From: a phage
Reading direction: 5' to 3' (one strand)
NCBI GenBank assembly: GCA_030980935.1
Contig: GCA_030980935.1_3059.1
DNA: 64,000 bases
The notes beneath the pieces were generated by a model. It did not search any database and was not told where the DNA came from. It saw only the letters and a list, made by a program, of their open reading frames with translations. Numbering within the stretch: position 1 is the stretch's first letter; every line of letters begins with the position of its first letter. A program made the translations under genes and the position numbers. Shown one piece after another: positions 1-64,000 of the stretch.

Positions 1-1229
1 CTGAAGATAAGTTTTATATTATTCCAACCCCACAGAATGCGGGTGAATCAGGCGGCATTTCTAATTTACGTCCGTTCTATATTACATTAAGTAATGGTAA
101 AGTTTCCATGGATCATGATGTAGATATCGGCGGCGGTAGATTTAAAGTAGAAGTGGCTGGAACTACTGCTAATCAACGCATAACAGTAAATATGGCATCA
201 GATGCTATTAGAATAAATGCTCCAACACAAGAGTCTTCTAACTTCATTCAAGGACGTAAGGCTGATGTGCCTAAATGGTATTTGGGTATTGGCGATGGCG
301 GCAACGTCGTTCGTATGCACAGCTACACATATTCACATGGTATTGCATTAAATTCTGATTCTGTCGATATTACTAAGCCTTTTAAAGTCGGAAATGCACA
401 ATTAGGAACTGACGGTAATATTACCGGTGGTTCAGGAAACTTTGCTAATTTAAACAGTACAATTGAATCATTAAAAACCGATATTGTTTCAAGTTATCCT
501 ATTGGAGCTCCTATTCCATGGCCAACGGATACTCCTCCTGACGGTTACGCTATTATGGAAGGCCAGACTTTTGATAAGTCTGCATACCCAAAATTGGCTA
601 TGGCTTACCCATCTGGCGTAATTCCAGATATGCGCGGGCAAACTATTAAAGGTAAACCAAGTGGTCGAGCTGTATTAAGCGCAGAAGCCGATGGTGTTAA
701 GGCTCATAGCCATAGTGCATCGGCTTCAAGTACTGACTTGGGTACTAAAACTACATCAAGCTTTGATTATGGTACTAAAACATCTTCAAGCTTTGATTAT
801 GGTACTAAGACTAGTAACACCACAGGAAACCATAACCATACAGTGAGTGGTAATACTAGTTCCGCCGGTGCGCACCAACACAACGAAGGGACGTATTTTT
901 CATCGTACGGATACTTTATGAACGGATACAATACTCGCCAGTCATCGGGAGCTGCCATCGAAACATCCAATAGACAAGGCATAGCGTTTTATGGTAAAAC
1001 CTCTAGTGCTGGTGCCCACACTCATAGTTGGTCAGGAACCACGAGTACTACAGGTAACCATGCTCATACTGTAGGTATAGGTGCTCATACCCATACTGTA
1101 GGTATAGGTGCTCATACCCACACGGTAGCAATTGGCTCACATGGTCATACTATCACTGTAAATAGTACAGGTAATACAGAAAACACGGTTAAAAACATTG
1201 CTTTTAACTATATCGTTCGTTTAGCATAA
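1..1229 (+). CDS. 37: Long tail fibre distal subunit gp37, C-terminal part (5' end lies outside window)
   Basis: Frame is open from base 1; C-terminus has HxH repeats ([16 protein letters not shown]) and ends [11 protein letters not shown] as remembered for T4 gp37; followed by gene 38 and t. Confidence 0.85.
741..812 (+). repeat. Tandem 30-bp coding repeat in gene 37
   Basis: ggtactaaaac(t/a)(a/t)catcaagctttgattat x2 plus partial third copy; encodes GTKT(T/S)SSFDY repeats. Confidence 0.7.
1060..1130 (+). repeat. Tandem 27-bp coding repeat (HxH motif) in gene 37
   Basis: gtaggtataggtgctcatacccatact repeated; encodes VGIGAHTHT units. Confidence 0.7.
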
Positions 1230-1233
1230 GGAG

Positions 1234-1249
1234 AGGGGCTTCGGCCCCT
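1234..1249 (+). terminator. UUCG-tetraloop hairpin between genes 37 and 38
   Basis: aGGGGCttcgGCCCCt; overlaps the gene 38 RBS region. Confidence 0.55.
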
Positions 1250-1256
1250 TCTAAAT

Positions 1257-1808
1257 ATGAAAATATATCATTATTATTTTGACACTAAAGAATTTTACAA
1301 AGAAGAAAATTACAAACCGGTTAAAGGCCTCGGTCTTCCTGCTCATTCAACAATTAAAAAACCTTTAGAACCTAAAGAAGGATACGCAGTTGTATTTGAT
1401 GAACGTACTCAAGATTGGATTTATGAAGAAGACCATCGCGGCAAACGAGCATGGACTTTTAATAAAGAAGAAATTTTTATAAGTGACATTGGAAGCCCGG
1501 TTGGTATAACCTTTGATGAGCCCGGCGAATTTGATATATGGACTGATGACGGTTGGAAAGAAGACGAAACATATAAACGCGTTTTAATTCGCAATAGAAA
1601 AATTGAAGAATTATACAAAGAATTCCAAGTTTTAAATAATATGATTGAAGCTTCTGTCGCGAATAAAAAGGAAAAATTCTATTATAAAAACCTTAAGCGG
1701 TTCTTTGCTCTTTTAGAAAAGCATGAGCATTTAGGTGGTGAATTTCCTAAATGGCCTGAAAAAGAACAGAAGCCTTGGTATAAGCGTTTATTCAAGCATT
1801 ACGTATAA
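1257..1808 (+). CDS. 38: Tail fibre assembly chaperone gp38 (T4-type, 183 aa)
   Basis: 183 aa ORF directly after gene 37; size and position match T4-type gp38 rather than the longer T2-type adhesin. Confidence 0.8.
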   Translation: MKIYHYYFDTKEFYKEENYKPVKGLGLPAHSTIKKPLEPKEGYAVVFDERTQDWIYEEDHRGKRAWTFNKEEIFISDIGSPVGITFDEPGEFDIWTDDGWKEDETYKRVLIRNRKIEELYKEFQVLNNMIEASVANKKEKFYYKNLKRFFALLEKHEHLGGEFPKWPEKEQKPWYKRLFKHYV

Positions 1809-1811
1809 ATA
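1804..1811 (+). promoter_or_regulatory. T4-type late promoter TATAAATA for holin t
   Basis: Exact TATAAATA 18 nt upstream of ATG; AAAGGAGGG RBS. Confidence 0.6.
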
Positions 1812-1828
1812 TCTTAAAAGGAGGGTCT

Positions 1829-2485
1829 ATGGCAGCACCTAGAATATCATTTTCGCCCTCTGATATTCTATTTGGTGTTCTAGATCGCTTGTTCAAAGAT
1901 AACGCTACCGGGAAAGTTCTTGCTTCCCGGGTAGCTGTCGTAATTCTTTTATTTATGATGGCGATTGTTTGGTATAGGGGAGATAGTTTCTTTGAGTACT
2001 ATAAGCAATCAAAGTATGAAACATACAGTGAAATTATTGAAAAGGAAAGAAATGCACGCTTTGAATCTGTCGCCCTGGAACAACTCCAGATAGTTCATAT
2101 ATCATCTGAGGCAGACTTTAGTGCGGTGTATTCTTTCCGCCCTAAAAACTTAAACTATTTTGTTGATATTATAGCATACGAAGGAAAATTACCTTCAACA
2201 ATAAGTGAAAAATCACTTGGAGGATATCCTGTTGATAAAACTATGGATGAATATGCAGTCCATTTAAATGGACGTCATTATTATTCCAACTCAAAATTTG
2301 CTTTTTTACCAACTAAAAAGCCTACTCCCGAAATAAACTACATGTACAGTTGTCCATATTTTAATTTGGACAATATCTATGCTGGAACGATAACCATGTA
2401 CTGGTATAGAAATGATCATATAAGTAATGACCGCCTTGAATCAATATGTGCTCAGGCGGCCAGAATATTAGGAAGGGCTAAATAA
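1829..2485 (+). CDS. t: Holin T
   Basis: 218 aa; N-terminus MAAPRISFSPSDILFGVLDRLFKDN and single TM segment match T4 holin; TATAAATA late promoter upstream. Confidence 0.9.
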   Translation: MAAPRISFSPSDILFGVLDRLFKDNATGKVLASRVAVVILLFMMAIVWYRGDSFFEYYKQSKYETYSEIIEKERNARFESVALEQLQIVHISSEADFSAVYSFRPKNLNYFVDIIAYEGKLPSTISEKSLGGYPVDKTMDEYAVHLNGRHYYSNSKFAFLPTKKPTPEINYMYSCPYFNLDNIYAGTITMYWYRNDHISNDRLESICAQAARILGRAK

Positions 2486-2758
2486 TTATTTGTTCGTATA
2501 CATCTCTAGATATCGATATACACCCTCAAAACCCTCGTTGAATTCGTCGATGAGGGTTTTCTTATCTTCTTGAGTTAATTCAGAAACAATTTTACGGAAT
2601 GAATTCTGATTTAACTTTCTACCTTCATGCGTTACTCCAATCTCATTCAGAAATGCAATAAAATTAGCACGATTCTCAACAATATCTTCTCTGGAAAATT
2701 TAATCAAAATAGACGCAACAGTAATAATTTCACGAACTGTATCAATGTTTTTATTCAT
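2486..2758 (-). CDS. asiA: Anti-sigma70 protein AsiA
   Basis: 90 aa, MNKNIDTVREIITVASILIKFSRED..., convergent with t as in T4. Confidence 0.9.
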   Translation of the reverse strand: MNKNIDTVREIITVASILIKFSREDIVENRANFIAFLNEIGVTHEGRKLNQNSFRKIVSELTQEDKKTLIDEFNEGFEGVYRYLEMYTNK

Positions 2759-2770
2759 TAACTATACCAC

Positions 2771-2923
2771 TCAATTAGTTGACTTTGTTATAATATCATC
2801 AGACGCTTGATTTGTAAACTGGTCTGTGGTATTTTCTTCAAAAATTTTTTCTACGAATTCCTTGAACGACTTACGTTCCTGAGCTACATTATGCTCGATT
2901 ACCTTTTCAAGATTATGACTCAT
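2771..2923 (-). CDS. Small ORF (asiA.1-like), 50 aa
   Basis: Hand-translated; ATG overlaps the arn stop (ATGA); below the 60 aa cutoff of the ORF track. Confidence 0.4.
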   Translation of the reverse strand: MSHNLEKVIEHNVAQERKSFKEFVEKIFEENTTDQFTNQASDDIITKSTN

Positions 2924-3198
2924 TCGAAATAATCTTCAATTTCGTAATCATGGACGTAAATCATTATAGTTTTTAATACATCATCAATACTTTTTCCTGG
3001 AGCTGGAATTACGTAAAAATATCCTGCTTTTGAGAGGTCTTTATAAGTTCCAACCAAGAAATCATTATTCTCGAGATGTAGTTCTTCAACTAATTCATTA
3101 ACAATTGAGTGGTATAAATTTGGTAGAAACTTATATAGCTTTTCTAGAATATCAATTTTGATTGTGTATTGAACCACGGACTGAGAATCAATAATCAT
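2920..3198 (-). CDS. arn: Arn-like anti-restriction protein (92 aa)
   Basis: 92 aa acidic ORF immediately upstream of asiA, matching size and position of T4 Arn. Confidence 0.6.
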   Translation of the reverse strand: MIIDSQSVVQYTIKIDILEKLYKFLPNLYHSIVNELVEELHLENNDFLVGTYKDLSKAGYFYVIPAPGKSIDDVLKTIMIYVHDYEIEDYFE

Positions 3199-3281
3199 AG
3201 ACCTTCCCCTTATGTTTCTGTTTGCGATTAGATTCTTTAAACGCTTTCTTCTTATCTTTATGAAGAGAAGCTTTATTAAAA

Positions 3282-3500
3282 TTATGTTTTGCGACTAAAT
3301 TGTTCATAGTGCTGAATTACCTCTCTTAAACATTTGCATGTGAATGAAAACTTTTTAGCTACACCACATTCAAATATATGTTCTCTTAAATCGCGTGTAT
3401 CGGTATATCCCATCTCAACAATAAAATGCCGTATTAGATTTTTATCTTTATCATTGAGAGAATTAAAATAATCAGATTTTGAATTAATTTCCCTGGCCAA
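3282..3500 (-). CDS. Hypothetical protein (72 aa)
   Basis: Track ORF in the arn-motA small-gene array. Confidence 0.45.
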   Translation of the reverse strand: MAREINSKSDYFNSLNDKDKNLIRHFIVEMGYTDTRDLREHIFECGVAKKFSFTCKCLREVIQHYEQFSRKT

Positions 3501-3780
3501 ATTGAATCACCTTCAGTTGACGTTTTAATTCTTTTATCATTTCTTCGTTCATCGCAATATAAAGATCGCGTAAAGCAGGTTTTAGCATTCCATTTACTGG
3601 AGAACTAAATGGACATACATAATCTTTTCCTACAAGCTTTTTGGTGAATTCCATATCGCAGAACTTAAATCCCGGCTCATTGGTATAAATTCCCCAATTA
3701 GTTGACATCATTTTATTAGCATATTCCAGTGCCTGGATTTGATTCATAATTCCATCAATTTGAAACTTTTTAATATTCAT
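3484..3780 (-). CDS. Hypothetical protein (98 aa)
   Basis: Track ORF, co-oriented, tightly packed. Confidence 0.5.
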   Translation of the reverse strand: MNIKKFQIDGIMNQIQALEYANKMMSTNWGIYTNEPGFKFCDMEFTKKLVGKDYVCPFSSPVNGMLKPALRDLYIAMNEEMIKELKRQLKVIQFGQGN

Positions 3781-4241
3781 TAGTAAAGGTCCTCAGAGTA
3801 AAGTTCTTTTTCACTACCACCACGTTCAATACGTACTTGTCCAGCGTAAGTTGCAATAATCATTGCTTCTTCACGTGTCCAATAATTACTGTATTGGTCA
3901 ATAAACCCTTGGTCATCATCACAAACTTGTTGAGTAACTAATTGAGGTTTAACTACATCTAAAACTTCTGCCATATCTTTAGAATAATGACGAGCACCTG
4001 GAATAACAAGAGTTCGTCCATCTTTTAATTTAAAACGGTTGGCTGCGCAAACAATTCGTCGTTGATACTTTTGATTTTCGTCCCAATATGCAGTCTGCCA
4101 ACAGAGTTCAGGAACTTCTTTCAGAATATCTTCTTCTGTGCATTTATAACCATGTGCTTTAAATTTTTCAACAAGACTTTCTGGAGTTTCACGAGATAAA
4201 GGAACATTCAGCATTTTTAAACGATTAATAAATGGGTTCAT
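3780..4241 (-). CDS. Hypothetical protein (153 aa)
   Basis: Track ORF; stop overlaps next start. Confidence 0.55.
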
Positions 4242-4567
4242 TTAAACCATCCTTTAATACGCTGCCACAAAGTTTTCTGTTGAGCTTTGTTAACACCAAT
4301 TGAGCGAATAACTGGTTGAGATTCCTGGAATTCTTTATAATCAGCAAGGTAAATTTCGTAAGCTGCATCCGTAAATGAACTTATCGCCGCCATAAAATTA
4401 TTGCGAATACCTGCTGGAGCATCTTTACTTTCACGAATAATCATGTATTTACCAGTCTTAATCTTTACGATAGTTCCAAGATAAGCTCCATGGTACCAGA
4501 TGTCCCACCCCTCTTGAGTGGGTTCTGCACAACGACGAAGTTCATTAACAATTTCTAACTTGTTCAT
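4238..4567 (-). CDS. Hypothetical protein (109 aa)
   Basis: Track ORF; 4-nt overlap with upstream gene. Confidence 0.55.
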
Positions 4568-4577
4568 TATTTATTCC

Positions 4578-5213
4578 TCACAGTTCAGATGCTACGGTGA
4601 TTACTGCTTCAATGTTTTCTTCCGAGCGTTTAATGTCAAGATACACATTACCGTTTTTAGCGATTTTACATGACATTCCGATATCAGTAAATTTCTGAAT
4701 ATGATGTTCCATCATTTTGTATCCAAAAATTCGCATATTTCCATTGTTGTTAATTTCAAAATTGCGAATTCCGTGAGTGCGTTTTTCTAAAATAGCGAGA
4801 TAGTTACTGCGATAAGTTTCAACCTTTTTAAGAACAAATCCATTTTCATCTAAAAGTTTTAACATGAGGTCTTTATCTTCTTCCATATCAGAAGTAATTT
4901 CGCGAGCTTTACGAGTTGCTCGTTTTTTCAGCAGTTCAGGAGCGTTTTCCTGTGCGTATAAAGTTGCTGCATTTGAAATAATATCCTGGGCTTCACCTGT
5001 AATGATTAATCCATCACCAGATTTCTCCACCAGGCCTTTTTTAATCAATACCCCAATATTACTATTAACTACTGCGTTACCTAAATCTGGATGCACCTCA
5101 CGAACTTCTGCAGCTGTAATGAAATCTTTCTTAGCAATAGTAATTAAAATCGCAGCAGTTTTTTCATTCAGAACATCGTTAGAAGCTTTGATGATGTAAG
5201 TTACTTTAGACAT
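4578..5213 (-). CDS. motA: Middle-transcription activator MotA
   Basis: 211 aa, MSKVTYIIKASNDVLNEKTAAILITIAKKDF...; early promoter cassette directly upstream. Confidence 0.9.
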   Translation of the reverse strand: MSKVTYIIKASNDVLNEKTAAILITIAKKDFITAAEVREVHPDLGNAVVNSNIGVLIKKGLVEKSGDGLIITGEAQDIISNAATLYAQENAPELLKKRATRKAREITSDMEEDKDLMLKLLDENGFVLKKVETYRSNYLAILEKRTHGIRNFEINNNGNMRIFGYKMMEHHIQKFTDIGMSCKIAKNGNVYLDIKRSEENIEAVITVASEL

Positions 5214-5247
5214 TTTCTAATCTCCGTAATTCTGTATCAGTAGTTGA

Positions 5248-5310
5248 TAGTTGTATAGTACCACAGTATGCTTTGGTTGTAAACCGTTTTGTGAAAAAAT
5301 TTTAAAATAA
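5248..5310 (-). promoter_or_regulatory. T4 early promoter cassette upstream of motA
   Basis: On minus strand: AT-rich UP element, GTTTAC -35 (5278-5283), TGgTAcTAT -10, conserved leader. Confidence 0.6.
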
Positions 5311-5334
5311 AAAGGGAGAGCCGAGGCTCTCCCT
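5311..5334 (-). terminator. GC-rich hairpin between gene 52 and the motA promoter
   Basis: GGGAGAGC cgag GCTCTCCC, 8-bp stem. Confidence 0.5.
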
Positions 5335-5484
5335 AAAATTACTGCATGACTGTGATAACTGTCATGATAACACGTTGAATTCCGAACGCAAGAAGACCTC
5401 CTGCTACGGCTGGAACGACACCTAAACCCGCCAGTAAAATGCTACCAGATACTAATGCAGCGCTTGTAATACCAATGAATGGAC

Positions 5485-6813
5485 TCATTTGATTTCCTCT
5501 AAATCTTTAGTGTATTCAGTAACTACATCAGTAGTTTTCCAATATTCGTTTTCTTCTTTTTTGGCTTTAGCTTCTTCAGCAAGTTTCTTCGCTTCATCGG
5601 AAGTCATATGAAAAATATTCATTCCAACTAATTTATCAACATAAGAAGAATACATATCGATTTTCGAAAGTTCTTCGGTCAGTTCTTTACGAGTTTTACC
5701 CTGTACAACAATTACACCTGAAATTACTTTCTTAATGAAATGTGCCTTGGCAAAGGCTAAACGAAAAGCTGATTCAGTTTCTTTAATTTTGTTATCAATT
5801 CGTTTTTGAACATAAGTTTTACGAACTTCAACAAAGTCTTTAATTAAATCAACTACGTTATCGTAAACTTGTAGTTTTCCTTTCTCATTAATAACCGTAA
5901 TATTCTGAGAACGACGCTCAATCAACCCGAAGTCTTTCATAATTTTTGCATGGCGTTCTTCTTCGTTATCGCTCAAAGAATATTCTTTACGGAATTTAAC
6001 TTTAAAGCCGAAGCCGTGCTCACCACAAGCATCATCCCATGTAATGAAGCCTTTATCTTCAAGTGGGTCTAAGATTTTACTCACATAAGTTTCACGATCA
6101 TACTTATACGGAATCTCAGTGATATGCATTTGAGTTCGTGAAGTAAACTTATATGTTCCACGAATTTCATATTGCCCATCAATTTCAACGACTTCACCAC
6201 GAAATTCTGGGAATTCTACCTTCGGTTTAGTTACTTTCTTTCCTTGAAGAGCTTGTAATACAGCTTTCTTAACAGAAGAAACGCTATGAGGAAGAATGTA
6301 AGTTGCATAACCAGTTGCAATACCGGAAACGCCATTAAGAAGAACAGTAGGAATAATAGGCAAATAGAAAGCAGGCGGAATGTGTTCTTTATCTTGATGT
6401 ACCGGAGCATACTCAGTATCTTTATATACGTTATAGAAATTTTTACTTACACGAGCAAAAATATAACGACTTGCCGCTGCTTTTTGAACGGTACGAGAAC
6501 CGAAGTTTCCTTGACCATCTAACAGAGGAAAGTTATTATTCCAAGTGTTAGCCATCAAAGCACCTGCGTCTTGTGCAGAGTTTTCACCATGATGATATCC
6601 AAGGTCAGCTACACCACCTGCAATAGAAGCAAGTTTGTGAAACTTATCTTTATTTCCTCGTGCCAAATCAAGAGCTCGAGCAATAACAAATCGTTGAACT
6701 GGCTTAAATCCATCAATCATATTTGGAATGGCACGATTTTCAACCGTGTACATAGCATAAGCCAATGCTTCATTATCAATGATACTTTTTAAATCGCGAT
6801 TATTCAGTTGCAT
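5485..6813 (-). CDS. 52: DNA topoisomerase II medium subunit gp52 (GyrA-like)
   Basis: 442 aa; GyrA-type N-terminus (FKPVQRFV); size and position as T4 gp52. Confidence 0.9.
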   Translation of the reverse strand: MQLNNRDLKSIIDNEALAYAMYTVENRAIPNMIDGFKPVQRFVIARALDLARGNKDKFHKLASIAGGVADLGYHHGENSAQDAGALMANTWNNNFPLLDGQGNFGSRTVQKAAASRYIFARVSKNFYNVYKDTEYAPVHQDKEHIPPAFYLPIIPTVLLNGVSGIATGYATYILPHSVSSVKKAVLQALQGKKVTKPKVEFPEFRGEVVEIDGQYEIRGTYKFTSRTQMHITEIPYKYDRETYVSKILDPLEDKGFITWDDACGEHGFGFKVKFRKEYSLSDNEEERHAKIMKDFGLIERRSQNITVINEKGKLQVYDNVVDLIKDFVEVRKTYVQKRIDNKIKETESAFRLAFAKAHFIKKVISGVIVVQGKTRKELTEELSKIDMYSSYVDKLVGMNIFHMTSDEAKKLAEEAKAKKEENEYWKTTDVVTEYTKDLEEIK

Positions 6814-6817
6814 AAAT

Positions 6818-6958
6818 TTACCATACTAGTGAATGTAGTGCCATAATAACATCAGAAATGAAAAGCACGACTTGAATTAATCCGAACATTACTCCATAAT
6901 ATAGTGCTACCAATAAAGTAGCAAGGGCTAGTGAATAGCCCAAGATTTTCTTAATCAT
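6818..6958 (-). CDS. Small hydrophobic peptide (46 aa), directly upstream of gene 52
   Basis: Hand-translated MIKKILGYSLALATLLVALYYGVMFGLIQVV...; single TM-like segment. Confidence 0.35.
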   Translation of the reverse strand: MIKKILGYSLALATLLVALYYGVMFGLIQVVLFISDVIMALHSLVW

Positions 6959-7109
6959 TAGTAGATAACAACACAAATGTTAAATATGCACACATACCCT
7001 GGGCTAAAGCTTGTGAAAACACACTGCTAGCATCGATACAGATAGTTAAAACACATGCTACTATCCAACAAATAAATGAAATAACTCCTAATAATTTTGC
7101 GATATTCAT
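6951..7109 (-). CDS. ac: Small membrane protein, likely ac (acriflavine sensitivity)
   Basis: 52 aa hydrophobic ORF between 52 and stp, where T4 ac lies; GAGGAAAA RBS. Confidence 0.55.
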   Translation of the reverse strand: MNIAKLLGVISFICWIVACVLTICIDASSVFSQALAQGMCAYLTFVLLSTND

Positions 7110-7116
7110 ATTTTCC

Positions 7117-7197
7117 TCACTGGCGTCCGAAGACGCCTTTAGTTTTAAGATTATTACGATAGAACTGCATCACGTGTTCGTTGTGGAAATTACTCAT
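7117..7197 (-). CDS. stp: Stp peptide (26 aa), activator of host PrrC anticodon nuclease
   Basis: Hand-translated [26 protein letters not shown], matching remembered T4 Stp; start overlaps ndd stop. Confidence 0.8.
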
Positions 7198-7655
7198 TAA
7201 TATGCCTGCAAAACGAATTTAAAGTTATCAGCCAACATACGGTTCATTTCTTCAAGTGTTTGATACTCAGAATGATGATTACGAGTAAACGCTAAAGCTA
7301 ACTGTCCTTTTCCAAATCCCGTCGTCAGAGGTTTCATCTTAGAAGCAGGCAGATAAAATACTGTGTATGGAACATTGTTATTTGCAATAGTACGTGCAAG
7401 CTGAGACCGACGTTGACGAATATGACTTAGAACTGCGCTGAATCCTTGCTTAGAACGCTGATTACCTACATAAAATCGTGCTGACACACATGGATTACTA
7501 AATGGACGACCATCTAATTTACTTACTAAAAAGTAAAATCCAGGTTTAGATAAAATATCTTTATGCGGAGTTCCCAAAAACCACTCACCACCCTTGATTG
7601 TACCAATAACAGTAGCGCCTGCGTTGTTCAGATCAGTAACAGTCATGTATTTCAT
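7197..7655 (-). CDS. ndd: Nucleoid disruption protein Ndd
   Basis: Track ORF 7197..7709 trimmed to the internal ATG with GAGGAAA RBS ([16 protein letters not shown]...), about 152 aa. Confidence 0.8.
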
Positions 7656-7713
7656 ATTAATTTCCTCTAAATTATTTTCTACTCCAAGGCCGCATGAATA
7701 CGCGGCCATTAAA

Positions 7714-7929
7714 TTAATCGTCGCAGTCGACGCTCAATTCCCAAAACTCTTCTACTGTATAAGTTTCAGTATCATTTTCAATACAGAAACGTTCATTACT
7801 ATTATTTGCTAAAGTAGCATTAACTGTCGGTTTCTCGCTAGTGCTCTTAAGAGGTGAAATACGAATTAACTGATCACCGTTATCTAAACAGAAAATTTCA
7901 CCAACTTTTACATCTTTAAAACTTTTCAT
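7714..7929 (-). CDS. Hypothetical protein (71 aa)
   Basis: Track ORF upstream of ndd. Confidence 0.5.
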
Positions 7930-8044
7930 AATTCACCTCAAGGAGTATAAAATCCAAATGCAGTTGTTGACCATCCCATCCAATATGGGAAATTTGCACC
8001 AATGTAAAACATGAGAATATAAAACCAAATGTTTAGTAAATTCA

Positions 8045-8263
8045 TCATTTTACACCATTCCAAATTGTTTCAACTACGGATTTTAAACCATTTTGATGAA
8101 TATCCATTCCGACTACCGCCATCAAATAGATTCCAACTACAACTGAACCTAAGGCAAAAATCAGCATAAAAATGAATAAAGCCGGAAAAATATTATCGAA
8201 AAACCATTCAATAAATGTAAAAGCACTGCGTTTACGCTTCATATTTTCCTCACATAAATCCAA
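8045..8263 (-). CDS. Small membrane protein (72 aa)
   Basis: Track ORF with hydrophobic segment FPALFIFMLIFALGSVVVGIYLMAVVG. Confidence 0.5.
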   Translation of the reverse strand: MDLCEENMKRKRSAFTFIEWFFDNIFPALFIFMLIFALGSVVVGIYLMAVVGMDIHQNGLKSVVETIWNGVK

Positions 8264-8362
8264 AGTAAACGTTTAATACATCAATCATTAAAACGATTGG
8301 GAATATACTCAAAACTACTAGTATTATAACTACATTCCATATAGCTTTAACAATCTTTTTCA
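8250..8362 (-). CDS. Small membrane peptide (37 aa)
   Basis: Track ORF 8250..8498 trimmed: its N-terminal extension runs through an early promoter cassette; real start is the ATG after GGAGGAACAGAAA. Confidence 0.35.
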
Positions 8363-8384
8363 TTTTCTGTTCCTCCGTAGTTGA

Positions 8385-8445
8385 TAGGGTAATAGTACCA
8401 CGGAAGAACAGTCTTGTAAACAACTTTTTTAAAAATATTCGTAAT
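8385..8445 (-). promoter_or_regulatory. T4 early promoter cassette
   Basis: GTTTAC (8415-8420) and conserved -10/leader block. Confidence 0.5.
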
Positions 8446-8606
8446 AAATGTGAATACCAACTACTACCGCTGAAACCTGTGCAACCCACCACGCGCAAGC
8501 AATAAGTACAGAATTCAAAATTTTCATAATAACCTCATTACAAAAGTAAATGTTAAACAAATTAATGGAATACTAATTAACCAAACGAAACACCACCATA
8601 GTGAAC

Positions 8607-8879
8607 TCATAACTCAATCTCAGCGATTTTCATTTCATTACTATTAATAGCCGCTTTAAGACTATCTGAAAGAATTACATCCCAGTGGTCATTCATATGA
8701 CCATTAATTAAGCGTGTAATTTCTTCGGGAGTTGAAAAATAAGGCGTATCAGACTCCCAATGCGATAATCCTAAGCGAGTATAAATCATACCTTCATCAT
8801 CGCTAGAATATTCAACTGACACAAACTCATCAGTTATTTTATGTTTAGCGTAATAAAATTTAAATTTCATTTTACTCAA
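8607..8879 (-). CDS. Hypothetical protein (90 aa)
   Basis: Track ORF. Confidence 0.5.
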   Translation of the reverse strand: MSKMKFKFYYAKHKITDEFVSVEYSSDDEGMIYTRLGLSHWESDTPYFSTPEEITRLINGHMNDHWDVILSDSLKAAINSNEMKIAEIEL

Positions 8880-9094
8880 TAATCCGCTAAAAGATCGACG
8901 ATTGCATCACGAAGACACTTATTCGCAATACGTTTAAGGGCAATTTCAGTTTCTGGAGCATTTTGAATAATCATCGAATTCAACTCAGCCTCAGCAAACT
9001 GAAGTTCTTTAACTAGTTCAGCTTTATATTTCCCTTGCCCTTTCTTAGCCTTTGTCCGTTTTAATTCAGCTGTAGTAAACATTTTATTCTCCAA
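8876..9094 (-). CDS. Hypothetical protein (72 aa)
   Basis: Track ORF directly downstream of an early promoter cassette. Confidence 0.5.
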   Translation of the reverse strand: MENKMFTTAELKRTKAKKGQGKYKAELVKELQFAEAELNSMIIQNAPETEIALKRIANKCLRDAIVDLLADY

Positions 9095-9109
9095 ATCCGT
9101 ATTAGTTGA

Positions 9110-9175
9110 TAGTTGTATAGTACCACAGTCCTTGTGGTATGTAAACTGTTTTATGAAATTTTTTTAAATAGAAAG
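9110..9175 (-). promoter_or_regulatory. T4 early promoter cassette
   Basis: GTTTAC (9141-9146), conserved gtggtactatacaactatcaac block, AT-rich UP. Confidence 0.55.
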
Positions 9176-9721
9176 ATACCATCCATTGTAGTTGCTTTTT
9201 CTTACAACCTTACGAAGGTCTTCTCTGTCACCGATGAACTTCGGAGTGTACTGGATGACACCTGGGTGAATTTCTTTAGTGTTGAATATAATTATACAGT
9301 CAGCGACCTGATGATTCAGAATGGGCCCTAGATTTATTCCAGAACCATATGGATACTCTCCGCTGCATCCTGTTGTTACCGAAATCCAACGTGAGTCAGT
9401 TTGATGTGTCTTAACTTCTACACGAAGCCCACAGTATTTTGGATGCGCCAATACATCCCATGCGTATGTATACGGGTCATTAACATCCTCTTGGCCTTTA
9501 TTAACATACCCGCTTAGCCAATCTGCTACAAAAAACTCTGCGTACACAGCGATACGGCATCTTTCGATAACTTCTGCCTTATCCTGGTTCGGATTTTGTT
9601 TTAAAGAGTATCTTGCTGTATCAGCAATTTTGACCTTCATTTCACTAGTCAAGTCACTGTTCGATAGAGTAAATGTCGGAATCTGAAATAGTCTCTGTAA
9701 ACCCGGATTCGTTTTCTGCAT
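9164..9721 (-). CDS. denB: Endonuclease IV DenB-like
   Basis: 185 aa ORF between ndd block and rIIB, matching T4 denB in size and position. Confidence 0.65.
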   Translation of the reverse strand: MQKTNPGLQRLFQIPTFTLSNSDLTSEMKVKIADTARYSLKQNPNQDKAEVIERCRIAVYAEFFVADWLSGYVNKGQEDVNDPYTYAWDVLAHPKYCGLRVEVKTHQTDSRWISVTTGCSGEYPYGSGINLGPILNHQVADCIIIFNTKEIHPGVIQYTPKFIGDREDLRKVVRKSNYNGWYLSI

Positions 9722-9784
9722 TAAACTTTCCTTTTACGTCGGAATCACTGATATTCATATAAATCATAATTTCTCTTAAAACAA

Positions 9785-9800
9785 AAGGGCCGAAGCCCCT
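9785..9800 (-). terminator. UUCG-tetraloop hairpin
   Basis: GGGC cgaa GCCC (UUCG on minus-strand transcript). Confidence 0.5.
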
Positions 9801-9804
9801 TATT

Positions 9805-9999
9805 TTATTTGAATTGTGCAATTCTTTTCTCTAAACATTCAGCATAAGATTTCATTGAGATAAACTGCGAAAGTAGCAGTTCTTGCTCAACTGCACTAAC
9901 TGTTAGAAACTTTGCGCTTTCTAAAAATTTGCTCAGTGCATTAATTTTGAGCATTAATTGATCGTATTCTTCTTTTACTCGTGCTTGATAACCTAACAT
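9805..9999 (-). CDS. Hypothetical protein (64 aa)
   Basis: Track ORF flanked by two tetraloop hairpins. Confidence 0.45.
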   Translation of the reverse strand: MLGYQARVKEEYDQLMLKINALSKFLESAKFLTVSAVEQELLLSQFISMKSYAECLEKRIAQFK

Positions 10000-10017
10000 A
10001 ATTTTCCTTAATATGAT

Positions 10018-10033
10018 AAGGGCCGAAGCCCTT
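10018..10033 (-). terminator. UUCG-tetraloop hairpin at rIIB 3' end
   Basis: GGGC cgaa GCCC overlapping the rIIB stop codon. Confidence 0.5.
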
Positions 10034-10970
10034 ATTTAAATTGTTCAGTAACGTCTTCAACTACTTCGTATTGGCAGGTACGCATTTTAGCATCGTTGTA
10101 ATCAATCGGAATTGATACTACATCACGTGGATGTACTTTAACTTTTACAACTCGGCTGGTTGAACTGCCAAAGTGACGAATATAAGATTTAGAACACACA
10201 TGCAGACCACGAGAACAAGTTTGTGTATCATCGTCATTCACACGAGTACGCGGCATTTTAACTACTTTACCAGGACTGTTATCAAAGGTGTTTGAGTGAC
10301 AGTCAAAGTAGTTGTCACGAACTACTTTCCAAGCATAGAAGTAACCATCTTCTGTAATTTCAATATCGTTTGCTACCAAGAAATCAAAGAGTCGAGATAC
10401 CGCTTTCTGGCTTGGGTTTTCCAGCAGATTTTCCAAGAACGGAAAATAAAATTCAAAGTTTTCACCTTTTTCCATCGAATCGAGAATACGATCAACTAAA
10501 CCAGACCGTAATTCGATATTTTGATAGAACAAGCTTCCGCCTTCAATTCGAACATCGCCGGAAATATATTTTTCAACAGCGCGACGAACATTAATTTTTT
10601 GCGCAGCTTCTTCCAGCTTATCCGCTACAAGCAGATTAAGAATTTCCTGGAAGTTTGAATGAGTATTAGGAGTTGCGTTATAAGTTACACCGTCAACAGT
10701 AATTGAAATGAATTTTTTAGATGCATTCCAAATAATGTCAGATTTAGCAACTGGAGCAATAACTGCATCGCTATTAACTTTAACTGTAATATCACCGCTA
10801 ATAGTAACTTTAGGGCGTTTAGCTTCTTCAGCATTTTTCAAAACACGACGGATTGTGTCAACCGATACATCCTTCCAATAAGCTAATTCCTGCTGAGTGT
10901 AATTACCACTTGAATACAGTTTAACAATTTCAGCTTGTTCGTTTTTGGTCAGGCATTTAATATTGTACAT
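10032..10970 (-). CDS. rIIB: rIIB protein
   Basis: 312 aa, immediately downstream of rIIA. Confidence 0.9.
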   Translation of the reverse strand: MYNIKCLTKNEQAEIVKLYSSGNYTQQELAYWKDVSVDTIRRVLKNAEEAKRPKVTISGDITVKVNSDAVIAPVAKSDIIWNASKKFISITVDGVTYNATPNTHSNFQEILNLLVADKLEEAAQKINVRRAVEKYISGDVRIEGGSLFYQNIELRSGLVDRILDSMEKGENFEFYFPFLENLLENPSQKAVSRLFDFLVANDIEITEDGYFYAWKVVRDNYFDCHSNTFDNSPGKVVKMPRTRVNDDDTQTCSRGLHVCSKSYIRHFGSSTSRVVKVKVHPRDVVSIPIDYNDAKMRTCQYEVVEDVTEQFK

Positions 10971-10981
10971 AATTTTCCTTA

Positions 10982-13159
10982 TTAGGCCGCAAGGGCCTTC
11001 ATAGTTTTAGCGATTTGAGAAACTTCATCATCACTTAAAGAGTTGCGATAACCGATGAAGTCGGAAACAATACGGAATTTCTTGGTAAACTCAGCAACCA
11101 TTTTATCACTATTTTTTGAAGCATTATTTGACAATACATCAAAAAGATTAGTTACTGTCCAGATGTCATGACCGATGGTACCTTTTCCACCGTTGAAATA
11201 TATGCCCTGTAATGAACTAACCATATTACCAAGGCGAGTATATTCTTCAGAAACTTCATCTACACTGAAGTACTTCATCATAAAATCTAGTTCAGGATAC
11301 TTAATAATTTTATCAATATATCGTTTAGCTGAACTTGAATAACCTACATACTTATCATAATCTACAGCATCAAAAGCATCTACATATAAATCACGCAGAG
11401 TTTCAAAAATACATTGGCACTGACCGAGTTCTTTTACCTTTTTCTGTAAAAGCGGACGAATAACATAAAATTCATTAATGCCAATAAGATTAGCCATACG
11501 AATCAAAATATTCATAGATGGATGACAAAGTGATGTAGTACCATCCATAGAGAAAATATCAGAACGATGCATATACGCTACATAACCAGTAATTTCATCT
11601 GCTTCTGACGTAAGTGTAAATAATTCCTCTTTTTCCCAACGCCCATCTTTAATTTCAAACTTAAATGCTGTAGCAGCTTTAGGACGAGGAGCTTTACTTT
11701 TAACTACCTTTGGAATATAGCTTTTAACTAAAGCTTCAATTTCTGACAAATAATGAATGTTAACTTCATCACTTTCAAACATTGCCATAATATCAGGAAG
11801 CAAATCAATCTGCGATTCTACTTCTGGATTAATAAACAGAAGGCGTTCGTTGTGATGAATATTCAAAGTGTTATTAAATTCACTATCATCTAACGCATGT
11901 GCTAATCCACGGACAATATTAACACGATTTTTAATATTATCAATAACGATATTAATTTTTGTTGTATTAATACCAAACAGACGATAACTTGATGCAACGG
12001 CTGAAGTTTCATGGCTTTGCTTAATGCGTTTCAGTCGAGGGTCAAGATTTACTTCATACACAACTCCTGCATTGCATAACTTACTGTCAGGTTCAAACAT
12101 GCTCTGCATTTTCTTATATGACAGATTTTTAGTCGTGAATTTGACTGAATTACTAATCATATAATCTCGAGCAGAATACCCCATCTTCATCAATTCACGA
12201 TATGTGTGACGAGGAGATGTAGATTCTTTAAATCGTTTTACATCTTCATTAAATGCTTTCTCACTAAGCTCTTTAACTCGTTCAATAATATTTTTACGAG
12301 TGCGATCATCTAATGAAAGAGCTTCACGTGATGGAGCAATATCAAGTGAACCCATTGGAAATTTAATGTAATTCACTTCATTGCGAATGCTTAGCCAGTT
12401 ACGGTCTCTAATAACACCATCGATAGGATAAACAATACCGCCATAGATAGCATATAATCCACCACGATCTGGCCAATATCTTTCTGGATTTACGCCATAA
12501 TAATCATCAAAATCCGGAAAATAATCAATTTCGCGGTCAAGACCATTAATGATAGCCAAATCTTTGAATGGTCGCATGATATAAGAAACTTCATAAGCAA
12601 AGTTTCTAAAGTCTTTTTCTTCAACTGGAACTACGATTTCAATACCAGTTTTATCATTTGGACCCATTTCTTTTACGAATGTAGGTTTAATTTGTGGACC
12701 ATCGCCATCCATGTAAGCTACATAACCACGAATTTCACCTTTATGATACGAAGTAATACTAAACGTATCAGTATAACTAAACGGAGATTTAGAACCTAAA
12801 CCAAATCCGCCAATAAAGTCATTAGATTCAGCCTTAGATGAACTGAAGTATGAATTATACAAACCAGGAGAATTATCATCACCCTGAATATCAAAATCAC
12901 TCATACCCGGACCAAAATCTCGGCAAACAAATCGTGGATCTAAACGTCCAGGAACTTGAATGATAAATTTTTCAGGATTTCCATTGAGAGCATGGGCATC
13001 AATCATGTTGGTAATCAATTCACGAACAACTGCGCGAATCTTATTTGTATACAAATCAGATGACAGAATTTTAAATACTTTAGGATTTGCTGCGATGCTA
13101 AATGCTTTTGATTTAGAACCATTGCCAAGAATTGTTTCTTTTTCAGTGGTGATAATCAT
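10982..13159 (-). CDS. rIIA: rIIA protein
   Basis: 725 aa; N-terminal GHKL-like ATPase region; canonical rIIA-rIIB pair. Confidence 0.9.
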
Positions 13160-13169
13160 AATTTCCTCA

Positions 13170-13373
13170 TTAATTCATATTACGCTTAATAACTTCAGCA
13201 ACTTCTAGTAGTTCATCTTTAGTTGCAGTGTCGGATTGAATTTTATCTCTAATATCTTTAAAGCGGTTTTTAAATTCTTCGGCTTCTCCCATATCGAAAA
13301 AGCGTTGAATGATTCTATATTCTCGATGAACTGCTTTATCAAAAAGTTCTAAATTTACTCTATATGATTTCAT
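13170..13373 (-). CDS. Hypothetical protein rIIA.1-like (67 aa)
   Basis: Track ORF between gene 39 and rIIA. Confidence 0.55.
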
Positions 13374-13394
13374 TTCAATATCCTCATTTGCCCA

Positions 13395-13432
13395 ATTAAT
13401 TATACCACATCCTTGTGGTAAAGTAAATTACT
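13395..13432 (-). promoter_or_regulatory. T4 early promoter upstream of rIIA.1/rIIA
   Basis: Minus-strand ATTTAC ... TGGTATAAT with 18-nt spacer; overlaps 3' end of gene 39. Confidence 0.55.
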
Positions 13433-15248
13433 GGCTCATCCATTCTTTACGAAGGTCAGCATTATCTCCCATGAGCATTTCAAAAAGCTCTTTCCAGTTC
13501 TCAGGAAGTTTAACAACATCATATACTGGATTTTGAATCATCTCACGATATTCAGATTTTTCCAAAGAGCCAAGTCCTTTAATATAACGGATGCTATGTT
13601 TAGGTAGAGCATCTTTGGCACTCTCATATTCAGCGACTGTATAAAACCATTCTTGTTTTTTACCGACCTGAGCGATGATTACAGGAGTTTTGACAAAGCG
13701 AATTCGTCCTTGCTCAAACAGTTCTGGCCAATTACTAAAAAATCCGAGCAGAGAAGGATAAATGCTTCCTAGACCATCATGGTCAGCATCAGTCATAATA
13801 GCAATATTATGATAATTCAAGTTTTCAGCTTTTTCACCGAGAACTAATCCAGTGATTGCGCAAATATCAAATAGTTCTTTGTTTTTAAGCATATCTGCAT
13901 AAGACATACCCCAACTGTTGAGAACTTTACCACGCAATGGATAACCACCATGAAGTTCTTTATCACGAACATCAATAAGATATCCGATAGCAGAATCACC
14001 CTCAGTCAAGAAAAGAGTAGTATCAGCATCTTTACCACAAAGATTCGCTTTAATATGTTTATGAACCTTAGCTTTAGAAGCCTTTTTAGCTGCTTTAGTT
14101 TCTGCTGCTTTTTCTGCCGCTAATTTACGAGCCAAGGCAGCTTCAATAATTGGCATTAAAATTGCTTCATTGTTTAAAATAGCGCGTGAAATCTTTTTAG
14201 CATCAAGTTGAATATGACTACGAATTTCACCAAATGGAGAAGTCAAACGCTCTTTAGTTTGAGAATCAAATCGCATGTTTTTCATATCACGAACAAACAT
14301 AACGATAGTCAAACATTCTTTAACACGTGCTTTAGTTACATCAATTTTGAACTTACGTTTGATTTGTGGAATAAGGTCTTCACAAATATCATCCATAACA
14401 CAGTCAATGTGATGGCCACCATTCTTAGTATGAATATTATTGACGTACGTCAACTGACGAAAACCATCCGGTGAACGACCAACCGCAATAGAACAATTTT
14501 CTTGTTCTTGAACGATAGCATGTTCATCATACTGTCGTGCGTATTTCTTAAAATTGCCCTGAACCTTTTTACCATTAAAGGTAAATTGAATATCAGGATA
14601 AACAACAGCAAGTGTCTGGAGACGATCTAGTGTAATGTCAAGATAAACTTGGGACAGCTCATTAGTTTCAAATGACATAAAATCTGGAATGAAAGTAACA
14701 CGAGTTCCTTTCCATTTTCCAGGAATAGTTTCCCAGGATTTATTTTCCATGCCATTTGAACAACGAACTACAATATTATTTTGACCATCGCCAGTTTCAC
14801 CGACAAACATCACAGAAAAAATGTTAGTTAAACTAGAACCAACACCATTCATACCACCGGTGACACGTTCTTTATCATCACCAAAGTTACCACCCGCTTT
14901 TGGAATAGTCCAAGCAGCAACTGGACCAGGAATTTCTTCACCGGTAGGTGTTTTAACCATCGCTTGTGGAATACCGCGACCGTTATCTTCAACTGTTACC
15001 TGATTATTTTTAATGGTAACATTAATTTTATTCGCGAATTTAAACTTAGTACGAATACCTTCATCGACTGAGTTATCGATAATTTCATCAATAAGCTTAA
15101 CAAGACCAGGTACATACTGAACACTTTCCCATTTACCAAACAGAAAGCGCTCATGCATTTCATTAGCAGAAGAGCCAATGTACATGCCACTACGCTTTTT
15201 GATATGTTCAATATCGCTCAGAATTTTAATTTCATTCTTAATCATCAC
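13428..15248 (-). CDS. 39: DNA topoisomerase II large subunit (GyrB-like), uninterrupted 39/60-type gene
   Basis: 606 aa single ORF with GHKL ATPase N-terminus and Toprim region; in T4, as I recall, this function is split between genes 39 and 60. Confidence 0.9.
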   Translation of the reverse strand: MMIKNEIKILSDIEHIKKRSGMYIGSSANEMHERFLFGKWESVQYVPGLVKLIDEIIDNSVDEGIRTKFKFANKINVTIKNNQVTVEDNGRGIPQAMVKTPTGEEIPGPVAAWTIPKAGGNFGDDKERVTGGMNGVGSSLTNIFSVMFVGETGDGQNNIVVRCSNGMENKSWETIPGKWKGTRVTFIPDFMSFETNELSQVYLDITLDRLQTLAVVYPDIQFTFNGKKVQGNFKKYARQYDEHAIVQEQENCSIAVGRSPDGFRQLTYVNNIHTKNGGHHIDCVMDDICEDLIPQIKRKFKIDVTKARVKECLTIVMFVRDMKNMRFDSQTKERLTSPFGEIRSHIQLDAKKISRAILNNEAILMPIIEAALARKLAAEKAAETKAAKKASKAKVHKHIKANLCGKDADTTLFLTEGDSAIGYLIDVRDKELHGGYPLRGKVLNSWGMSYADMLKNKELFDICAITGLVLGEKAENLNYHNIAIMTDADHDGLGSIYPSLLGFFSNWPELFEQGRIRFVKTPVIIAQVGKKQEWFYTVAEYESAKDALPKHSIRYIKGLGSLEKSEYREMIQNPVYDVVKLPENWKELFEMLMGDNADLRKEWMSQ

Positions 15249-15297
15249 TTATCCTCGTTTGGTTTCGGGAATATTATACTCCGGTAATCATAAAGCT

Positions 15298-15315
15298 AAA
15301 GGCCCGAAGGCCTTT
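15298..15315 (-). terminator. UUCG-tetraloop hairpin
   Basis: GGCC cgaa GGCC followed by T-run. Confidence 0.5.
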
Positions 15316-15587
15316 TATTTAAAACGAATAGTTGAATCCTTAAAGAACAGCCCAGAACATACTGTTCCTTCTACTTTCTGCCCGGTAGGTCCAATAGCAC
15401 GAAATCCAGTATGCTGGAAATCATTTTCAGAGCAACCGAACCAATTATATCCAGTGATTTCAATATTAGTAAAACCACTTGAAGACAAAACTTTGGTTGC
15501 ATTATCAGCATCAGTACATCCTACTAAAGATACTGCTAATACTAATGCCGCGATAGAACGATTAACATATTTCATAATTTCACTCAA
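15315..15587 (-). CDS. Putative lipoprotein (90 aa)
   Basis: Signal peptide with lipobox LVGC; hairpin follows the stop. Confidence 0.5.
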   Translation of the reverse strand: MSEIMKYVNRSIAALVLAVSLVGCTDADNATKVLSSSGFTNIEITGYNWFGCSENDFQHTGFRAIGPTGQKVEGTVCSGLFFKDSTIRFK

Positions 15588-15951
15588 ATTTAATGGCTTG
15601 AAGGAGACTAATAATTCTCAAGCGACTTCTTTCATCTTTAACTGTAAAAGAAAGAGGGTCACCAGATTTCATAGTGATAGTGCATTCAAAATCAAAATCT
15701 TCTGTGACTTCTTCAAAGAAGTCAAATTCTTCATCATAAATTAGAACATTACTCTGAAAACTGTGAAGAATTTTTCCATCATTTCCGGATGCTGTACTAA
15801 TCATTGTAACATTATGACCTTTCATATCTTCAACGATAAATTCGCTTGTAGATATTACAGCATTAATAGAACCATTCCTATAAATAGCAGACATTAGATA
15901 TTTCTTTTCTTCGCCTTTGCGAATACGATACTTCTTACCGATTTTAAACAT
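15580..15951 (-). CDS. Hypothetical protein (123 aa)
   Basis: Track ORF. Confidence 0.5.
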   Translation of the reverse strand: MFKIGKKYRIRKGEEKKYLMSAIYRNGSINAVISTSEFIVEDMKGHNVTMISTASGNDGKILHSFQSNVLIYDEEFDFFEEVTEDFDFECTITMKSGDPLSFTVKDERSRLRIISLLQAIKFE

Positions 15952-15953
15952 AA

Positions 15954-16130
15954 TTATCCTTTAAGTAAGTCGTAAAATCCGCCATTCACATGCTTAGGAG
16001 CAGAAGGCCGACGAGTAGACAAACGATGACATTTAGGGCAAACATCATTTTCTCGTTCAGAAATCTTTTTAATTTTTTCATATTCATGCCCGCAGTCTTC
16101 AGATTGGCATTTATAATCATACATTGGCAT
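15954..16130 (-). CDS. Small zinc-ribbon protein (58 aa)
   Basis: Hand-translated MPMYDYKCQSEDCGHEYEKI...CPKCH; CxxxxC...CxxC pattern. Confidence 0.4.
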   Translation of the reverse strand: MPMYDYKCQSEDCGHEYEKIKKISERENDVCPKCHRLSTRRPSAPKHVNGGFYDLLKG

Positions 16131-16132
16131 AA

Positions 16133-16558
16133 TTATTCCTTAAAATGAGCTTTCAGCATCTGATACAAAGACCATGCCTGTTCATTATTTTCAATAGTAA
16201 CTTTCATGACCGGGAATTCTGTGAAATCTTCTATTTGTTCTTGCTCTTTCTCTTCCTGCTCTTGCTCTTCAACTGCCTGATATGGATTTTCCACTTCATC
16301 AAAGAACCCAGCTTCGTTAGTAGAAAGCCAAATAAAGTTTTCGTCAAGGATATCACCATGTGTTGCATATCCAACTGTGCCAGTAGATGTCACAATTTTA
16401 GTAGGACGACCAAGATGGTCAACATCTAAAATTTTAAAAGGATGCATACCTAAACGGCGTGCATAGATTCCGTTATCAGTATGATCTTTAATAAAATTTT
16501 CTTGAGCTTGTTTATTTTTAAATTGATACCATTTATTAACTTCAAATCTAATAGCCAT
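16133..16558 (-). CDS. goF: Hypothetical protein, possibly GoF (141 aa)
   Basis: Size and position match T4 goF; acidic [11 protein letters not shown] tract; assignment by synteny only. Confidence 0.4.
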
Positions 16559-16773
16559 TAATAAATTTCCTTCCAGTAAGTTGTACCGTCTTCAGTGATT
16601 TCACGGAATACACCATAAATCGGTTGTTTATCACCAACCTTTTCATACACATAAACCGAAGTCAAGTGAGTAAACTTGATGGTGTGTTCCTTTTGAACTA
16701 CTACCAAATCTGGATCGAATAATACATCTTCAAATTCGTCATTAGTGCAATTCTGAACAATTTTACGTTTCAT
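16558..16773 (-). CDS. cef: Hypothetical protein, possibly Cef (71 aa)
   Basis: 71 aa ORF after goF-like gene; synteny only. Confidence 0.4.
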
Positions 16774-16786
16774 TACAATTTCCTCA

Positions 16787-17068
16787 TTAATTAAACATTG
16801 GAGCGATACGTTTCAGAAGAGTAGCAGCACCTTTAGCGAATTTTACATCATGAAAAACAGTTTCTTCTTCTGTAACAACTCGAACTTTAATATTTTCACA
16901 ATCCCAATTTTTACGAACAATCTTCAAAAGCTGCAGTAAATCTTTACATTCAGCAATATCGATAACACATCCACGAGAATCTTCCATTATCGCACGATAA
17001 CCGTAAGCCATACCATAATCGTTAAAAGATTGCTCGATGATAATTAAGTTTTCCATTTTATTCTCCAA
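16787..17068 (-). CDS. Hypothetical protein (93 aa)
   Basis: Track ORF downstream of an early promoter cassette. Confidence 0.5.
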   Translation of the reverse strand: MENKMENLIIIEQSFNDYGMAYGYRAIMEDSRGCVIDIAECKDLLQLLKIVRKNWDCENIKVRVVTEEETVFHDVKFAKGAATLLKRIAPMFN

Positions 17069-17153
17069 GTTGTTTTCTGTATCAGTAGTTGATATTGATA
17101 TAGTACCATAATCAACTACTGATGTATATAGTTTTATGAAAAAAATTTAAACT

Positions 17154-17645
17154 TTATGCATAGCGAGCTTTGCTGTAGTGTTTAATCCAACTTTCAGGAA
17201 TGACTTTGTATGTTCCTAAAAATACCGTGTTGTACAGCTTAACACCGTCTTCTACCCACTGATCGGTAATGTATGCGCACATAGCACGAGTACGGTTAAC
17301 AACCCCTTCCTCACCTTCAGTAAATTCAAACTCATAAGGAGCAACGAACTTAATAGCTTGACCGAGTTTCCACTTAAAGTCTACGCCTACATGCGAAGTA
17401 TCAATCGTTTCAATTCCTTTAGCAGGAACAGCTTTTAAAAACGCAGACTCAAGAAATTTCGCACGAACATAGCCAAACTGGGGTTTAGACTTTCCATCTT
17501 TAGGAATGATACGCACTTTTACTTCAGAATCTTCATCTTTAACACCGTGTTTAAGCTGAATGCTTACAACTTCAACCAATTTTCCTGCTGCTTTAGAACG
17601 GGATTTATCAGATACACGAGCTAATTCACCAATATTAATAATCAT
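17154..17645 (-). CDS. motB: MotB-like protein (163 aa)
   Basis: Size and position match T4 MotB; synteny-based. Confidence 0.5.
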   Translation of the reverse strand: MIINIGELARVSDKSRSKAAGKLVEVVSIQLKHGVKDEDSEVKVRIIPKDGKSKPQFGYVRAKFLESAFLKAVPAKGIETIDTSHVGVDFKWKLGQAIKFVAPYEFEFTEGEEGVVNRTRAMCAYITDQWVEDGVKLYNTVFLGTYKVIPESWIKHYSKARYA

Positions 17646-17718
17646 AGTTATCTCTCACTTGTTAAAAAGATTTTATACTCCACGGGACCATTATACTCTG
17701 GTCCCAAGAGTTTGTAAA

Positions 17719-18156
17719 CTAGCTTACACGAACATTAATCACTGCGCTGCGAGGAACTACAGAGTACTCTCCAGCATGAACTACGTTCAGAAGTTCAACA
17801 CCATCTTCAATCCACTGATCAGTCACCCATCCACCCACAGGATTCGCGAATGGACGACGAATATAAACTGCCTTACACAGTAGATCAGTTGGATCTTCAG
17901 GTTTTTCAATTTCTGTCAATAGACTAAAATCTTTTTCATAAATAATAAGCGATGACACCATTCCATAATAGTTTCTAATTTCAATATACATCATGCCGAT
18001 AAGAATTCCGCTATTAACACTAATAACAGTAAAAGGATATCCGCCAGTTAAAGCAAGAAGTTCACAAAACTTATTATGAGATGTATTAGACAGTACCGGA
18101 AAATTCTTAATTTCATCAAATTTTTTCAATTGATAAACAGCATTATTTTTAATCAT
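17719..18156 (-). CDS. MotB-related paralogue (145 aa)
   Basis: C-terminus VTDQWIEDGVELLNVVHAGEYSVVPRSAV parallels ITDQWVEDGVKLYNTVFLGTYKVIPESWI in the neighbouring gene. Confidence 0.5.
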   Translation of the reverse strand: MIKNNAVYQLKKFDEIKNFPVLSNTSHNKFCELLALTGGYPFTVISVNSGILIGMMYIEIRNYYGMVSSLIIYEKDFSLLTEIEKPEDPTDLLCKAVYIRRPFANPVGGWVTDQWIEDGVELLNVVHAGEYSVVPRSAVINVRVS

Positions 18157-18166
18157 AATTTTCTCT

Positions 18167-18718
18167 TTAATCTAAGGTAATAAAGCCTTTTAATTCGGCA
18201 TGCGATTTGCGGAACATTACTTGATGTCCGCCAATGATAACTTGGTCATCTGGCACTTCATAAATCGCAATGTACATTCCACGTTCTTTTAAGTCTTCAC
18301 GCTCTTCTCGAGTGAACCATCTCATCATATCATATTCACTAGCGAAAGCAAAATGATATAATGCAATAAACCACAATGGAATATAATTTTCAATTCGTGA
18401 ATAATCTTTATTCCATTTAGTTTTAATAACATCATTAGCATTTTCAACTAATAACTTATCATCGTGTGGAATAGGAATACTTTCATGGCTTTCATAATTA
18501 TCGCTATGATGATGAAATGACGATGAATTAATACCGCAAAATTTTAGCCAAGTTCGAGTTTTCATAGAATCAAATCCACGATAAGGAGTTGATTGAACGC
18601 ATAACTCTTGCCTAATTTTGACTATACCACTATCATCATTTAATGCGCTAAACGATGATTCAACACGATAAATTTTCATTTTATTATCCTCAGTAGCTAT
18701 GGTGTTATAATACCACAA
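18167..18718 (-). CDS. Hypothetical protein (183 aa)
   Basis: Track ORF. Confidence 0.5.
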   Translation of the reverse strand: MWYYNTIATEDNKMKIYRVESSFSALNDDSGIVKIRQELCVQSTPYRGFDSMKTRTWLKFCGINSSSFHHHSDNYESHESIPIPHDDKLLVENANDVIKTKWNKDYSRIENYIPLWFIALYHFAFASEYDMMRWFTREEREDLKERGMYIAIYEVPDDQVIIGGHQVMFRKSHAELKGFITLD

Positions 18719-18740
18719 CTAACCGAGGAAGTAAACAACT
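18700..18740 (-). promoter_or_regulatory. T4 early promoter
   Basis: GTTTAC (18731-18736) and TGGTATTATAAC -10 region. Confidence 0.45.
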
Positions 18741-18742
18741 TT

Positions 18743-19426
18743 TTATCGTTTTGTTGGAAGAGACAGAGGATCGCAATCTTCCTCTGACGGAGCATCTTCA
18801 AGACCCATAGCGTATCGCAAAGCATACTTCATCATCAGGATGTCTTTCGCACAGTCATGAATAGAATCATGTGCAACGAATCCATCTAAAGTTCCCTTTG
18901 GAAGAGGACACGTGGTCATATCACGAACAAGCAGAAGTGCTTCAATTCTGGTACGAATATCACGCTGATTCCAGAATTTACATGGTTCTAACTTAAATGT
19001 ATCAAGCTCATTCTCGGAAACGCCATTAAGACGTTGAATATCGCGAATGAGATCGACTAAAATTGGAAAATCAAACGACATTCCACGGCACCAGCCTTGA
19101 GATTTCCAAGGATCGATATTATGTGCATTGATGTAATCGTTGAATTTTGCAATACCATCAATGGTGCTTACATCTTCATCGGATGGTGCAATATTTTTTC
19201 GAGCTTCAGGAGACTGATTTTTCCACCATTCGATAGTGCTTTTAGTAAAAAGACGATGTCCTTTTTGGCTTTTTAAATCAAATTTGATTTTAATGCCACG
19301 TGAAACTAGTTCATCGAATGATTCAACTACTTCTGGGTTAGGGTCAAAAGCAATTACAGCCAAATCAATAACAGCTGCTTTTTCACCACTTCCCATTGTT
19401 TCAAAATCTATAATAAAATCAAACAT
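18743..19426 (-). CDS. dexA: Exonuclease A (DnaQ-like 3'-5' exonuclease)
   Basis: 227 aa; N-terminal FIIDFETMG motif typical of DEDD exonucleases. Confidence 0.8.
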   Translation of the reverse strand: MFDFIIDFETMGSGEKAAVIDLAVIAFDPNPEVVESFDELVSRGIKIKFDLKSQKGHRLFTKSTIEWWKNQSPEARKNIAPSDEDVSTIDGIAKFNDYINAHNIDPWKSQGWCRGMSFDFPILVDLIRDIQRLNGVSENELDTFKLEPCKFWNQRDIRTRIEALLLVRDMTTCPLPKGTLDGFVAHDSIHDCAKDILMMKYALRYAMGLEDAPSEEDCDPLSLPTKR

Positions 19427-19701
19427 TAAACTTTCCTCGCTAAATCGCGAATTTGGCCTACAGTATAGTCTTGAATATAAACTTTATTAATAGGCTCATC
19501 AATAAATTTTGCCATAGATTCAATGTCTTTTTGTATCTCTTCAAGACTGTATACTATCTTTGAAGCTTTTTCGCGAATAGTAACATTATCAGGTCCTGGA
19601 TTTTCTTGAATGACAGCTTTAACATTTGTCATAAGAGATTTAAACTGATGCAAACTTAATTCAATCATTAATAACCGCCTTATAAAGATGGCTAATTTCA
19701 C
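19426..19701 (-). CDS. Hypothetical protein (91 aa)
   Basis: Track ORF. Confidence 0.45.
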   Translation of the reverse strand: MKLAIFIRRLLMIELSLHQFKSLMTNVKAVIQENPGPDNVTIREKASKIVYSLEEIQKDIESMAKFIDEPINKVYIQDYTVGQIRDLARKV

Positions 19702-19921
19702 CTAAAACATAATCACTGATTGTGACAGTTTTCACTTCACCACAAAAGAATTCTAACGCAATCAAATCTCGTTCAATTTCTTCTAATTGAAGCATTAACT
19801 TGCCAGATTCAATTTTTACATTTCTACGATTTTTACTATAAGCTATTTCATAAATTTCGCTCACTTTATCTTGAAGCAGATAAAACTGGTCTTTAGTTAT
19901 TTCCACGAATAGCTTCCTCAA
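19661..19921 (-). CDS. Hypothetical protein (86 aa)
   Basis: Track ORF; overlaps neighbours, true start may be internal. Confidence 0.4.
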   Translation of the reverse strand: MRKLFVEITKDQFYLLQDKVSEIYEIAYSKNRRNVKIESGKLMLQLEEIERDLIALEFFCGEVKTVTISDYVLGEISHLYKAVIND

Positions 19922-20153
19922 ATTTAATTAGTAATTTACAGACACTTTCATCTAGTGTAATTACCGTATCTGTATTACTGTGATATGATTGTTTTTCAAT
20001 TCGTTTAATTGCTAATATAGTATCACTTATAAGATAAAGCTTATGAAGGAGCTCAGCTCCTGTTACCATAACATCGAGATTATCTTGCTTATTAGTATGC
20101 TTCCTTATACCATCTATTAGACGATTTAAATATTTTGAATTGATGTTAATCAT
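19893..20153 (-). CDS. Hypothetical protein (86 aa)
   Basis: Track ORF. Confidence 0.4.
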   Translation of the reverse strand: MININSKYLNRLIDGIRKHTNKQDNLDVMVTGAELLHKLYLISDTILAIKRIEKQSYHSNTDTVITLDESVCKLLIKFEEAIRGNN

Positions 20154-20159
20154 ATAGCC

Positions 20160-21479
20160 TCACACATAAAACACATCATAACGACCACGGGTAACACCAA
20201 CATAAAGAAGTTGTTGAGCCAATTCAGCATCTGCATAATGAATACAAGGCGTATAAATGAAAGCACGGTCTACAGACATACCCTGAGCTTTATGGAATGT
20301 TGATGCAGGAAGTGCTTTCACTTTACTAAACTGTGATTTAGCATCCCAAAAATCACTCCACGGAGCTTTTCCGCCTTTGTTCCAATTTTTATAAGTTTCT
20401 GCAGTTTTACCTAAAAATAGGTTAAACTTATATAGCTCTTCATCAGATGAAATTATTTTAATCTTTTCACGATAATATTCATCATCGCCGTAAGTTTCTA
20501 CTGTTAAATCCCAATGACGAATTAAGTATTCTCCAGGAACACCACGGGCTTTAACAAACGTTGATGTATACTCTGCTTCTATAATACGAACTAATTGTCC
20601 GTTATTAAAAATAATTTCTGACACAGGCTTTCCATCAATTTTATATGTTTTAATTAATGGTTCCTGCATTACAATAATTTCACCAACAATAAAATCTTTA
20701 TCAGTTTCAAAAATCTTTTTACGAATAATGCTATTTAACTTGTCAACAGATTTATTCGTAAATGCCATTACGCGATTTTCAAACAAATCATCTAATGATT
20801 TTACGATTGAAAAATAATTTACCATAAAATCGCGTAAAGCGGTATCACCAGTAAATCCACGTACTCCATGCCCGTCAACAACTTTATCATAAATCCACTT
20901 ACCGTTGCGAACATCAGTAGCTACATCAATAATAGGAGCATTACTACGTTTAACTTCAGTGAGTTCACACTGATAAAAATCTTTGTGTGTAAAGAATGGA
21001 CTGATATAAGCAGTATTTTCTCCTGGATCAACAGGTCTAATTTGCTTATTATCACCTATTCCAATTATAGTACACCAAGGTGGAATAGTTGAAAGCAGAA
21101 TTTTAAATAGCTTTCTATCATACATTGACACTTCGTCGCAGATTAATACCCTGCATTTAGCTAAATCTGGTACTTCTTTTTGTTCAAAAAGAACGTTTTC
21201 TTCATACGTAACTGGGTTAATTTTAAGAATACTGTGAATAGTACTCGCTTCTTTCCCCGACAGTTTTGAAAGAATCTTTTTAGCTGCATGTGTAGGAGCT
21301 GCCAAAATGATACCAGTTTCGCCTGTTGATATTAAAGCTTCAATGATGAACTTAGTAAGAGTAGTCTTACCAGTACCAGCAGGTCCATTAATAGTTACAT
21401 GATGTTTCTTTTCTTTAATAGCCCTCATAACGATGTTAAAGGCATTTTTCTGGCCTTCTGTCAAATCATCAAATGTCAT
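20160..21479 (-). CDS. dda: Dda DNA helicase (SF1)
   Basis: 439 aa; Walker A GPAGTGKT; C-terminal VGVTRG motif. Confidence 0.9.
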   Translation of the reverse strand: MTFDDLTEGQKNAFNIVMRAIKEKKHHVTINGPAGTGKTTLTKFIIEALISTGETGIILAAPTHAAKKILSKLSGKEASTIHSILKINPVTYEENVLFEQKEVPDLAKCRVLICDEVSMYDRKLFKILLSTIPPWCTIIGIGDNKQIRPVDPGENTAYISPFFTHKDFYQCELTEVKRSNAPIIDVATDVRNGKWIYDKVVDGHGVRGFTGDTALRDFMVNYFSIVKSLDDLFENRVMAFTNKSVDKLNSIIRKKIFETDKDFIVGEIIVMQEPLIKTYKIDGKPVSEIIFNNGQLVRIIEAEYTSTFVKARGVPGEYLIRHWDLTVETYGDDEYYREKIKIISSDEELYKFNLFLGKTAETYKNWNKGGKAPWSDFWDAKSQFSKVKALPASTFHKAQGMSVDRAFIYTPCIHYADAELAQQLLYVGVTRGRYDVFYV

Positions 21480-21787
21480 CGGAAAGTCCCTGCAATTGGA
21501 ATACTAACAATACGCCCAGTATCTAGAATTCGTTGATATAATCTTTGTGTATCTACATCAGGCTTAACATGTTTAACTTCTATTTTATTAAACCAAAACT
21601 TGCGTGGAGTCTCAACTAGTCTTGGAATTCCCATACCTAAAGCTAGTTTATATTGGTCTTTGAGAGTAGTAAAAACTCTATCAGCAATCTCTCTTTCAAA
21701 AAACACAGCAGGACGATGTTCATCAAGCGGAACTGGCGCCGTAAATCCGTCTTTGTCTCGGTAAACTATCGCATATACATAAACCAT
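21476..21787 (-). CDS. Hypothetical protein (103 aa)
   Basis: Track ORF, 4-nt overlap with dda. Confidence 0.5.
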   Translation of the reverse strand: MVYVYAIVYRDKDGFTAPVPLDEHRPAVFFEREIADRVFTTLKDQYKLALGMGIPRLVETPRKFWFNKIEVKHVKPDVDTQRLYQRILDTGRIVSIPIAGTFR

Positions 21788-21788
21788 A

Positions 21789-22535
21789 TTATCCTCGGAT
21801 AAGTTTAAAAATTGAACAATTCAGCGGATATCCTCTTTTCAGTTTAAGTTTATCAATAAAAGACAAGTTTTGATACCGCTCTACACCTTGAATAATTTTA
21901 TCACACATATCATATTGCATTTCTGCTTCTGACAACTTTTTCACAGTTTTCCAATCCGAGCCTTTAAGAAGAACGTTCAATTTAACAACTTCAGCGCCTT
22001 CTGCTATACGAGAACCATCAATACGAGCTTTAAGTGCTATAATTCTTAGCTTAATGTCAGAGGTCTGTTTTGATTTAGAAAGCTGAGAAATGTGTTCAAT
22101 TCGATTTTCACGCTTTTTCTGTATAGCTTTAATTTGATTATAAGTCTTTTTGATTTTAGCCCATTTCTTTTCATCTAAATTTAGTTTATGAACTTTTTTC
22201 GCAGATGAACGACCAATTCGCAAAGCAAACAAATCACGTTTTTCAATTAACTCCTCTAAAGTATAATCAGAACGAAATGTATTATACTTTTTCTTTACTG
22301 CAATAACATTCCCTTTAATGTATCCAACGTTATTATCAAAACGTTCTAATGATAATTTCTCTCCTTCAATACGATTATCAAAAGGTTCTCCCGAGTAAGC
22401 GCAAACTTTTTGGTCTAAAATGTTCTTAATGTAATTGAAGTCTAAGTTAAAATCTTTAGAACGTCTTTTTGCAGATGCCTGAGTATGCTCTAAACGACGT
22501 TTAATTTTACGAATTTGATTATTAGACAGTTTCAT
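21789..22535 (-). CDS. srd: Srd-like protein (248 aa)
   Basis: Size and position match T4 srd; contains a His-less HNH-like stretch CAYSGEPF...LSLERFDNNVGYIKGNV. Confidence 0.5.
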   Translation of the reverse strand: MKLSNNQIRKIKRRLEHTQASAKRRSKDFNLDFNYIKNILDQKVCAYSGEPFDNRIEGEKLSLERFDNNVGYIKGNVIAVKKKYNTFRSDYTLEELIEKRDLFALRIGRSSAKKVHKLNLDEKKWAKIKKTYNQIKAIQKKRENRIEHISQLSKSKQTSDIKLRIIALKARIDGSRIAEGAEVVKLNVLLKGSDWKTVKKLSEAEMQYDMCDKIIQGVERYQNLSFIDKLKLKRGYPLNCSIFKLIRG

Positions 22536-22658
22536 ATTTTTCTCACATCTTACGGACGGTTAACTACTTATACTATAACATTTTTACCTTAACTTGTAAA
22601 CAACTTTATGTAAAAATGCTTTAAAAATTTCATGGTATAATGAATCTAAGTCCTTCCA

Positions 22659-23261
22659 TTATAGATTAAATCCTTCAAAATCAAGAGTATAGATAGTGTA
22701 TGTTGAATACTTTTTATACTCATATCTATCTGCAATTCTAAATACACTTCCAGCTGGTATCATTACTTCTTGTTCATCTGAAACTAATTCCATATTACGA
22801 TAACGATGGCTATCCGGAAACTTAAAGTTTGGATTGTATTCTTTACAGCGTAGAGCTTTTATAGCATACTCCTGGAAATTGAATACCATAGGAGCTTTGA
22901 ATTCAAAAATAACCTGTGTGTTATACTCTAAACCGGAAGCAAAATGTAGAGCTATATTTTTATCATATGAAGCTGATACGACTTTATCAAATGTAATAAT
23001 ATCAATTCCTTGATTTAACACCTGCTTAGTCTCGACTGGAACACCTCTCCAAAGAGGTTTATCGTTTGGAACCAAACGAGATTTGATTATTTCATTTAAC
23101 CAAGTATGGTCATCTGGCTTATTGGTAATACAATGAATTAAAAGTTCAATTTCAGATAAATTAAACCCTTCAGAAAGCAATTCTTCACGAATAGAAGCAC
23201 GCACCGATGCATCCATTGATTTTATTTTAAAATCTTTTAGTTGCATTATTGAGTATTTCAT
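22659..23261 (-). CDS. modA: ADP-ribosyltransferase ModA
   Basis: 200 aa; R (LWRG), S-x-S (SASYD) and EQE motifs of ART toxins. Confidence 0.7.
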   Translation of the reverse strand: MKYSIMQLKDFKIKSMDASVRASIREELLSEGFNLSEIELLIHCITNKPDDHTWLNEIIKSRLVPNDKPLWRGVPVETKQVLNQGIDIITFDKVVSASYDKNIALHFASGLEYNTQVIFEFKAPMVFNFQEYAIKALRCKEYNPNFKFPDSHRYRNMELVSDEQEVMIPAGSVFRIADRYEYKKYSTYTIYTLDFEGFNL

Positions 23262-23881
23262 TCAACTACCTCAATATCATAAACTTTAAATGTTCCAAAT
23301 GAATCGTGTAATTTTTCTTTTGAAATAGAAGTTATTTTATACTTTCCAATTGGAATCATCCATTCTTGTTCATGCACAATCATCATTAAGTTATCAGTAC
23401 GCTCTGAATCTAATCCATCAGTATCTTCATATGTATACTTAAACTCAGTATTAGGAGAAGAAAGTATAATATCGCTGATATGGTCAGAATAATTAAAAGC
23501 TTTATCAGTTTTTAAACGAAGTATTGTTTCAGTGAAATATTCAGCATAAGAAAAAGAACACGCTGTGTGTAAACTAGTAGTAAATGAATCTACCCTGTTC
23601 GTTGAAAACACTTCTCCAACCTGTAAATCTTTAATAAGTTCTTTTGTCGATTTTGATATACCACGATATAATTGATAAGGCGATTTAGTTAAATGCTTTT
23701 TAATGATTTTATTCAACTGTCTGTGAAGAGCTTCATTCTTTTTGGCTTCCATACATTGCCAAAGAACAGACTGCTCGAAGTCAGTAAATTTTTCACAGAC
23801 TTTTTTATACATATCATATTGAAAATCAACGCTTTCAGCTTTTATAGATAACTGTTCAACATCTGCAGGATTAATAATCAT
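23258..23881 (-). CDS. modB: ADP-ribosyltransferase ModB
   Basis: 207 aa; R (LYRG) and EQE (HEQEW) ART motifs; 4-nt overlap with modA. Confidence 0.7.
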   Translation of the reverse strand: MIINPADVEQLSIKAESVDFQYDMYKKVCEKFTDFEQSVLWQCMEAKKNEALHRQLNKIIKKHLTKSPYQLYRGISKSTKELIKDLQVGEVFSTNRVDSFTTSLHTACSFSYAEYFTETILRLKTDKAFNYSDHISDIILSSPNTEFKYTYEDTDGLDSERTDNLMMIVHEQEWMIPIGKYKITSISKEKLHDSFGTFKVYDIEVVE

Positions 23882-23948
23882 GATAGCCTCCGTATACTTC
23901 AGAAGCTATCATATCATCGTTAGAAAGGAAAGTAAACAACTTTTTGAA

Positions 23949-24131
23949 TTATTTTGCCCAGGGAGCCCAAGGCGGAGGGTCAAGATGGTATGAAGCTAGT
24001 TCTTCTAGAAGAGCATCTGGGGCTTCAATTCCATAATTCTGTAATACTATACGGTACTCTTTCTTATAATCACTAGAATCATTCTGGATATTCGTAGAAT
24101 GATTATCTTCTAACATCTCAAATAAATCCAT
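23949..24131 (-). CDS. Hypothetical protein (60 aa)
   Basis: Track ORF. Confidence 0.4.
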   Translation of the reverse strand: MDLFEMLEDNHSTNIQNDSSDYKKEYRIVLQNYGIEAPDALLEELASYHLDPPPWAPWAK

Positions 24132-24139
24132 ATTAATTC

Positions 24140-24610
24140 CTAGCGATAAAAACCAAATTGACGATTAGCTTCAATAATCTTTCTTTCTTCTTCGGACATT
24201 CTCCAGCGTAGTCCAACATCAAAATGAGCCCAGACCATCCTAACAAATGCATTTATATCTTTAATATCTTCAATAATGAATGTTTTACTTTTAGAAGGTT
24301 GACTCGCTAATTTAACTTTATCGTCTTCAAACATGTCAAAAAGACCATATTCATGAGCTCTTTTATAGCCTTTAATAGTTAAAGCTTCAGAAGAAGAAAA
24401 TGGTGAATCTGTATTCTGCAAAATATCTTCAGTATGCTTTATAATTAGAATAACATTTTCTGGATATTTTCTTTCTTTTATATCTTTAATTAAAATATCC
24501 GGATTTTCTGCTAAAGGAATAATTAACGAGCATTTTTTATCAAGTGTATTTACTGATTTACCTTCTTTAGACATAAATTCTATTGAATATAATTTTGCTA
24601 CTTCAATCAT
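24140..24610 (-). CDS. Hypothetical protein (156 aa)
   Basis: Track ORF. Confidence 0.5.
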
Positions 24611-24763
24611 GTGATTTCCTTTTGCCTACTAATGGACCGTCAGGAATTTTGTTTTCCTGAATGTATTTCTCATTTTCTTCCATCATTTTACTACCGATTT
24701 TAAGAAGCAAATCCATTGCTTCATTTGCTTTAGCCTTTGCCTCTTCTAACGTCATATCTTTGG

Positions 24764-24967
24764 TCATGATTTATCACCATAGATGTCTCTCATCAATTTA
24801 AGCGCTGAGCGTTCTAATTTCTTTTCTTTCTCAGCACTAATCATTGATTTCATCCATTCTTCTGACTCGTTCTGTATTTCTTTATTTGCCTGTTCAACCC
24901 AACCATCATCAATATACATTGAGTTTGGTCTATTGAACCATTCAAGCATTTTCTTCAGAACTTTCAT
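24764..24967 (-). CDS. Hypothetical protein (67 aa)
   Basis: Track ORF. Confidence 0.4.
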
Positions 24968-25439
24968 TTGTTTTACCTAAAACAATAGTAGGAGCATCGT
25001 CAAATTCATGAATTTTTAGCAATTTTGGATTTAAATTATTCCATACATAATAAATAAAGTATGATAAAGCATCTTCACTCGCAATTATAAATTTATTTCC
25101 TTCATTTATTTTCCAGTCATATACTGAATCGTACGAATAAAAAGATAAAGGATTACCATTATATTGTTCTGCGCTAACATTAATGTATTCGGATTTAGTA
25201 AATGCTTCAATTGCTCTAAACGGACTATTTGGCACAGTTTCAATAATTCCGATCTTTTTAAGTTTTATTTCAACATCTTCTGGAACTGGCATTGAAACGA
25301 AATTTTCTACGAGATACATAGGGTTACAATAACCCTTATCAATCACTACGGCTACAGTAATTGGAACATCTTTAGCAAACGACATGCTATTACTGCTAAT
25401 ATACATTTCAAACAAAATTGCTTCCATAATTTTCCTCAA
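24942..25439 (-). CDS. Hypothetical protein (165 aa)
   Basis: Track ORF. Confidence 0.5.
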
Positions 25440-25777
25440 TCACAAGATGTAGATGAACAGCTAGAATCACAAGAACTTCCGCATGAATCACCTGCCCATA
25501 CATGAACAGGGACATTTGTATCATATGAATCAGAACTAGACTGTGTATTCTGTGTGTTAGATGATGTAGTAGGTACTGACCAGCGCCAAGGATTTTTATA
25601 ATATTCTTGGGCTTCTTCATAAGTCATAGTGACTGCTTCTACTGTTCCATCTCCCATATAAACATACTCAACTACAGTTAAAGGAAGGTAGTCATTTGAA
25701 ATAGGAACTACACCTTCTCCAGGAGTCGTAGAGAAAAAATCTGTAAAGAAACTTTTAAACCAATTAAAGATAAACAT
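25436..25777 (-). CDS. Hypothetical protein with Ser/Cys-rich C-terminal tail (113 aa)
   Basis: C-terminus [18 protein letters not shown]. Confidence 0.5.
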
Positions 25778-25983
25778 TACAAAAAGCCTCTCTTAAATTC
25801 GACTTGCTTCTCGCCATAATCATATCGAATCTCTGCATTAAATTCGACAGAACCATCTGCGTACATCATAAATGAATGCACAACAACTTCTGTAGACCAT
25901 GGTTGTAGTTCATATTTCTTCATTACATGCCGTGAAATGATAATATCTAAATCTTCATTTGGTTTAATCCAACGATTTAACAT
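25777..25983 (-). CDS. Hypothetical protein (68 aa)
   Basis: Track ORF downstream of early promoter. Confidence 0.45.
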   Translation of the reverse strand: MLNRWIKPNEDLDIIISRHVMKKYELQPWSTEVVVHSFMMYADGSVEFNAEIRYDYGEKQVEFKRGFL

Positions 25984-26007
25984 AGTGCTCTCCTCTATAA
26001 GATAATT

Positions 26008-26042
26008 CTATTATACCATACTCATTTTGGAAAGTAAACCAT
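26008..26042 (-). promoter_or_regulatory. T4 early promoter
   Basis: GTTTAC (26034-26039), TGGTATAAT -10. Confidence 0.5.
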
Positions 26043-26054
26043 TTAAATGAAAAA

Positions 26055-26074
26055 AGGACTCCCGAAGGAGTCCT
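26055..26074 (-). terminator. Hairpin terminator after soc
   Basis: AGGACTCC cgaa GGAGTCCT, 8-bp stem. Confidence 0.6.
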
Positions 26075-26079
26075 TGAAT

Positions 26080-26325
26080 TTATTCACCAGTTACTTTCCA
26101 CAAATCTTCATTTGCAGAAATCCATTCAGTACGTTGATTTTCTTCATATACTGTAGAATATGCTGCTTTTTCTGAAGGGAATGTCTGATAATGAGCACCA
26201 GAAATTTTGTGAACGTCAGAATAAAGAGGGAAAGCTACAGAAATTTCCTTTCCTTCAATTTTCTTATTTCCATCTAATTTCTGCTCAAATGTTTTGATAT
26301 TAACATAACCGCGAGTACTAGCCAT
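26080..26325 (-). CDS. soc: Small outer capsid protein Soc
   Basis: 81 aa, MASTRGYVNIKTFEQ...; TATAAATA late promoter upstream; hairpin after stop. Confidence 0.85.
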   Translation of the reverse strand: MASTRGYVNIKTFEQKLDGNKKIEGKEISVAFPLYSDVHKISGAHYQTFPSEKAAYSTVYEENQRTEWISANEDLWKVTGE

Positions 26326-26355
26326 GTAATTCTCCTTTTATTTAAATTACATGAT

Positions 26356-26363
26356 TATTTATA
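26356..26363 (-). promoter_or_regulatory. T4-type late promoter TATAAATA for soc
   Basis: Reverse complement of tatttata about 30 nt upstream of soc ATG. Confidence 0.6.
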
Positions 26364-26408
26364 ATAAATTCTCGCGGCTTTTAAGTCGTCGTTTATTTAA
26401 ACGAGCTA

Positions 26409-26927
26409 TTAATAGCCTCGATCTTGACGAGCGAAGTTTTCGGCATTTTTCAGATAATAAAGTTTAAAGATTTCTTCAGCTGACATTCCAAGAGCAATGA
26501 ATTTATTCATGAAAAAGTGAAATTGGTCAATTAGTTCAAATTTAATTTCAAGTTGATCTTCAGGAGATAAATCTTGAATTTTCTTGGATTGCATTTCAGA
26601 ATAACGTTTCTTCCAAGGTTTCCATACAGCAGAAGCTTCTTTTTCACCATTACTCATACCACCAAGAGAAGTATATAGCTCGCGAGTTTCATCTGCGATA
26701 TAATCGTCTTGGTTTCGCAACCAAGCAAGAACTTCTCCTGCAGTTTCAAGTGAATCAGGATGACGATTTGTTTCTGGTTTATCATTAGCCAAACGAATCT
26801 GTAAATGCCGCTGCATGTCAAGCATAACCTGCAATGGGTCAATACTGTGCATAATATACTCAGCATATGCACGATTTGCTTTATCAACACCTTCGATCAA
26901 ATGAGCACATTCATTAAAGTGAGCCAT
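26409..26927 (-). CDS. 56: dCTPase/dUTPase gp56 (MazG-like)
   Basis: Track ORF 26409..26942; probable start at MAHFNECAHLIEG... Confidence 0.8.
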   Translation of the reverse strand: MAHFNECAHLIEGVDKANRAYAEYIMHSIDPLQVMLDMQRHLQIRLANDKPETNRHPDSLETAGEVLAWLRNQDDYIADETRELYTSLGGMSNGEKEASAVWKPWKKRYSEMQSKKIQDLSPEDQLEIKFELIDQFHFFMNKFIALGMSAEEIFKLYYLKNAENFARQDRGY

Positions 26928-26987
26928 TATTTTTCCTTTCAATTCATTAATAAGTTAAATAATTATATCATTTGAGTATGTAAGCAA

Positions 26988-28327
<1,340 letters not shown>

Positions 28328-28349
28328 TATATCATCCTCAGCAATTTAT

Positions 28350-28385
28350 TTTATAATACCATAACAAGCTGAGAAAGTAAACAAA
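28350..28385 (-). promoter_or_regulatory. T4 early promoter upstream of the dam-coupled ORF
   Basis: GTTTAC (28377-28382) and TGGTATTATAA -10 region; GAGGATGA RBS follows. Confidence 0.5.
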
Positions 28386-28417
28386 TTTATGATAAATATT
28401 AATTTAAAGGAGGACAT

Positions 28418-28618
28418 ATGGTACAAAAATTAATGGCACTTGTTAATGCCATAAAAGGTAATAAAAAACGTATAGCTTTTACTATTTCTGCTATGGTAGG
28501 AATTTTACTCTGGAACTTTATTCTATCACCTATTGCAATTGCACATGGTATTAATATTCCAGTGGTTACTCTTGATACATTTGTAGATTTAGCATTTGCT
28601 TTAGTTGGGTTGATTTAA
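28418..28618 (+). CDS. Small membrane protein (66 aa), plus strand
   Basis: AAAGGAGGA RBS 4-12 nt upstream of ATG; two hydrophobic segments; convergent with gene 61 stop. Confidence 0.4.
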   Translation: MVQKLMALVNAIKGNKKRIAFTISAMVGILLWNFILSPIAIAHGINIPVVTLDTFVDLAFALVGLI

Positions 28619-29643
28619 ATCTTGGCATATTTAGATAGCCGCATTTTAGCCATCAACCCCTGTGCAATATTATTTTTCATATATTCCATAATTTGTTCAG
28701 GGGTTGCACCTTCCTTTCTAATCATATCATTAACATCTTTTGATTTCCAGGGAGATTTATCCCAAAACATAACCCTTTCTCCTGCATCAACTAATTTAGT
28801 CATTCGCTTAATAGTGTCAGGATGACGAGGTTCATTATCTAAAACCCACACACGTCTATCTTTAAATGGAACAACTTCTAGGTCTAATTGACCACCCGTA
28901 ATAGCTATACCATTTTCAATAAAAAGTGAATCTATAGGTCCTTCTAGAACATATACATCACCATCTTTAACTCGTTCGACTCCATAGATTTTTGTTGCTT
29001 CAGGATAAGCTTTGATGGTGATATATTTTTGGGGAGCATCTTTCTTTAATGCACGTCCTTGAAAAGACTCAGCTTTTCCATTAGCATTATAAATTGGAAT
29101 AACAAGACGAGGCTCAGGTATTTCCTTTTTATATGTTCCTGGTGCTATGCTATTAACTAATTTAGGCCATTCGGTTGTAAACCAAAGATATTTCCATTTA
29201 TCCTTTGGAATACAGCGAGCTTTTACATATTTTATAATTGGATGGTCTTCCGCCAATTTATCTAATCTAATGCATGACGGAAGAGATTTAATTATTTTCT
29301 TCTCAGGTTGTTTAGGAAGTTCTTTAGGTTTTTCTACTGGACGACTTTTACCTTTTTCTTTTCTTATTTCAAAGATATACTCACGATATAAATCGGGTTC
29401 AAACTCCTTTAAATATATTCCGATTGGTGCATGATAGTTACAGTTATAACAATGAATATTTCCTTCATTATTATCACCATAATACCATCCACGAGCTTTA
29501 TTCTGGTCGGTTTTTGAATCTCCACAAACTGGACATCTAAACCGCAATTTAAAAGTTGAACTATTATTTACTTGTGTGAATTTAGGTAGATGAGCTAATG
29601 CACGGTATGCAAACTCATTATCAATCCAAGGTATTGATGACAT
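28615..29643 (-). CDS. 61: DNA primase gp61
   Basis: 342 aa; zinc-binding CPVCGDSKTD...CYNC; Toprim region. Confidence 0.9.
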   Translation of the reverse strand: MSSIPWIDNEFAYRALAHLPKFTQVNNSSTFKLRFRCPVCGDSKTDQNKARGWYYGDNNEGNIHCYNCNYHAPIGIYLKEFEPDLYREYIFEIRKEKGKSRPVEKPKELPKQPEKKIIKSLPSCIRLDKLAEDHPIIKYVKARCIPKDKWKYLWFTTEWPKLVNSIAPGTYKKEIPEPRLVIPIYNANGKAESFQGRALKKDAPQKYITIKAYPEATKIYGVERVKDGDVYVLEGPIDSLFIENGIAITGGQLDLEVVPFKDRRVWVLDNEPRHPDTIKRMTKLVDAGERVMFWDKSPWKSKDVNDMIRKEGATPEQIMEYMKNNIAQGLMAKMRLSKYAKI

Positions 29644-29645
29644 TT

Positions 29646-29810
29646 TTACTCTTCTTTTTCTTTAGATTCCTCTTTCTTCTTTTTAGGAATCTGTTCAGGA
29701 CCTTTATTTACTACAGCACCTGACGTTGTTCCAGTAGAGATATTTTCAGGATTACCACCTGAATCTCCAGCGACCATATCTTCTTTAATAAATTCTTTAT
29801 ATGTTTTCAT
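29646..29810 (-). CDS. Small K/E-rich ORF (54 aa)
   Basis: Hand-translated MKTYKEFIKEDMVAGDSGGNPEN...KKKKEESKEKEE. Confidence 0.35.
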   Translation of the reverse strand: MKTYKEFIKEDMVAGDSGGNPENISTGTTSGAVVNKGPEQIPKKKKEESKEKEE

Positions 29811-29811
29811 A

Positions 29812-30168
29812 TTAACCTCTATTCATAAAAGCATTAAAAATTTGGTCATCAATAGATGGCGCAGTAATATTTTCTGCATCATTTAGCAAATCATTAATTT
29901 CATCAGATAGCATAACACATGTACCTTTATTTCCTGTAATTGTTACTGCACAATTACGAACGTTTTCTTTATCAAATTTTAGGTTAATATTTTCGTAGTG
30001 AAAATCCTTTAATGCCGAATATATCTTTAAAATGAAATTGTCTTTTACTACAATAAACCCAACCTCACTATTAAAACGCGGTTCATGGAAACTGTAATAA
30101 ACCTTTTCATCTATAAAATCGTATGAAATTTTTTCCATTTTTAAATATGAAAATTCAGAACTATACAT
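29812..30168 (-). CDS. Hypothetical protein (118 aa), 61.x family
   Basis: C-terminus SIDDQIFNAFMNRG shared with neighbour. Confidence 0.5.
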   Translation of the reverse strand: MYSSEFSYLKMEKISYDFIDEKVYYSFHEPRFNSEVGFIVVKDNFILKIYSALKDFHYENINLKFDKENVRNCAVTITGNKGTCVMLSDEINDLLNDAENITAPSIDDQIFNAFMNRG

Positions 30169-30169
30169 A

Positions 30170-30760
30170 TTAACCTTTATTCATAAAAGCATTAAAAATT
30201 TGATCGTCAATAGAAACTTTTACAATTTTGTGATCGATACCAAAATACACAGAAGCAATATTATTAATATTATTTTCAGTGAAATCTAAATCAACATCAA
30301 TATCTTTTTGACTAACGCTCAAAGGATAATTAATACGAATAATTCGATTATCTTTAACAAAGATTCCACCGACATACTCTGTGCTGCGTTTAAAGTTTAC
30401 ACGTTTCCTAAATGAAAAATATTCAGGTTCTTTATGGGCTCGACTCATAGGGCTTAAAGTATATTCCGAATATGAAATATCAAATCCTACACCTTCAATA
30501 TGAGCCAAAGTGTCATGATTAAACCAATTATAATCGTATGCCAAATCCATTAAATTGTAATATGTGAAAGGCACCGGATTAACATCATATGTTGTACCTT
30601 TAAAATCTGCCCAGGCAACGATTTCGTTATCTTTAACAATTACAAAAATTGTGCCAATAAGATATCCACGGTTATTTTCATCAGGCGTTATATTATAACA
30701 TTGTGCATCAGGAAATTTACCGTATTTAAACGGTGGATTTTTGTGCATATAATAAATCAT
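30170..30760 (-). CDS. Hypothetical protein (196 aa), 61.x family
   Basis: C-terminus SIDDQIFNAFMNKG; internal repeated VKDN motifs. Confidence 0.5.
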   Translation of the reverse strand: MIYYMHKNPPFKYGKFPDAQCYNITPDENNRGYLIGTIFVIVKDNEIVAWADFKGTTYDVNPVPFTYYNLMDLAYDYNWFNHDTLAHIEGVGFDISYSEYTLSPMSRAHKEPEYFSFRKRVNFKRSTEYVGGIFVKDNRIIRINYPLSVSQKDIDVDLDFTENNINNIASVYFGIDHKIVKVSIDDQIFNAFMNKG

Positions 30761-30761
30761 A

Positions 30762-31055
30762 TTATTCGCCTGTGATTTCGGTTACGATATTTTTGTTATT
30801 AAAGTTTTTATCGCAGTACAGAACATAATTATACTGCATTACACCACCAGACTTAAGTTGTTTTTGCACTTCAGCTTTCATTTCAGGACGATCGCGCTCA
30901 ACGATATTCATAATATCCGCTTCAATTTGAGTTTCAACTTCAGTCTGATCTGCAGTCATAGACCATTCACACAAATCTTTATCATATCCTGCCATAGCAG
31001 GCTGAGCAGCACAAGAAGCCAAAGTAAAAATTGTAGCAAAAATAAATTTTTTCAT
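30762..31055 (-). CDS. sp: Spackle periplasmic protein
   Basis: 97 aa with signal peptide MKKFIFATIFTLASCAAQPAMA; position between 61 and 41. Confidence 0.7.
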   Translation of the reverse strand: MKKFIFATIFTLASCAAQPAMAGYDKDLCEWSMTADQTEVETQIEADIMNIVERDRPEMKAEVQKQLKSGGVMQYNYVLYCDKNFNNKNIVTEITGE

Positions 31056-31115
31056 GATAATCTCCTCAGTAGTTTATGTTTATATAGTATCTCAATTTCC
31101 AACAAAAGTAAACAG

Positions 31116-31373
31116 CTATTTTAAAACTTCTGCGTAATCACATGTTACAAACTGTTTCTCTAGCTTAACGATTTTACGAAAATACCTTTTATACTGACGA
31201 ATCTGCCTCTTCGTAGGACGTACAGCAAACTTAATAAATTCCACTCGACCAAATGGAGGACTTTCTTCTGCTGGAATATCTAACACCAATTCCCACGTAT
31301 CTGCAATAAGTGCTTTGAATTGAGTATTTTTCCTGACGTTATACGGAGTAGGTTTAAATAAAACAATATGCAT
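31116..31373 (-). CDS. Hypothetical basic protein (61.4 position)
   Basis: Track ORF 31116..31427 trimmed to internal ATG (MHIVLFKPTPY...) to abut dmd. Confidence 0.4.
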   Translation of the reverse strand: MHIVLFKPTPYNVRKNTQFKALIADTWELVLDIPAEESPPFGRVEFIKFAVRPTKRQIRQYKRYFRKIVKLEKQFVTCDYAEVLK

Positions 31374-31374
31374 A

Positions 31375-31557
31375 TTATCCTCGGCAATCCACTTCGCACA
31401 CTTTCTTGTCATCAATGAAAGCTTCAACTAATGCTTTATTAACTTCAGCATATTGAGTAGTAGCCCATTGAACGTCATCTTTCATCATTGTGATTTCTTT
31501 AGTAAACATGCTTTCATTCTTAAACCACCCCATAAAAACTACCTTTACCAATTCCAT
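31375..31557 (-). CDS. dmd: Dmd antitoxin (inhibitor of RnlA/LsoA)
   Basis: 60 aa MELVKVVFMGWFKNESMF...; immediately downstream of gene 41. Confidence 0.7.
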   Translation of the reverse strand: MELVKVVFMGWFKNESMFTKEITMMKDDVQWATTQYAEVNKALVEAFIDDKKVCEVDCRG

Positions 31558-31584
31558 AACAATCTCCTCATTTAACCAACAAGA

Positions 31585-31620
31585 CTACTATACCATAGTC
31601 TTGTCAGCTTGTAAACTAAA
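31585..31620 (-). promoter_or_regulatory. T4 early promoter upstream of dmd
   Basis: GTTTAC (31611-31616) with TGGTATAG -10-like; overlaps gene 41 stop. Confidence 0.45.
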
Positions 31621-33043
31621 ATTTTAATTCATTTGCCAAAGCATCTAACTGTGCTCGAGTGGATTCATTTCTTTGATAGCGATTCTGTTCAGCCTGAATC
31701 TGTTGTGAACCTGCTACTTCACTCACTTCAGTTGGAGTAGAATCTTGTTCAATTTCTACCCATTTCTGATTTCCCTTTTGAACACCCATCAAAAACTTAT
31801 TCCACTTATTCTTATCGCCATATCGTGATTTGATTTGCTTAATGAGTTGTTGTTCAGCAGCTGCTAGCTCCTCGGTTTCAATGACCGCAAGCATAAAATC
31901 AGCTGTTGCTGGAAGACCAGCAGATTCTGCGATATCACTCATGTTAACATCGGAAGAGTCCCAAGCTTGTTTACCAACCTGTGCTGCAGTCCAAAGAACA
32001 GTTTCGGTTTCAACAGCAAGAGCACGCAATTCCTCTGCAATAGCTTTAACAGTTGTGTAACTATTTTCTGAGTAAACTCTGATGCGGCAAGATTTACAAA
32101 TACCTAGATAGTCGACAATAATGATTGTTGGAACAAAATTCTTTTTGAGCTTCAATTCATTCAAGAGAGACCTGAATGTGTTAGCATCTGCCCCACCAGT
32201 AGGGTACTGTTTAACAATTAAACGACCGAGAGTAGATTTCTCACGCCATTTTTCCATTTTTCCTTTATACTCAGCGTAAGAAATATGCCCATCATCAATG
32301 TCATCAAGAGAAACATCGAGCATATTAGCGTCAATACGTTTAGCACAGACTTCTTCTGCCATTTCCATGGAGATATAAAGAACGTTATGTCCAAGCTGTA
32401 AATAATCTGCTGCTAATGAACACAATCCTAATGATTTACCAACGTTAACGCCAGCCATTAAAACGTTCAGTGTTCCAGTTTCAGCTCCGCCTTTAGTAAT
32501 TTTGTTTAGAATTCTGAGTTTAAATGGAACCTTACGAGCTTTATTCATATAAGATAGCCAACGTGCTTCGTAGTCATCCATCCAATCATGACCAACGTAA
32601 CTATCAAATGAAATTGATAATGCTTGGCGCATGATGTCAGGAATAGCACCAACATCCGGCATTTTCTTATTTCGTTTTTCCGGAGGAAGCTCAGCATTAG
32701 TTTGAATTTCGATTATTTTAGACGTAGCATTAAACATCGCCCTTTGCTGAACATATTTTTCTGTTTCTTTTATTAACCAACTGTGGTCTTCCGGAGAATC
32801 AGCTAGTTTTGAAATAAGTGTTTTTACACCAGAATATTCTGTTTCCGTAAATGAACTATTTTCTAATGCAACATTTAACGCATTAATAGATGGAACGCTA
32901 TGATACTCATTGACATGAGATTTAATTAATTTGAATGTATTTTTAGCTGGACCACTTTCAAAATATTCTGAATCCATATATGGCCAAACTTTTGAAAAAT
33001 AAGCTTGATCAAATATGAGATGAGAAAGAATAATTTCTACCAC
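31616..33043 (-). CDS. 41: Replicative DNA helicase gp41 (DnaB-like)
   Basis: 475 aa; Walker A GVNVGKS and RecA-like core. Confidence 0.9.
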   Translation of the reverse strand: MVEIILSHLIFDQAYFSKVWPYMDSEYFESGPAKNTFKLIKSHVNEYHSVPSINALNVALENSSFTETEYSGVKTLISKLADSPEDHSWLIKETEKYVQQRAMFNATSKIIEIQTNAELPPEKRNKKMPDVGAIPDIMRQALSISFDSYVGHDWMDDYEARWLSYMNKARKVPFKLRILNKITKGGAETGTLNVLMAGVNVGKSLGLCSLAADYLQLGHNVLYISMEMAEEVCAKRIDANMLDVSLDDIDDGHISYAEYKGKMEKWREKSTLGRLIVKQYPTGGADANTFRSLLNELKLKKNFVPTIIIVDYLGICKSCRIRVYSENSYTTVKAIAEELRALAVETETVLWTAAQVGKQAWDSSDVNMSDIAESAGLPATADFMLAVIETEELAAAEQQLIKQIKSRYGDKNKWNKFLMGVQKGNQKWVEIEQDSTPTEVSEVAGSQQIQAEQNRYQRNESTRAQLDALANELKF

Positions 33044-33052
33044 ACTTACTCC

Positions 33053-33415
33053 TTAAAAGAATTTAAACTTTTTCTTTGACCTTTTATTAAATGCATCTTG
33101 TAGTTGCATTGTAATACATTTTTCTACATGAGGAGCTAACTCAGCTTTTCTTTCTTGGTCAAGAACAGCAAAGTCCATTACGACTTTTCCATTAACCCAA
33201 TCTAATTTTGTCACATACACAATGTGTGTAGAACCATCTTCTAGTTTAATGACAATCTCCTGGATAACATTTTCCATGGCAGATTTAATTATCTTAAGAG
33301 ACTCATTAAAAAGACGTTCTTTTCTTTCTTCTTCCCCCTCCGAAGAGGGGGATTCATCGATAATTTCTAGATCTAAATCTAAATCATCTTTATTCATTAA
33401 ATTCTTCCATATCAC
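33053..33415 (-). CDS. 40: gp40-like protein (120 aa)
   Basis: Position between 41 and uvsX; acidic N-terminus; synteny-based. Confidence 0.5.
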   Translation of the reverse strand: MIWKNLMNKDDLDLDLEIIDESPSSEGEEERKERLFNESLKIIKSAMENVIQEIVIKLEDGSTHIVYVTKLDWVNGKVVMDFAVLDQERKAELAPHVEKCITMQLQDAFNKRSKKKFKFF

Positions 33416-34571
33416 TTAACTGCTCGAGGTCAGTTTCTAAATCAGCAGCTGATTTACTTTTACTTTCTGGAGATTTAAATTTTTCAACCTTTGAGTTAAT
33501 CAATTCATCAACTTCAGCTTCAACAATTTCATTACTATCAATAGCACCTAACTGATAAGCACGTTTAATAGCATCTCGGAATGGTTGATGCTTAAATAAA
33601 GGACCCCAGAATGTAGTGCAGTTGGTATCTTTTGCACGCCAAGATTTTTCTTCGCGAATCATCTCGCCGGTTTCTTCATCAAGAAATTCACGAGCATACC
33701 AACCATTTTTAGGTTTTACCACGAATCCTAATTCTAGAGCCATATCTAACAATCCAGAATAAGGATCGATACCGCCGTCAAATTTAACATCAATAAAGAA
33801 TTTACTTTTTTCTTTAACGGTACGAGATTTTTCTACATTTAGAACAAATTGATACCCTTGAAGATCAGAACCATCTTTAATTTGACGTTTACCGATAATG
33901 AATACAGTATCAGCCGAATACATTACGCCTGTACCACCTGTCATCACGGTTTTACTAAACATTTCAATTGTTTCAATTGTATGGTTAACCGCAACACATG
34001 GAATATTTTTAATGCTAAAATAAGGAGTAACAATACGGAATAATGACTTCAGTGATTTAGCACGAGTCATATCTGCCACAGATTTTTCATTCAAGGCGTC
34101 TTCCGTTTCTTTCTTAGAAGCCATATTACCGATTGAGTCGATGAATACAATAACTTTTTCACCGCGCTCAATAGCTTCAAGCTGATTCACCATATCAATT
34201 TTCAGCTGTTCAACTGACTGGATTGGCGTATGAATTACTCGTTCCGGGTCAACTCCCATGGATCGCAAATAAGCTGGAGTAATACCAAATTCGCTATCAT
34301 AGAATAGACAAACCGCGTCAGGATATTTGTTCAAATATGCCGCAACCATAGTCAAAGACATATTTGATTTAAAGTGTTTAGAAGGCCCTGCGAAAATAGT
34401 TAAACCAGACTGCATGCCGCCATCAATCGCACCAGAAATAGCAATATTAAGCATTGGGATTTTTGTACGGATTACATCCTTTTCATTAAAGAATTTAGAT
34501 GTAGTCAGTTCAGCAGTCATTTTAGAAGTGGAAGCTTTAATCAAACGGGATTTTAAATCTGCAATAGACAT
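33390..34571 (-). CDS. uvsX: UvsX recombinase (RecA/Rad51 family)
   Basis: 393 aa; RecA-fold Walker A (GPSKHFKS). Confidence 0.9.
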   Translation of the reverse strand: MSIADLKSRLIKASTSKMTAELTTSKFFNEKDVIRTKIPMLNIAISGAIDGGMQSGLTIFAGPSKHFKSNMSLTMVAAYLNKYPDAVCLFYDSEFGITPAYLRSMGVDPERVIHTPIQSVEQLKIDMVNQLEAIERGEKVIVFIDSIGNMASKKETEDALNEKSVADMTRAKSLKSLFRIVTPYFSIKNIPCVAVNHTIETIEMFSKTVMTGGTGVMYSADTVFIIGKRQIKDGSDLQGYQFVLNVEKSRTVKEKSKFFIDVKFDGGIDPYSGLLDMALELGFVVKPKNGWYAREFLDEETGEMIREEKSWRAKDTNCTTFWGPLFKHQPFRDAIKRAYQLGAIDSNEIVEAEVDELINSKVEKFKSPESKSKSAADLETDLEQLSDMEEFNE

Positions 34572-34648
34572 TCATTTTTTCCATAGGCATCATTATATTT
34601 TCCTCACTGGTTAAAGATAGAGTAATTATAACACAATAAATTTAGGCA

Positions 34649-35497
34649 TTAATCAACTGCTATTGGATGAATAGCATTAAACTTATGAAATGCTTCTGAT
34701 TTTTCTTTACGCGAAACACACATGCGAAGAACCTTTAATGGCTCGTCTTCTTCACCCAACGATTTTCGTTTTTCAATATTCGATGTTTTCCAACGAGCTT
34801 GCTCTGGAAACTCTCTATTGATCTGCTCAAGCGCTCTATTATGTTTAGAATTACTACGAATTGAACTGCACCCGCCAGGAGCTTGTGCTTTTCCAGATAC
34901 AACCAGATATTTGAACAAGGCCAAATGCGGATAACCTTGATTAATTAAATTGAGAAATGCATACATATCTTCGCACAAATCAATTTTTCCATACCCAATT
35001 TGTTCTGTCGTAAGTTTTCCAAGGTCATACCATGTATTCGTGAATCCATATGAATTTTCACGATAATTACCCCAAGATGAAGTAATTTTAAAAATTGGTA
35101 GGCGAGCATGACCATGATAATACCCGCAATCCATGGCATCTTCGACGTATTGAATCAATTCATAGAACTGTTCATGAGTCAATTGATTGACTTTATCTAC
35201 ACATCGGCGATCATCTCTTTTTCGCATTGAACTCATACGAATAGTAGTATCATCGTCAATCATCCAGATTCGTTGACCTGCATACATATCAGTAATTGCT
35301 TTACGAGTACCGGCAATTCCGTTTACATCATCAGGAATAGTTATAATTTTAGCTCTAGACCCATAAGCATCATAATAAGCTTTTTCTTCGTGTTCACGCA
35401 CTACAATATGGGGTTCATAATCAGTCGGAAACATATCAAGGGCAGAAACTGCCCCAACACGCTGATAGCTTGGAATTACGAATTGAATCATTTCCAC
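34649..35497 (-). CDS. DxD-type glycosyltransferase at the locus where T4 carries beta-gt (282 aa)
   Basis: GT-A-like features: N-terminal IPSYQR, DxD (IWMIDDDTT); does not resemble remembered T4 beta-gt. Confidence 0.55.
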   Translation of the reverse strand: MEMIQFVIPSYQRVGAVSALDMFPTDYEPHIVVREHEEKAYYDAYGSRAKIITIPDDVNGIAGTRKAITDMYAGQRIWMIDDDTTIRMSSMRKRDDRRCVDKVNQLTHEQFYELIQYVEDAMDCGYYHGHARLPIFKITSSWGNYRENSYGFTNTWYDLGKLTTEQIGYGKIDLCEDMYAFLNLINQGYPHLALFKYLVVSGKAQAPGGCSSIRSNSKHNRALEQINREFPEQARWKTSNIEKRKSLGEEDEPLKVLRMCVSRKEKSEAFHKFNAIHPIAVD

Positions 35498-36228
35498 TCA
35501 CCGTTATAGTCTTTTTTCACAATATGAGTTTCGCCAGTATTCCACCAATGATCAACCAAGTAAAAATGACGAGAATATACATGAAGACTTCCAACATTCC
35601 ATATAATAGAACCTGCTTTATACTGACGAGTTGAATCGCCTGCATTCAAATCAGATACTAATTTATCTAGTACGTATTTTTGCCATGCGTAATCATTACG
35701 GAATCCGAAGACCACGTCATTTGAGCGCATGCTTACTACTGCATTGACTTTCTTATCACGAATCAGGTACTGTACTGTATTAGTACACATGAAATCTGAC
35801 ATACCGTCTTTATTGTAATCAAATTGCATGGATGGACGAGTATAAATCATGATACCACGTCGAGAATCAGGATTTTGACCAAGTTCAGCTAAACACATAT
35901 CATACTGGGCATAGTTATCTTCTGACCAAATAGCCCAACCATAATTCGAGTTAATTTCGCCTTTAGAAGATGCTACCTGCTGCCAAATCTTTGGTGTTTC
36001 ACCTGGAATATCTTTAACAAACAGACTTTGAGACTTGTACCATTCAAGTTCACGCTGAATGTATTCATCATTAAGAGCACCAAAAATAAAAGGTTCATCT
36101 GCTACAAATGATGCGCCAATAATTTCAATAGTTTTAACACCGGTTTTATCAACTACGAAATCTTTTTCTTTTAATGCAAGCCCCAAATGAAGACGGATTT
36201 CTTCAACTGTCATAGAGTCACTAATCAT
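35488..36228 (-). CDS. 42: dCMP hydroxymethylase gp42
   Basis: 246 aa; thymidylate-synthase-like fold. Confidence 0.9.
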   Translation of the reverse strand: MISDSMTVEEIRLHLGLALKEKDFVVDKTGVKTIEIIGASFVADEPFIFGALNDEYIQRELEWYKSQSLFVKDIPGETPKIWQQVASSKGEINSNYGWAIWSEDNYAQYDMCLAELGQNPDSRRGIMIYTRPSMQFDYNKDGMSDFMCTNTVQYLIRDKKVNAVVSMRSNDVVFGFRNDYAWQKYVLDKLVSDLNAGDSTRQYKAGSIIWNVGSLHVYSRHFYLVDHWWNTGETHIVKKDYNGEWK

Positions 36229-36235
36229 TTAAACC

Positions 36236-36385
36236 TCAATTGATACATTCATATTTAAATTGTAACAGTAATAAACCCCAACCTAAAATAATAGTTGGAA
36301 TCATAAGAGGAACCGTTACACTATAGTATATACTTATTATAATCATCAAGATTAAAAGCAACACTGTTATAATTTTGCTTTTCAT
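36236..36385 (-). CDS. Small membrane peptide imm.1-like (49 aa)
   Basis: Hand-translated hydrophobic ORF; ATG overlaps imm stop (ATGA). Confidence 0.4.
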   Translation of the reverse strand: MKSKIITVLLLILMIIISIYYSVTVPLMIPTIILGWGLLLLQFKYECIN

Positions 36386-36633
36386 TCCTTCTCTCTGATG
36401 ATAATTACCTGATTTGGCTGTGCAGACTTTTTAGTTTCACCCGCAATTGACCAAATAAATGTAATAAACCAACCAATAATTGACCAGTTAAACAGTAAAG
36501 ATGTGAAAAAGATTCCTACTGTCGATTTTGACCCACGCATCAAGGCGATAAACCATGGAAGCATGTATATAATAATAGCCAACACACCTGAAACTAAAAC
36601 CATAAAAATTGAACCTGCTACTAAAGTTTCCAT
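36382..36633 (-). CDS. imm: Immunity protein Imm
   Basis: 83 aa, two TM segments, METLVAGSIFMVLVSGVLAIIIYMLPWF... Confidence 0.8.
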   Translation of the reverse strand: METLVAGSIFMVLVSGVLAIIIYMLPWFIALMRGSKSTVGIFFTSLLFNWSIIGWFITFIWSIAGETKKSAQPNQVIIIREKE

Positions 36634-36640
36634 GTTTTCC

Positions 36641-37021
36641 TCACTTAGTCAAATTTTTTACGCATGAATTATAAGAATTCACTACATACTCCATCGGAGC
36701 ATTTTTACCAGTACGCCATTGGTAATTATTGGCCCAATTAGCCCAAAGCTCGGCGCAGTAGTTTTCAATTTTTTCTTCGCGTGTAATTACATCCGAATTA
36801 CGATATGCTTGAGCAGATTCATCTGGACGAATAGCTTCGTCAAAATTCGCCTGCATTTGTTCGACTGTTTGCTTTGGAGCTTCTTTATAACACTTGACAT
36901 TAGGATTATAAAATTTGCTTGAACAGTTTACAATTTTTCCTGCATCAGACTGATTTACTACCGGTCCTTGAGCTACACAACCAGTAAGACCTAATGCAAT
37001 AACCAAAATAGCGATTTTCAT
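36641..37021 (-). CDS. Putative lipoprotein (126 aa)
   Basis: Signal peptide with lipobox LTGC. Confidence 0.5.
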   Translation of the reverse strand: MKIAILVIALGLTGCVAQGPVVNQSDAGKIVNCSSKFYNPNVKCYKEAPKQTVEQMQANFDEAIRPDESAQAYRNSDVITREEKIENYCAELWANWANNYQWRTGKNAPMEYVVNSYNSCVKNLTK

Positions 37022-37031
37022 AATAATTTCC

Positions 37032-37280
37032 TCAAATGCAAGTAGTAATTACTCCAGTAGTGCTTATGCAGGTATTACCCATTTGCACACCTAAAGATCC
37101 ATTTGTATTCACATGAAGATTATCATCAATTTTAACTGATATTTTACCATTAGTGTGAATAACGGTGCTAGATTTAATCACAGGTTGAGTATCATTTTCA
37201 ACACTAACAAATGGAACTGCTACTAATGCAACTAAACAAACTGCTAAGCATCCCATAACAATTTTCATTTTATTCTCCAA
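37032..37280 (-). CDS. Secreted or membrane small protein (82 aa)
   Basis: N-terminal signal-like segment; directly downstream of early promoter cassette. Confidence 0.5.
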   Translation of the reverse strand: MENKMKIVMGCLAVCLVALVAVPFVSVENDTQPVIKSSTVIHTNGKISVKIDDNLHVNTNGSLGVQMGNTCISTTGVITTCI

Positions 37281-37299
37281 ATCTGTATCAGTAGTTGAT

Positions 37300-37365
37300 A
37301 GTTGTATAGTACCATGGAAGAACAGTCTTGTAAACAGTTTTGTGAAAATTTTTTAGGGAATTCTA
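37300..37365 (-). promoter_or_regulatory. T4 early promoter cassette
   Basis: GTTTAC (37330-37335), conserved leader identical to the 9110 copy. Confidence 0.55.
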
Positions 37366-37420
37366 AAGATCCAGAATCATCTGTTTTTCATAAGTATAGA
37401 TTTATATTACTTGTATGAAA

Positions 37421-37440
37421 AAGGGACCCGGAGGTCCCTA
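37421..37440 (-). terminator. Hairpin after gene 43
   Basis: GGGACC cgga GGTCCC. Confidence 0.55.
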
Positions 37441-37451
37441 GATTTATTCTA

Positions 37452-40148
37452 TCAGCCAAACAGGAAGTCTAACGAAGCTTTTTCTTCATAGTCCATACCA
37501 GCCGATTCACACATGCCCGCAAGCGGTTTAACAAACGATTTTTGGAACAAAGTTGAGTAGTCAATCCAAGACAGTACGTCAGAACGAATTTCTTTTGGAA
37601 GTTCTGTACCCGACGGCCAAGCAATGCACTTGTCACCAAATGGATTTCCTTCACGCAATGGAAGAACCATTACTTTATTTCCATCCAAAATTGGAGCTAC
37701 ACCCAGACCACTAACAGCTCGACGATAAGTTAGCACCCCACGAATATGGAACGGGCATTTAAATCCTGGCCAACCTTTATCATCATATTTCGCTATATCG
37801 TTCGCAGTTTTTACTTCAGCAATAACTTTATAGTCAAGTTGACGATATTCTTTCTCGAAGTTTTTGTAATATTCTTGGACAGACTCTTCACCTTCCTGAA
37901 GAATACGACGAATACTTTCTTCGAGAGCTTCTTGAACCGCTTTAGGCGTTGAACTTTGCTGAGTTTCCATACCCATGATTTTTAGATGCGGTTCAGCAAA
38001 TCGCTTATCTTCCATATCATAAACGTTCAGAGCATAACGCTTTTTCGCTTTCCAAAATCCACCGACACCCTTTGAACCAAGCGGAGGGCAAGAAATAGCT
38101 TCACGGTCCATATGCATCAGATGCTCGCGGTTATTCATATAATCACATAACTCACGATATGCAACATCAATCATAGGTTCCATCTTTTTCTTACCGAACT
38201 GATTCATGAATTCAACTAAATCGTTCTGCTCTTTGAATCGGTCAAGACCAACTTTTTCAATAACTTTATCTACACAAACATATACCGAATCAGTATCACC
38301 TGCTGCAATGAAATCTTCGCCATTAGTTCCGCATACTTTATTCAGATATTCATTAATTTTACGAGCAATCCACTGAATACCAACTTGGCCGAAAATTGTG
38401 ATAGCAGTAGCATTTCGCAAATCATAGTAACGGAAATGAATATTACCAAGAGCACCATAAAGACTGTTAATAAGAATTTTACGGTTCAGCTGATTTGTGT
38501 TAGCAAGTGTAGCCGCTTTTTCACATTCTTCAATCAAACTATTGAGAACAGATTCAGTATAATTCGATAGTTCATTTAAGAAATCATCACTGAACTTAAC
38601 ATATCGTTCAACTTCAGGTTTAGTTGAACAAGACCCTGCGCCTTTCATAATAATCTTTTTAATAGCTTCGGCATTCATTTCTTCAGCGAACATTTTCTTT
38701 TTCCAATCTTTACGCTGGAAAAATACTTTAGCGATTTCCTTTGGAATGATACCTTCTTGATGCTTATCGTACATCCATCCATTCGGAGAACAAGAATATT
38801 CATCACTCGGTTTAGGAGCTGTTCCTGCGATATATTCATGAATTGGATGAACTTTAAACTGACCACGAATAGTCTCAGGACTAATGTTAACCTGACGAAT
38901 AATGCTCGGATACAGAGACGTCAAGTCAAAACTCATAATATATCGACGAGCAATTGGTTTAGGTTCAAACACAAATGCACCCGGAAAACTCTGTTTAACA
39001 TGCGAACCTTGTTGAGGAATAACCTTGTGTTCACCTTTCAATGAGTTAAAAATAATAGCATCCCAGGTTTTAATAGGACTCATTACACCAGAAAAAGGCA
39101 TTTTAGCGTAATAAGACATACTTAAAACTAGATCGATAAACCCGCGAATTTTATCAATTGCTTGAACTGATTCTACGTCAATGATGTTATAACTAATGTA
39201 TCGTTGATGATTAGTCTCACGAAGTTTATTAATAGGACCGTCGTATGGTAATTTACCTTTTTTGGTTTCATGCTGAGCAACTGATTCCAAAGAGAATGAC
39301 GGCAAATTAGTAAATGCGAATTTCTTATACAAATCTAAATAATCAAGAATAGATACGCCATCAATAGAATAAATTTCTTTGCTACCGTACATATTTTGGA
39401 TAAGTTTAGATTTTACTCGACCGATTGGAGAGAAGCGTTTCATACTACGTTCACCGAGAACCATTTTAACGCGATTCATGATATACGGAACGTCAAATCC
39501 CTCAATATTCCAACCAGTAAAAATAGCAGGTCGTTTCTGTTCCCAGAGATTGATATATTCCATGAGCATATCACGCTCATTATCGAATGGCATATAAATT
39601 ACTCGGTCAAGAATTTCTTGAGGAACTTCATCACCACCTTCACAGTCAAGCTTAGCAGCTAACTTTGCATCCCATTTTGATACTGAACCATACATTGAAT
39701 TCAAAAGGTCGAAAACATAAAAACGATCATCAATTGAATCATAATGAGTGATAGCATCAATTTCATATTCAGCTTTCATTGGGTCAGGAAATTTATCACC
39801 AGTAACCTCAATGTCACAGTTAGCTACACGAACAAATTTTCGGTCATAAACAATTTCTGAACCGTATGTATCACTGATATAAGCGAGTTTAAAATCGTTC
39901 ATACCGAGAGCTTCGAGACCGATGTCTTCCATTCGTTTCATCCAATCTCGAGCATCTTTCATTGATGGAAATTTTTGAGGAGCGCAGTTTTTACCATAGA
40001 TGTCTTTGTATTTTGACTCTTCCTTACAATGCCTAAACATAGTCGGAAGATATTCTACTTCACGAGTACGTTCCTTTCCGTTTTCATCAATGTAACGTTC
40101 AACAATGTTATTTCCAACTGTTTCGATAGAGATATAAAATTCTTTCAT
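37452..40148 (-). CDS. 43: DNA polymerase gp43 (family B)
   Basis: 898 aa; exo motifs and pol motifs (SLYPS, DTDS). Confidence 0.95.
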   Translation of the reverse strand: MKEFYISIETVGNNIVERYIDENGKERTREVEYLPTMFRHCKEESKYKDIYGKNCAPQKFPSMKDARDWMKRMEDIGLEALGMNDFKLAYISDTYGSEIVYDRKFVRVANCDIEVTGDKFPDPMKAEYEIDAITHYDSIDDRFYVFDLLNSMYGSVSKWDAKLAAKLDCEGGDEVPQEILDRVIYMPFDNERDMLMEYINLWEQKRPAIFTGWNIEGFDVPYIMNRVKMVLGERSMKRFSPIGRVKSKLIQNMYGSKEIYSIDGVSILDYLDLYKKFAFTNLPSFSLESVAQHETKKGKLPYDGPINKLRETNHQRYISYNIIDVESVQAIDKIRGFIDLVLSMSYYAKMPFSGVMSPIKTWDAIIFNSLKGEHKVIPQQGSHVKQSFPGAFVFEPKPIARRYIMSFDLTSLYPSIIRQVNISPETIRGQFKVHPIHEYIAGTAPKPSDEYSCSPNGWMYDKHQEGIIPKEIAKVFFQRKDWKKKMFAEEMNAEAIKKIIMKGAGSCSTKPEVERYVKFSDDFLNELSNYTESVLNSLIEECEKAATLANTNQLNRKILINSLYGALGNIHFRYYDLRNATAITIFGQVGIQWIARKINEYLNKVCGTNGEDFIAAGDTDSVYVCVDKVIEKVGLDRFKEQNDLVEFMNQFGKKKMEPMIDVAYRELCDYMNNREHLMHMDREAISCPPLGSKGVGGFWKAKKRYALNVYDMEDKRFAEPHLKIMGMETQQSSTPKAVQEALEESIRRILQEGEESVQEYYKNFEKEYRQLDYKVIAEVKTANDIAKYDDKGWPGFKCPFHIRGVLTYRRAVSGLGVAPILDGNKVMVLPLREGNPFGDKCIAWPSGTELPKEIRSDVLSWIDYSTLFQKSFVKPLAGMCESAGMDYEEKASLDFLFG

Positions 40149-40206
40149 AGATATTCCTTAGTTTATAGCCCGAGTTATTAGGCTCTTGATATATTATACT
40201 CCAAAT

Positions 40207-40224
40207 AAGGGGCCGAAGCCCCTT
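40207..40224 (-). terminator. UUCG-tetraloop hairpin between regA and gene 43
   Basis: GGGGC cgaa GCCCC. Confidence 0.55.
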
Positions 40225-40226
40225 GC

Positions 40227-40595
40227 TTAATTACCAATCGTATATTTAGGAACGAGTTTCCATTCATGTTTTTGTTTAAAAGAAATAACTCGGAAGTTAT
40301 TAGTTAAATCTTTCATAAAAGTTCTTTGACCAGGAACGATTTCAATCAGTCCCCAATCTTCTAACAGCCATGCAATCGAATCACGACGAACTTCATCTTC
40401 TTCTGTCATTTCAACTTGACGGCCATCCATACGAAGCATTTCTTTAAAATGAACAATATAGTATAGTCCTTTTTTCTGAAGAATATGACAGGACTGATAC
40501 AGAACTTTATCTTTATTATTAGCAATTCCCATACGAGTCAAAGTTTCTTTTACTTTCAGAAAATCTTCAGGTTTTTTAAGAGTAATTTCAATCAT
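40227..40595 (-). CDS. regA: Translational repressor RegA
   Basis: 122 aa, MIEITLKKPEDFLKVKETLTRMGIANN... Confidence 0.9.
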   Translation of the reverse strand: MIEITLKKPEDFLKVKETLTRMGIANNKDKVLYQSCHILQKKGLYYIVHFKEMLRMDGRQVEMTEEDEVRRDSIAWLLEDWGLIEIVPGQRTFMKDLTNNFRVISFKQKHEWKLVPKYTIGN

Positions 40596-40596
40596 T

Positions 40597-41160
40597 TTAC
40601 CATTCCAATGCTAGTTTTTTGAGTTGTTTCTGTTCTTTTACGTTCTTAGTCACTTCTTTCAAAAAATCATCCGTGACTAATCCTTTAAGTTCTTTTAATA
40701 CTAAAGGCAGTTTTCCATTTTTAGTAAGAATTGATTTATAGTTAATTGCATCATTTGTATTAACTTGATACCGCTTAGCAAGTAACTTAATAATCAATAC
40801 TTCGGTGGAATCTTCAACTAGTTTTGCCCATTTACCATATCTTTTACCACGAGGAACTGCAGCCATTAGATAATTAAAATGAGCTTCATCGCTTAAACCT
40901 GATCCAATTAAATTCATAGCATATACAGCTGGCATGCACTCCGGAAATTGTGATAATGCATTTTCAACCATGAATTTTGAATAATCTTTTTGAGCAATAG
41001 AGCATTTAGTTTTATTATTAATAGCTCCAATTATTTCAAAAAACTCATTTTCAGCTTTTTCTTTAAAAGAATCAGCAGCAGATTGGACAGCTGTCCAATC
41101 TTTTGAATACCAAGCAACTTGATGCTCGTTTAATTGAATATCATCTTCAAATAAGCTCAT
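40597..41160 (-). CDS. 62: Clamp loader small subunit gp62
   Basis: Track ORF 40597..41181 trimmed to MSLFEDDIQ... start (187 aa). Confidence 0.8.
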
Positions 41161-41161
41161 A

Positions 41162-42121
41162 TCACTTCCACTGCATTTCACATGCTAACTGAATGAAAAG
41201 ATAAGCTAGATGCAATTCAGTATTAGCTGCAATACCATGATACTGATTATTTTCGCCGACAATTTCGTACATACGAATAATACTTTGTGGAGTTACACGT
41301 GAATAGATTTCTTCGGCAAGTTTACCCACGAACCACGAATAATCGGCTGCGTATTTTGGTGCTAAAGCTCTGAGTTGTTTAACATCTTTATTTTTGAGAG
41401 ACTCAAGAACATCATCAATAGCACCACGATCGTTAGTAACCAGTGATAAAATACCAGCATCCAAAACACCTTTAGATGAATAACTATCGAGCTCGCCAAT
41501 AGTTTTACGAAAATCAGGAAAATTCTTTTTAACCAAAGCTGCTACAACTTTCATATCAGCTATAGCAATTCCTTCATGCTTACAGATTTCAGTCAACCGA
41601 CGAATCATCTGCTTCATCATTTCAATTTTATCTTCATCGGTCGGTTGACCGAATGTGATAACTCGACAGCGTGACTGAAGCGGTTTAATAATACCATCAA
41701 TATTGTTAGCAGTAATAATAATACTACAGTTTGAACTATAAGCTTCCATAAAGGAACGAAGATGTCGCTGAGATTCTGCTAAACCTGAACGGTCAAATTC
41801 ATCAATAACAATTACCTTTTGACGACCATCAAATGAAGCGGCGCTGGCAAAATTAGTCAAAGGACCACGAACGAAATCAATTTTACAATCTGATCCATTC
41901 ACAAACATCATATCAGCATTTACATCATGACACAATGCTTTTGCTACAGTTGTTTTACCTGTTCCTGGAGAAGGAGAATGAAGAATAATATGTGGAATCT
42001 TACCTTTACTTGTAATAGATTTAAAGGTTTCTTTATCAAAGGCGGGAAGAATACATTCATCGATAGTAGATGGACGATATTTCTGTTCAAGAATGTGTTC
42101 TTTTTCATTTACGGTAATCAT
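41162..42121 (-). CDS. 44: Clamp loader ATPase subunit gp44
   Basis: AAA+ Walker A SPGTGKTT; trimmed to MITVNEKEH... start. Confidence 0.85.
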
Positions 42122-42154
42122 AATTTCCTCATTCAAGTTTTAGTGTAAATTATA

Positions 42155-42170
42155 AAGGGCCGAAGCCCTC
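42155..42170 (-). terminator. UUCG-tetraloop hairpin after gene 45
   Basis: GGGC cgaa GCCC. Confidence 0.5.
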
Positions 42171-42172
42171 TA

Positions 42173-42859
42173 TTAAAAATCGTGGGTAGAATCAGCTTCA
42201 AGAGCTACTACATAATTCGCGTGTTCACCTTCAAATTTAGCAGCACCCTGTTTACCTTTTGCCCAAAGCAGAAGTTTGTAATTTCCTGGTTGCATTTTCA
42301 TATTTGCCATATTGATAATGAAATTAAATGTATTTTCACCATCATAATCACCAAGAGTCAAAGAATATTTAACGCGGGTCAAAGCAGAATCTTCTACTTT
42401 ATTAAAACCGTTAATTACGATTTTACCTTCTTTTACCGTGATAGCAATTGTATCAATTTGCAGACCACGAGATACACGCAACAGTTGTTGAAGGTCTTCA
42501 GCTTTAATTTCAGTAACAACAGATGCTACCGGGAATGGAATTGGTTTATTAGGAGCAACTACTGTACTCGGATCGGCTGCTGGCCAAAAAATTGTTGAGC
42601 GGGCATCAGCAATTTTAATATTTCCATCTTCTGACTGGGAAATTTCTGCATCATCATTAACTAGAGACAGAATACCGAGAAAACCGTTCAAATCGTAAAT
42701 TGCTACATCAAAATCAATAACGTCAGAAATATTTGCTTCCGCATAAGTTGTACCATTAACCGCACGAGTCATAATAAATTGACCGGATTTAAGCATAATA
42801 CCGGAGTTAATAGTAGCGAAATTTTTAAGCAGAGCAGTAGTATCTTTAGACAGTTTCAT
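42173..42859 (-). CDS. 45: Sliding clamp gp45
   Basis: 228 aa, MKLSKDTTALLKNFATINSGIML... Confidence 0.9.
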   Translation of the reverse strand: MKLSKDTTALLKNFATINSGIMLKSGQFIMTRAVNGTTYAEANISDVIDFDVAIYDLNGFLGILSLVNDDAEISQSEDGNIKIADARSTIFWPAADPSTVVAPNKPIPFPVASVVTEIKAEDLQQLLRVSRGLQIDTIAITVKEGKIVINGFNKVEDSALTRVKYSLTLGDYDGENTFNFIINMANMKMQPGNYKLLLWAKGKQGAAKFEGEHANYVVALEADSTHDF

Positions 42860-42914
42860 GTAATTTCCTTCAATTCAAATGAGATTTAATTTTATAACTA
42901 ATTTAATAAAGCAA

Positions 42915-43304
42915 TTAACGATTAAAATCAGCTGCGATTGTTTCGGCAACAATTTGAGCAGCAACAATTAGACGTTCATCTGCATTACCACAATAATCAT
43001 CTTCAAGGCGTTCACCACATGAAGTCATAATAAATTTAGCACCGGCGTTTAGGGATTCTGCAGTATGTTTGCGCATTAGTTCAATCCATTTATTACTTAC
43101 TTCACGATCGATAGCTTCATAATACGCATGACGAGCAGGTGCAGATTTAATTTTGTTCTGAATAACTTCCATTGCGTTATCAGAAAGAGACAAAACCCAT
43201 GCGCGACGAATTTTATTTTGGTTTTGCGGATTTGAGTCAGAACGCACGTGTTTTGGCTGAATATCTTTTACATCAACAGTATAATTCACAGTAATTTTAG
43301 TCAT
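42915..43304 (-). CDS. rpbA: RNA polymerase binding protein RpbA
   Basis: 129 aa, position after gene 45. Confidence 0.65.
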
Positions 43305-43313
43305 AATACACCT

Positions 43314-43502
43314 TTAGTCATAATAATCAGTAACAGTCCAAGCTTCATTTCTATTGGACATTATTTTTGTATATTCTGCTTTAAATGCATTCCTAAGCAT
43401 AGATTCAGTAACTATATGCTCTTCATTAGAAAAATTATTTCTCAGAATATATCGTTTTATTTCAGGAAAAGTTAATAGATGCTGTCCAGTTGAATATTCC
43501 AT
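43314..43502 (-). CDS. Hypothetical protein (62 aa)
   Basis: Track ORF. Confidence 0.45.
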   Translation of the reverse strand: MEYSTGQHLLTFPEIKRYILRNNFSNEEHIVTESMLRNAFKAEYTKIMSNRNEAWTVTDYYD

Positions 43503-43557
43503 GTTTTTCCTCCATAGAGATTATACTCTAATAAATTAAAGCATAATCTCTTATAAA

Positions 43558-45240
43558 TTAAACTATTACAGTAAATCGACCAACTTTCTTCATTTGAAGA
43601 TGCTGACCATATGCTTGTGGGTCATGGTCTCTATGCGAAATAACAAAAACATTAGTATTTTTTAAACTATCTAAAATAGTTGAAATAGCTTTTACACCTT
43701 CAACGTCGGTCGCTGAATCAAAAACTTCATCAAGAATTAGTGTGTTTATTTTAACACCTGAAACTTTTTCAGCAATATCACGCCAAGTAAATAAAAGAGC
43801 AATATCAATTCGCGCTTTTTCACCTTGACTGAATGAAGCATAACTAAAATCTTCGCGACCACGGGATTTAATTGTCTCATTAAATTCTTCATCTAATGTA
43901 AACACATAATCCGCTTCCATTATTTTAAGATAATGGTTAATCTGCTTATTAAATAATGGAATGTACTTTTTAATAATAGCACCTTTAATACCAGAATCTT
44001 TGAGCATATCAGTCAAAATTCCTCGGTGGTATTTTTCCATTACTAAATTAGTTTTTGTCTTAACAATTTTATCAAGTTCTTCTTGAAGCAGTGCTATTTC
44101 ATCAGCATGGTCAATAAACTCAGAAGATGCTTTTTCTATAGCTGCTTTAACTTTTTTAGCTTTATCTACCGTCGTGATTAGAGATTGCTTTTTATTGCGA
44201 ATATCATTTGCCAACGACTGCTGAGTTTTAATATTATCTCGGTATTCATCAACAAGAACCTTTAAATTATCACGGTGTGTTGAAAGCTGTTCAAACGAAT
44301 GCGTACATTCAGAAACTTTATCTTTAATTTTAGAAACAACTTTATCACCGGAACTTAATTGCGACAAACAGGTTGGACATAATCCACCTTCGTGATACAT
44401 ATTAATGACTTTATTGTACGAGTCAATTTTTGATTTAATTAAAACTGCTTCTTGACCGATTTTATTAAATGCATCAGTCGGGTCTTCGTCTAAAACAATA
44501 TTAACTAATCTTTCATTAGCTTCTTCTATTTTCGATTTTAGCGTTCTAGCTTCTTTTGCCAAATCATCATACATATTTTGCAGACGAGTAAGATTGTCAC
44601 CCGTTAATTTTTTCTGGCGTTCAACGTTATCATTATATATTTTAATTTGTTGGATAATACTATCTTTTTTAACATCAAGCACTTGGTTCTGCGAATTTAA
44701 TTCGCGTATTAGTGCTTTATTAAGCTTATCCATTTCAGCTAATGTTCCTACCTCAAGCAGGTCTTCCACAAGCTTTCTTCGCGCAGGGGTCGACAAACCC
44801 ATGAAAGGGGTATACCCTGCTGTACCAAGGACAACAATCTGCTTGAAACTGGCATATGACATTCCGATAAGCTGTTCAAATTCTGCTTGGAAATCTTTAC
44901 TGCTGGCAGATTCATTAAGACGTGTACCGTTAACGGTGATTTCGAAAACGTTTGGTTTTTGTCCTCTTTTGATATAGTACTTTTTCTCATCATATTCCAT
45001 CCACAGTTCAACTAAAAGTTCTTTCTTATTTGTGCTGTTTATTAATTGACCTTTCTTTACATCACGAAATGGCTTGCCAAAAAGCCCAAATGTGATGGCT
45101 TCTAACATAGTAGACTTACCACCGCCATTTCGTCCAGTAATAAGAGTTTTTTGAACCCTATCTAATTGAATGTCAATAGGATTTCCACCTACTGACATTA
45201 TATTTTGATACCTAACTCGGTTTAGTTTAAAATTCTTCAC
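43558..45240 (-). CDS. 46: Recombination nuclease subunit gp46 (Rad50/SbcC-like ATPase)
   Basis: 560 aa; Walker A GRNGGGKST; coiled-coil middle; CPTC zinc hook. Confidence 0.9.
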   Translation of the reverse strand: MKNFKLNRVRYQNIMSVGGNPIDIQLDRVQKTLITGRNGGGKSTMLEAITFGLFGKPFRDVKKGQLINSTNKKELLVELWMEYDEKKYYIKRGQKPNVFEITVNGTRLNESASSKDFQAEFEQLIGMSYASFKQIVVLGTAGYTPFMGLSTPARRKLVEDLLEVGTLAEMDKLNKALIRELNSQNQVLDVKKDSIIQQIKIYNDNVERQKKLTGDNLTRLQNMYDDLAKEARTLKSKIEEANERLVNIVLDEDPTDAFNKIGQEAVLIKSKIDSYNKVINMYHEGGLCPTCLSQLSSGDKVVSKIKDKVSECTHSFEQLSTHRDNLKVLVDEYRDNIKTQQSLANDIRNKKQSLITTVDKAKKVKAAIEKASSEFIDHADEIALLQEELDKIVKTKTNLVMEKYHRGILTDMLKDSGIKGAIIKKYIPLFNKQINHYLKIMEADYVFTLDEEFNETIKSRGREDFSYASFSQGEKARIDIALLFTWRDIAEKVSGVKINTLILDEVFDSATDVEGVKAISTILDSLKNTNVFVISHRDHDPQAYGQHLQMKKVGRFTVIV

Positions 45241-45500
45241 AAAAGATTCCTTTTAATGTATCTTTTAGACCATTCTATCATATCATCATAATCTAAAAAG
45301 TATTCATCAAATTCAGCCATGCAAACAACGCCTTGTGCTGCTTTTGATGTGATATAAATTATTCCAACATATCTAGAATCTTCTTCGGTATAATCAATGT
45401 TTGCTATGAATTCATCATTAATGTCAAATGTCGAAAACTTCACAGTATGCATCCTTAATACAAGATACAGCCATATCTCGTAATGATTTAGGTGTGTCAT
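45237..45500 (-). CDS. Hypothetical protein (87 aa)
   Basis: Track ORF. Confidence 0.45.
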   Translation of the reverse strand: MTHLNHYEIWLYLVLRMHTVKFSTFDINDEFIANIDYTEEDSRYVGIIYITSKAAQGVVCMAEFDEYFLDYDDMIEWSKRYIKRNLL

Positions 45501-45687
45501 TATCTAAAATGTTGAAGTTAAAAGATACAGCCCAGTCAGTGCAGACTGTAACCTTTTTAATACAATTATCTTCAACCTCTAACGGTTCAAACCAATATTC
45601 AATAATTTCTTTATGACCAATATCATCTTTTACTTCGCATTCAAAATGCTGACTCATCATAACATTTTTAAATTCATCAAAAGTCAT
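45424..45687 (-). CDS. Hypothetical protein (87 aa)
   Basis: Track ORF; overlaps previous, start may be internal. Confidence 0.45.
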   Translation of the reverse strand: MTFDEFKNVMMSQHFECEVKDDIGHKEIIEYWFEPLEVEDNCIKKVTVCTDWAVSFNFNILDNDTPKSLRDMAVSCIKDAYCEVFDI

Positions 45688-46703
45688 TGTGTTGCCTCTA
45701 CATATAGCTGATTCGCATATTGAATAAGTGCTTCACGGTCAGAATCAGTGATGTCTGGAATTGCATTAATGTATTCTTCCATTAACGTCTGAAGAGATTG
45801 AACTTCAACTTCTTCACTGTCATCTGACTCGACAGAGTTATCAATTTTTGACACAACTCGTAATGAATGCACAACTTTTTCTAGTTCAGATTCGAACTTC
45901 GTCAGATTTTTGTCTACTTCAGTTACTATAACACGTACTGATAAATTTGTAAAATCTTTATAGTCAATTTTTCCTTTAAATGGATAATGAATTCTACGAT
46001 GCCAGGTAGTATTGTTTGGAATAAATTCCATTCGTTCTGTTTCTGTATCAAACATCCAGAACCCACGAGGGTCATTCTCGTCACCTGCAGTTAGTGTCCA
46101 TGGTGTCCCAATATATCTGACGTTAGCAGCCTCAGAGATAGTATGGAAGTGACCAGACCACACCTCTTTATAAGTCTTAAGGAAATCAGGTTCAAGACCA
46201 TGAGATTTCATTCCTTTATAAAAATAAAATCCATTCAGCTCCCAGTGACCAACACAAAAAGAAGCAGATGAAGTTTTGATGTGTTCAAGAATTTCACCAG
46301 TATTTTCTTCACACATCCAAGGAATTAAATCAATTAAACATCCGTCAAAATCTACTGTAGTAGGCTTATCATATACTTTAACATTAGGATATTTAGCCAA
46401 AAGCTCAGTAGAGGCATTTGGAGTTAAAGTATTTTTAAAGTGCATATCATGGTTTCCTACAACAGTATGTAGGGTAATACCAGCATCATCAAGCATTTGA
46501 ACTATTTCACGAGCAAACTCCATAGTTTTATGCGTGATTGCTTTTCGCACATCAAAAATATCGCCGTATTGAATCCAGGTAGTAATTCCATTTTTCTTAG
46601 AATATTCTATTGCTTGTTTAATTCCATCCAACTGAATGGATTGAACCCACTCATCATCGGCTTTAACGCCTAAATGCCAATCACCTAAATTTAAAATTTT
46701 CAT
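45684..46703 (-). CDS. 47: Recombination nuclease subunit gp47 (Mre11/SbcD-like)
   Basis: 339 aa; calcineurin-like phosphoesterase motifs (GDWH, GNHD). Confidence 0.9.
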   Translation of the reverse strand: MKILNLGDWHLGVKADDEWVQSIQLDGIKQAIEYSKKNGITTWIQYGDIFDVRKAITHKTMEFAREIVQMLDDAGITLHTVVGNHDMHFKNTLTPNASTELLAKYPNVKVYDKPTTVDFDGCLIDLIPWMCEENTGEILEHIKTSSASFCVGHWELNGFYFYKGMKSHGLEPDFLKTYKEVWSGHFHTISEAANVRYIGTPWTLTAGDENDPRGFWMFDTETERMEFIPNNTTWHRRIHYPFKGKIDYKDFTNLSVRVIVTEVDKNLTKFESELEKVVHSLRVVSKIDNSVESDDSEEVEVQSLQTLMEEYINAIPDITDSDREALIQYANQLYVEATQ

Positions 46704-46840
46704 ATATCAAGAACCGTCATTGAAATGCAAAATAAAATTATTGAAATAAATCCATCTGGAGTGCTAAAGAACCCAATCCAACATGCTCTAGCGAATAGAT
46801 AAAATGCGAGAAAAAGTATCACATATCCAAGAAATATCAT
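46700..46840 (-). CDS. Small membrane peptide (46 aa)
   Basis: Hand-translated hydrophobic ORF; stop overlaps gene 47 start. Confidence 0.35.
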   Translation of the reverse strand: MIFLGYVILFLAFYLFARACWIGFFSTPDGFISIILFCISMTVLDI

Positions 46841-46864
46841 TATATCAAACTCCGTATAAAGCTA

Positions 46865-46881
46865 AAGGGCCGAAGCCCTTT
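46865..46881 (-). terminator. UUCG-tetraloop hairpin after alpha-gt
   Basis: GGGC cgaa GCCC overlapping the stop codon. Confidence 0.5.
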
Positions 46882-48082
46882 ATTTTGTAATAATGTCAAA
46901 CTGTTCTTTAAAGCAGAAGCTTGAATCTTGGTGCTGATACAAAAATTCATATGCTTTTTCTCGCTCACGGTCATAAAGAGCTCGGTCAGATGACAGTTCT
47001 TTAATACGTTCAAATGTTGATTCCATGTCATTTTCATCAAACCAAACGATACCGCTATCATGCGAAATTAGCGGAGTATTATCAACACGGAATTTTAAAT
47101 TTTCGCCAGTAGATTTCCAAAATACCGGAATTGTTCCACATGCACCAAGCTCGAGATGAGTATATTCTAAAGAACGTTGTAGATATTTTTTATCCAACTT
47201 ACTCAACTGATAACCAAAACCGGATTTACTCATACGTTCAAGCATTTCGCTATTTACATAACGGTCAAGAATTTGCGTTGGCAAATTAGGAGCAATTTTA
47301 ATTTGGTCTACTTGATGAAGACGATAATACTCGTATGGAATTCCTTTTTCTTTAATAGGAATGAACGCTGGAGAACGTTCCAGACCTTCCATAATAGTAC
47401 TTAGTCCTGCAGGTTTAAGATGTTTTTCGTGAAAATCAAACATCTGATAAAAACCTTTCCATGTAGTCGTACGACCAATCCAACGGTTGATATTCATGTT
47501 AATTTCAGAAACATCTTTCCAGTAGGTTGATCGAACCTTCGCAATATCCATAGGAGGCTGAAAGTTATATACGGTCGGTGCTTCTTCAATATCATCAAAC
47601 AGAGAAACTGTTTCTGGATACCATTCTTTCATCAAAACTTTATTAAAATCGCCATTATCAGAATGACTAAAAATAACATCAGCTCGACGAACAGTTTCTT
47701 CTAATCCCAAATTTCGACGCAAAGAAAGAGAAGAATGGTCATGCTGATAAACTACAACACGAACAGAAGGTTTAATGTTATCAATAATTTTTTTATAGTT
47801 ATTAATAGTGTCTTCTTCAACCGAAGTAGCAGGAACTGAATTGATAATTAGAATATCACAATCATTTACCAGCTTAAGTGTTTTATCGTATTCTTTTGCC
47901 AATAAAACCGGAATTGAAAATGATTTATAATCATGCGCGCAATTACGAGTAAATGATTTATCTTTAGCATAAACCAAAGTCACTTCATGACCATTTTTAA
48001 TAAACCAATCACGTTGCTCAAGAGAAAATTTAGTTACACCGCAACCTTCAAGACCTCGAGCCATAAAAATGCATACTTTCAT
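46880..48082 (-). CDS. DNA alpha-glucosyltransferase
   Basis: 400 aa, MKVCIFMARGLEGCGVTKFSLEQRDWFIKNGHEVT..., GT-B-like; matches T4 alpha-gt. Confidence 0.85.
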   Translation of the reverse strand: MKVCIFMARGLEGCGVTKFSLEQRDWFIKNGHEVTLVYAKDKSFTRNCAHDYKSFSIPVLLAKEYDKTLKLVNDCDILIINSVPATSVEEDTINNYKKIIDNIKPSVRVVVYQHDHSSLSLRRNLGLEETVRRADVIFSHSDNGDFNKVLMKEWYPETVSLFDDIEEAPTVYNFQPPMDIAKVRSTYWKDVSEINMNINRWIGRTTTWKGFYQMFDFHEKHLKPAGLSTIMEGLERSPAFIPIKEKGIPYEYYRLHQVDQIKIAPNLPTQILDRYVNSEMLERMSKSGFGYQLSKLDKKYLQRSLEYTHLELGACGTIPVFWKSTGENLKFRVDNTPLISHDSGIVWFDENDMESTFERIKELSSDRALYDREREKAYEFLYQHQDSSFCFKEQFDIITK

Positions 48083-48133
48083 TTAATATCCTCATTGTTT
48101 TGGTTTATTTTACCAAAAATTTGTAAAGCAATA

Positions 48134-48151
48134 TAGGAGCCGAAGCTCCTA
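48134..48151 (-). terminator. UUCG-tetraloop hairpin
   Basis: GGAGC cgaa GCTCC. Confidence 0.45.
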
Positions 48152-48325
48152 TCCGCATAATACACCATACAGAGGCTCATTAGAGCTTCTAAATTTAATA
48201 CGCTTATATGTTATAGTTCCTTCTGCTTTAGCTTTATCATGAGATTCTTTAAAGCGTCTCATCATTTCTACTTTAGAGGAACGAATTTTATTATAATCTA
48301 TTTCACAAGTCTGGGCGTTCATCTT

Positions 48326-48532
48326 TCATAACTGCCACCATTTTTTGACTTGATAGGAATCAACCCACACTTTCATATTAGGGTCTGCTCTTACAATAGG
48401 AGGATTAACTTCTTTAATTGAACTATCGTGGTATTCTTTTTCAGAAATTTTCACGCAAAGATGACCATTCAAAGATTCAGTAAATCCTGCATTAATTTTA
48501 AGACGCTTGAATTTTACGCGTGTAAGCATCAA
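48326..48532 (-). CDS. Hypothetical protein (68 aa)
   Basis: Track ORF. Confidence 0.4.
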   Translation of the reverse strand: MMLTRVKFKRLKINAGFTESLNGHLCVKISEKEYHDSSIKEVNPPIVRADPNMKVWVDSYQVKKWWQL

Positions 48533-48815
48533 TCATATCCTCAATCTGCGATCTAGTAGTCTTCCAAAGAATACTAATGAGTTCATCGTTATATGGCTGT
48601 TTTAGAATATCCCGACTTTTCTTGATAGCATATTCGTATTGAGCAAAATTATTGTTTTCAGCTGCAGTCTGAGCGTGTTTATAAAGACGGTTCAGTTCGC
48701 GTTTATTTTTAGACAATAACTTATTTGCTTTTCTTTCTGCTTCAAGACGGTTCTTTTCTTCAATAGAAGAAATAAGCTTTTCCACTTCATCATTAATTTC
48801 GGGTTTATCAGTCAT
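48498..48815 (-). CDS. Hypothetical protein (105 aa)
   Basis: Track ORF. Confidence 0.45.
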   Translation of the reverse strand: MTDKPEINDEVEKLISSIEEKNRLEAERKANKLLSKNKRELNRLYKHAQTAAENNNFAQYEYAIKKSRDILKQPYNDELISILWKTTRSQIEDMIDAYTRKIQAS

Positions 48816-48816
48816 A

Positions 48817-49035
48817 TTATTTCTCTAATATAAAATAAAAATCATCATCTGTTAAATGATACCGATAGTTTAATTCTACACCATTAGATTTAAAAGCGGT
48901 ATCATACGGATTTTCTGGATCAATATCAATGTCAAGAGCTAAAACTTCCCTGAGATACATTTTAAGTAAATAGGGAATAGCTTCAACTTCAGGTATTTCT
49001 TCCAAGAATCCGGAGAGGTTAATCGTTAGCCTCAT
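48817..49035 (-). CDS. Hypothetical protein (72 aa)
   Basis: Track ORF. Confidence 0.45.
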
Positions 49036-49576
49036 ATAAAAAATCCAAACTAGGAGAATCGTCTACAACACTTTTCTTTTCAGCCCCCGGTGTTCTATAG
49101 GTTGATTCTTCGTAATGCGTCATTTTATCGTAGATGTCTTGAATAAAAGTTTCATCTACTAACGCAACCATATCGTCGTCACGACTGTCATAGACATTGT
49201 GAACGAAGTAACTGTATTTCTTTGCAACTTCCTTACGTTCTTTTTTAATACGCTGGACGAATGCATTAAAACAAGCTTGAGTTATATACGCATGTGGGTT
49301 TTTATATTTCGTTTCATCAAAATTATGAAGCCCCTTAATAGAAGCTTCTATACCATCTGCAATCATTTCTTGTTTCCAAGACTGGGTGTATCCTGAAAAG
49401 TTGAAACGTTTAGATAAGCCTTCTGCAATAAGCATAATGGCTAATCCGATAGTATCATTCTGACGAACTACTTTATTTGGGTCTTTATTATTTGCTAATT
49501 CTGTTTTCCAATCAATAATAGCTTGTAAAAGCTCTTTATTGTTTACGTAATTATATTTAGGCTTAGTTTCTGACAT
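49019..49576 (-). CDS. 55: Late sigma factor gp55
   Basis: Trimmed to [24 protein letters not shown]... start. Confidence 0.85.
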
Positions 49577-49654
49577 TTTCACCTCTTAGCTCAATTCATA
49601 GATCTATTATATCATAATATTTGAAGATCTATCTTAAAGCATAGAGGATATCAG

Positions 49655-49924
49655 TTATCTAAGTAAACAGTATGCTTGGAACACTTTTTCCATCATCTTT
49701 TTAAATTCATGAATATCTATATAATGACTAGTTAAATCAGCATGATATAAAAAGTCTAAAAACTTTTCATGTGTGCTAGCATATTCGCTTTCATTTAATT
49801 CAGAAACATGGCTTTCCCAATATCCAACACCAGTTTTATTTGGGAAAAATGAAATTTTCATGTATTGGTCAACATAGAAAATTCCATAATTTTCAATAGT
49901 AATAGAAATATTAATAAATTTCAT
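49655..49924 (-). CDS. Hypothetical protein (89 aa)
   Basis: Track ORF. Confidence 0.45.
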   Translation of the reverse strand: MKFINISITIENYGIFYVDQYMKISFFPNKTGVGYWESHVSELNESEYASTHEKFLDFLYHADLTSHYIDIHEFKKMMEKVFQAYCLLR

Positions 49925-50142
49925 ACATTCATCAACTTAGCCGCTTCGAGAGCTGCATCTAGTGAATCAAACTGGTCAACGTATTCAATCAATTCGCCAT
50001 AATTAGCGTATAACCACCATTGGCTAAATTCATACTCAAGGATGAATCCATTTCCTTCAATTTGAGTTAAACCAATGCCATTTGTATTTACTTCATATCC
50101 GGCAAGACGTAAATCGTTAATAAGAGCTTCGTTCATATTCAT
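49921..50142 (-). CDS. Hypothetical protein (73 aa)
   Basis: Track ORF. Confidence 0.45.
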   Translation of the reverse strand: MNMNEALINDLRLAGYEVNTNGIGLTQIEGNGFILEYEFSQWWLYANYGELIEYVDQFDSLDAALEAAKLMNV

Positions 50143-50465
50143 ACCTTAGCAATTTTCAGGTCAGCAAATTTTTTCTTGCGTTGATTTTTCATACGACGAA
50201 TAGTTTTATCGGAAATTTCATGTTTTTGATAAGCTTTAGATTCTACACCAAAAGCTTTAACATCAAATTCTGACAAGATATATTGAACCAACAATTCACG
50301 GACAGTATTTCGTCCAATCTTCTGATCATTCTGTTTCATCGTCTGATGAAGCTCTTTTTCCCATTTATCCAAAATTTGAGGAGTTACAATATCGCCTTTT
50401 TCTAGCAGAGAAACTACTTTATCATATGCATAAGAATTGATGGCGTTTTTAATTTGAATAGTCAT
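50139..50465 (-). CDS. Hypothetical protein (108 aa)
   Basis: Track ORF. Confidence 0.5.
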   Translation of the reverse strand: MTIQIKNAINSYAYDKVVSLLEKGDIVTPQILDKWEKELHQTMKQNDQKIGRNTVRELLVQYILSEFDVKAFGVESKAYQKHEISDKTIRRMKNQRKKKFADLKIAKV

Positions 50466-50503
50466 ACATTATCCTCAATTGCGTTAAAATTTTATTATCC
50501 AAA

Positions 50504-50519
50504 AAGGGCCGAAGCCCTT
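50504..50519 (-). terminator. UUCG-tetraloop hairpin
   Basis: GGGC cgaa GCCC. Confidence 0.5.
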
Positions 50520-50718
50520 AGCTAAACTGTTTGGCACCCTTCCAGCCTTCGTACATCATTGCGGCTGATATTAATATTGCTCCTGAGCAACTTGAATATT
50601 TGTGATTCCAAAACCAGTTTAGAAAAACTTCGTCATCAATACCTTGGGCTATCATATTTTCAAAGAACTGACGACGAGCTTCGGCAATTCGCTGCGATAA
50701 TTTAGATTCAGGATTCAT
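50518..50718 (-). CDS. Hypothetical protein (66 aa)
   Basis: Track ORF; hairpin after stop. Confidence 0.45.
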   Translation of the reverse strand: MNPESKLSQRIAEARRQFFENMIAQGIDDEVFLNWFWNHKYSSCSGAILISAAMMYEGWKGAKQFS

Positions 50719-50850
50719 TTAAATTTCCCAATTACCATTTTCATCAATGAATTTAATCCAGTCATTTACTGACCACTTAGTTGTATCGCCTTTTGGAGTA
50801 ACATTTAAAGTATATAGCCCTTGCTTAAAAAGCATTCGTTTGATATTCAT
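50719..50850 (-). CDS. Small ORF (43 aa)
   Basis: Track ORF 50719..50934 trimmed to internal ATG to avoid overlap with upstream gene. Confidence 0.3.
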   Translation of the reverse strand: MNIKRMLFKQGLYTLNVTPKGDTTKWSVNDWIKFIDENGNWEI

Positions 50851-50857
50851 AATTTCC

Positions 50858-51151
50858 TCAGCTGTAACGATAACACTCGTTTGATTTACGTTTAGCAACT
50901 CGTTGAGAAGTATTATAATCAAAATCATCGTCAATGTAAACTGATTTTTTCAACTTTCTTACTTCACCACGTAATTGGCGATTTAGCTCATCTTTAACTT
51001 CTGAATCAATACCTTTCATTCTACGCCATTTATCTGAGCGAAAAATGTTTTCAACCATATCTTTATGACTTACCCCATCAGGAGCTTTACGCTTTCCGAA
51101 ATAGTCATAATCACGAACTTTCAAGTCTTTACGACGATACGTTTTACCCAT
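50858..51151 (-). CDS. Hypothetical basic protein (about 97 aa)
   Basis: Track ORF 50858..51196 trimmed to internal ATG (MGKTYRRKDL...). Confidence 0.4.
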   Translation of the reverse strand: MGKTYRRKDLKVRDYDYFGKRKAPDGVSHKDMVENIFRSDKWRRMKGIDSEVKDELNRQLRGEVRKLKKSVYIDDDFDYNTSQRVAKRKSNECYRYS

Positions 51152-51326
51152 GGAGTTTAATTTCCTTAGCAACTGAACTAAATACAGCACGATCACAAAT
51201 CATGTGTTTATGTAACTTGAGTATAATATAGCAAACTTCAAAACTATTTACATGAGTAACACGAACAGCATTACCATTAATGAGATAATACTGTCCCTTT
51301 TTAATTTCTTTATCAACCACAACCAT
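51144..51326 (-). CDS. Hypothetical protein (60 aa)
   Basis: Track ORF downstream of early promoter. Confidence 0.4.
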   Translation of the reverse strand: MVVVDKEIKKGQYYLINGNAVRVTHVNSFEVCYIILKLHKHMICDRAVFSSVAKEIKLHG

Positions 51327-51351
51327 ATCAATTCCTCAAAGGTAATTCATG

Positions 51352-51410
51352 TGTTAATAATACCACAGTTTGAGCTCGTTGTAAACAACTTTGTGAAAAT
51401 TATTTTAGGG
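51352..51410 (-). promoter_or_regulatory. T4 early promoter
   Basis: GTTTAC (51381-51386), TGGTATTATTA -10 region, AT-rich UP. Confidence 0.5.
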
Positions 51411-51465
51411 AATGATAAGAAGGGAACGATAGCTTAGAATGGTAATATACAGAATGTAAGAAAGA

Positions 51466-51482
51466 AAGGCCCAGAGGGCCCG
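51466..51482 (-). terminator. Hairpin after nrdH
   Basis: GGCCC aga GGGCC. Confidence 0.45.
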
Positions 51483-51484
51483 TC

Positions 51485-51793
51485 TCAGTCTTCTATGATA
51501 TCTCTATCATATCCAAGTGAAATGAGAGTTTCTTTGAAGTGTTTAATGTTCTTTTGTCTAGAATCATTAATGAAAATGACTGGATAACGAATGTTAAGAG
51601 ATGTGAATCCAGCGCGTTTAGCAAGAGATACAATCAGCGGACGATCATACTCAATCTTACCATTATTTGTAAGAACTTTATAGAAAGTAAAAGGAGCATT
51701 GAGCTCCTTTAGAAGTTTTGTAACTGATTGACATCCAGGACAACGACCTACTTCATCTGGAATTCCATAGACTTCAATCTTGTTTTGTTTCAC
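51485..51793 (-). CDS. nrdH: Glutaredoxin-like protein NrdH
   Basis: 102 aa with CPGC redox motif. Confidence 0.7.
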   Translation of the reverse strand: MKQNKIEVYGIPDEVGRCPGCQSVTKLLKELNAPFTFYKVLTNNGKIEYDRPLIVSLAKRAGFTSLNIRYPVIFINDSRQKNIKHFKETLISLGYDRDIIED

Positions 51794-51795
51794 AA

Positions 51796-52008
51796 CTATT
51801 CCTTACTAAGAGCAGCATTCAGCTTGTTAGTAATTTTATCTAGACGCTTATTGAACTCGCTAGAAGATAAGCCCTTTTCTGGAGAAATCAAACTAATCAC
51901 GAAAAATATAGCAATAAAAGGAATAAGGAAAATAGCTCCAACTGCCATAAACAGAAAGAATGTTACAGTTGTAAGAAAATCAGCTAAACCTTTACGAAAT
52001 TTATACAT
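51796..52008 (-). CDS. Small membrane protein (70 aa)
   Basis: Hydrophobic ORF FLFMAVGAIFLIPFIAIFFVISL. Confidence 0.45.
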   Translation of the reverse strand: MYKFRKGLADFLTTVTFFLFMAVGAIFLIPFIAIFFVISLISPEKGLSSSEFNKRLDKITNKLNAALSKE

Positions 52009-52123
52009 ATTTTACCCTTAATTGATTAACCAAGCATTGATAAGCACTAAACTATATTGCGAATAAAATTCTGGACCAAAATGAAAAATCATATCATTTA
52101 TAGTATCCATAATGTAATTCAAT

Positions 52124-52594
52124 TTAATCATGTGTCCACACCCCATCGGTATTTGACCAAAGTCGCTGATTATCTGATCCTCGCCACAGCTTTTTGGTCG
52201 GAAGATTTTTCTCATACTTCCCATCAATAATAACATCAACATATTTAAGCATTTCTAGTTGTTTAATATCTTCAAACTTATATCCTGTCCACAACCAAAT
52301 GCTTTTACTGGGATAAAGATTTTTTACTGTTTGAACGATGCAATGAATAACATCTCGGTTATCAGGATAGAGAGGGTCTCCTCCAGTTATAGTTAATCCT
52401 TCTATATAATCATTATTCAAACATTCAATTAATTGTTCTAGTGTTTCACCAGTGAATGGAATACCATTTCTAGCATTCCATGTTGATTTATTATAACACC
52501 CTTCACATTTATGCAAACAACCTGTAACGAAAAGAACGACCCTGCAACCAGGGCCATTCACAAAATCGCAAGGATAAAATCTATCATAATTCAT
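52124..52594 (-). CDS. nrdG: Anaerobic ribonucleotide reductase activase NrdG (radical SAM)
   Basis: 156 aa; CxxxCxxC cluster motif (CLHKCEGC). Confidence 0.9.
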   Translation of the reverse strand: MNYDRFYPCDFVNGPGCRVVLFVTGCLHKCEGCYNKSTWNARNGIPFTGETLEQLIECLNNDYIEGLTITGGDPLYPDNRDVIHCIVQTVKNLYPSKSIWLWTGYKFEDIKQLEMLKYVDVIIDGKYEKNLPTKKLWRGSDNQRLWSNTDGVWTHD

Positions 52595-54408
52595 TGGTGT
52601 TTAACCCTATGCATGATTTCTTTATTTTTACCGAGATTAAATCCGCGTTCGTTCGGATTTCCCAAATAACCACAAGTTCTTCTTATTGTGTTCATCTTTT
52701 TAGGATCAGTTTCTCCACAAATAGAACAAACAAACCCGTTTTCAGTAGGAGTCATTTCATGGGTACTTCCACACGTAAAACATTTATCTACTGGCATGTT
52801 AACACCAAAATAATCTAAATGTTGTGCAGCATAATCCCATACAGCCTCAAGACCTTTTAGGTTATTTTTCATATCAGGAAGTTCAACATAAGAAATGTGA
52901 CCGCCTGTCGCAATGAAATGATATGGGGCTTCGCGAGAAATCTTTTCAAACGGAGTAATATTTTCTTCTACTGAAACGTGGAAACTGTTAGTGTACCAGC
53001 CTTTATCAGTAACATCCTTTACACTTCCATATTTCTCAGTATCAAGTTTACAGAAGCGATAACAAAGGTTTTCAGCAGGTGTAGAATACAAGCTAAAAGC
53101 AAAACCAGTTCTTTCAGTCCACTGCTTAAGACGAGCATTCATTTTAGTTAAAATTTCCTGTCCAATATCACGACCGACAAGAATATTCAATTCGTGAATA
53201 CCAATGTATCCTAGGGACACTGAACTTCTACCGTTTTTAAATAACTCAATTATGTCATCATCAGGTTTAAGACGAACCCCGAATGCACCTTCTTGGTAAA
53301 GAATAGGAGCAACAGTAGCTTTAACTCCTTTTAAGGAACTAATTCTACACATCAATGCTTCAAAACATAAATCCATTCGCTCATTGAACAATTCAGTAAA
53401 TTTCTGTTCATTGAACTGTGTTCCAATATAAGAATCTAACGCAATACGAGGAAGATTCAGTGTTACAACACCGAGATTATTACGTCCATCAAGAATTTCA
53501 TTGCCAGTCGAATCTTTCCATATGCTCAAGAAACTACGACAACCCATTGGAGAAACAGGAACAGATGAACCAGTGATAACTTTATTGTTCTTAGCTGAAA
53601 TAATATCAGGATACATTCTTTTGCTTGCGCACTCTAGAGCAAGCTGTTTAATATCATAGTTCGGATCGTCTTTATAAAGATTAACACCTTCTTCAACGAA
53701 CATAACAAGCTTAGGGAAAATAGGAGTTATCCCATCACGACCGAGACCTTTAATACGATTTTTCAGAATTGCTTTCTGAATCATTCGTTCAGTCCAGTCA
53801 GTTCCTGTACCAAATGTAATTGTTACAAAAGGTGTTTGTCCGTTTGAACTAAAGAGAGTATTTACTTCATATTCATAAGCTTGGAATGCATCGTATACAT
53901 CTTTTTCTGTTTTAGATTGAGCATAATTCAACGCATCAGCGATTTGCCATTTTTCTGCATCCTCAATATGTTTTGCATAGGTGCGTTTAACATAAGGAGA
54001 AAGTACTTTATCTACATTAGCAAAAGTCGTTCCGCCGTATTGATGGGAAGCAACCTGTGCAGTAATTTGTGCCATAATTGCAGTAGCAACACCGATTGAT
54101 TTAGGAGTTTCAATCTGTGCATTACCGAGCTTAAATCCGTTCTCAAGCATTCCTTTTAAATCTACTAAACAGCAATTAGTAAATGGAAGAGCAGGGGAAT
54201 AATCAATATCATGGAAATGAATAATTCCGCTTTCATGCGCTTTCATAATAAAAGACGGGACCATATTTTTGGCAATGTGTTTAGACACAATACCAGCCAT
54301 AAGGTCCCGTTGAGTTGGAAAAACACGAGAATCTTTATTAGCATTCTCGTTCAAAAGGTCTTTATTAGTTTTATGAATCAATCCTTCAATTTCTTTTTCA
54401 ATTGTCAT
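52591..54408 (-). CDS. nrdD: Anaerobic ribonucleotide reductase NrdD, uninterrupted
   Basis: 605 aa continuous ORF with glycyl-radical C-terminus (RTCGY) and zinc-ribbon cysteines. Confidence 0.9.
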   Translation of the reverse strand: MTIEKEIEGLIHKTNKDLLNENANKDSRVFPTQRDLMAGIVSKHIAKNMVPSFIMKAHESGIIHFHDIDYSPALPFTNCCLVDLKGMLENGFKLGNAQIETPKSIGVATAIMAQITAQVASHQYGGTTFANVDKVLSPYVKRTYAKHIEDAEKWQIADALNYAQSKTEKDVYDAFQAYEYEVNTLFSSNGQTPFVTITFGTGTDWTERMIQKAILKNRIKGLGRDGITPIFPKLVMFVEEGVNLYKDDPNYDIKQLALECASKRMYPDIISAKNNKVITGSSVPVSPMGCRSFLSIWKDSTGNEILDGRNNLGVVTLNLPRIALDSYIGTQFNEQKFTELFNERMDLCFEALMCRISSLKGVKATVAPILYQEGAFGVRLKPDDDIIELFKNGRSSVSLGYIGIHELNILVGRDIGQEILTKMNARLKQWTERTGFAFSLYSTPAENLCYRFCKLDTEKYGSVKDVTDKGWYTNSFHVSVEENITPFEKISREAPYHFIATGGHISYVELPDMKNNLKGLEAVWDYAAQHLDYFGVNMPVDKCFTCGSTHEMTPTENGFVCSICGETDPKKMNTIRRTCGYLGNPNERGFNLGKNKEIMHRVKHQ

Positions 54409-54878
54409 TTTAAACTCTTTCTAAGCTGCTTCTTAAATGAAGCTATTAATTGTGTTTTAGTGTCAGATTCATTATATTCAAATCCTCTTTGAAGCATCTC
54501 AGCCATCATTTCCTCTTTTCCTAAACGAGAAAATTCCTTTGATTTATCTCCAACGAAGTTAGGGTGAATATTATTTTGGGTGTAATCGGATTTTAAATAA
54601 GTAAGTAAATTTTCTAACCATTCAAGATAATCAACACCTTGTCCCTTTAAGCCAGAACGATTAAATTTATGCTTCATTTGACCTTCCGCAGCATTGCAGA
54701 GATTACAGAGCAATCCACGTACCTTTCCTGCTTTTGGTCCATTTAATTCATGGTCATGGTCAAGGTGATTAGCTTGAACATCAGGATTTAGTTCTCGTTG
54801 GCAAATTAAGCATTTACCGTTTTGTGCATCATAAAATTTCTGTTTTTCTTCTTTGTATAATTTGCCAGTCAATAACAT
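54405..54878 (-). CDS. 49: Endonuclease VII (Holliday junction resolvase) gp49
   Basis: 157 aa, MLLTGKLYKEEKQKFYDAQNGKCLICQRELNPD...; 4-nt overlap with nrdD. Confidence 0.9.
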   Translation of the reverse strand: MLLTGKLYKEEKQKFYDAQNGKCLICQRELNPDVQANHLDHDHELNGPKAGKVRGLLCNLCNAAEGQMKHKFNRSGLKGQGVDYLEWLENLLTYLKSDYTQNNIHPNFVGDKSKEFSRLGKEEMMAEMLQRGFEYNESDTKTQLIASFKKQLRKSLK

Positions 54879-54920
54879 AATAAAACCCTTACCTTAAATA
54901 GATAAGGGTATTTATTATTT

Positions 54921-55097
54921 TCAAGTATTGTAAAACATTTGATTCAATCGCTTATATTGTCGAATCATCTTTTTAGTAGGACGAGAATAAGTTCCTATAC
55001 AAGTGGTCATATTAGGGTCAGTAGGACTTCCTTTAATAAAAAGTTTCCAAACCTTACCACCATTTAACTTTTCAGTATAAATTAATTCGGTTTTCAT
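54921..55097 (-). CDS. Small ORF (58 aa)
   Basis: Hand-translated; ATG overlaps the stop of the upstream ORF. Confidence 0.35.
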   Translation of the reverse strand: MKTELIYTEKLNGGKVWKLFIKGSPTDPNMTTCIGTYSRPTKKMIRQYKRLNQMFYNT

Positions 55098-55561
55098 TAA
55101 AACGCTCGGTCAGAAAAAGAAATTTGAGTTTCAAGCCATTCAATATATTCTGCCGCGGCTTGCATTAAATTTCCTTCGTAATCATCAATATCTTTTTTCA
55201 ACGCCGATTTAGATAATGCATATGAAATGCGTTCACCCTGAAATCCAGCTTTAGGTTTATGAAGAACTTGATCAATTCGTTCTACAACTTCTTCAATTTC
55301 GCCATTTTCTGCGGATTCAGTATTCCACAAGCACCAATACGTAATTGGCTTATCGTAGATGTTAATAATCTTTCCATCAGAAAGTTCAATTTCAATAATT
55401 CCAGTATCAGGTTCTATATCATCTTCGCATTCTTTTGCAAGTTCACGAACTTTAAAGACAGTACCTGCACTAAGTTCCGGCCAGTAATTACACAGCCCTT
55501 TATCAGCACGATTAATTCTAAACCACTTATCTACTGCAATCATACCCCATCTCCATATCAA
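55097..55561 (-). CDS. Hypothetical protein (154 aa)
   Basis: Track ORF; occupies the region where T4 pin lies but not verifiable by eye. Confidence 0.45.
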   Translation of the reverse strand: MIWRWGMIAVDKWFRINRADKGLCNYWPELSAGTVFKVRELAKECEDDIEPDTGIIEIELSDGKIINIYDKPITYWCLWNTESAENGEIEEVVERIDQVLHKPKAGFQGERISYALSKSALKKDIDDYEGNLMQAAAEYIEWLETQISFSDRAF

Positions 55562-55666
55562 TTAAGTCATTTATCGTCGGTTCATTATATACTGTTTCTT
55601 CATCAGTGTAAACCGGTTCTTCCGGCTCTGGCTCTACTGTTTCCCATCTAGCCGCCCACCAAGGTT

Positions 55667-55987
55667 TTATAGCGTAATCCATTCTCGTACTGTCTGAGTT
55701 ACTACACGTTCACGGGGCTCGACTAGTTCAACAGTCGGAACTGCATAATACCAGTCAGAATGGTAAGAACCTGAGCGAGATTCATTTACAGACACATGAA
55801 CGTTATGTTTTTGACTAAAATAAACACACTGACGATATTGGCATTTACCATCTTGCACCCAGTCTTCTATTTCGATAGGTTTAAGATAATCGGAAAAATC
55901 GAAATCATAGTTTTCCGAAAATGCATCATGGTCTTCAATGATTTCGCTCAGAACTGCATCAACATCTAATTTATTTTCAATAGTCAT
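55667..55987 (-). CDS. Hypothetical protein (106 aa)
   Basis: Track ORF. Confidence 0.5.
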   Translation of the reverse strand: MTIENKLDVDAVLSEIIEDHDAFSENYDFDFSDYLKPIEIEDWVQDGKCQYRQCVYFSQKHNVHVSVNESRSGSYHSDWYYAVPTVELVEPRERVVTQTVREWITL

Positions 55988-55997
55988 TTTTCACCAA

Positions 55998-56207
55998 TTA
56001 ATTTCGCAATTTATTAAGTTCTTCATCATCAATCCAGGATTCTAGTCCTGATGGCAGGTCACATTCAATTTCCCAAAGAAGTTCTTCAATTTTCTGAAGA
56101 CGATCTAGTTCTTCGGCTGGAATAGTAACCATTGACGGAGTTCTTGATACACTAATATCGTAAATCATATTTACCCCAGTTTGACCATGCAATCGCCATA
56201 TTTCCAT
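55998..56207 (-). CDS. Hypothetical protein (69 aa)
   Basis: Track ORF. Confidence 0.45.
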   Translation of the reverse strand: MEIWRLHGQTGVNMIYDISVSRTPSMVTIPAEELDRLQKIEELLWEIECDLPSGLESWIDDEELNKLRN

Positions 56208-56386
56208 TTAGAAATAGACTTTTCACCGTTAGAATAATAAACTTCGAGTTTAGCACGATTATTTTTAATTTGAATAACCTTTGCTGTCATCAAAGTTCCA
56301 TACCCGTAATAAACTGTAACCTCATCACCTACATATACCGCGCTTCCGCGGTAGTCATGGATATAATCAGTTCCTTCGAGCATCAT
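56171..56386 (-). CDS. Hypothetical protein (71 aa)
   Basis: Track ORF. Confidence 0.45.
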   Translation of the reverse strand: MMLEGTDYIHDYRGSAVYVGDEVTVYYGYGTLMTAKVIQIKNNRAKLEVYYSNGEKSISKWKYGDCMVKLG

Positions 56387-56646
56387 TTAAAGTATTCCCG
56401 CAATTGGTCAAATCCACCAATATGACTTCCATCAGGAGCAAATACTTGTGGCATTGTCAAACCAATTTGAGTATCACGACCTAGTTTCGTCAGAAGCTCA
56501 GCGATTTTCTCATCATCAAAAACACCTTTTTCCGGCATAATGTTGATAAATTCAAATGGCTGTTTATTCACAGTCAAGAGACGTTTTGCATTATCGCAAT
56601 ACACACATTTATGGATGTTGCTATCATAACCATATACTTTAAACAT
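56383..56646 (-). CDS. nrdC: Thioredoxin/glutaredoxin NrdC
   Basis: 87 aa with CVYC redox motif. Confidence 0.85.
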   Translation of the reverse strand: MFKVYGYDSNIHKCVYCDNAKRLLTVNKQPFEFINIMPEKGVFDDEKIAELLTKLGRDTQIGLTMPQVFAPDGSHIGGFDQLREYFK

Positions 56647-56647
56647 A

Positions 56648-56890
56648 TTATTCCTTAATTCCTAGTACTTGTTTAAAAGTCTCGTCGTAATCAAGACTTT
56701 GACCTGTTTGTTCTTTATGTTTGTATATAATATCACTTACTTCTGATAGCATATTTTTATATGAACGAGTTAAAGCAGATTTAAGCACGCTATATCTATC
56801 AGGAAATTTACCGTGTTCATTATAATACGCTATTGCTAATTCACGGACTGCCTTTTCAGCAGTCTCCATATATTCTTTACGCTTTGTCAT
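56648..56890 (-). CDS. Hypothetical protein (about 80 aa)
   Basis: Track ORF 56648..57025 trimmed to internal ATG ([10 protein letters not shown]...) abutting upstream ORF. Confidence 0.4.
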
Positions 56891-56891
56891 T

Positions 56892-57281
56892 TTAATCCAA
56901 AATATTATTAGGCATTGGTTGAACACTCGCAAGTTCTTTAAAGAACTCAGTAGAGTCAGGTAATTTAACCATTTCCGGAGCATGCTTACTAAATTTATGT
57001 TTGCAATGACGGCATTTATATTCAAGTTCCGGTTTACGCCAGTTAATCAATTGAACTTGTTCAGTACCGCATTCAGGACAATTAGGAACGTTTTTAGAAG
57101 CCCTTTCGCGACGTTCAACCATAACCATAATAGCATCCCAGGCTGGAGGTTTAAAATCTAAATCATCACAACCATGAATCTTTCCGCGCATTTCCAGATC
57201 GTCTTCTTCACCAGCCATAATAATTTTAATTAGACTGGAATTACTTGAAGCTGCAATATCTTCTAATAGACGCTTTTTCAT
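56892..57281 (-). CDS. Zinc-ribbon protein (129 aa)
   Basis: CPECG...CRHCKH four-cysteine pattern. Confidence 0.5.
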
Positions 57282-58207
57282 TTCAATACCTCAATAGCAT
57301 TACGTAAACCATTTGCTTTTGCATTAAGAGCTTTTAACAATTTAGTGTGTTCGGCAATCTGAGCTTCAACTTCAACTAGTCGAGATTTGAGGTATTCACG
57401 TTCTTCGCTCAAGTTATCAATCTTTTCTACTTTAGGCTCTTTTACAACTGTCTTATATGTATTAGGGTTCTTCAGTTTAATTAAAATGCGTGAACTGTAT
57501 AACATTGAACCATTATCTTCGGTTTCGTCATACATTTCTACTACGTCCATGATTTTTAACATCATGCGGAGTTTATAAGATAACGAACGAATAGTTTTGT
57601 TGTGCTTATTAATTTCTCTAGAGTTCATGGTGCCGAGATTACGTGAGTAATAATAAGGAACCTGGATATTAATTAATACTGATGAACCACCTGGCTTGTG
57701 TGTTACTTCATCAGCAATAACCCAATCCTTAACATGAACTGTATTTGTACGGTCATCGCCCGCGGTAAATAGTTTGCGAGCATGCTTAAAAAGCATATTC
57801 ACTTGGTCATTGAATTGACAAGCAAATTTATCAGCAAATTTAGTTTCAGGAATGGTAGATAACCAATCAGCCAAATGGGTCTTTTTAACATCGTTAACAA
57901 TAGTAAATTCAACCAAATCAGTTATAGATGTCTCAGATTTAATAAAGCTCGGCTTCATAAAGTTTTTAATGTTATCGCGAGCTACAGTAGAAGATAACAT
58001 ACGAGAACGTTTAAACCATTGAAGCAAATTGCCCAACGAATGAGAATAAGCGTTTTGAGTATCTTTACAGATATGATTTTCCTGGCCAACATATTGAAGG
58101 AAATCACGAAGAATATTATTGATTACTGCTCTGTGTCCGATCTGATAATTACGGTGTTTAGTAATAAGACTGTCAAAATAATCAATATAATGTTTACGAG
58201 TTTTCAT
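57278..58207 (-). CDS. Coiled-coil-tailed protein, tandem family member 1 (309 aa)
   Basis: About 260 aa N-domain plus C-terminal heptad-like tail [42 protein letters not shown]. Confidence 0.5.
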   Translation of the reverse strand: MKTRKHYIDYFDSLITKHRNYQIGHRAVINNILRDFLQYVGQENHICKDTQNAYSHSLGNLLQWFKRSRMLSSTVARDNIKNFMKPSFIKSETSITDLVEFTIVNDVKKTHLADWLSTIPETKFADKFACQFNDQVNMLFKHARKLFTAGDDRTNTVHVKDWVIADEVTHKPGGSSVLINIQVPYYYSRNLGTMNSREINKHNKTIRSLSYKLRMMLKIMDVVEMYDETEDNGSMLYSSRILIKLKNPNTYKTVVKEPKVEKIDNLSEEREYLKSRLVEVEAQIAEHTKLLKALNAKANGLRNAIEVLK

Positions 58208-58259
58208 ATTCTTCTCACTTGGTTAATGGTTTATACTCCGAGCCATCCTTGGCTTTAAA

Positions 58260-59291
58260 TTACTTAATTAACTGTAAAGCTTGTTCAAGACGATCAAGAC
58301 GATTAACAGATTCTTCCCAAATCCTTTTAGCCTGCTCATATTCTTTCTGCGCTTTATTAGAAATTTCTAGAACTTCTTTATAAGCTTTTTCTAGTGCAAT
58401 AACTTCTGGACGAATTTCTACCGGTTCAGGTGAATCGTCAAGACATTCCATTAGTTCTTCAAGGGTAGTTTCTTCTTTAGGAGTATTCACAATTTCATCA
58501 CATTTTTGTTGGTAAATTTCTTTATCAGTCGATGAGCACGCACACTTTACTTCACGAAGGCTAATTATAATTTTATATCCTTCCCAACCACACATATTTT
58601 TGAAAGGATATGTATGAATACTTTTTACAGTTTCCATACAGCCCAAAACCGCCTCTAATTGATAAGTTATAGTGCTAGCAATTGAGAAAAATTTATTAAT
58701 ATTCTTTTGGTTAGCGTTTGGTGTAAAAAATCCATAATTCACAAAAATAGCTACTTTATTTTCATCAAGCTCATATTCTTTTACGATAATCATATCAGAA
58801 GCCAAAGGATGAATTTGACGATAATCGCCATAACATAATTTAGAAGCTGATTTTAGAATTTGTCCTTTGAAAAGTCTGAAATTACTAATCCAACGACGAG
58901 TAAAAATATTCTCAGGGTATTCTTTATTATTAAGATGATAAGAATTAACATCACCGAACCAATTATATCCTACTACATCTTTAGTTCGTTTAATTTCTTT
59001 CCCAAATTTACTAAGAATATCTCTGTTGACTAAGTATGAAAGAAGACGAGACCCTTTAAAGGTTTTCTTAATGTCATCTTTATCTGTACGACTAGAAATT
59101 TCACGAACTTCATGAATAAATTTGCCGGAAGAAACAATACTTGCATCAGTATTATTGAGCCATTGATTGATAATAGAAATCACACTATTCTGACTAGACA
59201 TAGGTTTAACTTTATCATCAATAACGCTGTTGAACGATTTAATATATTCGTTGCGAGTCATATTAATCTCCTCAGTAGAAAGTAAGAACAT
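58260..59291 (-). CDS. Coiled-coil-tailed protein, tandem family member 2 (343 aa)
   Basis: C-terminal tail ALEKAYKEVLEISNKAQKEYEQAKRIWEESVNRLDRLEQALQLIK. Confidence 0.5.
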   Translation of the reverse strand: MFLLSTEEINMTRNEYIKSFNSVIDDKVKPMSSQNSVISIINQWLNNTDASIVSSGKFIHEVREISSRTDKDDIKKTFKGSRLLSYLVNRDILSKFGKEIKRTKDVVGYNWFGDVNSYHLNNKEYPENIFTRRWISNFRLFKGQILKSASKLCYGDYRQIHPLASDMIIVKEYELDENKVAIFVNYGFFTPNANQKNINKFFSIASTITYQLEAVLGCMETVKSIHTYPFKNMCGWEGYKIIISLREVKCACSSTDKEIYQQKCDEIVNTPKEETTLEELMECLDDSPEPVEIRPEVIALEKAYKEVLEISNKAQKEYEQAKRIWEESVNRLDRLEQALQLIK

Positions 59292-59322
59292 TATACCACA
59301 TCCTTGTGGCGAAGTAAACTAG
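59288..59322 (-). promoter_or_regulatory. T4 early promoter inside the coiled-coil gene array
   Basis: GTTTAC (59314-59319), TGGTATAAT -10. Confidence 0.5.
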
Positions 59323-60323
59323 TTTAGTGCATTTAGTGCGTTGTTCAATTTAGAACGTTGCTTCGTGAGATTTTTTACTTTTTCTTGAGCTTTTTCTAGC
59401 ATCTTTTCAGCTTCTAACACTTCATTAGTTGCTTTAACGAGTTCATCATCTACTGCCTTGATAGACTTCTCAATCGCATCCGCGTGCCATTTTTCAACAG
59501 GTTTAAGACTCGGATTTTCAACAGGAAGAAAATTCACTTTATTGAATTTCCATGCATCATTATTACCTGAACTATACATCCAAAATTTAGGATCGTTTGA
59601 TGAGTAATTAGTTTGGGGTTCAGGTTTTTTCTCTTGTGTAACTTCGTCCTTTCTCAAAAAATCATATTTAAATGAAACGATCATATCAAGTTCATATGTT
59701 GTCGTATCTAATTTAAATCGTTCGAAATGCTGCGAAATCTTAGACTGAACAACAGAAACAACATCCATATACTTAAATGCTTCTGTCAGCTGTGATTTAA
59801 GACATTCACAAATTGAAAGAGAATTTTTAGTACTAGGTTTAAAGCTAATTCGTGCAGTTCTATTATTTTCTTTTAATGGTCTTACTTCCATCTGAAGAGT
59901 ATAACCATCAAATTTCAGATTCTTTAAGTTAATATCAGAGCCCTTTAATCGACTAGCAGTAGACAAAATTTGCTTTAATTGTTTACGAAATAGAGCAATA
60001 AATCTCCATTCAATACGATAATGATTTGGATTAAAAAATCCTGTTGATAAATCAACCTTACTCTGACCAACGCCTTGAACAAACAGAGGATTTTTATAAT
60101 CAATAGTTTTACAGAAATCGGTGAGCTGCTCACGAGCAGTCATTTGTGTAATATATCCCGCTTTACTAAAATGACGTAACCATTCACTGCTATTCATATA
60201 CTTAAAGTGAATATCACGATTAACTTTATCAGGGTCTAAATTATTTTGGCACAAAAATGTCATAACATTACGGGTATAGCTGGCATTACGAACCATATCT
60301 TCAATTTGAGAACGAGTTTTCAT
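59319..60323 (-). CDS. Coiled-coil-tailed protein, tandem family member 3 (334 aa)
   Basis: Starts MKTR like member 1; C-terminal tail ...EAEKMLEKAQEKVKNLTKQRSKLNNALNALN. Confidence 0.5.
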   Translation of the reverse strand: MKTRSQIEDMVRNASYTRNVMTFLCQNNLDPDKVNRDIHFKYMNSSEWLRHFSKAGYITQMTAREQLTDFCKTIDYKNPLFVQGVGQSKVDLSTGFFNPNHYRIEWRFIALFRKQLKQILSTASRLKGSDINLKNLKFDGYTLQMEVRPLKENNRTARISFKPSTKNSLSICECLKSQLTEAFKYMDVVSVVQSKISQHFERFKLDTTTYELDMIVSFKYDFLRKDEVTQEKKPEPQTNYSSNDPKFWMYSSGNNDAWKFNKVNFLPVENPSLKPVEKWHADAIEKSIKAVDDELVKATNEVLEAEKMLEKAQEKVKNLTKQRSKLNNALNALN

Positions 60324-60331
60324 AGTGTTCC

Positions 60332-61234
60332 TTAAGATTTAAGTAAATCAACAATTTTAATTAATTTTTCACGCTCAGATTTAGCTTTACTACTCAATCC
60401 AGATAGTCTGAAAATTTCATCGTCATACTGTTGAATAGAAATATTCAGCTCTTCAATTTGCTTATTAAAATAATCAATTTGCTCAGAATGTTTTTCATTA
60501 CTGCGAACTGGTACAGGTTTTGTAGGCAATTTAGTTAAACTGGATTCATCCGGGCGATAAATTAAAATACAACTTGAACCAATCGGGCATTTAGCACCAG
60601 ACACATATTCTAATGTTCCGGCTTCTTTTAAAACTTCAAAAGCTAAACAGAGATGATGCCCCATATTAACATAATCTGTAGAGCGAGCTCTGATATAATA
60701 ATCATCGCCGCGAATACTAAATTTAAAGCATTTAAGGTCTTCTGTATTATTGGTCTTAAAAATCATTTGTTTATCTAGACCTTTAGCTAATCGAGCGCCT
60801 AATGCTAATAATCGTCGTTGATTTTCCCACAAATCCGCAATCATTTGATCGAATGACAATTTCGGCATTAGTCTACCATAAAGGTCATATCCTTTATTAT
60901 AATTGCGAAGAATTTCACTTGCATTAATACGAGACAATGCTCCAATTTTATTAAGGGCTTTCATAATGCGATTAGATAAACCCATTCCAGACCCGTTTGT
61001 TCGCTGTAAATGTTTTTCTAATCCAAATCCAATATCAACTTTAAACTTATCTAAAATTTCTGCATGAACATCTCTATCAATAACATTCAAATCCAAAGTT
61101 GGGTTAAATCTATGAAAAAATTTATCTGGCTCTCCACGACGAAGTACAGTCCATTCATTCAATTTTTTATTAACTAAAGATTTAATTACTGCATTGACAC
61201 TATTAATTACTACTGACATATTTTCCTCACTCAA
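60332..61234 (-). CDS. Coiled-coil-tailed protein, tandem family member 4 (300 aa)
   Basis: C-terminal tail ...QIEELNISIQQYDDEIFRLSGLSSKAKSEREKLIKIVDLLKS. Confidence 0.5.
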   Translation of the reverse strand: MSEENMSVVINSVNAVIKSLVNKKLNEWTVLRRGEPDKFFHRFNPTLDLNVIDRDVHAEILDKFKVDIGFGLEKHLQRTNGSGMGLSNRIMKALNKIGALSRINASEILRNYNKGYDLYGRLMPKLSFDQMIADLWENQRRLLALGARLAKGLDKQMIFKTNNTEDLKCFKFSIRGDDYYIRARSTDYVNMGHHLCLAFEVLKEAGTLEYVSGAKCPIGSSCILIYRPDESSLTKLPTKPVPVRSNEKHSEQIDYFNKQIEELNISIQQYDDEIFRLSGLSSKAKSEREKLIKIVDLLKS

Positions 61235-61634
61235 TTTTCAATTTTACTAATACGCAGAATATGATGGAAAAGACTATATAAGCACCACACACAGATTGAA
61301 CTAATACCATTCCAAAGAACCAAACAATATTATCAAACAGTGTCTGTTTTACGTCGAAAGGACGTAAACTTACAGTAATATTATCACCTTTTTCTATTGA
61401 AGAATACATCTCTGGGGAAATATATTCACTAAATCTATAACCGTCTTTGAGTTCATATACAGCAATAAACGATAAACTAGACCCCTTTCCTTGAGTTCCT
61501 GTAAGGGTATTAACTACAGTAACATCATAATCTTTATAATGCATATAATCATTAATAGCATAATAACCATATGCAATTACTATACATAAACAACATATCA
61601 ATAAATTCAATCTTTTAATTATCAACTGTTTCAT
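61227..61634 (-). CDS. Membrane protein (135 aa)
   Basis: N- and C-terminal TM segments. Confidence 0.5.
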   Translation of the reverse strand: MKQLIIKRLNLLICCLCIVIAYGYYAINDYMHYKDYDVTVVNTLTGTQGKGSSLSFIAVYELKDGYRFSEYISPEMYSSIEKGDNITVSLRPFDVKQTLFDNIVWFFGMVLVQSVCGAYIVFSIIFCVLVKLKIE

Positions 61635-61689
61635 AATAATCTCAATTAAAAGGGCTTAGAACCATTATACCATCCTTGGTATAAAGCGG

Positions 61690-62217
61690 TTATGCGAGTA
61701 CCGTCTTTAACCGTTCTTCAAACTTCCGAAGAGTATTCTGGCGTTCAGCTCTTTGCTTTTTATAAGTTTCAATACGCTCTGAAATGAGAGTGTATCGTTC
61801 ATTTACTGATTCTTTCATAAAATCAGGAATTTCACGAGAAGCTTTAATCTCGTCAAATTTATCAATAACAGCTTGCTCTTCAGCAATTAAGTTATCATAC
61901 ATCAAAATATCTTTCTTGATGAACTCAATATCTTCTTGAGTTACACGAGATAATTTAGATGCTTTATCCTTTTTGTACTGTTCATTAGTATCACGAGACC
62001 AGTGTAATGTACGATTTTTATTCGTATTTTTGTAAATTTCTACAATACCAATCTCATCGATAATAACGATCCAATTCCAACGAGATTTGTAAATTTGTCC
62101 TCCGTCAACCGTGATTTCACCTCCGATTGAGATGTCATTAAAGAACTTGCTTTGTGCTTCAGATTTAAATTTACCATCATTGTAGTTTACCAAGTTGAAA
62201 ATATCTTTAGCATTCAT
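61690..62217 (-). CDS. Hypothetical protein (about 175 aa)
   Basis: Track ORF 61690..62277 trimmed: N-terminal 20 codons are the transcribed promoter/leader cassette; real start MNAKDIFNLV... after GGAGGAACAGAAA. Confidence 0.45.
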   Translation of the reverse strand: MNAKDIFNLVNYNDGKFKSEAQSKFFNDISIGGEITVDGGQIYKSRWNWIVIIDEIGIVEIYKNTNKNRTLHWSRDTNEQYKKDKASKLSRVTQEDIEFIKKDILMYDNLIAEEQAVIDKFDEIKASREIPDFMKESVNERYTLISERIETYKKQRAERQNTLRKFEERLKTVLA

Positions 62218-62239
62218 TTTCTGTTCCTCCGTAGTTGAT

Positions 62240-62300
62240 AGTTGTATAGTACCACAGAGGAACGGTCTTGTAAACAACTAAAAGAAACTTCTTTCACAAT
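62240..62300 (-). promoter_or_regulatory. T4 early promoter cassette
   Basis: GTTTAC (62270-62275), conserved -10/leader; leader plus start context identical to the 8385 copy. Confidence 0.55.
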
Positions 62301-62592
62301 TTTTTCCACTGAACCAAGCGCTCACTGCTTTCTTAGTCTCAGGAGCAGTGTTATCCATAAACCATTCAAAAGCAGCCTTTTTATGATTCTGGAGGGCTTC
62401 TCGGGCTTTAATCTGCTCACGGTCTATTAACACTAACATATGAGCCTTTCTTGTCACCAAGGGCTTCTTATGATTTTTTGAATACTCCCAATCATTTGTC
62501 CATCGCATCGTTGTTGCGAACTGAAATACTGCTTCTTTAATTTTAGTTTCGTAAATTTCACGAGCCTTTGAGTATAACATCATTACCTCCAT
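62278..62592 (-). CDS. Hypothetical protein (104 aa)
   Basis: Track ORF. Confidence 0.5.
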   Translation of the reverse strand: MEVMMLYSKAREIYETKIKEAVFQFATTMRWTNDWEYSKNHKKPLVTRKAHMLVLIDREQIKAREALQNHKKAAFEWFMDNTAPETKKAVSAWFSGKNCERSFF

Positions 62593-62681
62593 TTACCAGT
62601 TTAATTCTAGTCATCTTTTTGATGGCAGTCCATATAATCTATTTCTGAACTGCCTTTTTGTCATAGAAGTCCTCTTATGAA

Positions 62682-63650
62682 TTATTTCAGAAGAGTAACC
62701 TCAGCGATTTCTTCCCAACCGTTTTTGTCGGTCATAATAAAGTCAGCAAGATAAAGAGCAGTACGCAGTGAAACATTGCGTAAACGATTAACATTGACTT
62801 TCATCCATGATAATGCTTTATAAGTTTCTTCATCAGAAAGACCGCGTTTTTGCATCATGTCAGTTGAAAGAATAACATCTTCAACCCTGACCATAATTTC
62901 TTCATTAGTGTGAACACCCAAATCCAAATAAACTGAGCGGGACACTAATGCTTGTAAATGTGGAGCAAGTTTAGTACCACGGTCTAATTCGCGGTCAATA
63001 TCAACGTTTGTGATAAAAACAATCGTTCCTTTAAATTCAAACTCACGCTCAATGCCTTTTTCTTCTAAGTAAGAAGATGCAGTGCTCCAGCAGACTTTAC
63101 GGGTCTCTCCAGTGTCCAGAGCAGCTTTCAGAAGATTAAGAATGTCCATATCAGAGAAAACATCCACATCATCAATCAAAAGGACAGAATTCTCTTCACG
63201 ATTATTCCAAAGCTGTTCATAAAGACCAATACCAGAGATTTTACCATTAATGCTTTTATACTCAATGTATCCAATATCATTTGCTTTATTTAAAGCTTTA
63301 TCTAAAGAATACGTTTTACCAATACCTGCTGCTCCCGAGATAATTAATGAACGAATGTTTCCGTTAATAATACCATTCGTCATCATTCCCATAACATTAA
63401 ATCTTTTATTAATGCGGGTTTTCATATCTTCATACGATTCTTTAACTTCTTCAACTTTTACACCATCATATGAAATGTCTGATTTGTAAACCCAAACACC
63501 GCGACGCTTACCGTCAATTTCAACAAAAACTTTACCATCTCCTTGTGCATCTACCGGAGCATTATCTGGGAACCATTCGCCTAAGAGCTCAAAAGTTCCA
63601 GAGATTTCTTTGCCAAAGTAGATACCCTTATTGATAGTTACAGTTTTCAT
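62682..63650 (-). CDS. P-loop ATPase (AAA-like), 322 aa
   Basis: Walker A GAAGIGKT and Walker B LLIDDVD. Confidence 0.6.
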   Translation of the reverse strand: MKTVTINKGIYFGKEISGTFELLGEWFPDNAPVDAQGDGKVFVEIDGKRRGVWVYKSDISYDGVKVEEVKESYEDMKTRINKRFNVMGMMTNGIINGNIRSLIISGAAGIGKTYSLDKALNKANDIGYIEYKSINGKISGIGLYEQLWNNREENSVLLIDDVDVFSDMDILNLLKAALDTGETRKVCWSTASSYLEEKGIEREFEFKGTIVFITNVDIDRELDRGTKLAPHLQALVSRSVYLDLGVHTNEEIMVRVEDVILSTDMMQKRGLSDEETYKALSWMKVNVNRLRNVSLRTALYLADFIMTDKNGWEEIAEVTLLK

Positions 63651-63707
63651 TTTATTCTCCTTTGATTTGATAGGACTACTATAACATAGTCCTATCAGTT
63701 TGTATAC

Positions 63708-63908
63708 TTATTTTGACATTTCTTCGATGTCACGACGATACCCGTCACGAACTTCACGAAGAGCTTCAAGGCCACACATAGGCTCGATACCAGTAATGTG
63801 AACTTGATTAATCTGATACTCTACATCTTCTAACTGAGCGAAAACATAACGACGTTCAGCTGCACAACCAGATTTAGCTTTACCGAAACGTTTATTCAAA
63901 GTAGTCAT
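63708..63908 (-). CDS. Hypothetical protein (66 aa)
   Basis: Track ORF; early promoter-like sequence upstream at window end. Confidence 0.45.
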   Translation of the reverse strand: MTTLNKRFGKAKSGCAAERRYVFAQLEDVEYQINQVHITGIEPMCGLEALREVRDGYRRDIEEMSK

Positions 63909-64000
63909 TTTGTATCTCCAATTTACTCATTTGTTTTGATAGGTCTATAGTATCAACAACTACAGACCATGTAAACCGTTTTATGAAAAATTTTTGAAAT

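Follow-up and report, generated by a model that had tools for sequence, protein, structure and literature searches.

NrdC.3 to NrdC.6 of a T4-like phage form a diverged paralogue family with heptad-repeat tails and a putative counter-defence role

In a T4-like phage, the four adjacent genes nrdC.3, nrdC.4, nrdC.5 and nrdC.6 encode proteins that are supported as one diverged paralogue family by head-only profile matches, the order of their predicted structural elements and common structural neighbours. We consider it fairly probable that these proteins are tandem-duplicate accessory counter-defence proteins, in which specific heads would bind their targets directly and a coiled-coil tail would mediate oligomerization; for NrdC.3, NrdC.4 and NrdC.6 we infer this function from their relationship to NrdC.5.

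The window, i.e., the whole stretch of 64,000 nucleotides that was analysed, belongs to a Tequatrovirus and shows 99.6% identity with phage PinkRuby. Four consecutive minus-strand ORFs, already described as co-oriented and with the same positions in the initial annotation, correspond to the following genes of T4 and PP01:

57278-58207, minus strand: nrdC.3 (member 1), 309 aa, phrog_1435 with E = 2.7e-116; head at about residues 1-235, heptad tail at about residues 259-309, coded by 57281-57430.
58260-59261, minus strand: nrdC.4 (member 2), 333 aa with corrected start, phrog_1435 with E = 3.1e-165; heptad tail at about residues 284-333, coded by 58263-58412.
59319-60323, minus strand: nrdC.5 (member 3), orthologue of the T4 anti-Dsr1 gene, 334 aa, Pfam DUF7235 (PF23882); heptad tail at residues 278-334, coded by 59322-59492.
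60332-61219, minus strand: nrdC.6 (member 4), 295 aa with corrected start, phrog_2257 with E = 3.7e-152; tail at residues 242-294 (helix-break-helix), coded by 60335-60496.

The lengths given before for NrdC.3 (309) and NrdC.5 (334) were retained, while those of NrdC.4 and NrdC.6 had to be reduced from 343 to 333 and from 300 to 295 residues, respectively. The ATG of the longer nrdC.4 ORF (59291) falls within the TATAAT hexamer of a promoter; the true start is the ATG at 59261, which is preceded by GAGGAG, both being invariant in eight phages, and the corrected protein begins with MTR. The TTG of the longer nrdC.6 ORF (61234) falls within the end of nrdC.7, and the ATG at 61219 has a GAGG eight bases upstream. 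Only 8 nt separate nrdC.6 from nrdC.5.

Each ORF gave full-length, high-scoring matches to its database families, which are phrog_1435 for NrdC.3 and NrdC.4, PF26897 for NrdC.3 and phrog_2257/PF26899 for NrdC.6. NrdC.5 matched DUF7235 with 387.8 bits (cut-off 30), residues 1-334 aligning to model positions 1-307. NrdC.3 of the window is 60% identical to its T4 and 77% to its RB69 counterpart. The databases hold three or four separate function-unknown families for these proteins, and our evidence unites them in one superfamily sharing a head-linker-tail plan. In many GenBank records nrdC.x genes carry the label "thioredoxin", which seems to derive from the gene names; a thioredoxin or glutaredoxin identity was rejected, since no such family was found among the Pfam and NCBIfam matches of all four proteins.

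Early expression of the four genes would start from sigma-70-type promoters, for which three elements were located:

59290-59319, minus strand: early-type sigma-70 promoter upstream of nrdC.4 (GTTTAC, 17-nt spacer, TG-n-TATAAT with extended TG).
58230-58259, minus strand: putative degenerate promoter-like cassette upstream of nrdC.3 (TTTAAA, spacer with CCAAGGATGG, TATAAA), read from the sequence.
61664-61679, minus strand: CCAAGGATGG directly followed by TATAAT (extended -10, TGgTATAAT) upstream of nrdC.7, found by motif search.

An internal early promoter had been proposed at 59288-59322, and its hexamers indeed lie at 59319-59290, both being invariant across Tequatrovirus, Gaprivervirus and Dhakavirus with a variable spacer between them. 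The combination of a GTTTAC -35 hexamer, a 17-nt spacer and an extended-TG TATAAT corresponds to the T4 early consensus, and the window contains five sites of the GTTTAC/TATAAT type against 0.15 expected. At the position of the nrdC.3 cassette, the alignment shows GTTTAC...CCAAGGATGG...TATAAT in RB69. Judged from its motif, the element at 61664-61679 probably serves nrdC.7-nrdC.6-nrdC.5, a tightly packed block, as a promoter. The transcription units would be nrdC.7-6-5, nrdC.4 and nrdC.3. The nrdC.5 gene was termed an early gene by others (PMC9391042).

The functional reading of the family is based on nrdC.5. In Dsr1-carrying cells, infection and plating are restored by T4 nrdC.5 (Srikant et al., 2022; PMC9391042), and the window protein is 90% identical to T4 NrdC.5 over its full length; its gene lies between nrdC.6 and nrdC.4 in every Tequatrovirus locus examined. 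The earlier suggestion of an anti-defence role is thereby correct for at least one member, the literature support applying to T4 NrdC.5 only, whereas the accompanying statement that no function is apparent overlooked this published work. In the literature we found no paper on the mechanism of NrdC.5 or on the four-gene family and no report of defence blocking by NrdC.3, NrdC.4 or NrdC.6. Since T4 nrdC.5 is reported to overcome Dsr1, these three paralogues are promising candidates for blocking further defences. In T6, the OLD defence is inhibited by 49.2, a gene of the same neighbourhood (PMC13096335), and the Dsr1 sensor was reported to detect major capsid proteins (PMC13581612). Early after infection, NrdC.5 would neutralize Dsr1, a SIR2 NADase, ahead of the production of the late capsid protein sensed by Dsr1-type sensors. 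The fast-evolving head would determine the target, and the conserved tail would form a homo-oligomeric or possibly mixed coiled coil, supplying the valency or geometry needed for holding an oligomeric host sensor inactive. NrdC.3, NrdC.4 and NrdC.6 might act likewise against different defence proteins or further variants of Dsr1.

It is also conceivable, though rather unlikely, that the paralogues are host-takeover or metabolic modulators and that NrdC.5 rescues infection indirectly, e.g., through altered NAD+ or nucleotide metabolism or a later production of the trigger. Other phage systems beat Dsr1 through NAD+ rebuilding, the four genes lie among the nucleotide-metabolism genes nrdD, nrdG and nrdC, and their heads have no match to a known inhibitor fold; moreover, the published evidence comes from a genetic rescue in which direct and indirect effects were not separated (PMC9391042). 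However, an enzymatic or nucleotide-binding domain was detected in none of the four proteins, and neighbours such as 49.2 and pin target host proteins. In many relatives the genes are absent or degraded, as would be expected of accessory genes for host range rather than of core functions in host takeover.

The extension of a counter-defence role to all four proteins depends on their homology, which the initial annotation had proposed as a diversified paralogue family. Head-only profiles that survive controls, together with structure models, bear this out. Pairwise alignment by BLASTP was significant for NrdC.3/NrdC.4 only (25% identity over 226 aa, 40.8 bits), the other pairs being linked by profiles and structure models alone. 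Comparison of profiles with hhalign connected NrdC.3 with NrdC.4 (97.9%, E = 3.7e-13; heads alone 98.3%), these two with NrdC.5 (91.7%; heads alone 86.5%) and the combined NrdC.3/4/5 profile with NrdC.6 (93.8%, E = 1.7e-7, 232 colinear columns; heads alone 82.2%, E = 1e-5, score 44, 176 colinear head columns). Reversed, column-shuffled and block-shuffled controls reached at most about 27, compared with observed scores of 44-58 (44-47 head-only; for the head match of NrdC.6, no permutation control exceeded 26), and eight unrelated neighbouring gene families scored 9-19.5 with probabilities of at most 0.6%. One of the latter, NrdC.8, has a heptad helix at its C-terminal end and yet gave no signal, which shows that a coiled coil alone does not produce the NrdC.6 match. 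The head of P0214, a distant relative that bridges the groups, scores against all four head HMMs. Among 1.84 billion proteins, only 20 clusters (50% identity) match the family.

Both the N-terminal MKTR and the MDVV stretch noticed earlier in members 1 and 3 were confirmed in the alignment of NrdC.3/4/5, where M1, T3, R4, M186 and V189 never vary and D187 and V188 hardly do. For members 2 and 4 an "NSV...I" pattern had been noted, which is not conserved; since T4 NrdC.6 reads INNVNAVI and VR25 and MX01 are devoid of the pattern, we regard it as a chance resemblance.

Each protein is predicted to consist of an alpha/beta head of about 230-280 residues, a low-confidence linker and an amphipathic heptad helix of 50-55 residues that extends to the C-terminus. 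The AlphaFold models of NrdC.5 (pLDDT 60, moderate) and NrdC.6 (pLDDT 77.7) have an identical order of secondary-structure elements, which in the head would be N-terminal helices, a helix pair, a beta-hairpin, a helix and a second beta-hairpin. Using Foldseek, both models matched the same uncharacterised proteins of about 300 aa from T4-like phages (Cronus, Mineola, CBH8, PM2, fHe-Yen9-01, Merlin) with a probability of 1.00 but low TM-scores (0.3-0.5), so that long helices may contribute to these matches. The NrdC.5 model also directly matched JS10 NrdC.6.

These structural data bear on the alternative that homology is limited to NrdC.3/4/5 and that an unrelated NrdC.6 gained its coiled coil independently, the likeness reflecting helical or compositional bias. 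By sequence, NrdC.6 is reached through the pooled profile: BLASTP and family-to-family hhalign against it are at noise level or weak (P = 0.001-0.13 for family-to-family comparisons), and the F345 HMM yields only E = 0.055-0.075 within the window. Its tail is helix-break-helix rather than a single helix, and it has neither the MKTR nor the MDVV motif. We nevertheless judge this explanation quite improbable, considering the colinearity of the pooled-profile head match and its distance from all controls, the agreement of the NrdC.5 and NrdC.6 models in element order and Foldseek neighbours including the JS10 hit, the score of the P0214 head against the NrdC.6 head HMM and the silence of the heptad-tailed NrdC.8.

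A C-terminal coiled coil had been proposed for all four proteins, and a heptad helix was found in each of them by our own simple heptad scoring, which is not a published predictor, and as AlphaFold helices (278-333 in NrdC.5; 242-271 and 277-294 in NrdC.6). In each protein the top-scoring stretch of 28 residues is C-terminal; no shuffle out of 300 matched the observed score for NrdC.3, NrdC.5 and NrdC.6, and 5 of 300 did so for NrdC.4. The heptads run unbroken over 50-55 residues with an identical end register, and hydrophobic residues occupy 12/14, 11/14, 15/16 and 12/15 of the a/d positions. Judging from its model, the NrdC.6 tail may form an intramolecular hairpin instead of an oligomer. 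When diverged orthologues are compared, conservation in each of the four groups is higher for the tail than for the head (tail/head 0.74/0.59, 0.68/0.38, 0.42/0.33 and 0.62/0.46), and the dN/dS of the tail is lower than that of the head in nrdC.4 (0.07 versus 0.20), nrdC.5 and nrdC.6. Between paralogues, tail-only profile similarity is weak (best 49%, P = 1.8e-4); their partner specificity may have diverged, or the tails may be no more than loosely equivalent.

A further, very speculative reading is that mixed coiled-coil oligomers provide an early multi-specific "decoy platform", whose heads imitate late structural proteins and occupy several capsid- or tail-sensing immune receptors of the Dsr1/Avs type before the true triggers appear; weak Foldseek matches of the NrdC.5 head to tail-completion-like proteins would fit with it. 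That the proteins are themselves structural or assembly-related, with heads akin to tail completion or tail terminator proteins, is extremely unlikely, as these matches (E = 4e-3 to 3e-2, about 125-150 columns) are weak and not reproduced by the more confident NrdC.6 model, the genes follow promoters of the early type and lie in the nrdC-mobD region, which is early and non-essential, evolved T4 clones with nrdC.5 deleted survive and copy number differs between phages.

Returning to the paralogues as counter-defence proteins, their evolution is as expected of phage anti-defence proteins, being non-essential, variably present and fast-evolving. The dN/dS values of nrdC.3-nrdC.6 range from 0.10 to 0.28 (nrdC.3 0.28, nrdC.4 0.19), 3-20 times those of the core neighbours endoVII, nrdC, nrdC.8, nrdC.9 and nrdC.10 (0.01-0.06). 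The genes are under purifying selection with fast-evolving heads; gene-wide positive selection was looked for in nrdC.3-nrdC.6 and none was detected. In the presence survey the copy number was 4, 3 or 1 depending on the genus, including split or truncated copies, a natural deletion fusion exists in the family, and a viable evolved T4 clone had lost nrdC.5 (PMC9391042). From genus to genus the genes retain the order 6-5-4-3, and every orthologue group has a head and a tail of its own, which argues for old duplication and divergence instead of module swapping; the four genes would be old tandem duplicates of one gene confined to T4-like phages. For the interchangeable heads suggested by the initial annotation we found no sound evidence. 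P0210, the only apparent head swap, was discarded, since it comes from a single 803-bp metagenome contig and is probably an assembly chimera. A Klebsiella phage protein combines an NrdC.4-like head with an NrdC.5-like tail and could be ancestral or recombinant.

Among characterised systems, T4 NrdC.5 is the closest counterpart: the window protein is its orthologue, with a full-length DUF7235 domain and the same position in the gene order, but the window allele has a short linker deletion and the Dsr1 phenotype is known for the T4 allele, and NrdC.3, NrdC.4 and NrdC.6 are distant paralogues of it. DSAD1 of an SPbeta-type phage, which inhibits the sirtuin defence DSR2, is likewise a phage counter to a defence-associated SIR2 NADase whose sensor recognises a late structural protein (PMC10973363, PMC10981675, PMC11087589); DSR2 senses the tail tube, in contrast to the capsid protein sensed by Dsr1, and the phage groups differ. 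The likeness of NrdC.5 and DSAD1 would be a functional analogy only. The anti-OLD gene product gp49.2 and the dmd-tifA-adfA anti-toxin island resemble nrdC.3-nrdC.6 as small to mid-sized, early, non-essential genes of hypervariable regions that are lost or amplified under selection, and each of them defeats one host system, as nrdC.3-nrdC.6 might do. These genes are, however, unrelated singletons, whereas nrdC.3-nrdC.6 are neighbouring paralogues with a common conserved tail predicted to form a coiled coil.

The window is a segment of a Tequatrovirus genome, and region 57278-61234, which is matched by 657 phage records, has 99.6% identity with phage PinkRuby and about 89% with T4. According to the annotated PP01 and T4 copies, the minus-strand ORFs of this region are nrdC.3, nrdC.4, nrdC.5 and nrdC.6, located between the glutaredoxin gene nrdC and the ATPase-like gene nrdC.10. 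All four ORFs of the initial annotation exist, with two starts and lengths corrected: the ATG of nrdC.4 at 59291 lies inside a TATAAT hexamer and the true start is the ATG at 59261, preceded by GAGGAG (product of 333 aa); the TTG of nrdC.6 at 61234 falls within the end of nrdC.7, and the start is the ATG at 61219 (295 aa). In many of the matching GenBank records nrdC.3-nrdC.6 are labelled 'thioredoxin'. Since no thioredoxin or glutaredoxin domain was detectable in any of the four proteins, this label seems to have been propagated from the gene names nrdC.x.

The C-terminal heptad helices proposed initially were borne out in all four proteins by heptad score, a/d occupancy and register, and in NrdC.5 and NrdC.6 by AlphaFold models. 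The top-scoring heptad segment lies at the C-terminus in each protein, and its score was reached by none of 300 shuffles for NrdC.3, NrdC.5 and NrdC.6 and by 5 of 300 for NrdC.4. Heptads run without a break over 50-55 residues, hydrophobic occupancy of the a and d positions ranges from 11/14 to 15/16, and the end register is identical in the four tails, whose final six residues include the last a and the last d position. The C-terminal pattern L-x-x-[AIV]-[ILV]-x-x-[LIF]-[KNE], which was derived from these proteins themselves, is found in 4 of the 248 ORFs of the window, only NrdC.3-NrdC.6, and is also present in most of their distant orthologues. The NrdC.5 model contains a single long helix (278-333) and that of NrdC.6 a helix-break-helix (242-271 and 277-294). 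With regard to the other motifs, both the initial MKTR and the MDVV stretch are conserved in the NrdC.3/4/5 alignment; the 'NSV...I' pattern ascribed to NrdC.4 and NrdC.6 is not kept in orthologues and was rejected.

It is very probable that the four proteins share a common ancestor. Since BLASTP was significant for NrdC.3 and NrdC.4 only (25% identity across 226 aa; already one family in PHROGs), profiles and structure models were required to link the other pairs. Family alignments were assembled from three database searches, the diverged phage loci and an exhaustive HMMER search, and were compared with each other.

Profile comparisons between array families (probability)
NrdC.3 vs NrdC.4: full length 97.9%; head only 98.3%
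NrdC.3/4 vs NrdC.5: full length 91.7%; head only 86.5%
NrdC.3/4/5 vs NrdC.6, full length: 93.8%, E = 1.7e-7, 232 colinear columns
NrdC.3/4/5 vs NrdC.6, head only: 82.2%, E = 1e-5, 176 columns

Family-to-family comparisons with NrdC.6 were weak. Observed profile scores were 44-58, versus at most about 27 in controls that were reversed, column-shuffled or shuffled in 10-column blocks; the eight unrelated families compared from neighbouring genes, the heptad helix protein NrdC.8 among them, scored 9-19.5 (probability <= 0.6%). The AlphaFold models of NrdC.5 (moderate confidence, pLDDT 60) and NrdC.6 have an identical element order, namely N-terminal helices, helix pair, hairpin, helix, hairpin, low-confidence linker and C-terminal helix. 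In Foldseek searches of viral models, with low TM-scores, both matched the same proteins from T4-like phages, uncharacterised and ~300 aa long, and the NrdC.5 model directly matched NrdC.6 of JS10.

NrdC.8 (61690-62217, minus strand) was considered as a fifth member and rejected, as neither tail HMM, head HMM nor hhalign revealed homology; its heptad-like C-terminal helix has a score reached by 2 of 300 shuffles. The DRT1 paper (PMC13275509) names NrdC.8 'nucleotide reductase', apparently from the gene name alone. No further family members were found within the 64-kb window, and a scan of viral contigs for more diverse relatives yielded no more than 12 loci, all of them in the same genera. A literature search for a family relationship among NrdC.3-NrdC.6 found no paper.

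The family is tiny, with only 20 clusters at 50% identity matching among 1.84 billion proteins, and very diverged relatives in other Straboviridae were detected as structure-level matches. The gene order 6-5-4-3 is conserved and the copy number varies by genus.

Copies of the array genes
Tequatroviruses: 4
Gaprivervirus: 3
Dhakavirus: 3
Klebsiella Marfavirus: 1

RB69 has nrdC.6, a degraded nrdC.5 and nrdC.3. As annotated, its nrdC.5 (L003:6824-7726) matches the family only in the N-terminal part; its end is an unrelated basic sequence and the coiled-coil tail is missing, suggesting either a frameshift or a copy in decay. Copies are split or shortened in some other phages: nrdC.4 is split in one contig (L008:7054-8086), and nrdC.5 and nrdC.6 are both shortened in PP01 (L001). 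NrdC.6 of Shigella phage Sf25 (P0059) carries an internal duplication of 120 residues.

Purifying selection acts on each of the four genes (dN/dS 0.10-0.28), at values several-fold higher than those of endoVII, nrdC, nrdC.8, nrdC.9 and nrdC.10 (0.01-0.06). In every orthologue group the tail is more conserved than the head, and dN/dS is lower in the tail than in the head of nrdC.4, nrdC.5 and nrdC.6. NrdC.3 of the window is closer to RB69 (77% protein identity) than to T4 (only 60%), therefore alleles move between genera. The first ~840 bases of its gene (57278-58207, minus strand) show 84-86% DNA identity to Mosigvirus-like genomes, and nrdC.6 is 97% identical to the T4 copy; with such differing affinities, allele exchange between genera takes place inside the array.

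Exchange of heads between tails, as implied by the 'interchangeable' heads of the initial annotation, found no sound evidence. The sole apparent swap, an unrelated head on an exact NrdC.5 tail (P0210), comes from a single 803-bp metagenome contig, its head has no phage match, and it was rejected as a probable chimera. P0057, a protein of 167-kb contigs, is a natural deletion fusing NrdC.5 (residues 146-272) to NrdC.3 (134-309) with removal of nrdC.4. It was rejected as a paralogue recombinant, because the joint between NrdC.5 ~266 and NrdC.3 ~137 via a 3-residue microhomology indicates an illegitimate deletion and not an exchange at equivalent positions. The single-copy relative in Klebsiella phage MY02 (Marfavirus, L006:6236-7183, P0207), at the syntenic position, matches NrdC.4 best with its head (32 bits) and NrdC.5 best with its tail (40 bits); either it stands near the ancestor or it arose by recombination between a head and a tail.

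The predicted internal early promoter reads GTTTAC, a 17-nt spacer and TG-n-TATAAT at 59319-59290 (minus strand); across three genera the hexamers, ribosome-binding site and start codon are invariant and the spacer is variable. The window contains five such sites, versus 0.15 expected. Directly upstream of a -10 hexamer, a CCAAGGATGG or CCACAAGGATGTGG motif recurs in the spacers before three genes.

Motif sites
58243-58252, minus strand: motif before nrdC.3
59296-59309, minus strand: motif before nrdC.4
61670-61679, minus strand: motif before nrdC.7

The CCAAGGATGG cassette upstream of nrdC.3 is degenerate in the window and canonical in RB69, and another CCAAGGATGG-containing cassette lies upstream of nrdC.7. 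These related cassettes suggest three transcription units (nrdC.7-6-5, nrdC.4 and nrdC.3) and that the promoter was copied together with the gene at duplication. The motif, of which the window holds two exact copies, can fold into a hairpin of 5 bp closed by an AGGA loop; it may be a promoter cassette that was duplicated, or a hairpin with a regulatory role.

Head profiles gave nothing meaningful against PDB, PADLOC and NCBIfam, and no solved structure or curated family resembling the head was found. Residues 30-86 of NrdC.3 (57950-58120, minus strand) resemble, below threshold, the SAM-like domain at the N-terminus of XerD and other tyrosine recombinases (E = 0.079 in Pfam and 0.0013 in NCBIfam), which could be due to chance or to a common helical bundle. 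Residues ~100-220 of the NrdC.5 model weakly matched phage tail completion and tail terminator proteins in Foldseek (E = 4e-3 to 3e-2); the NrdC.6 model did not reproduce these matches, which would matter only in the case that the heads imitate structural proteins recognised by immune sensors.

T4 is the best-studied virulent phage and, to our knowledge, most of its genes between nrdC and mobD are without known function. Although no function was initially apparent for the array, one of its genes, nrdC.5, has a published one. An evolved T4 clone with deletions could plate on ECOR17 only after removal of dsr1, and expression of T4 nrdC.5 restored plating on MG1655 with dsr1 (Srikant et al., 2022, PMC9391042). 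Searches for the anti-Dsr1 mechanism of NrdC.5 and for Pfam names found nothing beyond that report. Dsr1 and Avs7 reportedly have a common sensor, which detects major capsid proteins (PMC13581612, Nature, 2026), and in T6 the product of the nearby gene 49.2 was recently shown to inhibit the OLD defence system (PMC13096335). With 49.2, pin and nrdC.5, the region between gene 49 and nrdC.11 looks like a counter-defence neighbourhood. A 106-aa ORF (55667-55987, minus strand) between 49.1 and nrdC occupies the place of 49.2 in annotated relatives. Next to the array, nrdC.10 (62682-63650, minus strand; 322 aa) shows weak sub-threshold P-loop matches (AAA_14, AAA_22, nSTAND3, AAA_16; residues ~96-203), and its product is probably an ATPase.

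NrdC.3-NrdC.6 are most likely accessory proteins of one family that are made early and serve in counter-defence. The fast-evolving head would recognise the target, presumably by direct binding, the conserved coiled-coil tail would set the oligomeric state of what may be oligomeric proteins, and the proteins would be made earlier than the late proteins to which Dsr1 and similar sensors respond. If NrdC.5 is one of four paralogues on one plan, NrdC.3, NrdC.4 and NrdC.6 become specific counter-defence candidates, with roles that we infer from that kinship. The unification joins three or four 'unknown function' families that the databases keep apart, and it sets right the 'thioredoxin' label now in wide use; its value is moderate, as a supplier of testable candidates. 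The feature is real and coherent and is not a novel type of system, the genes being already known, and both the superfamily and its conserved-tail architecture appear to be undescribed.
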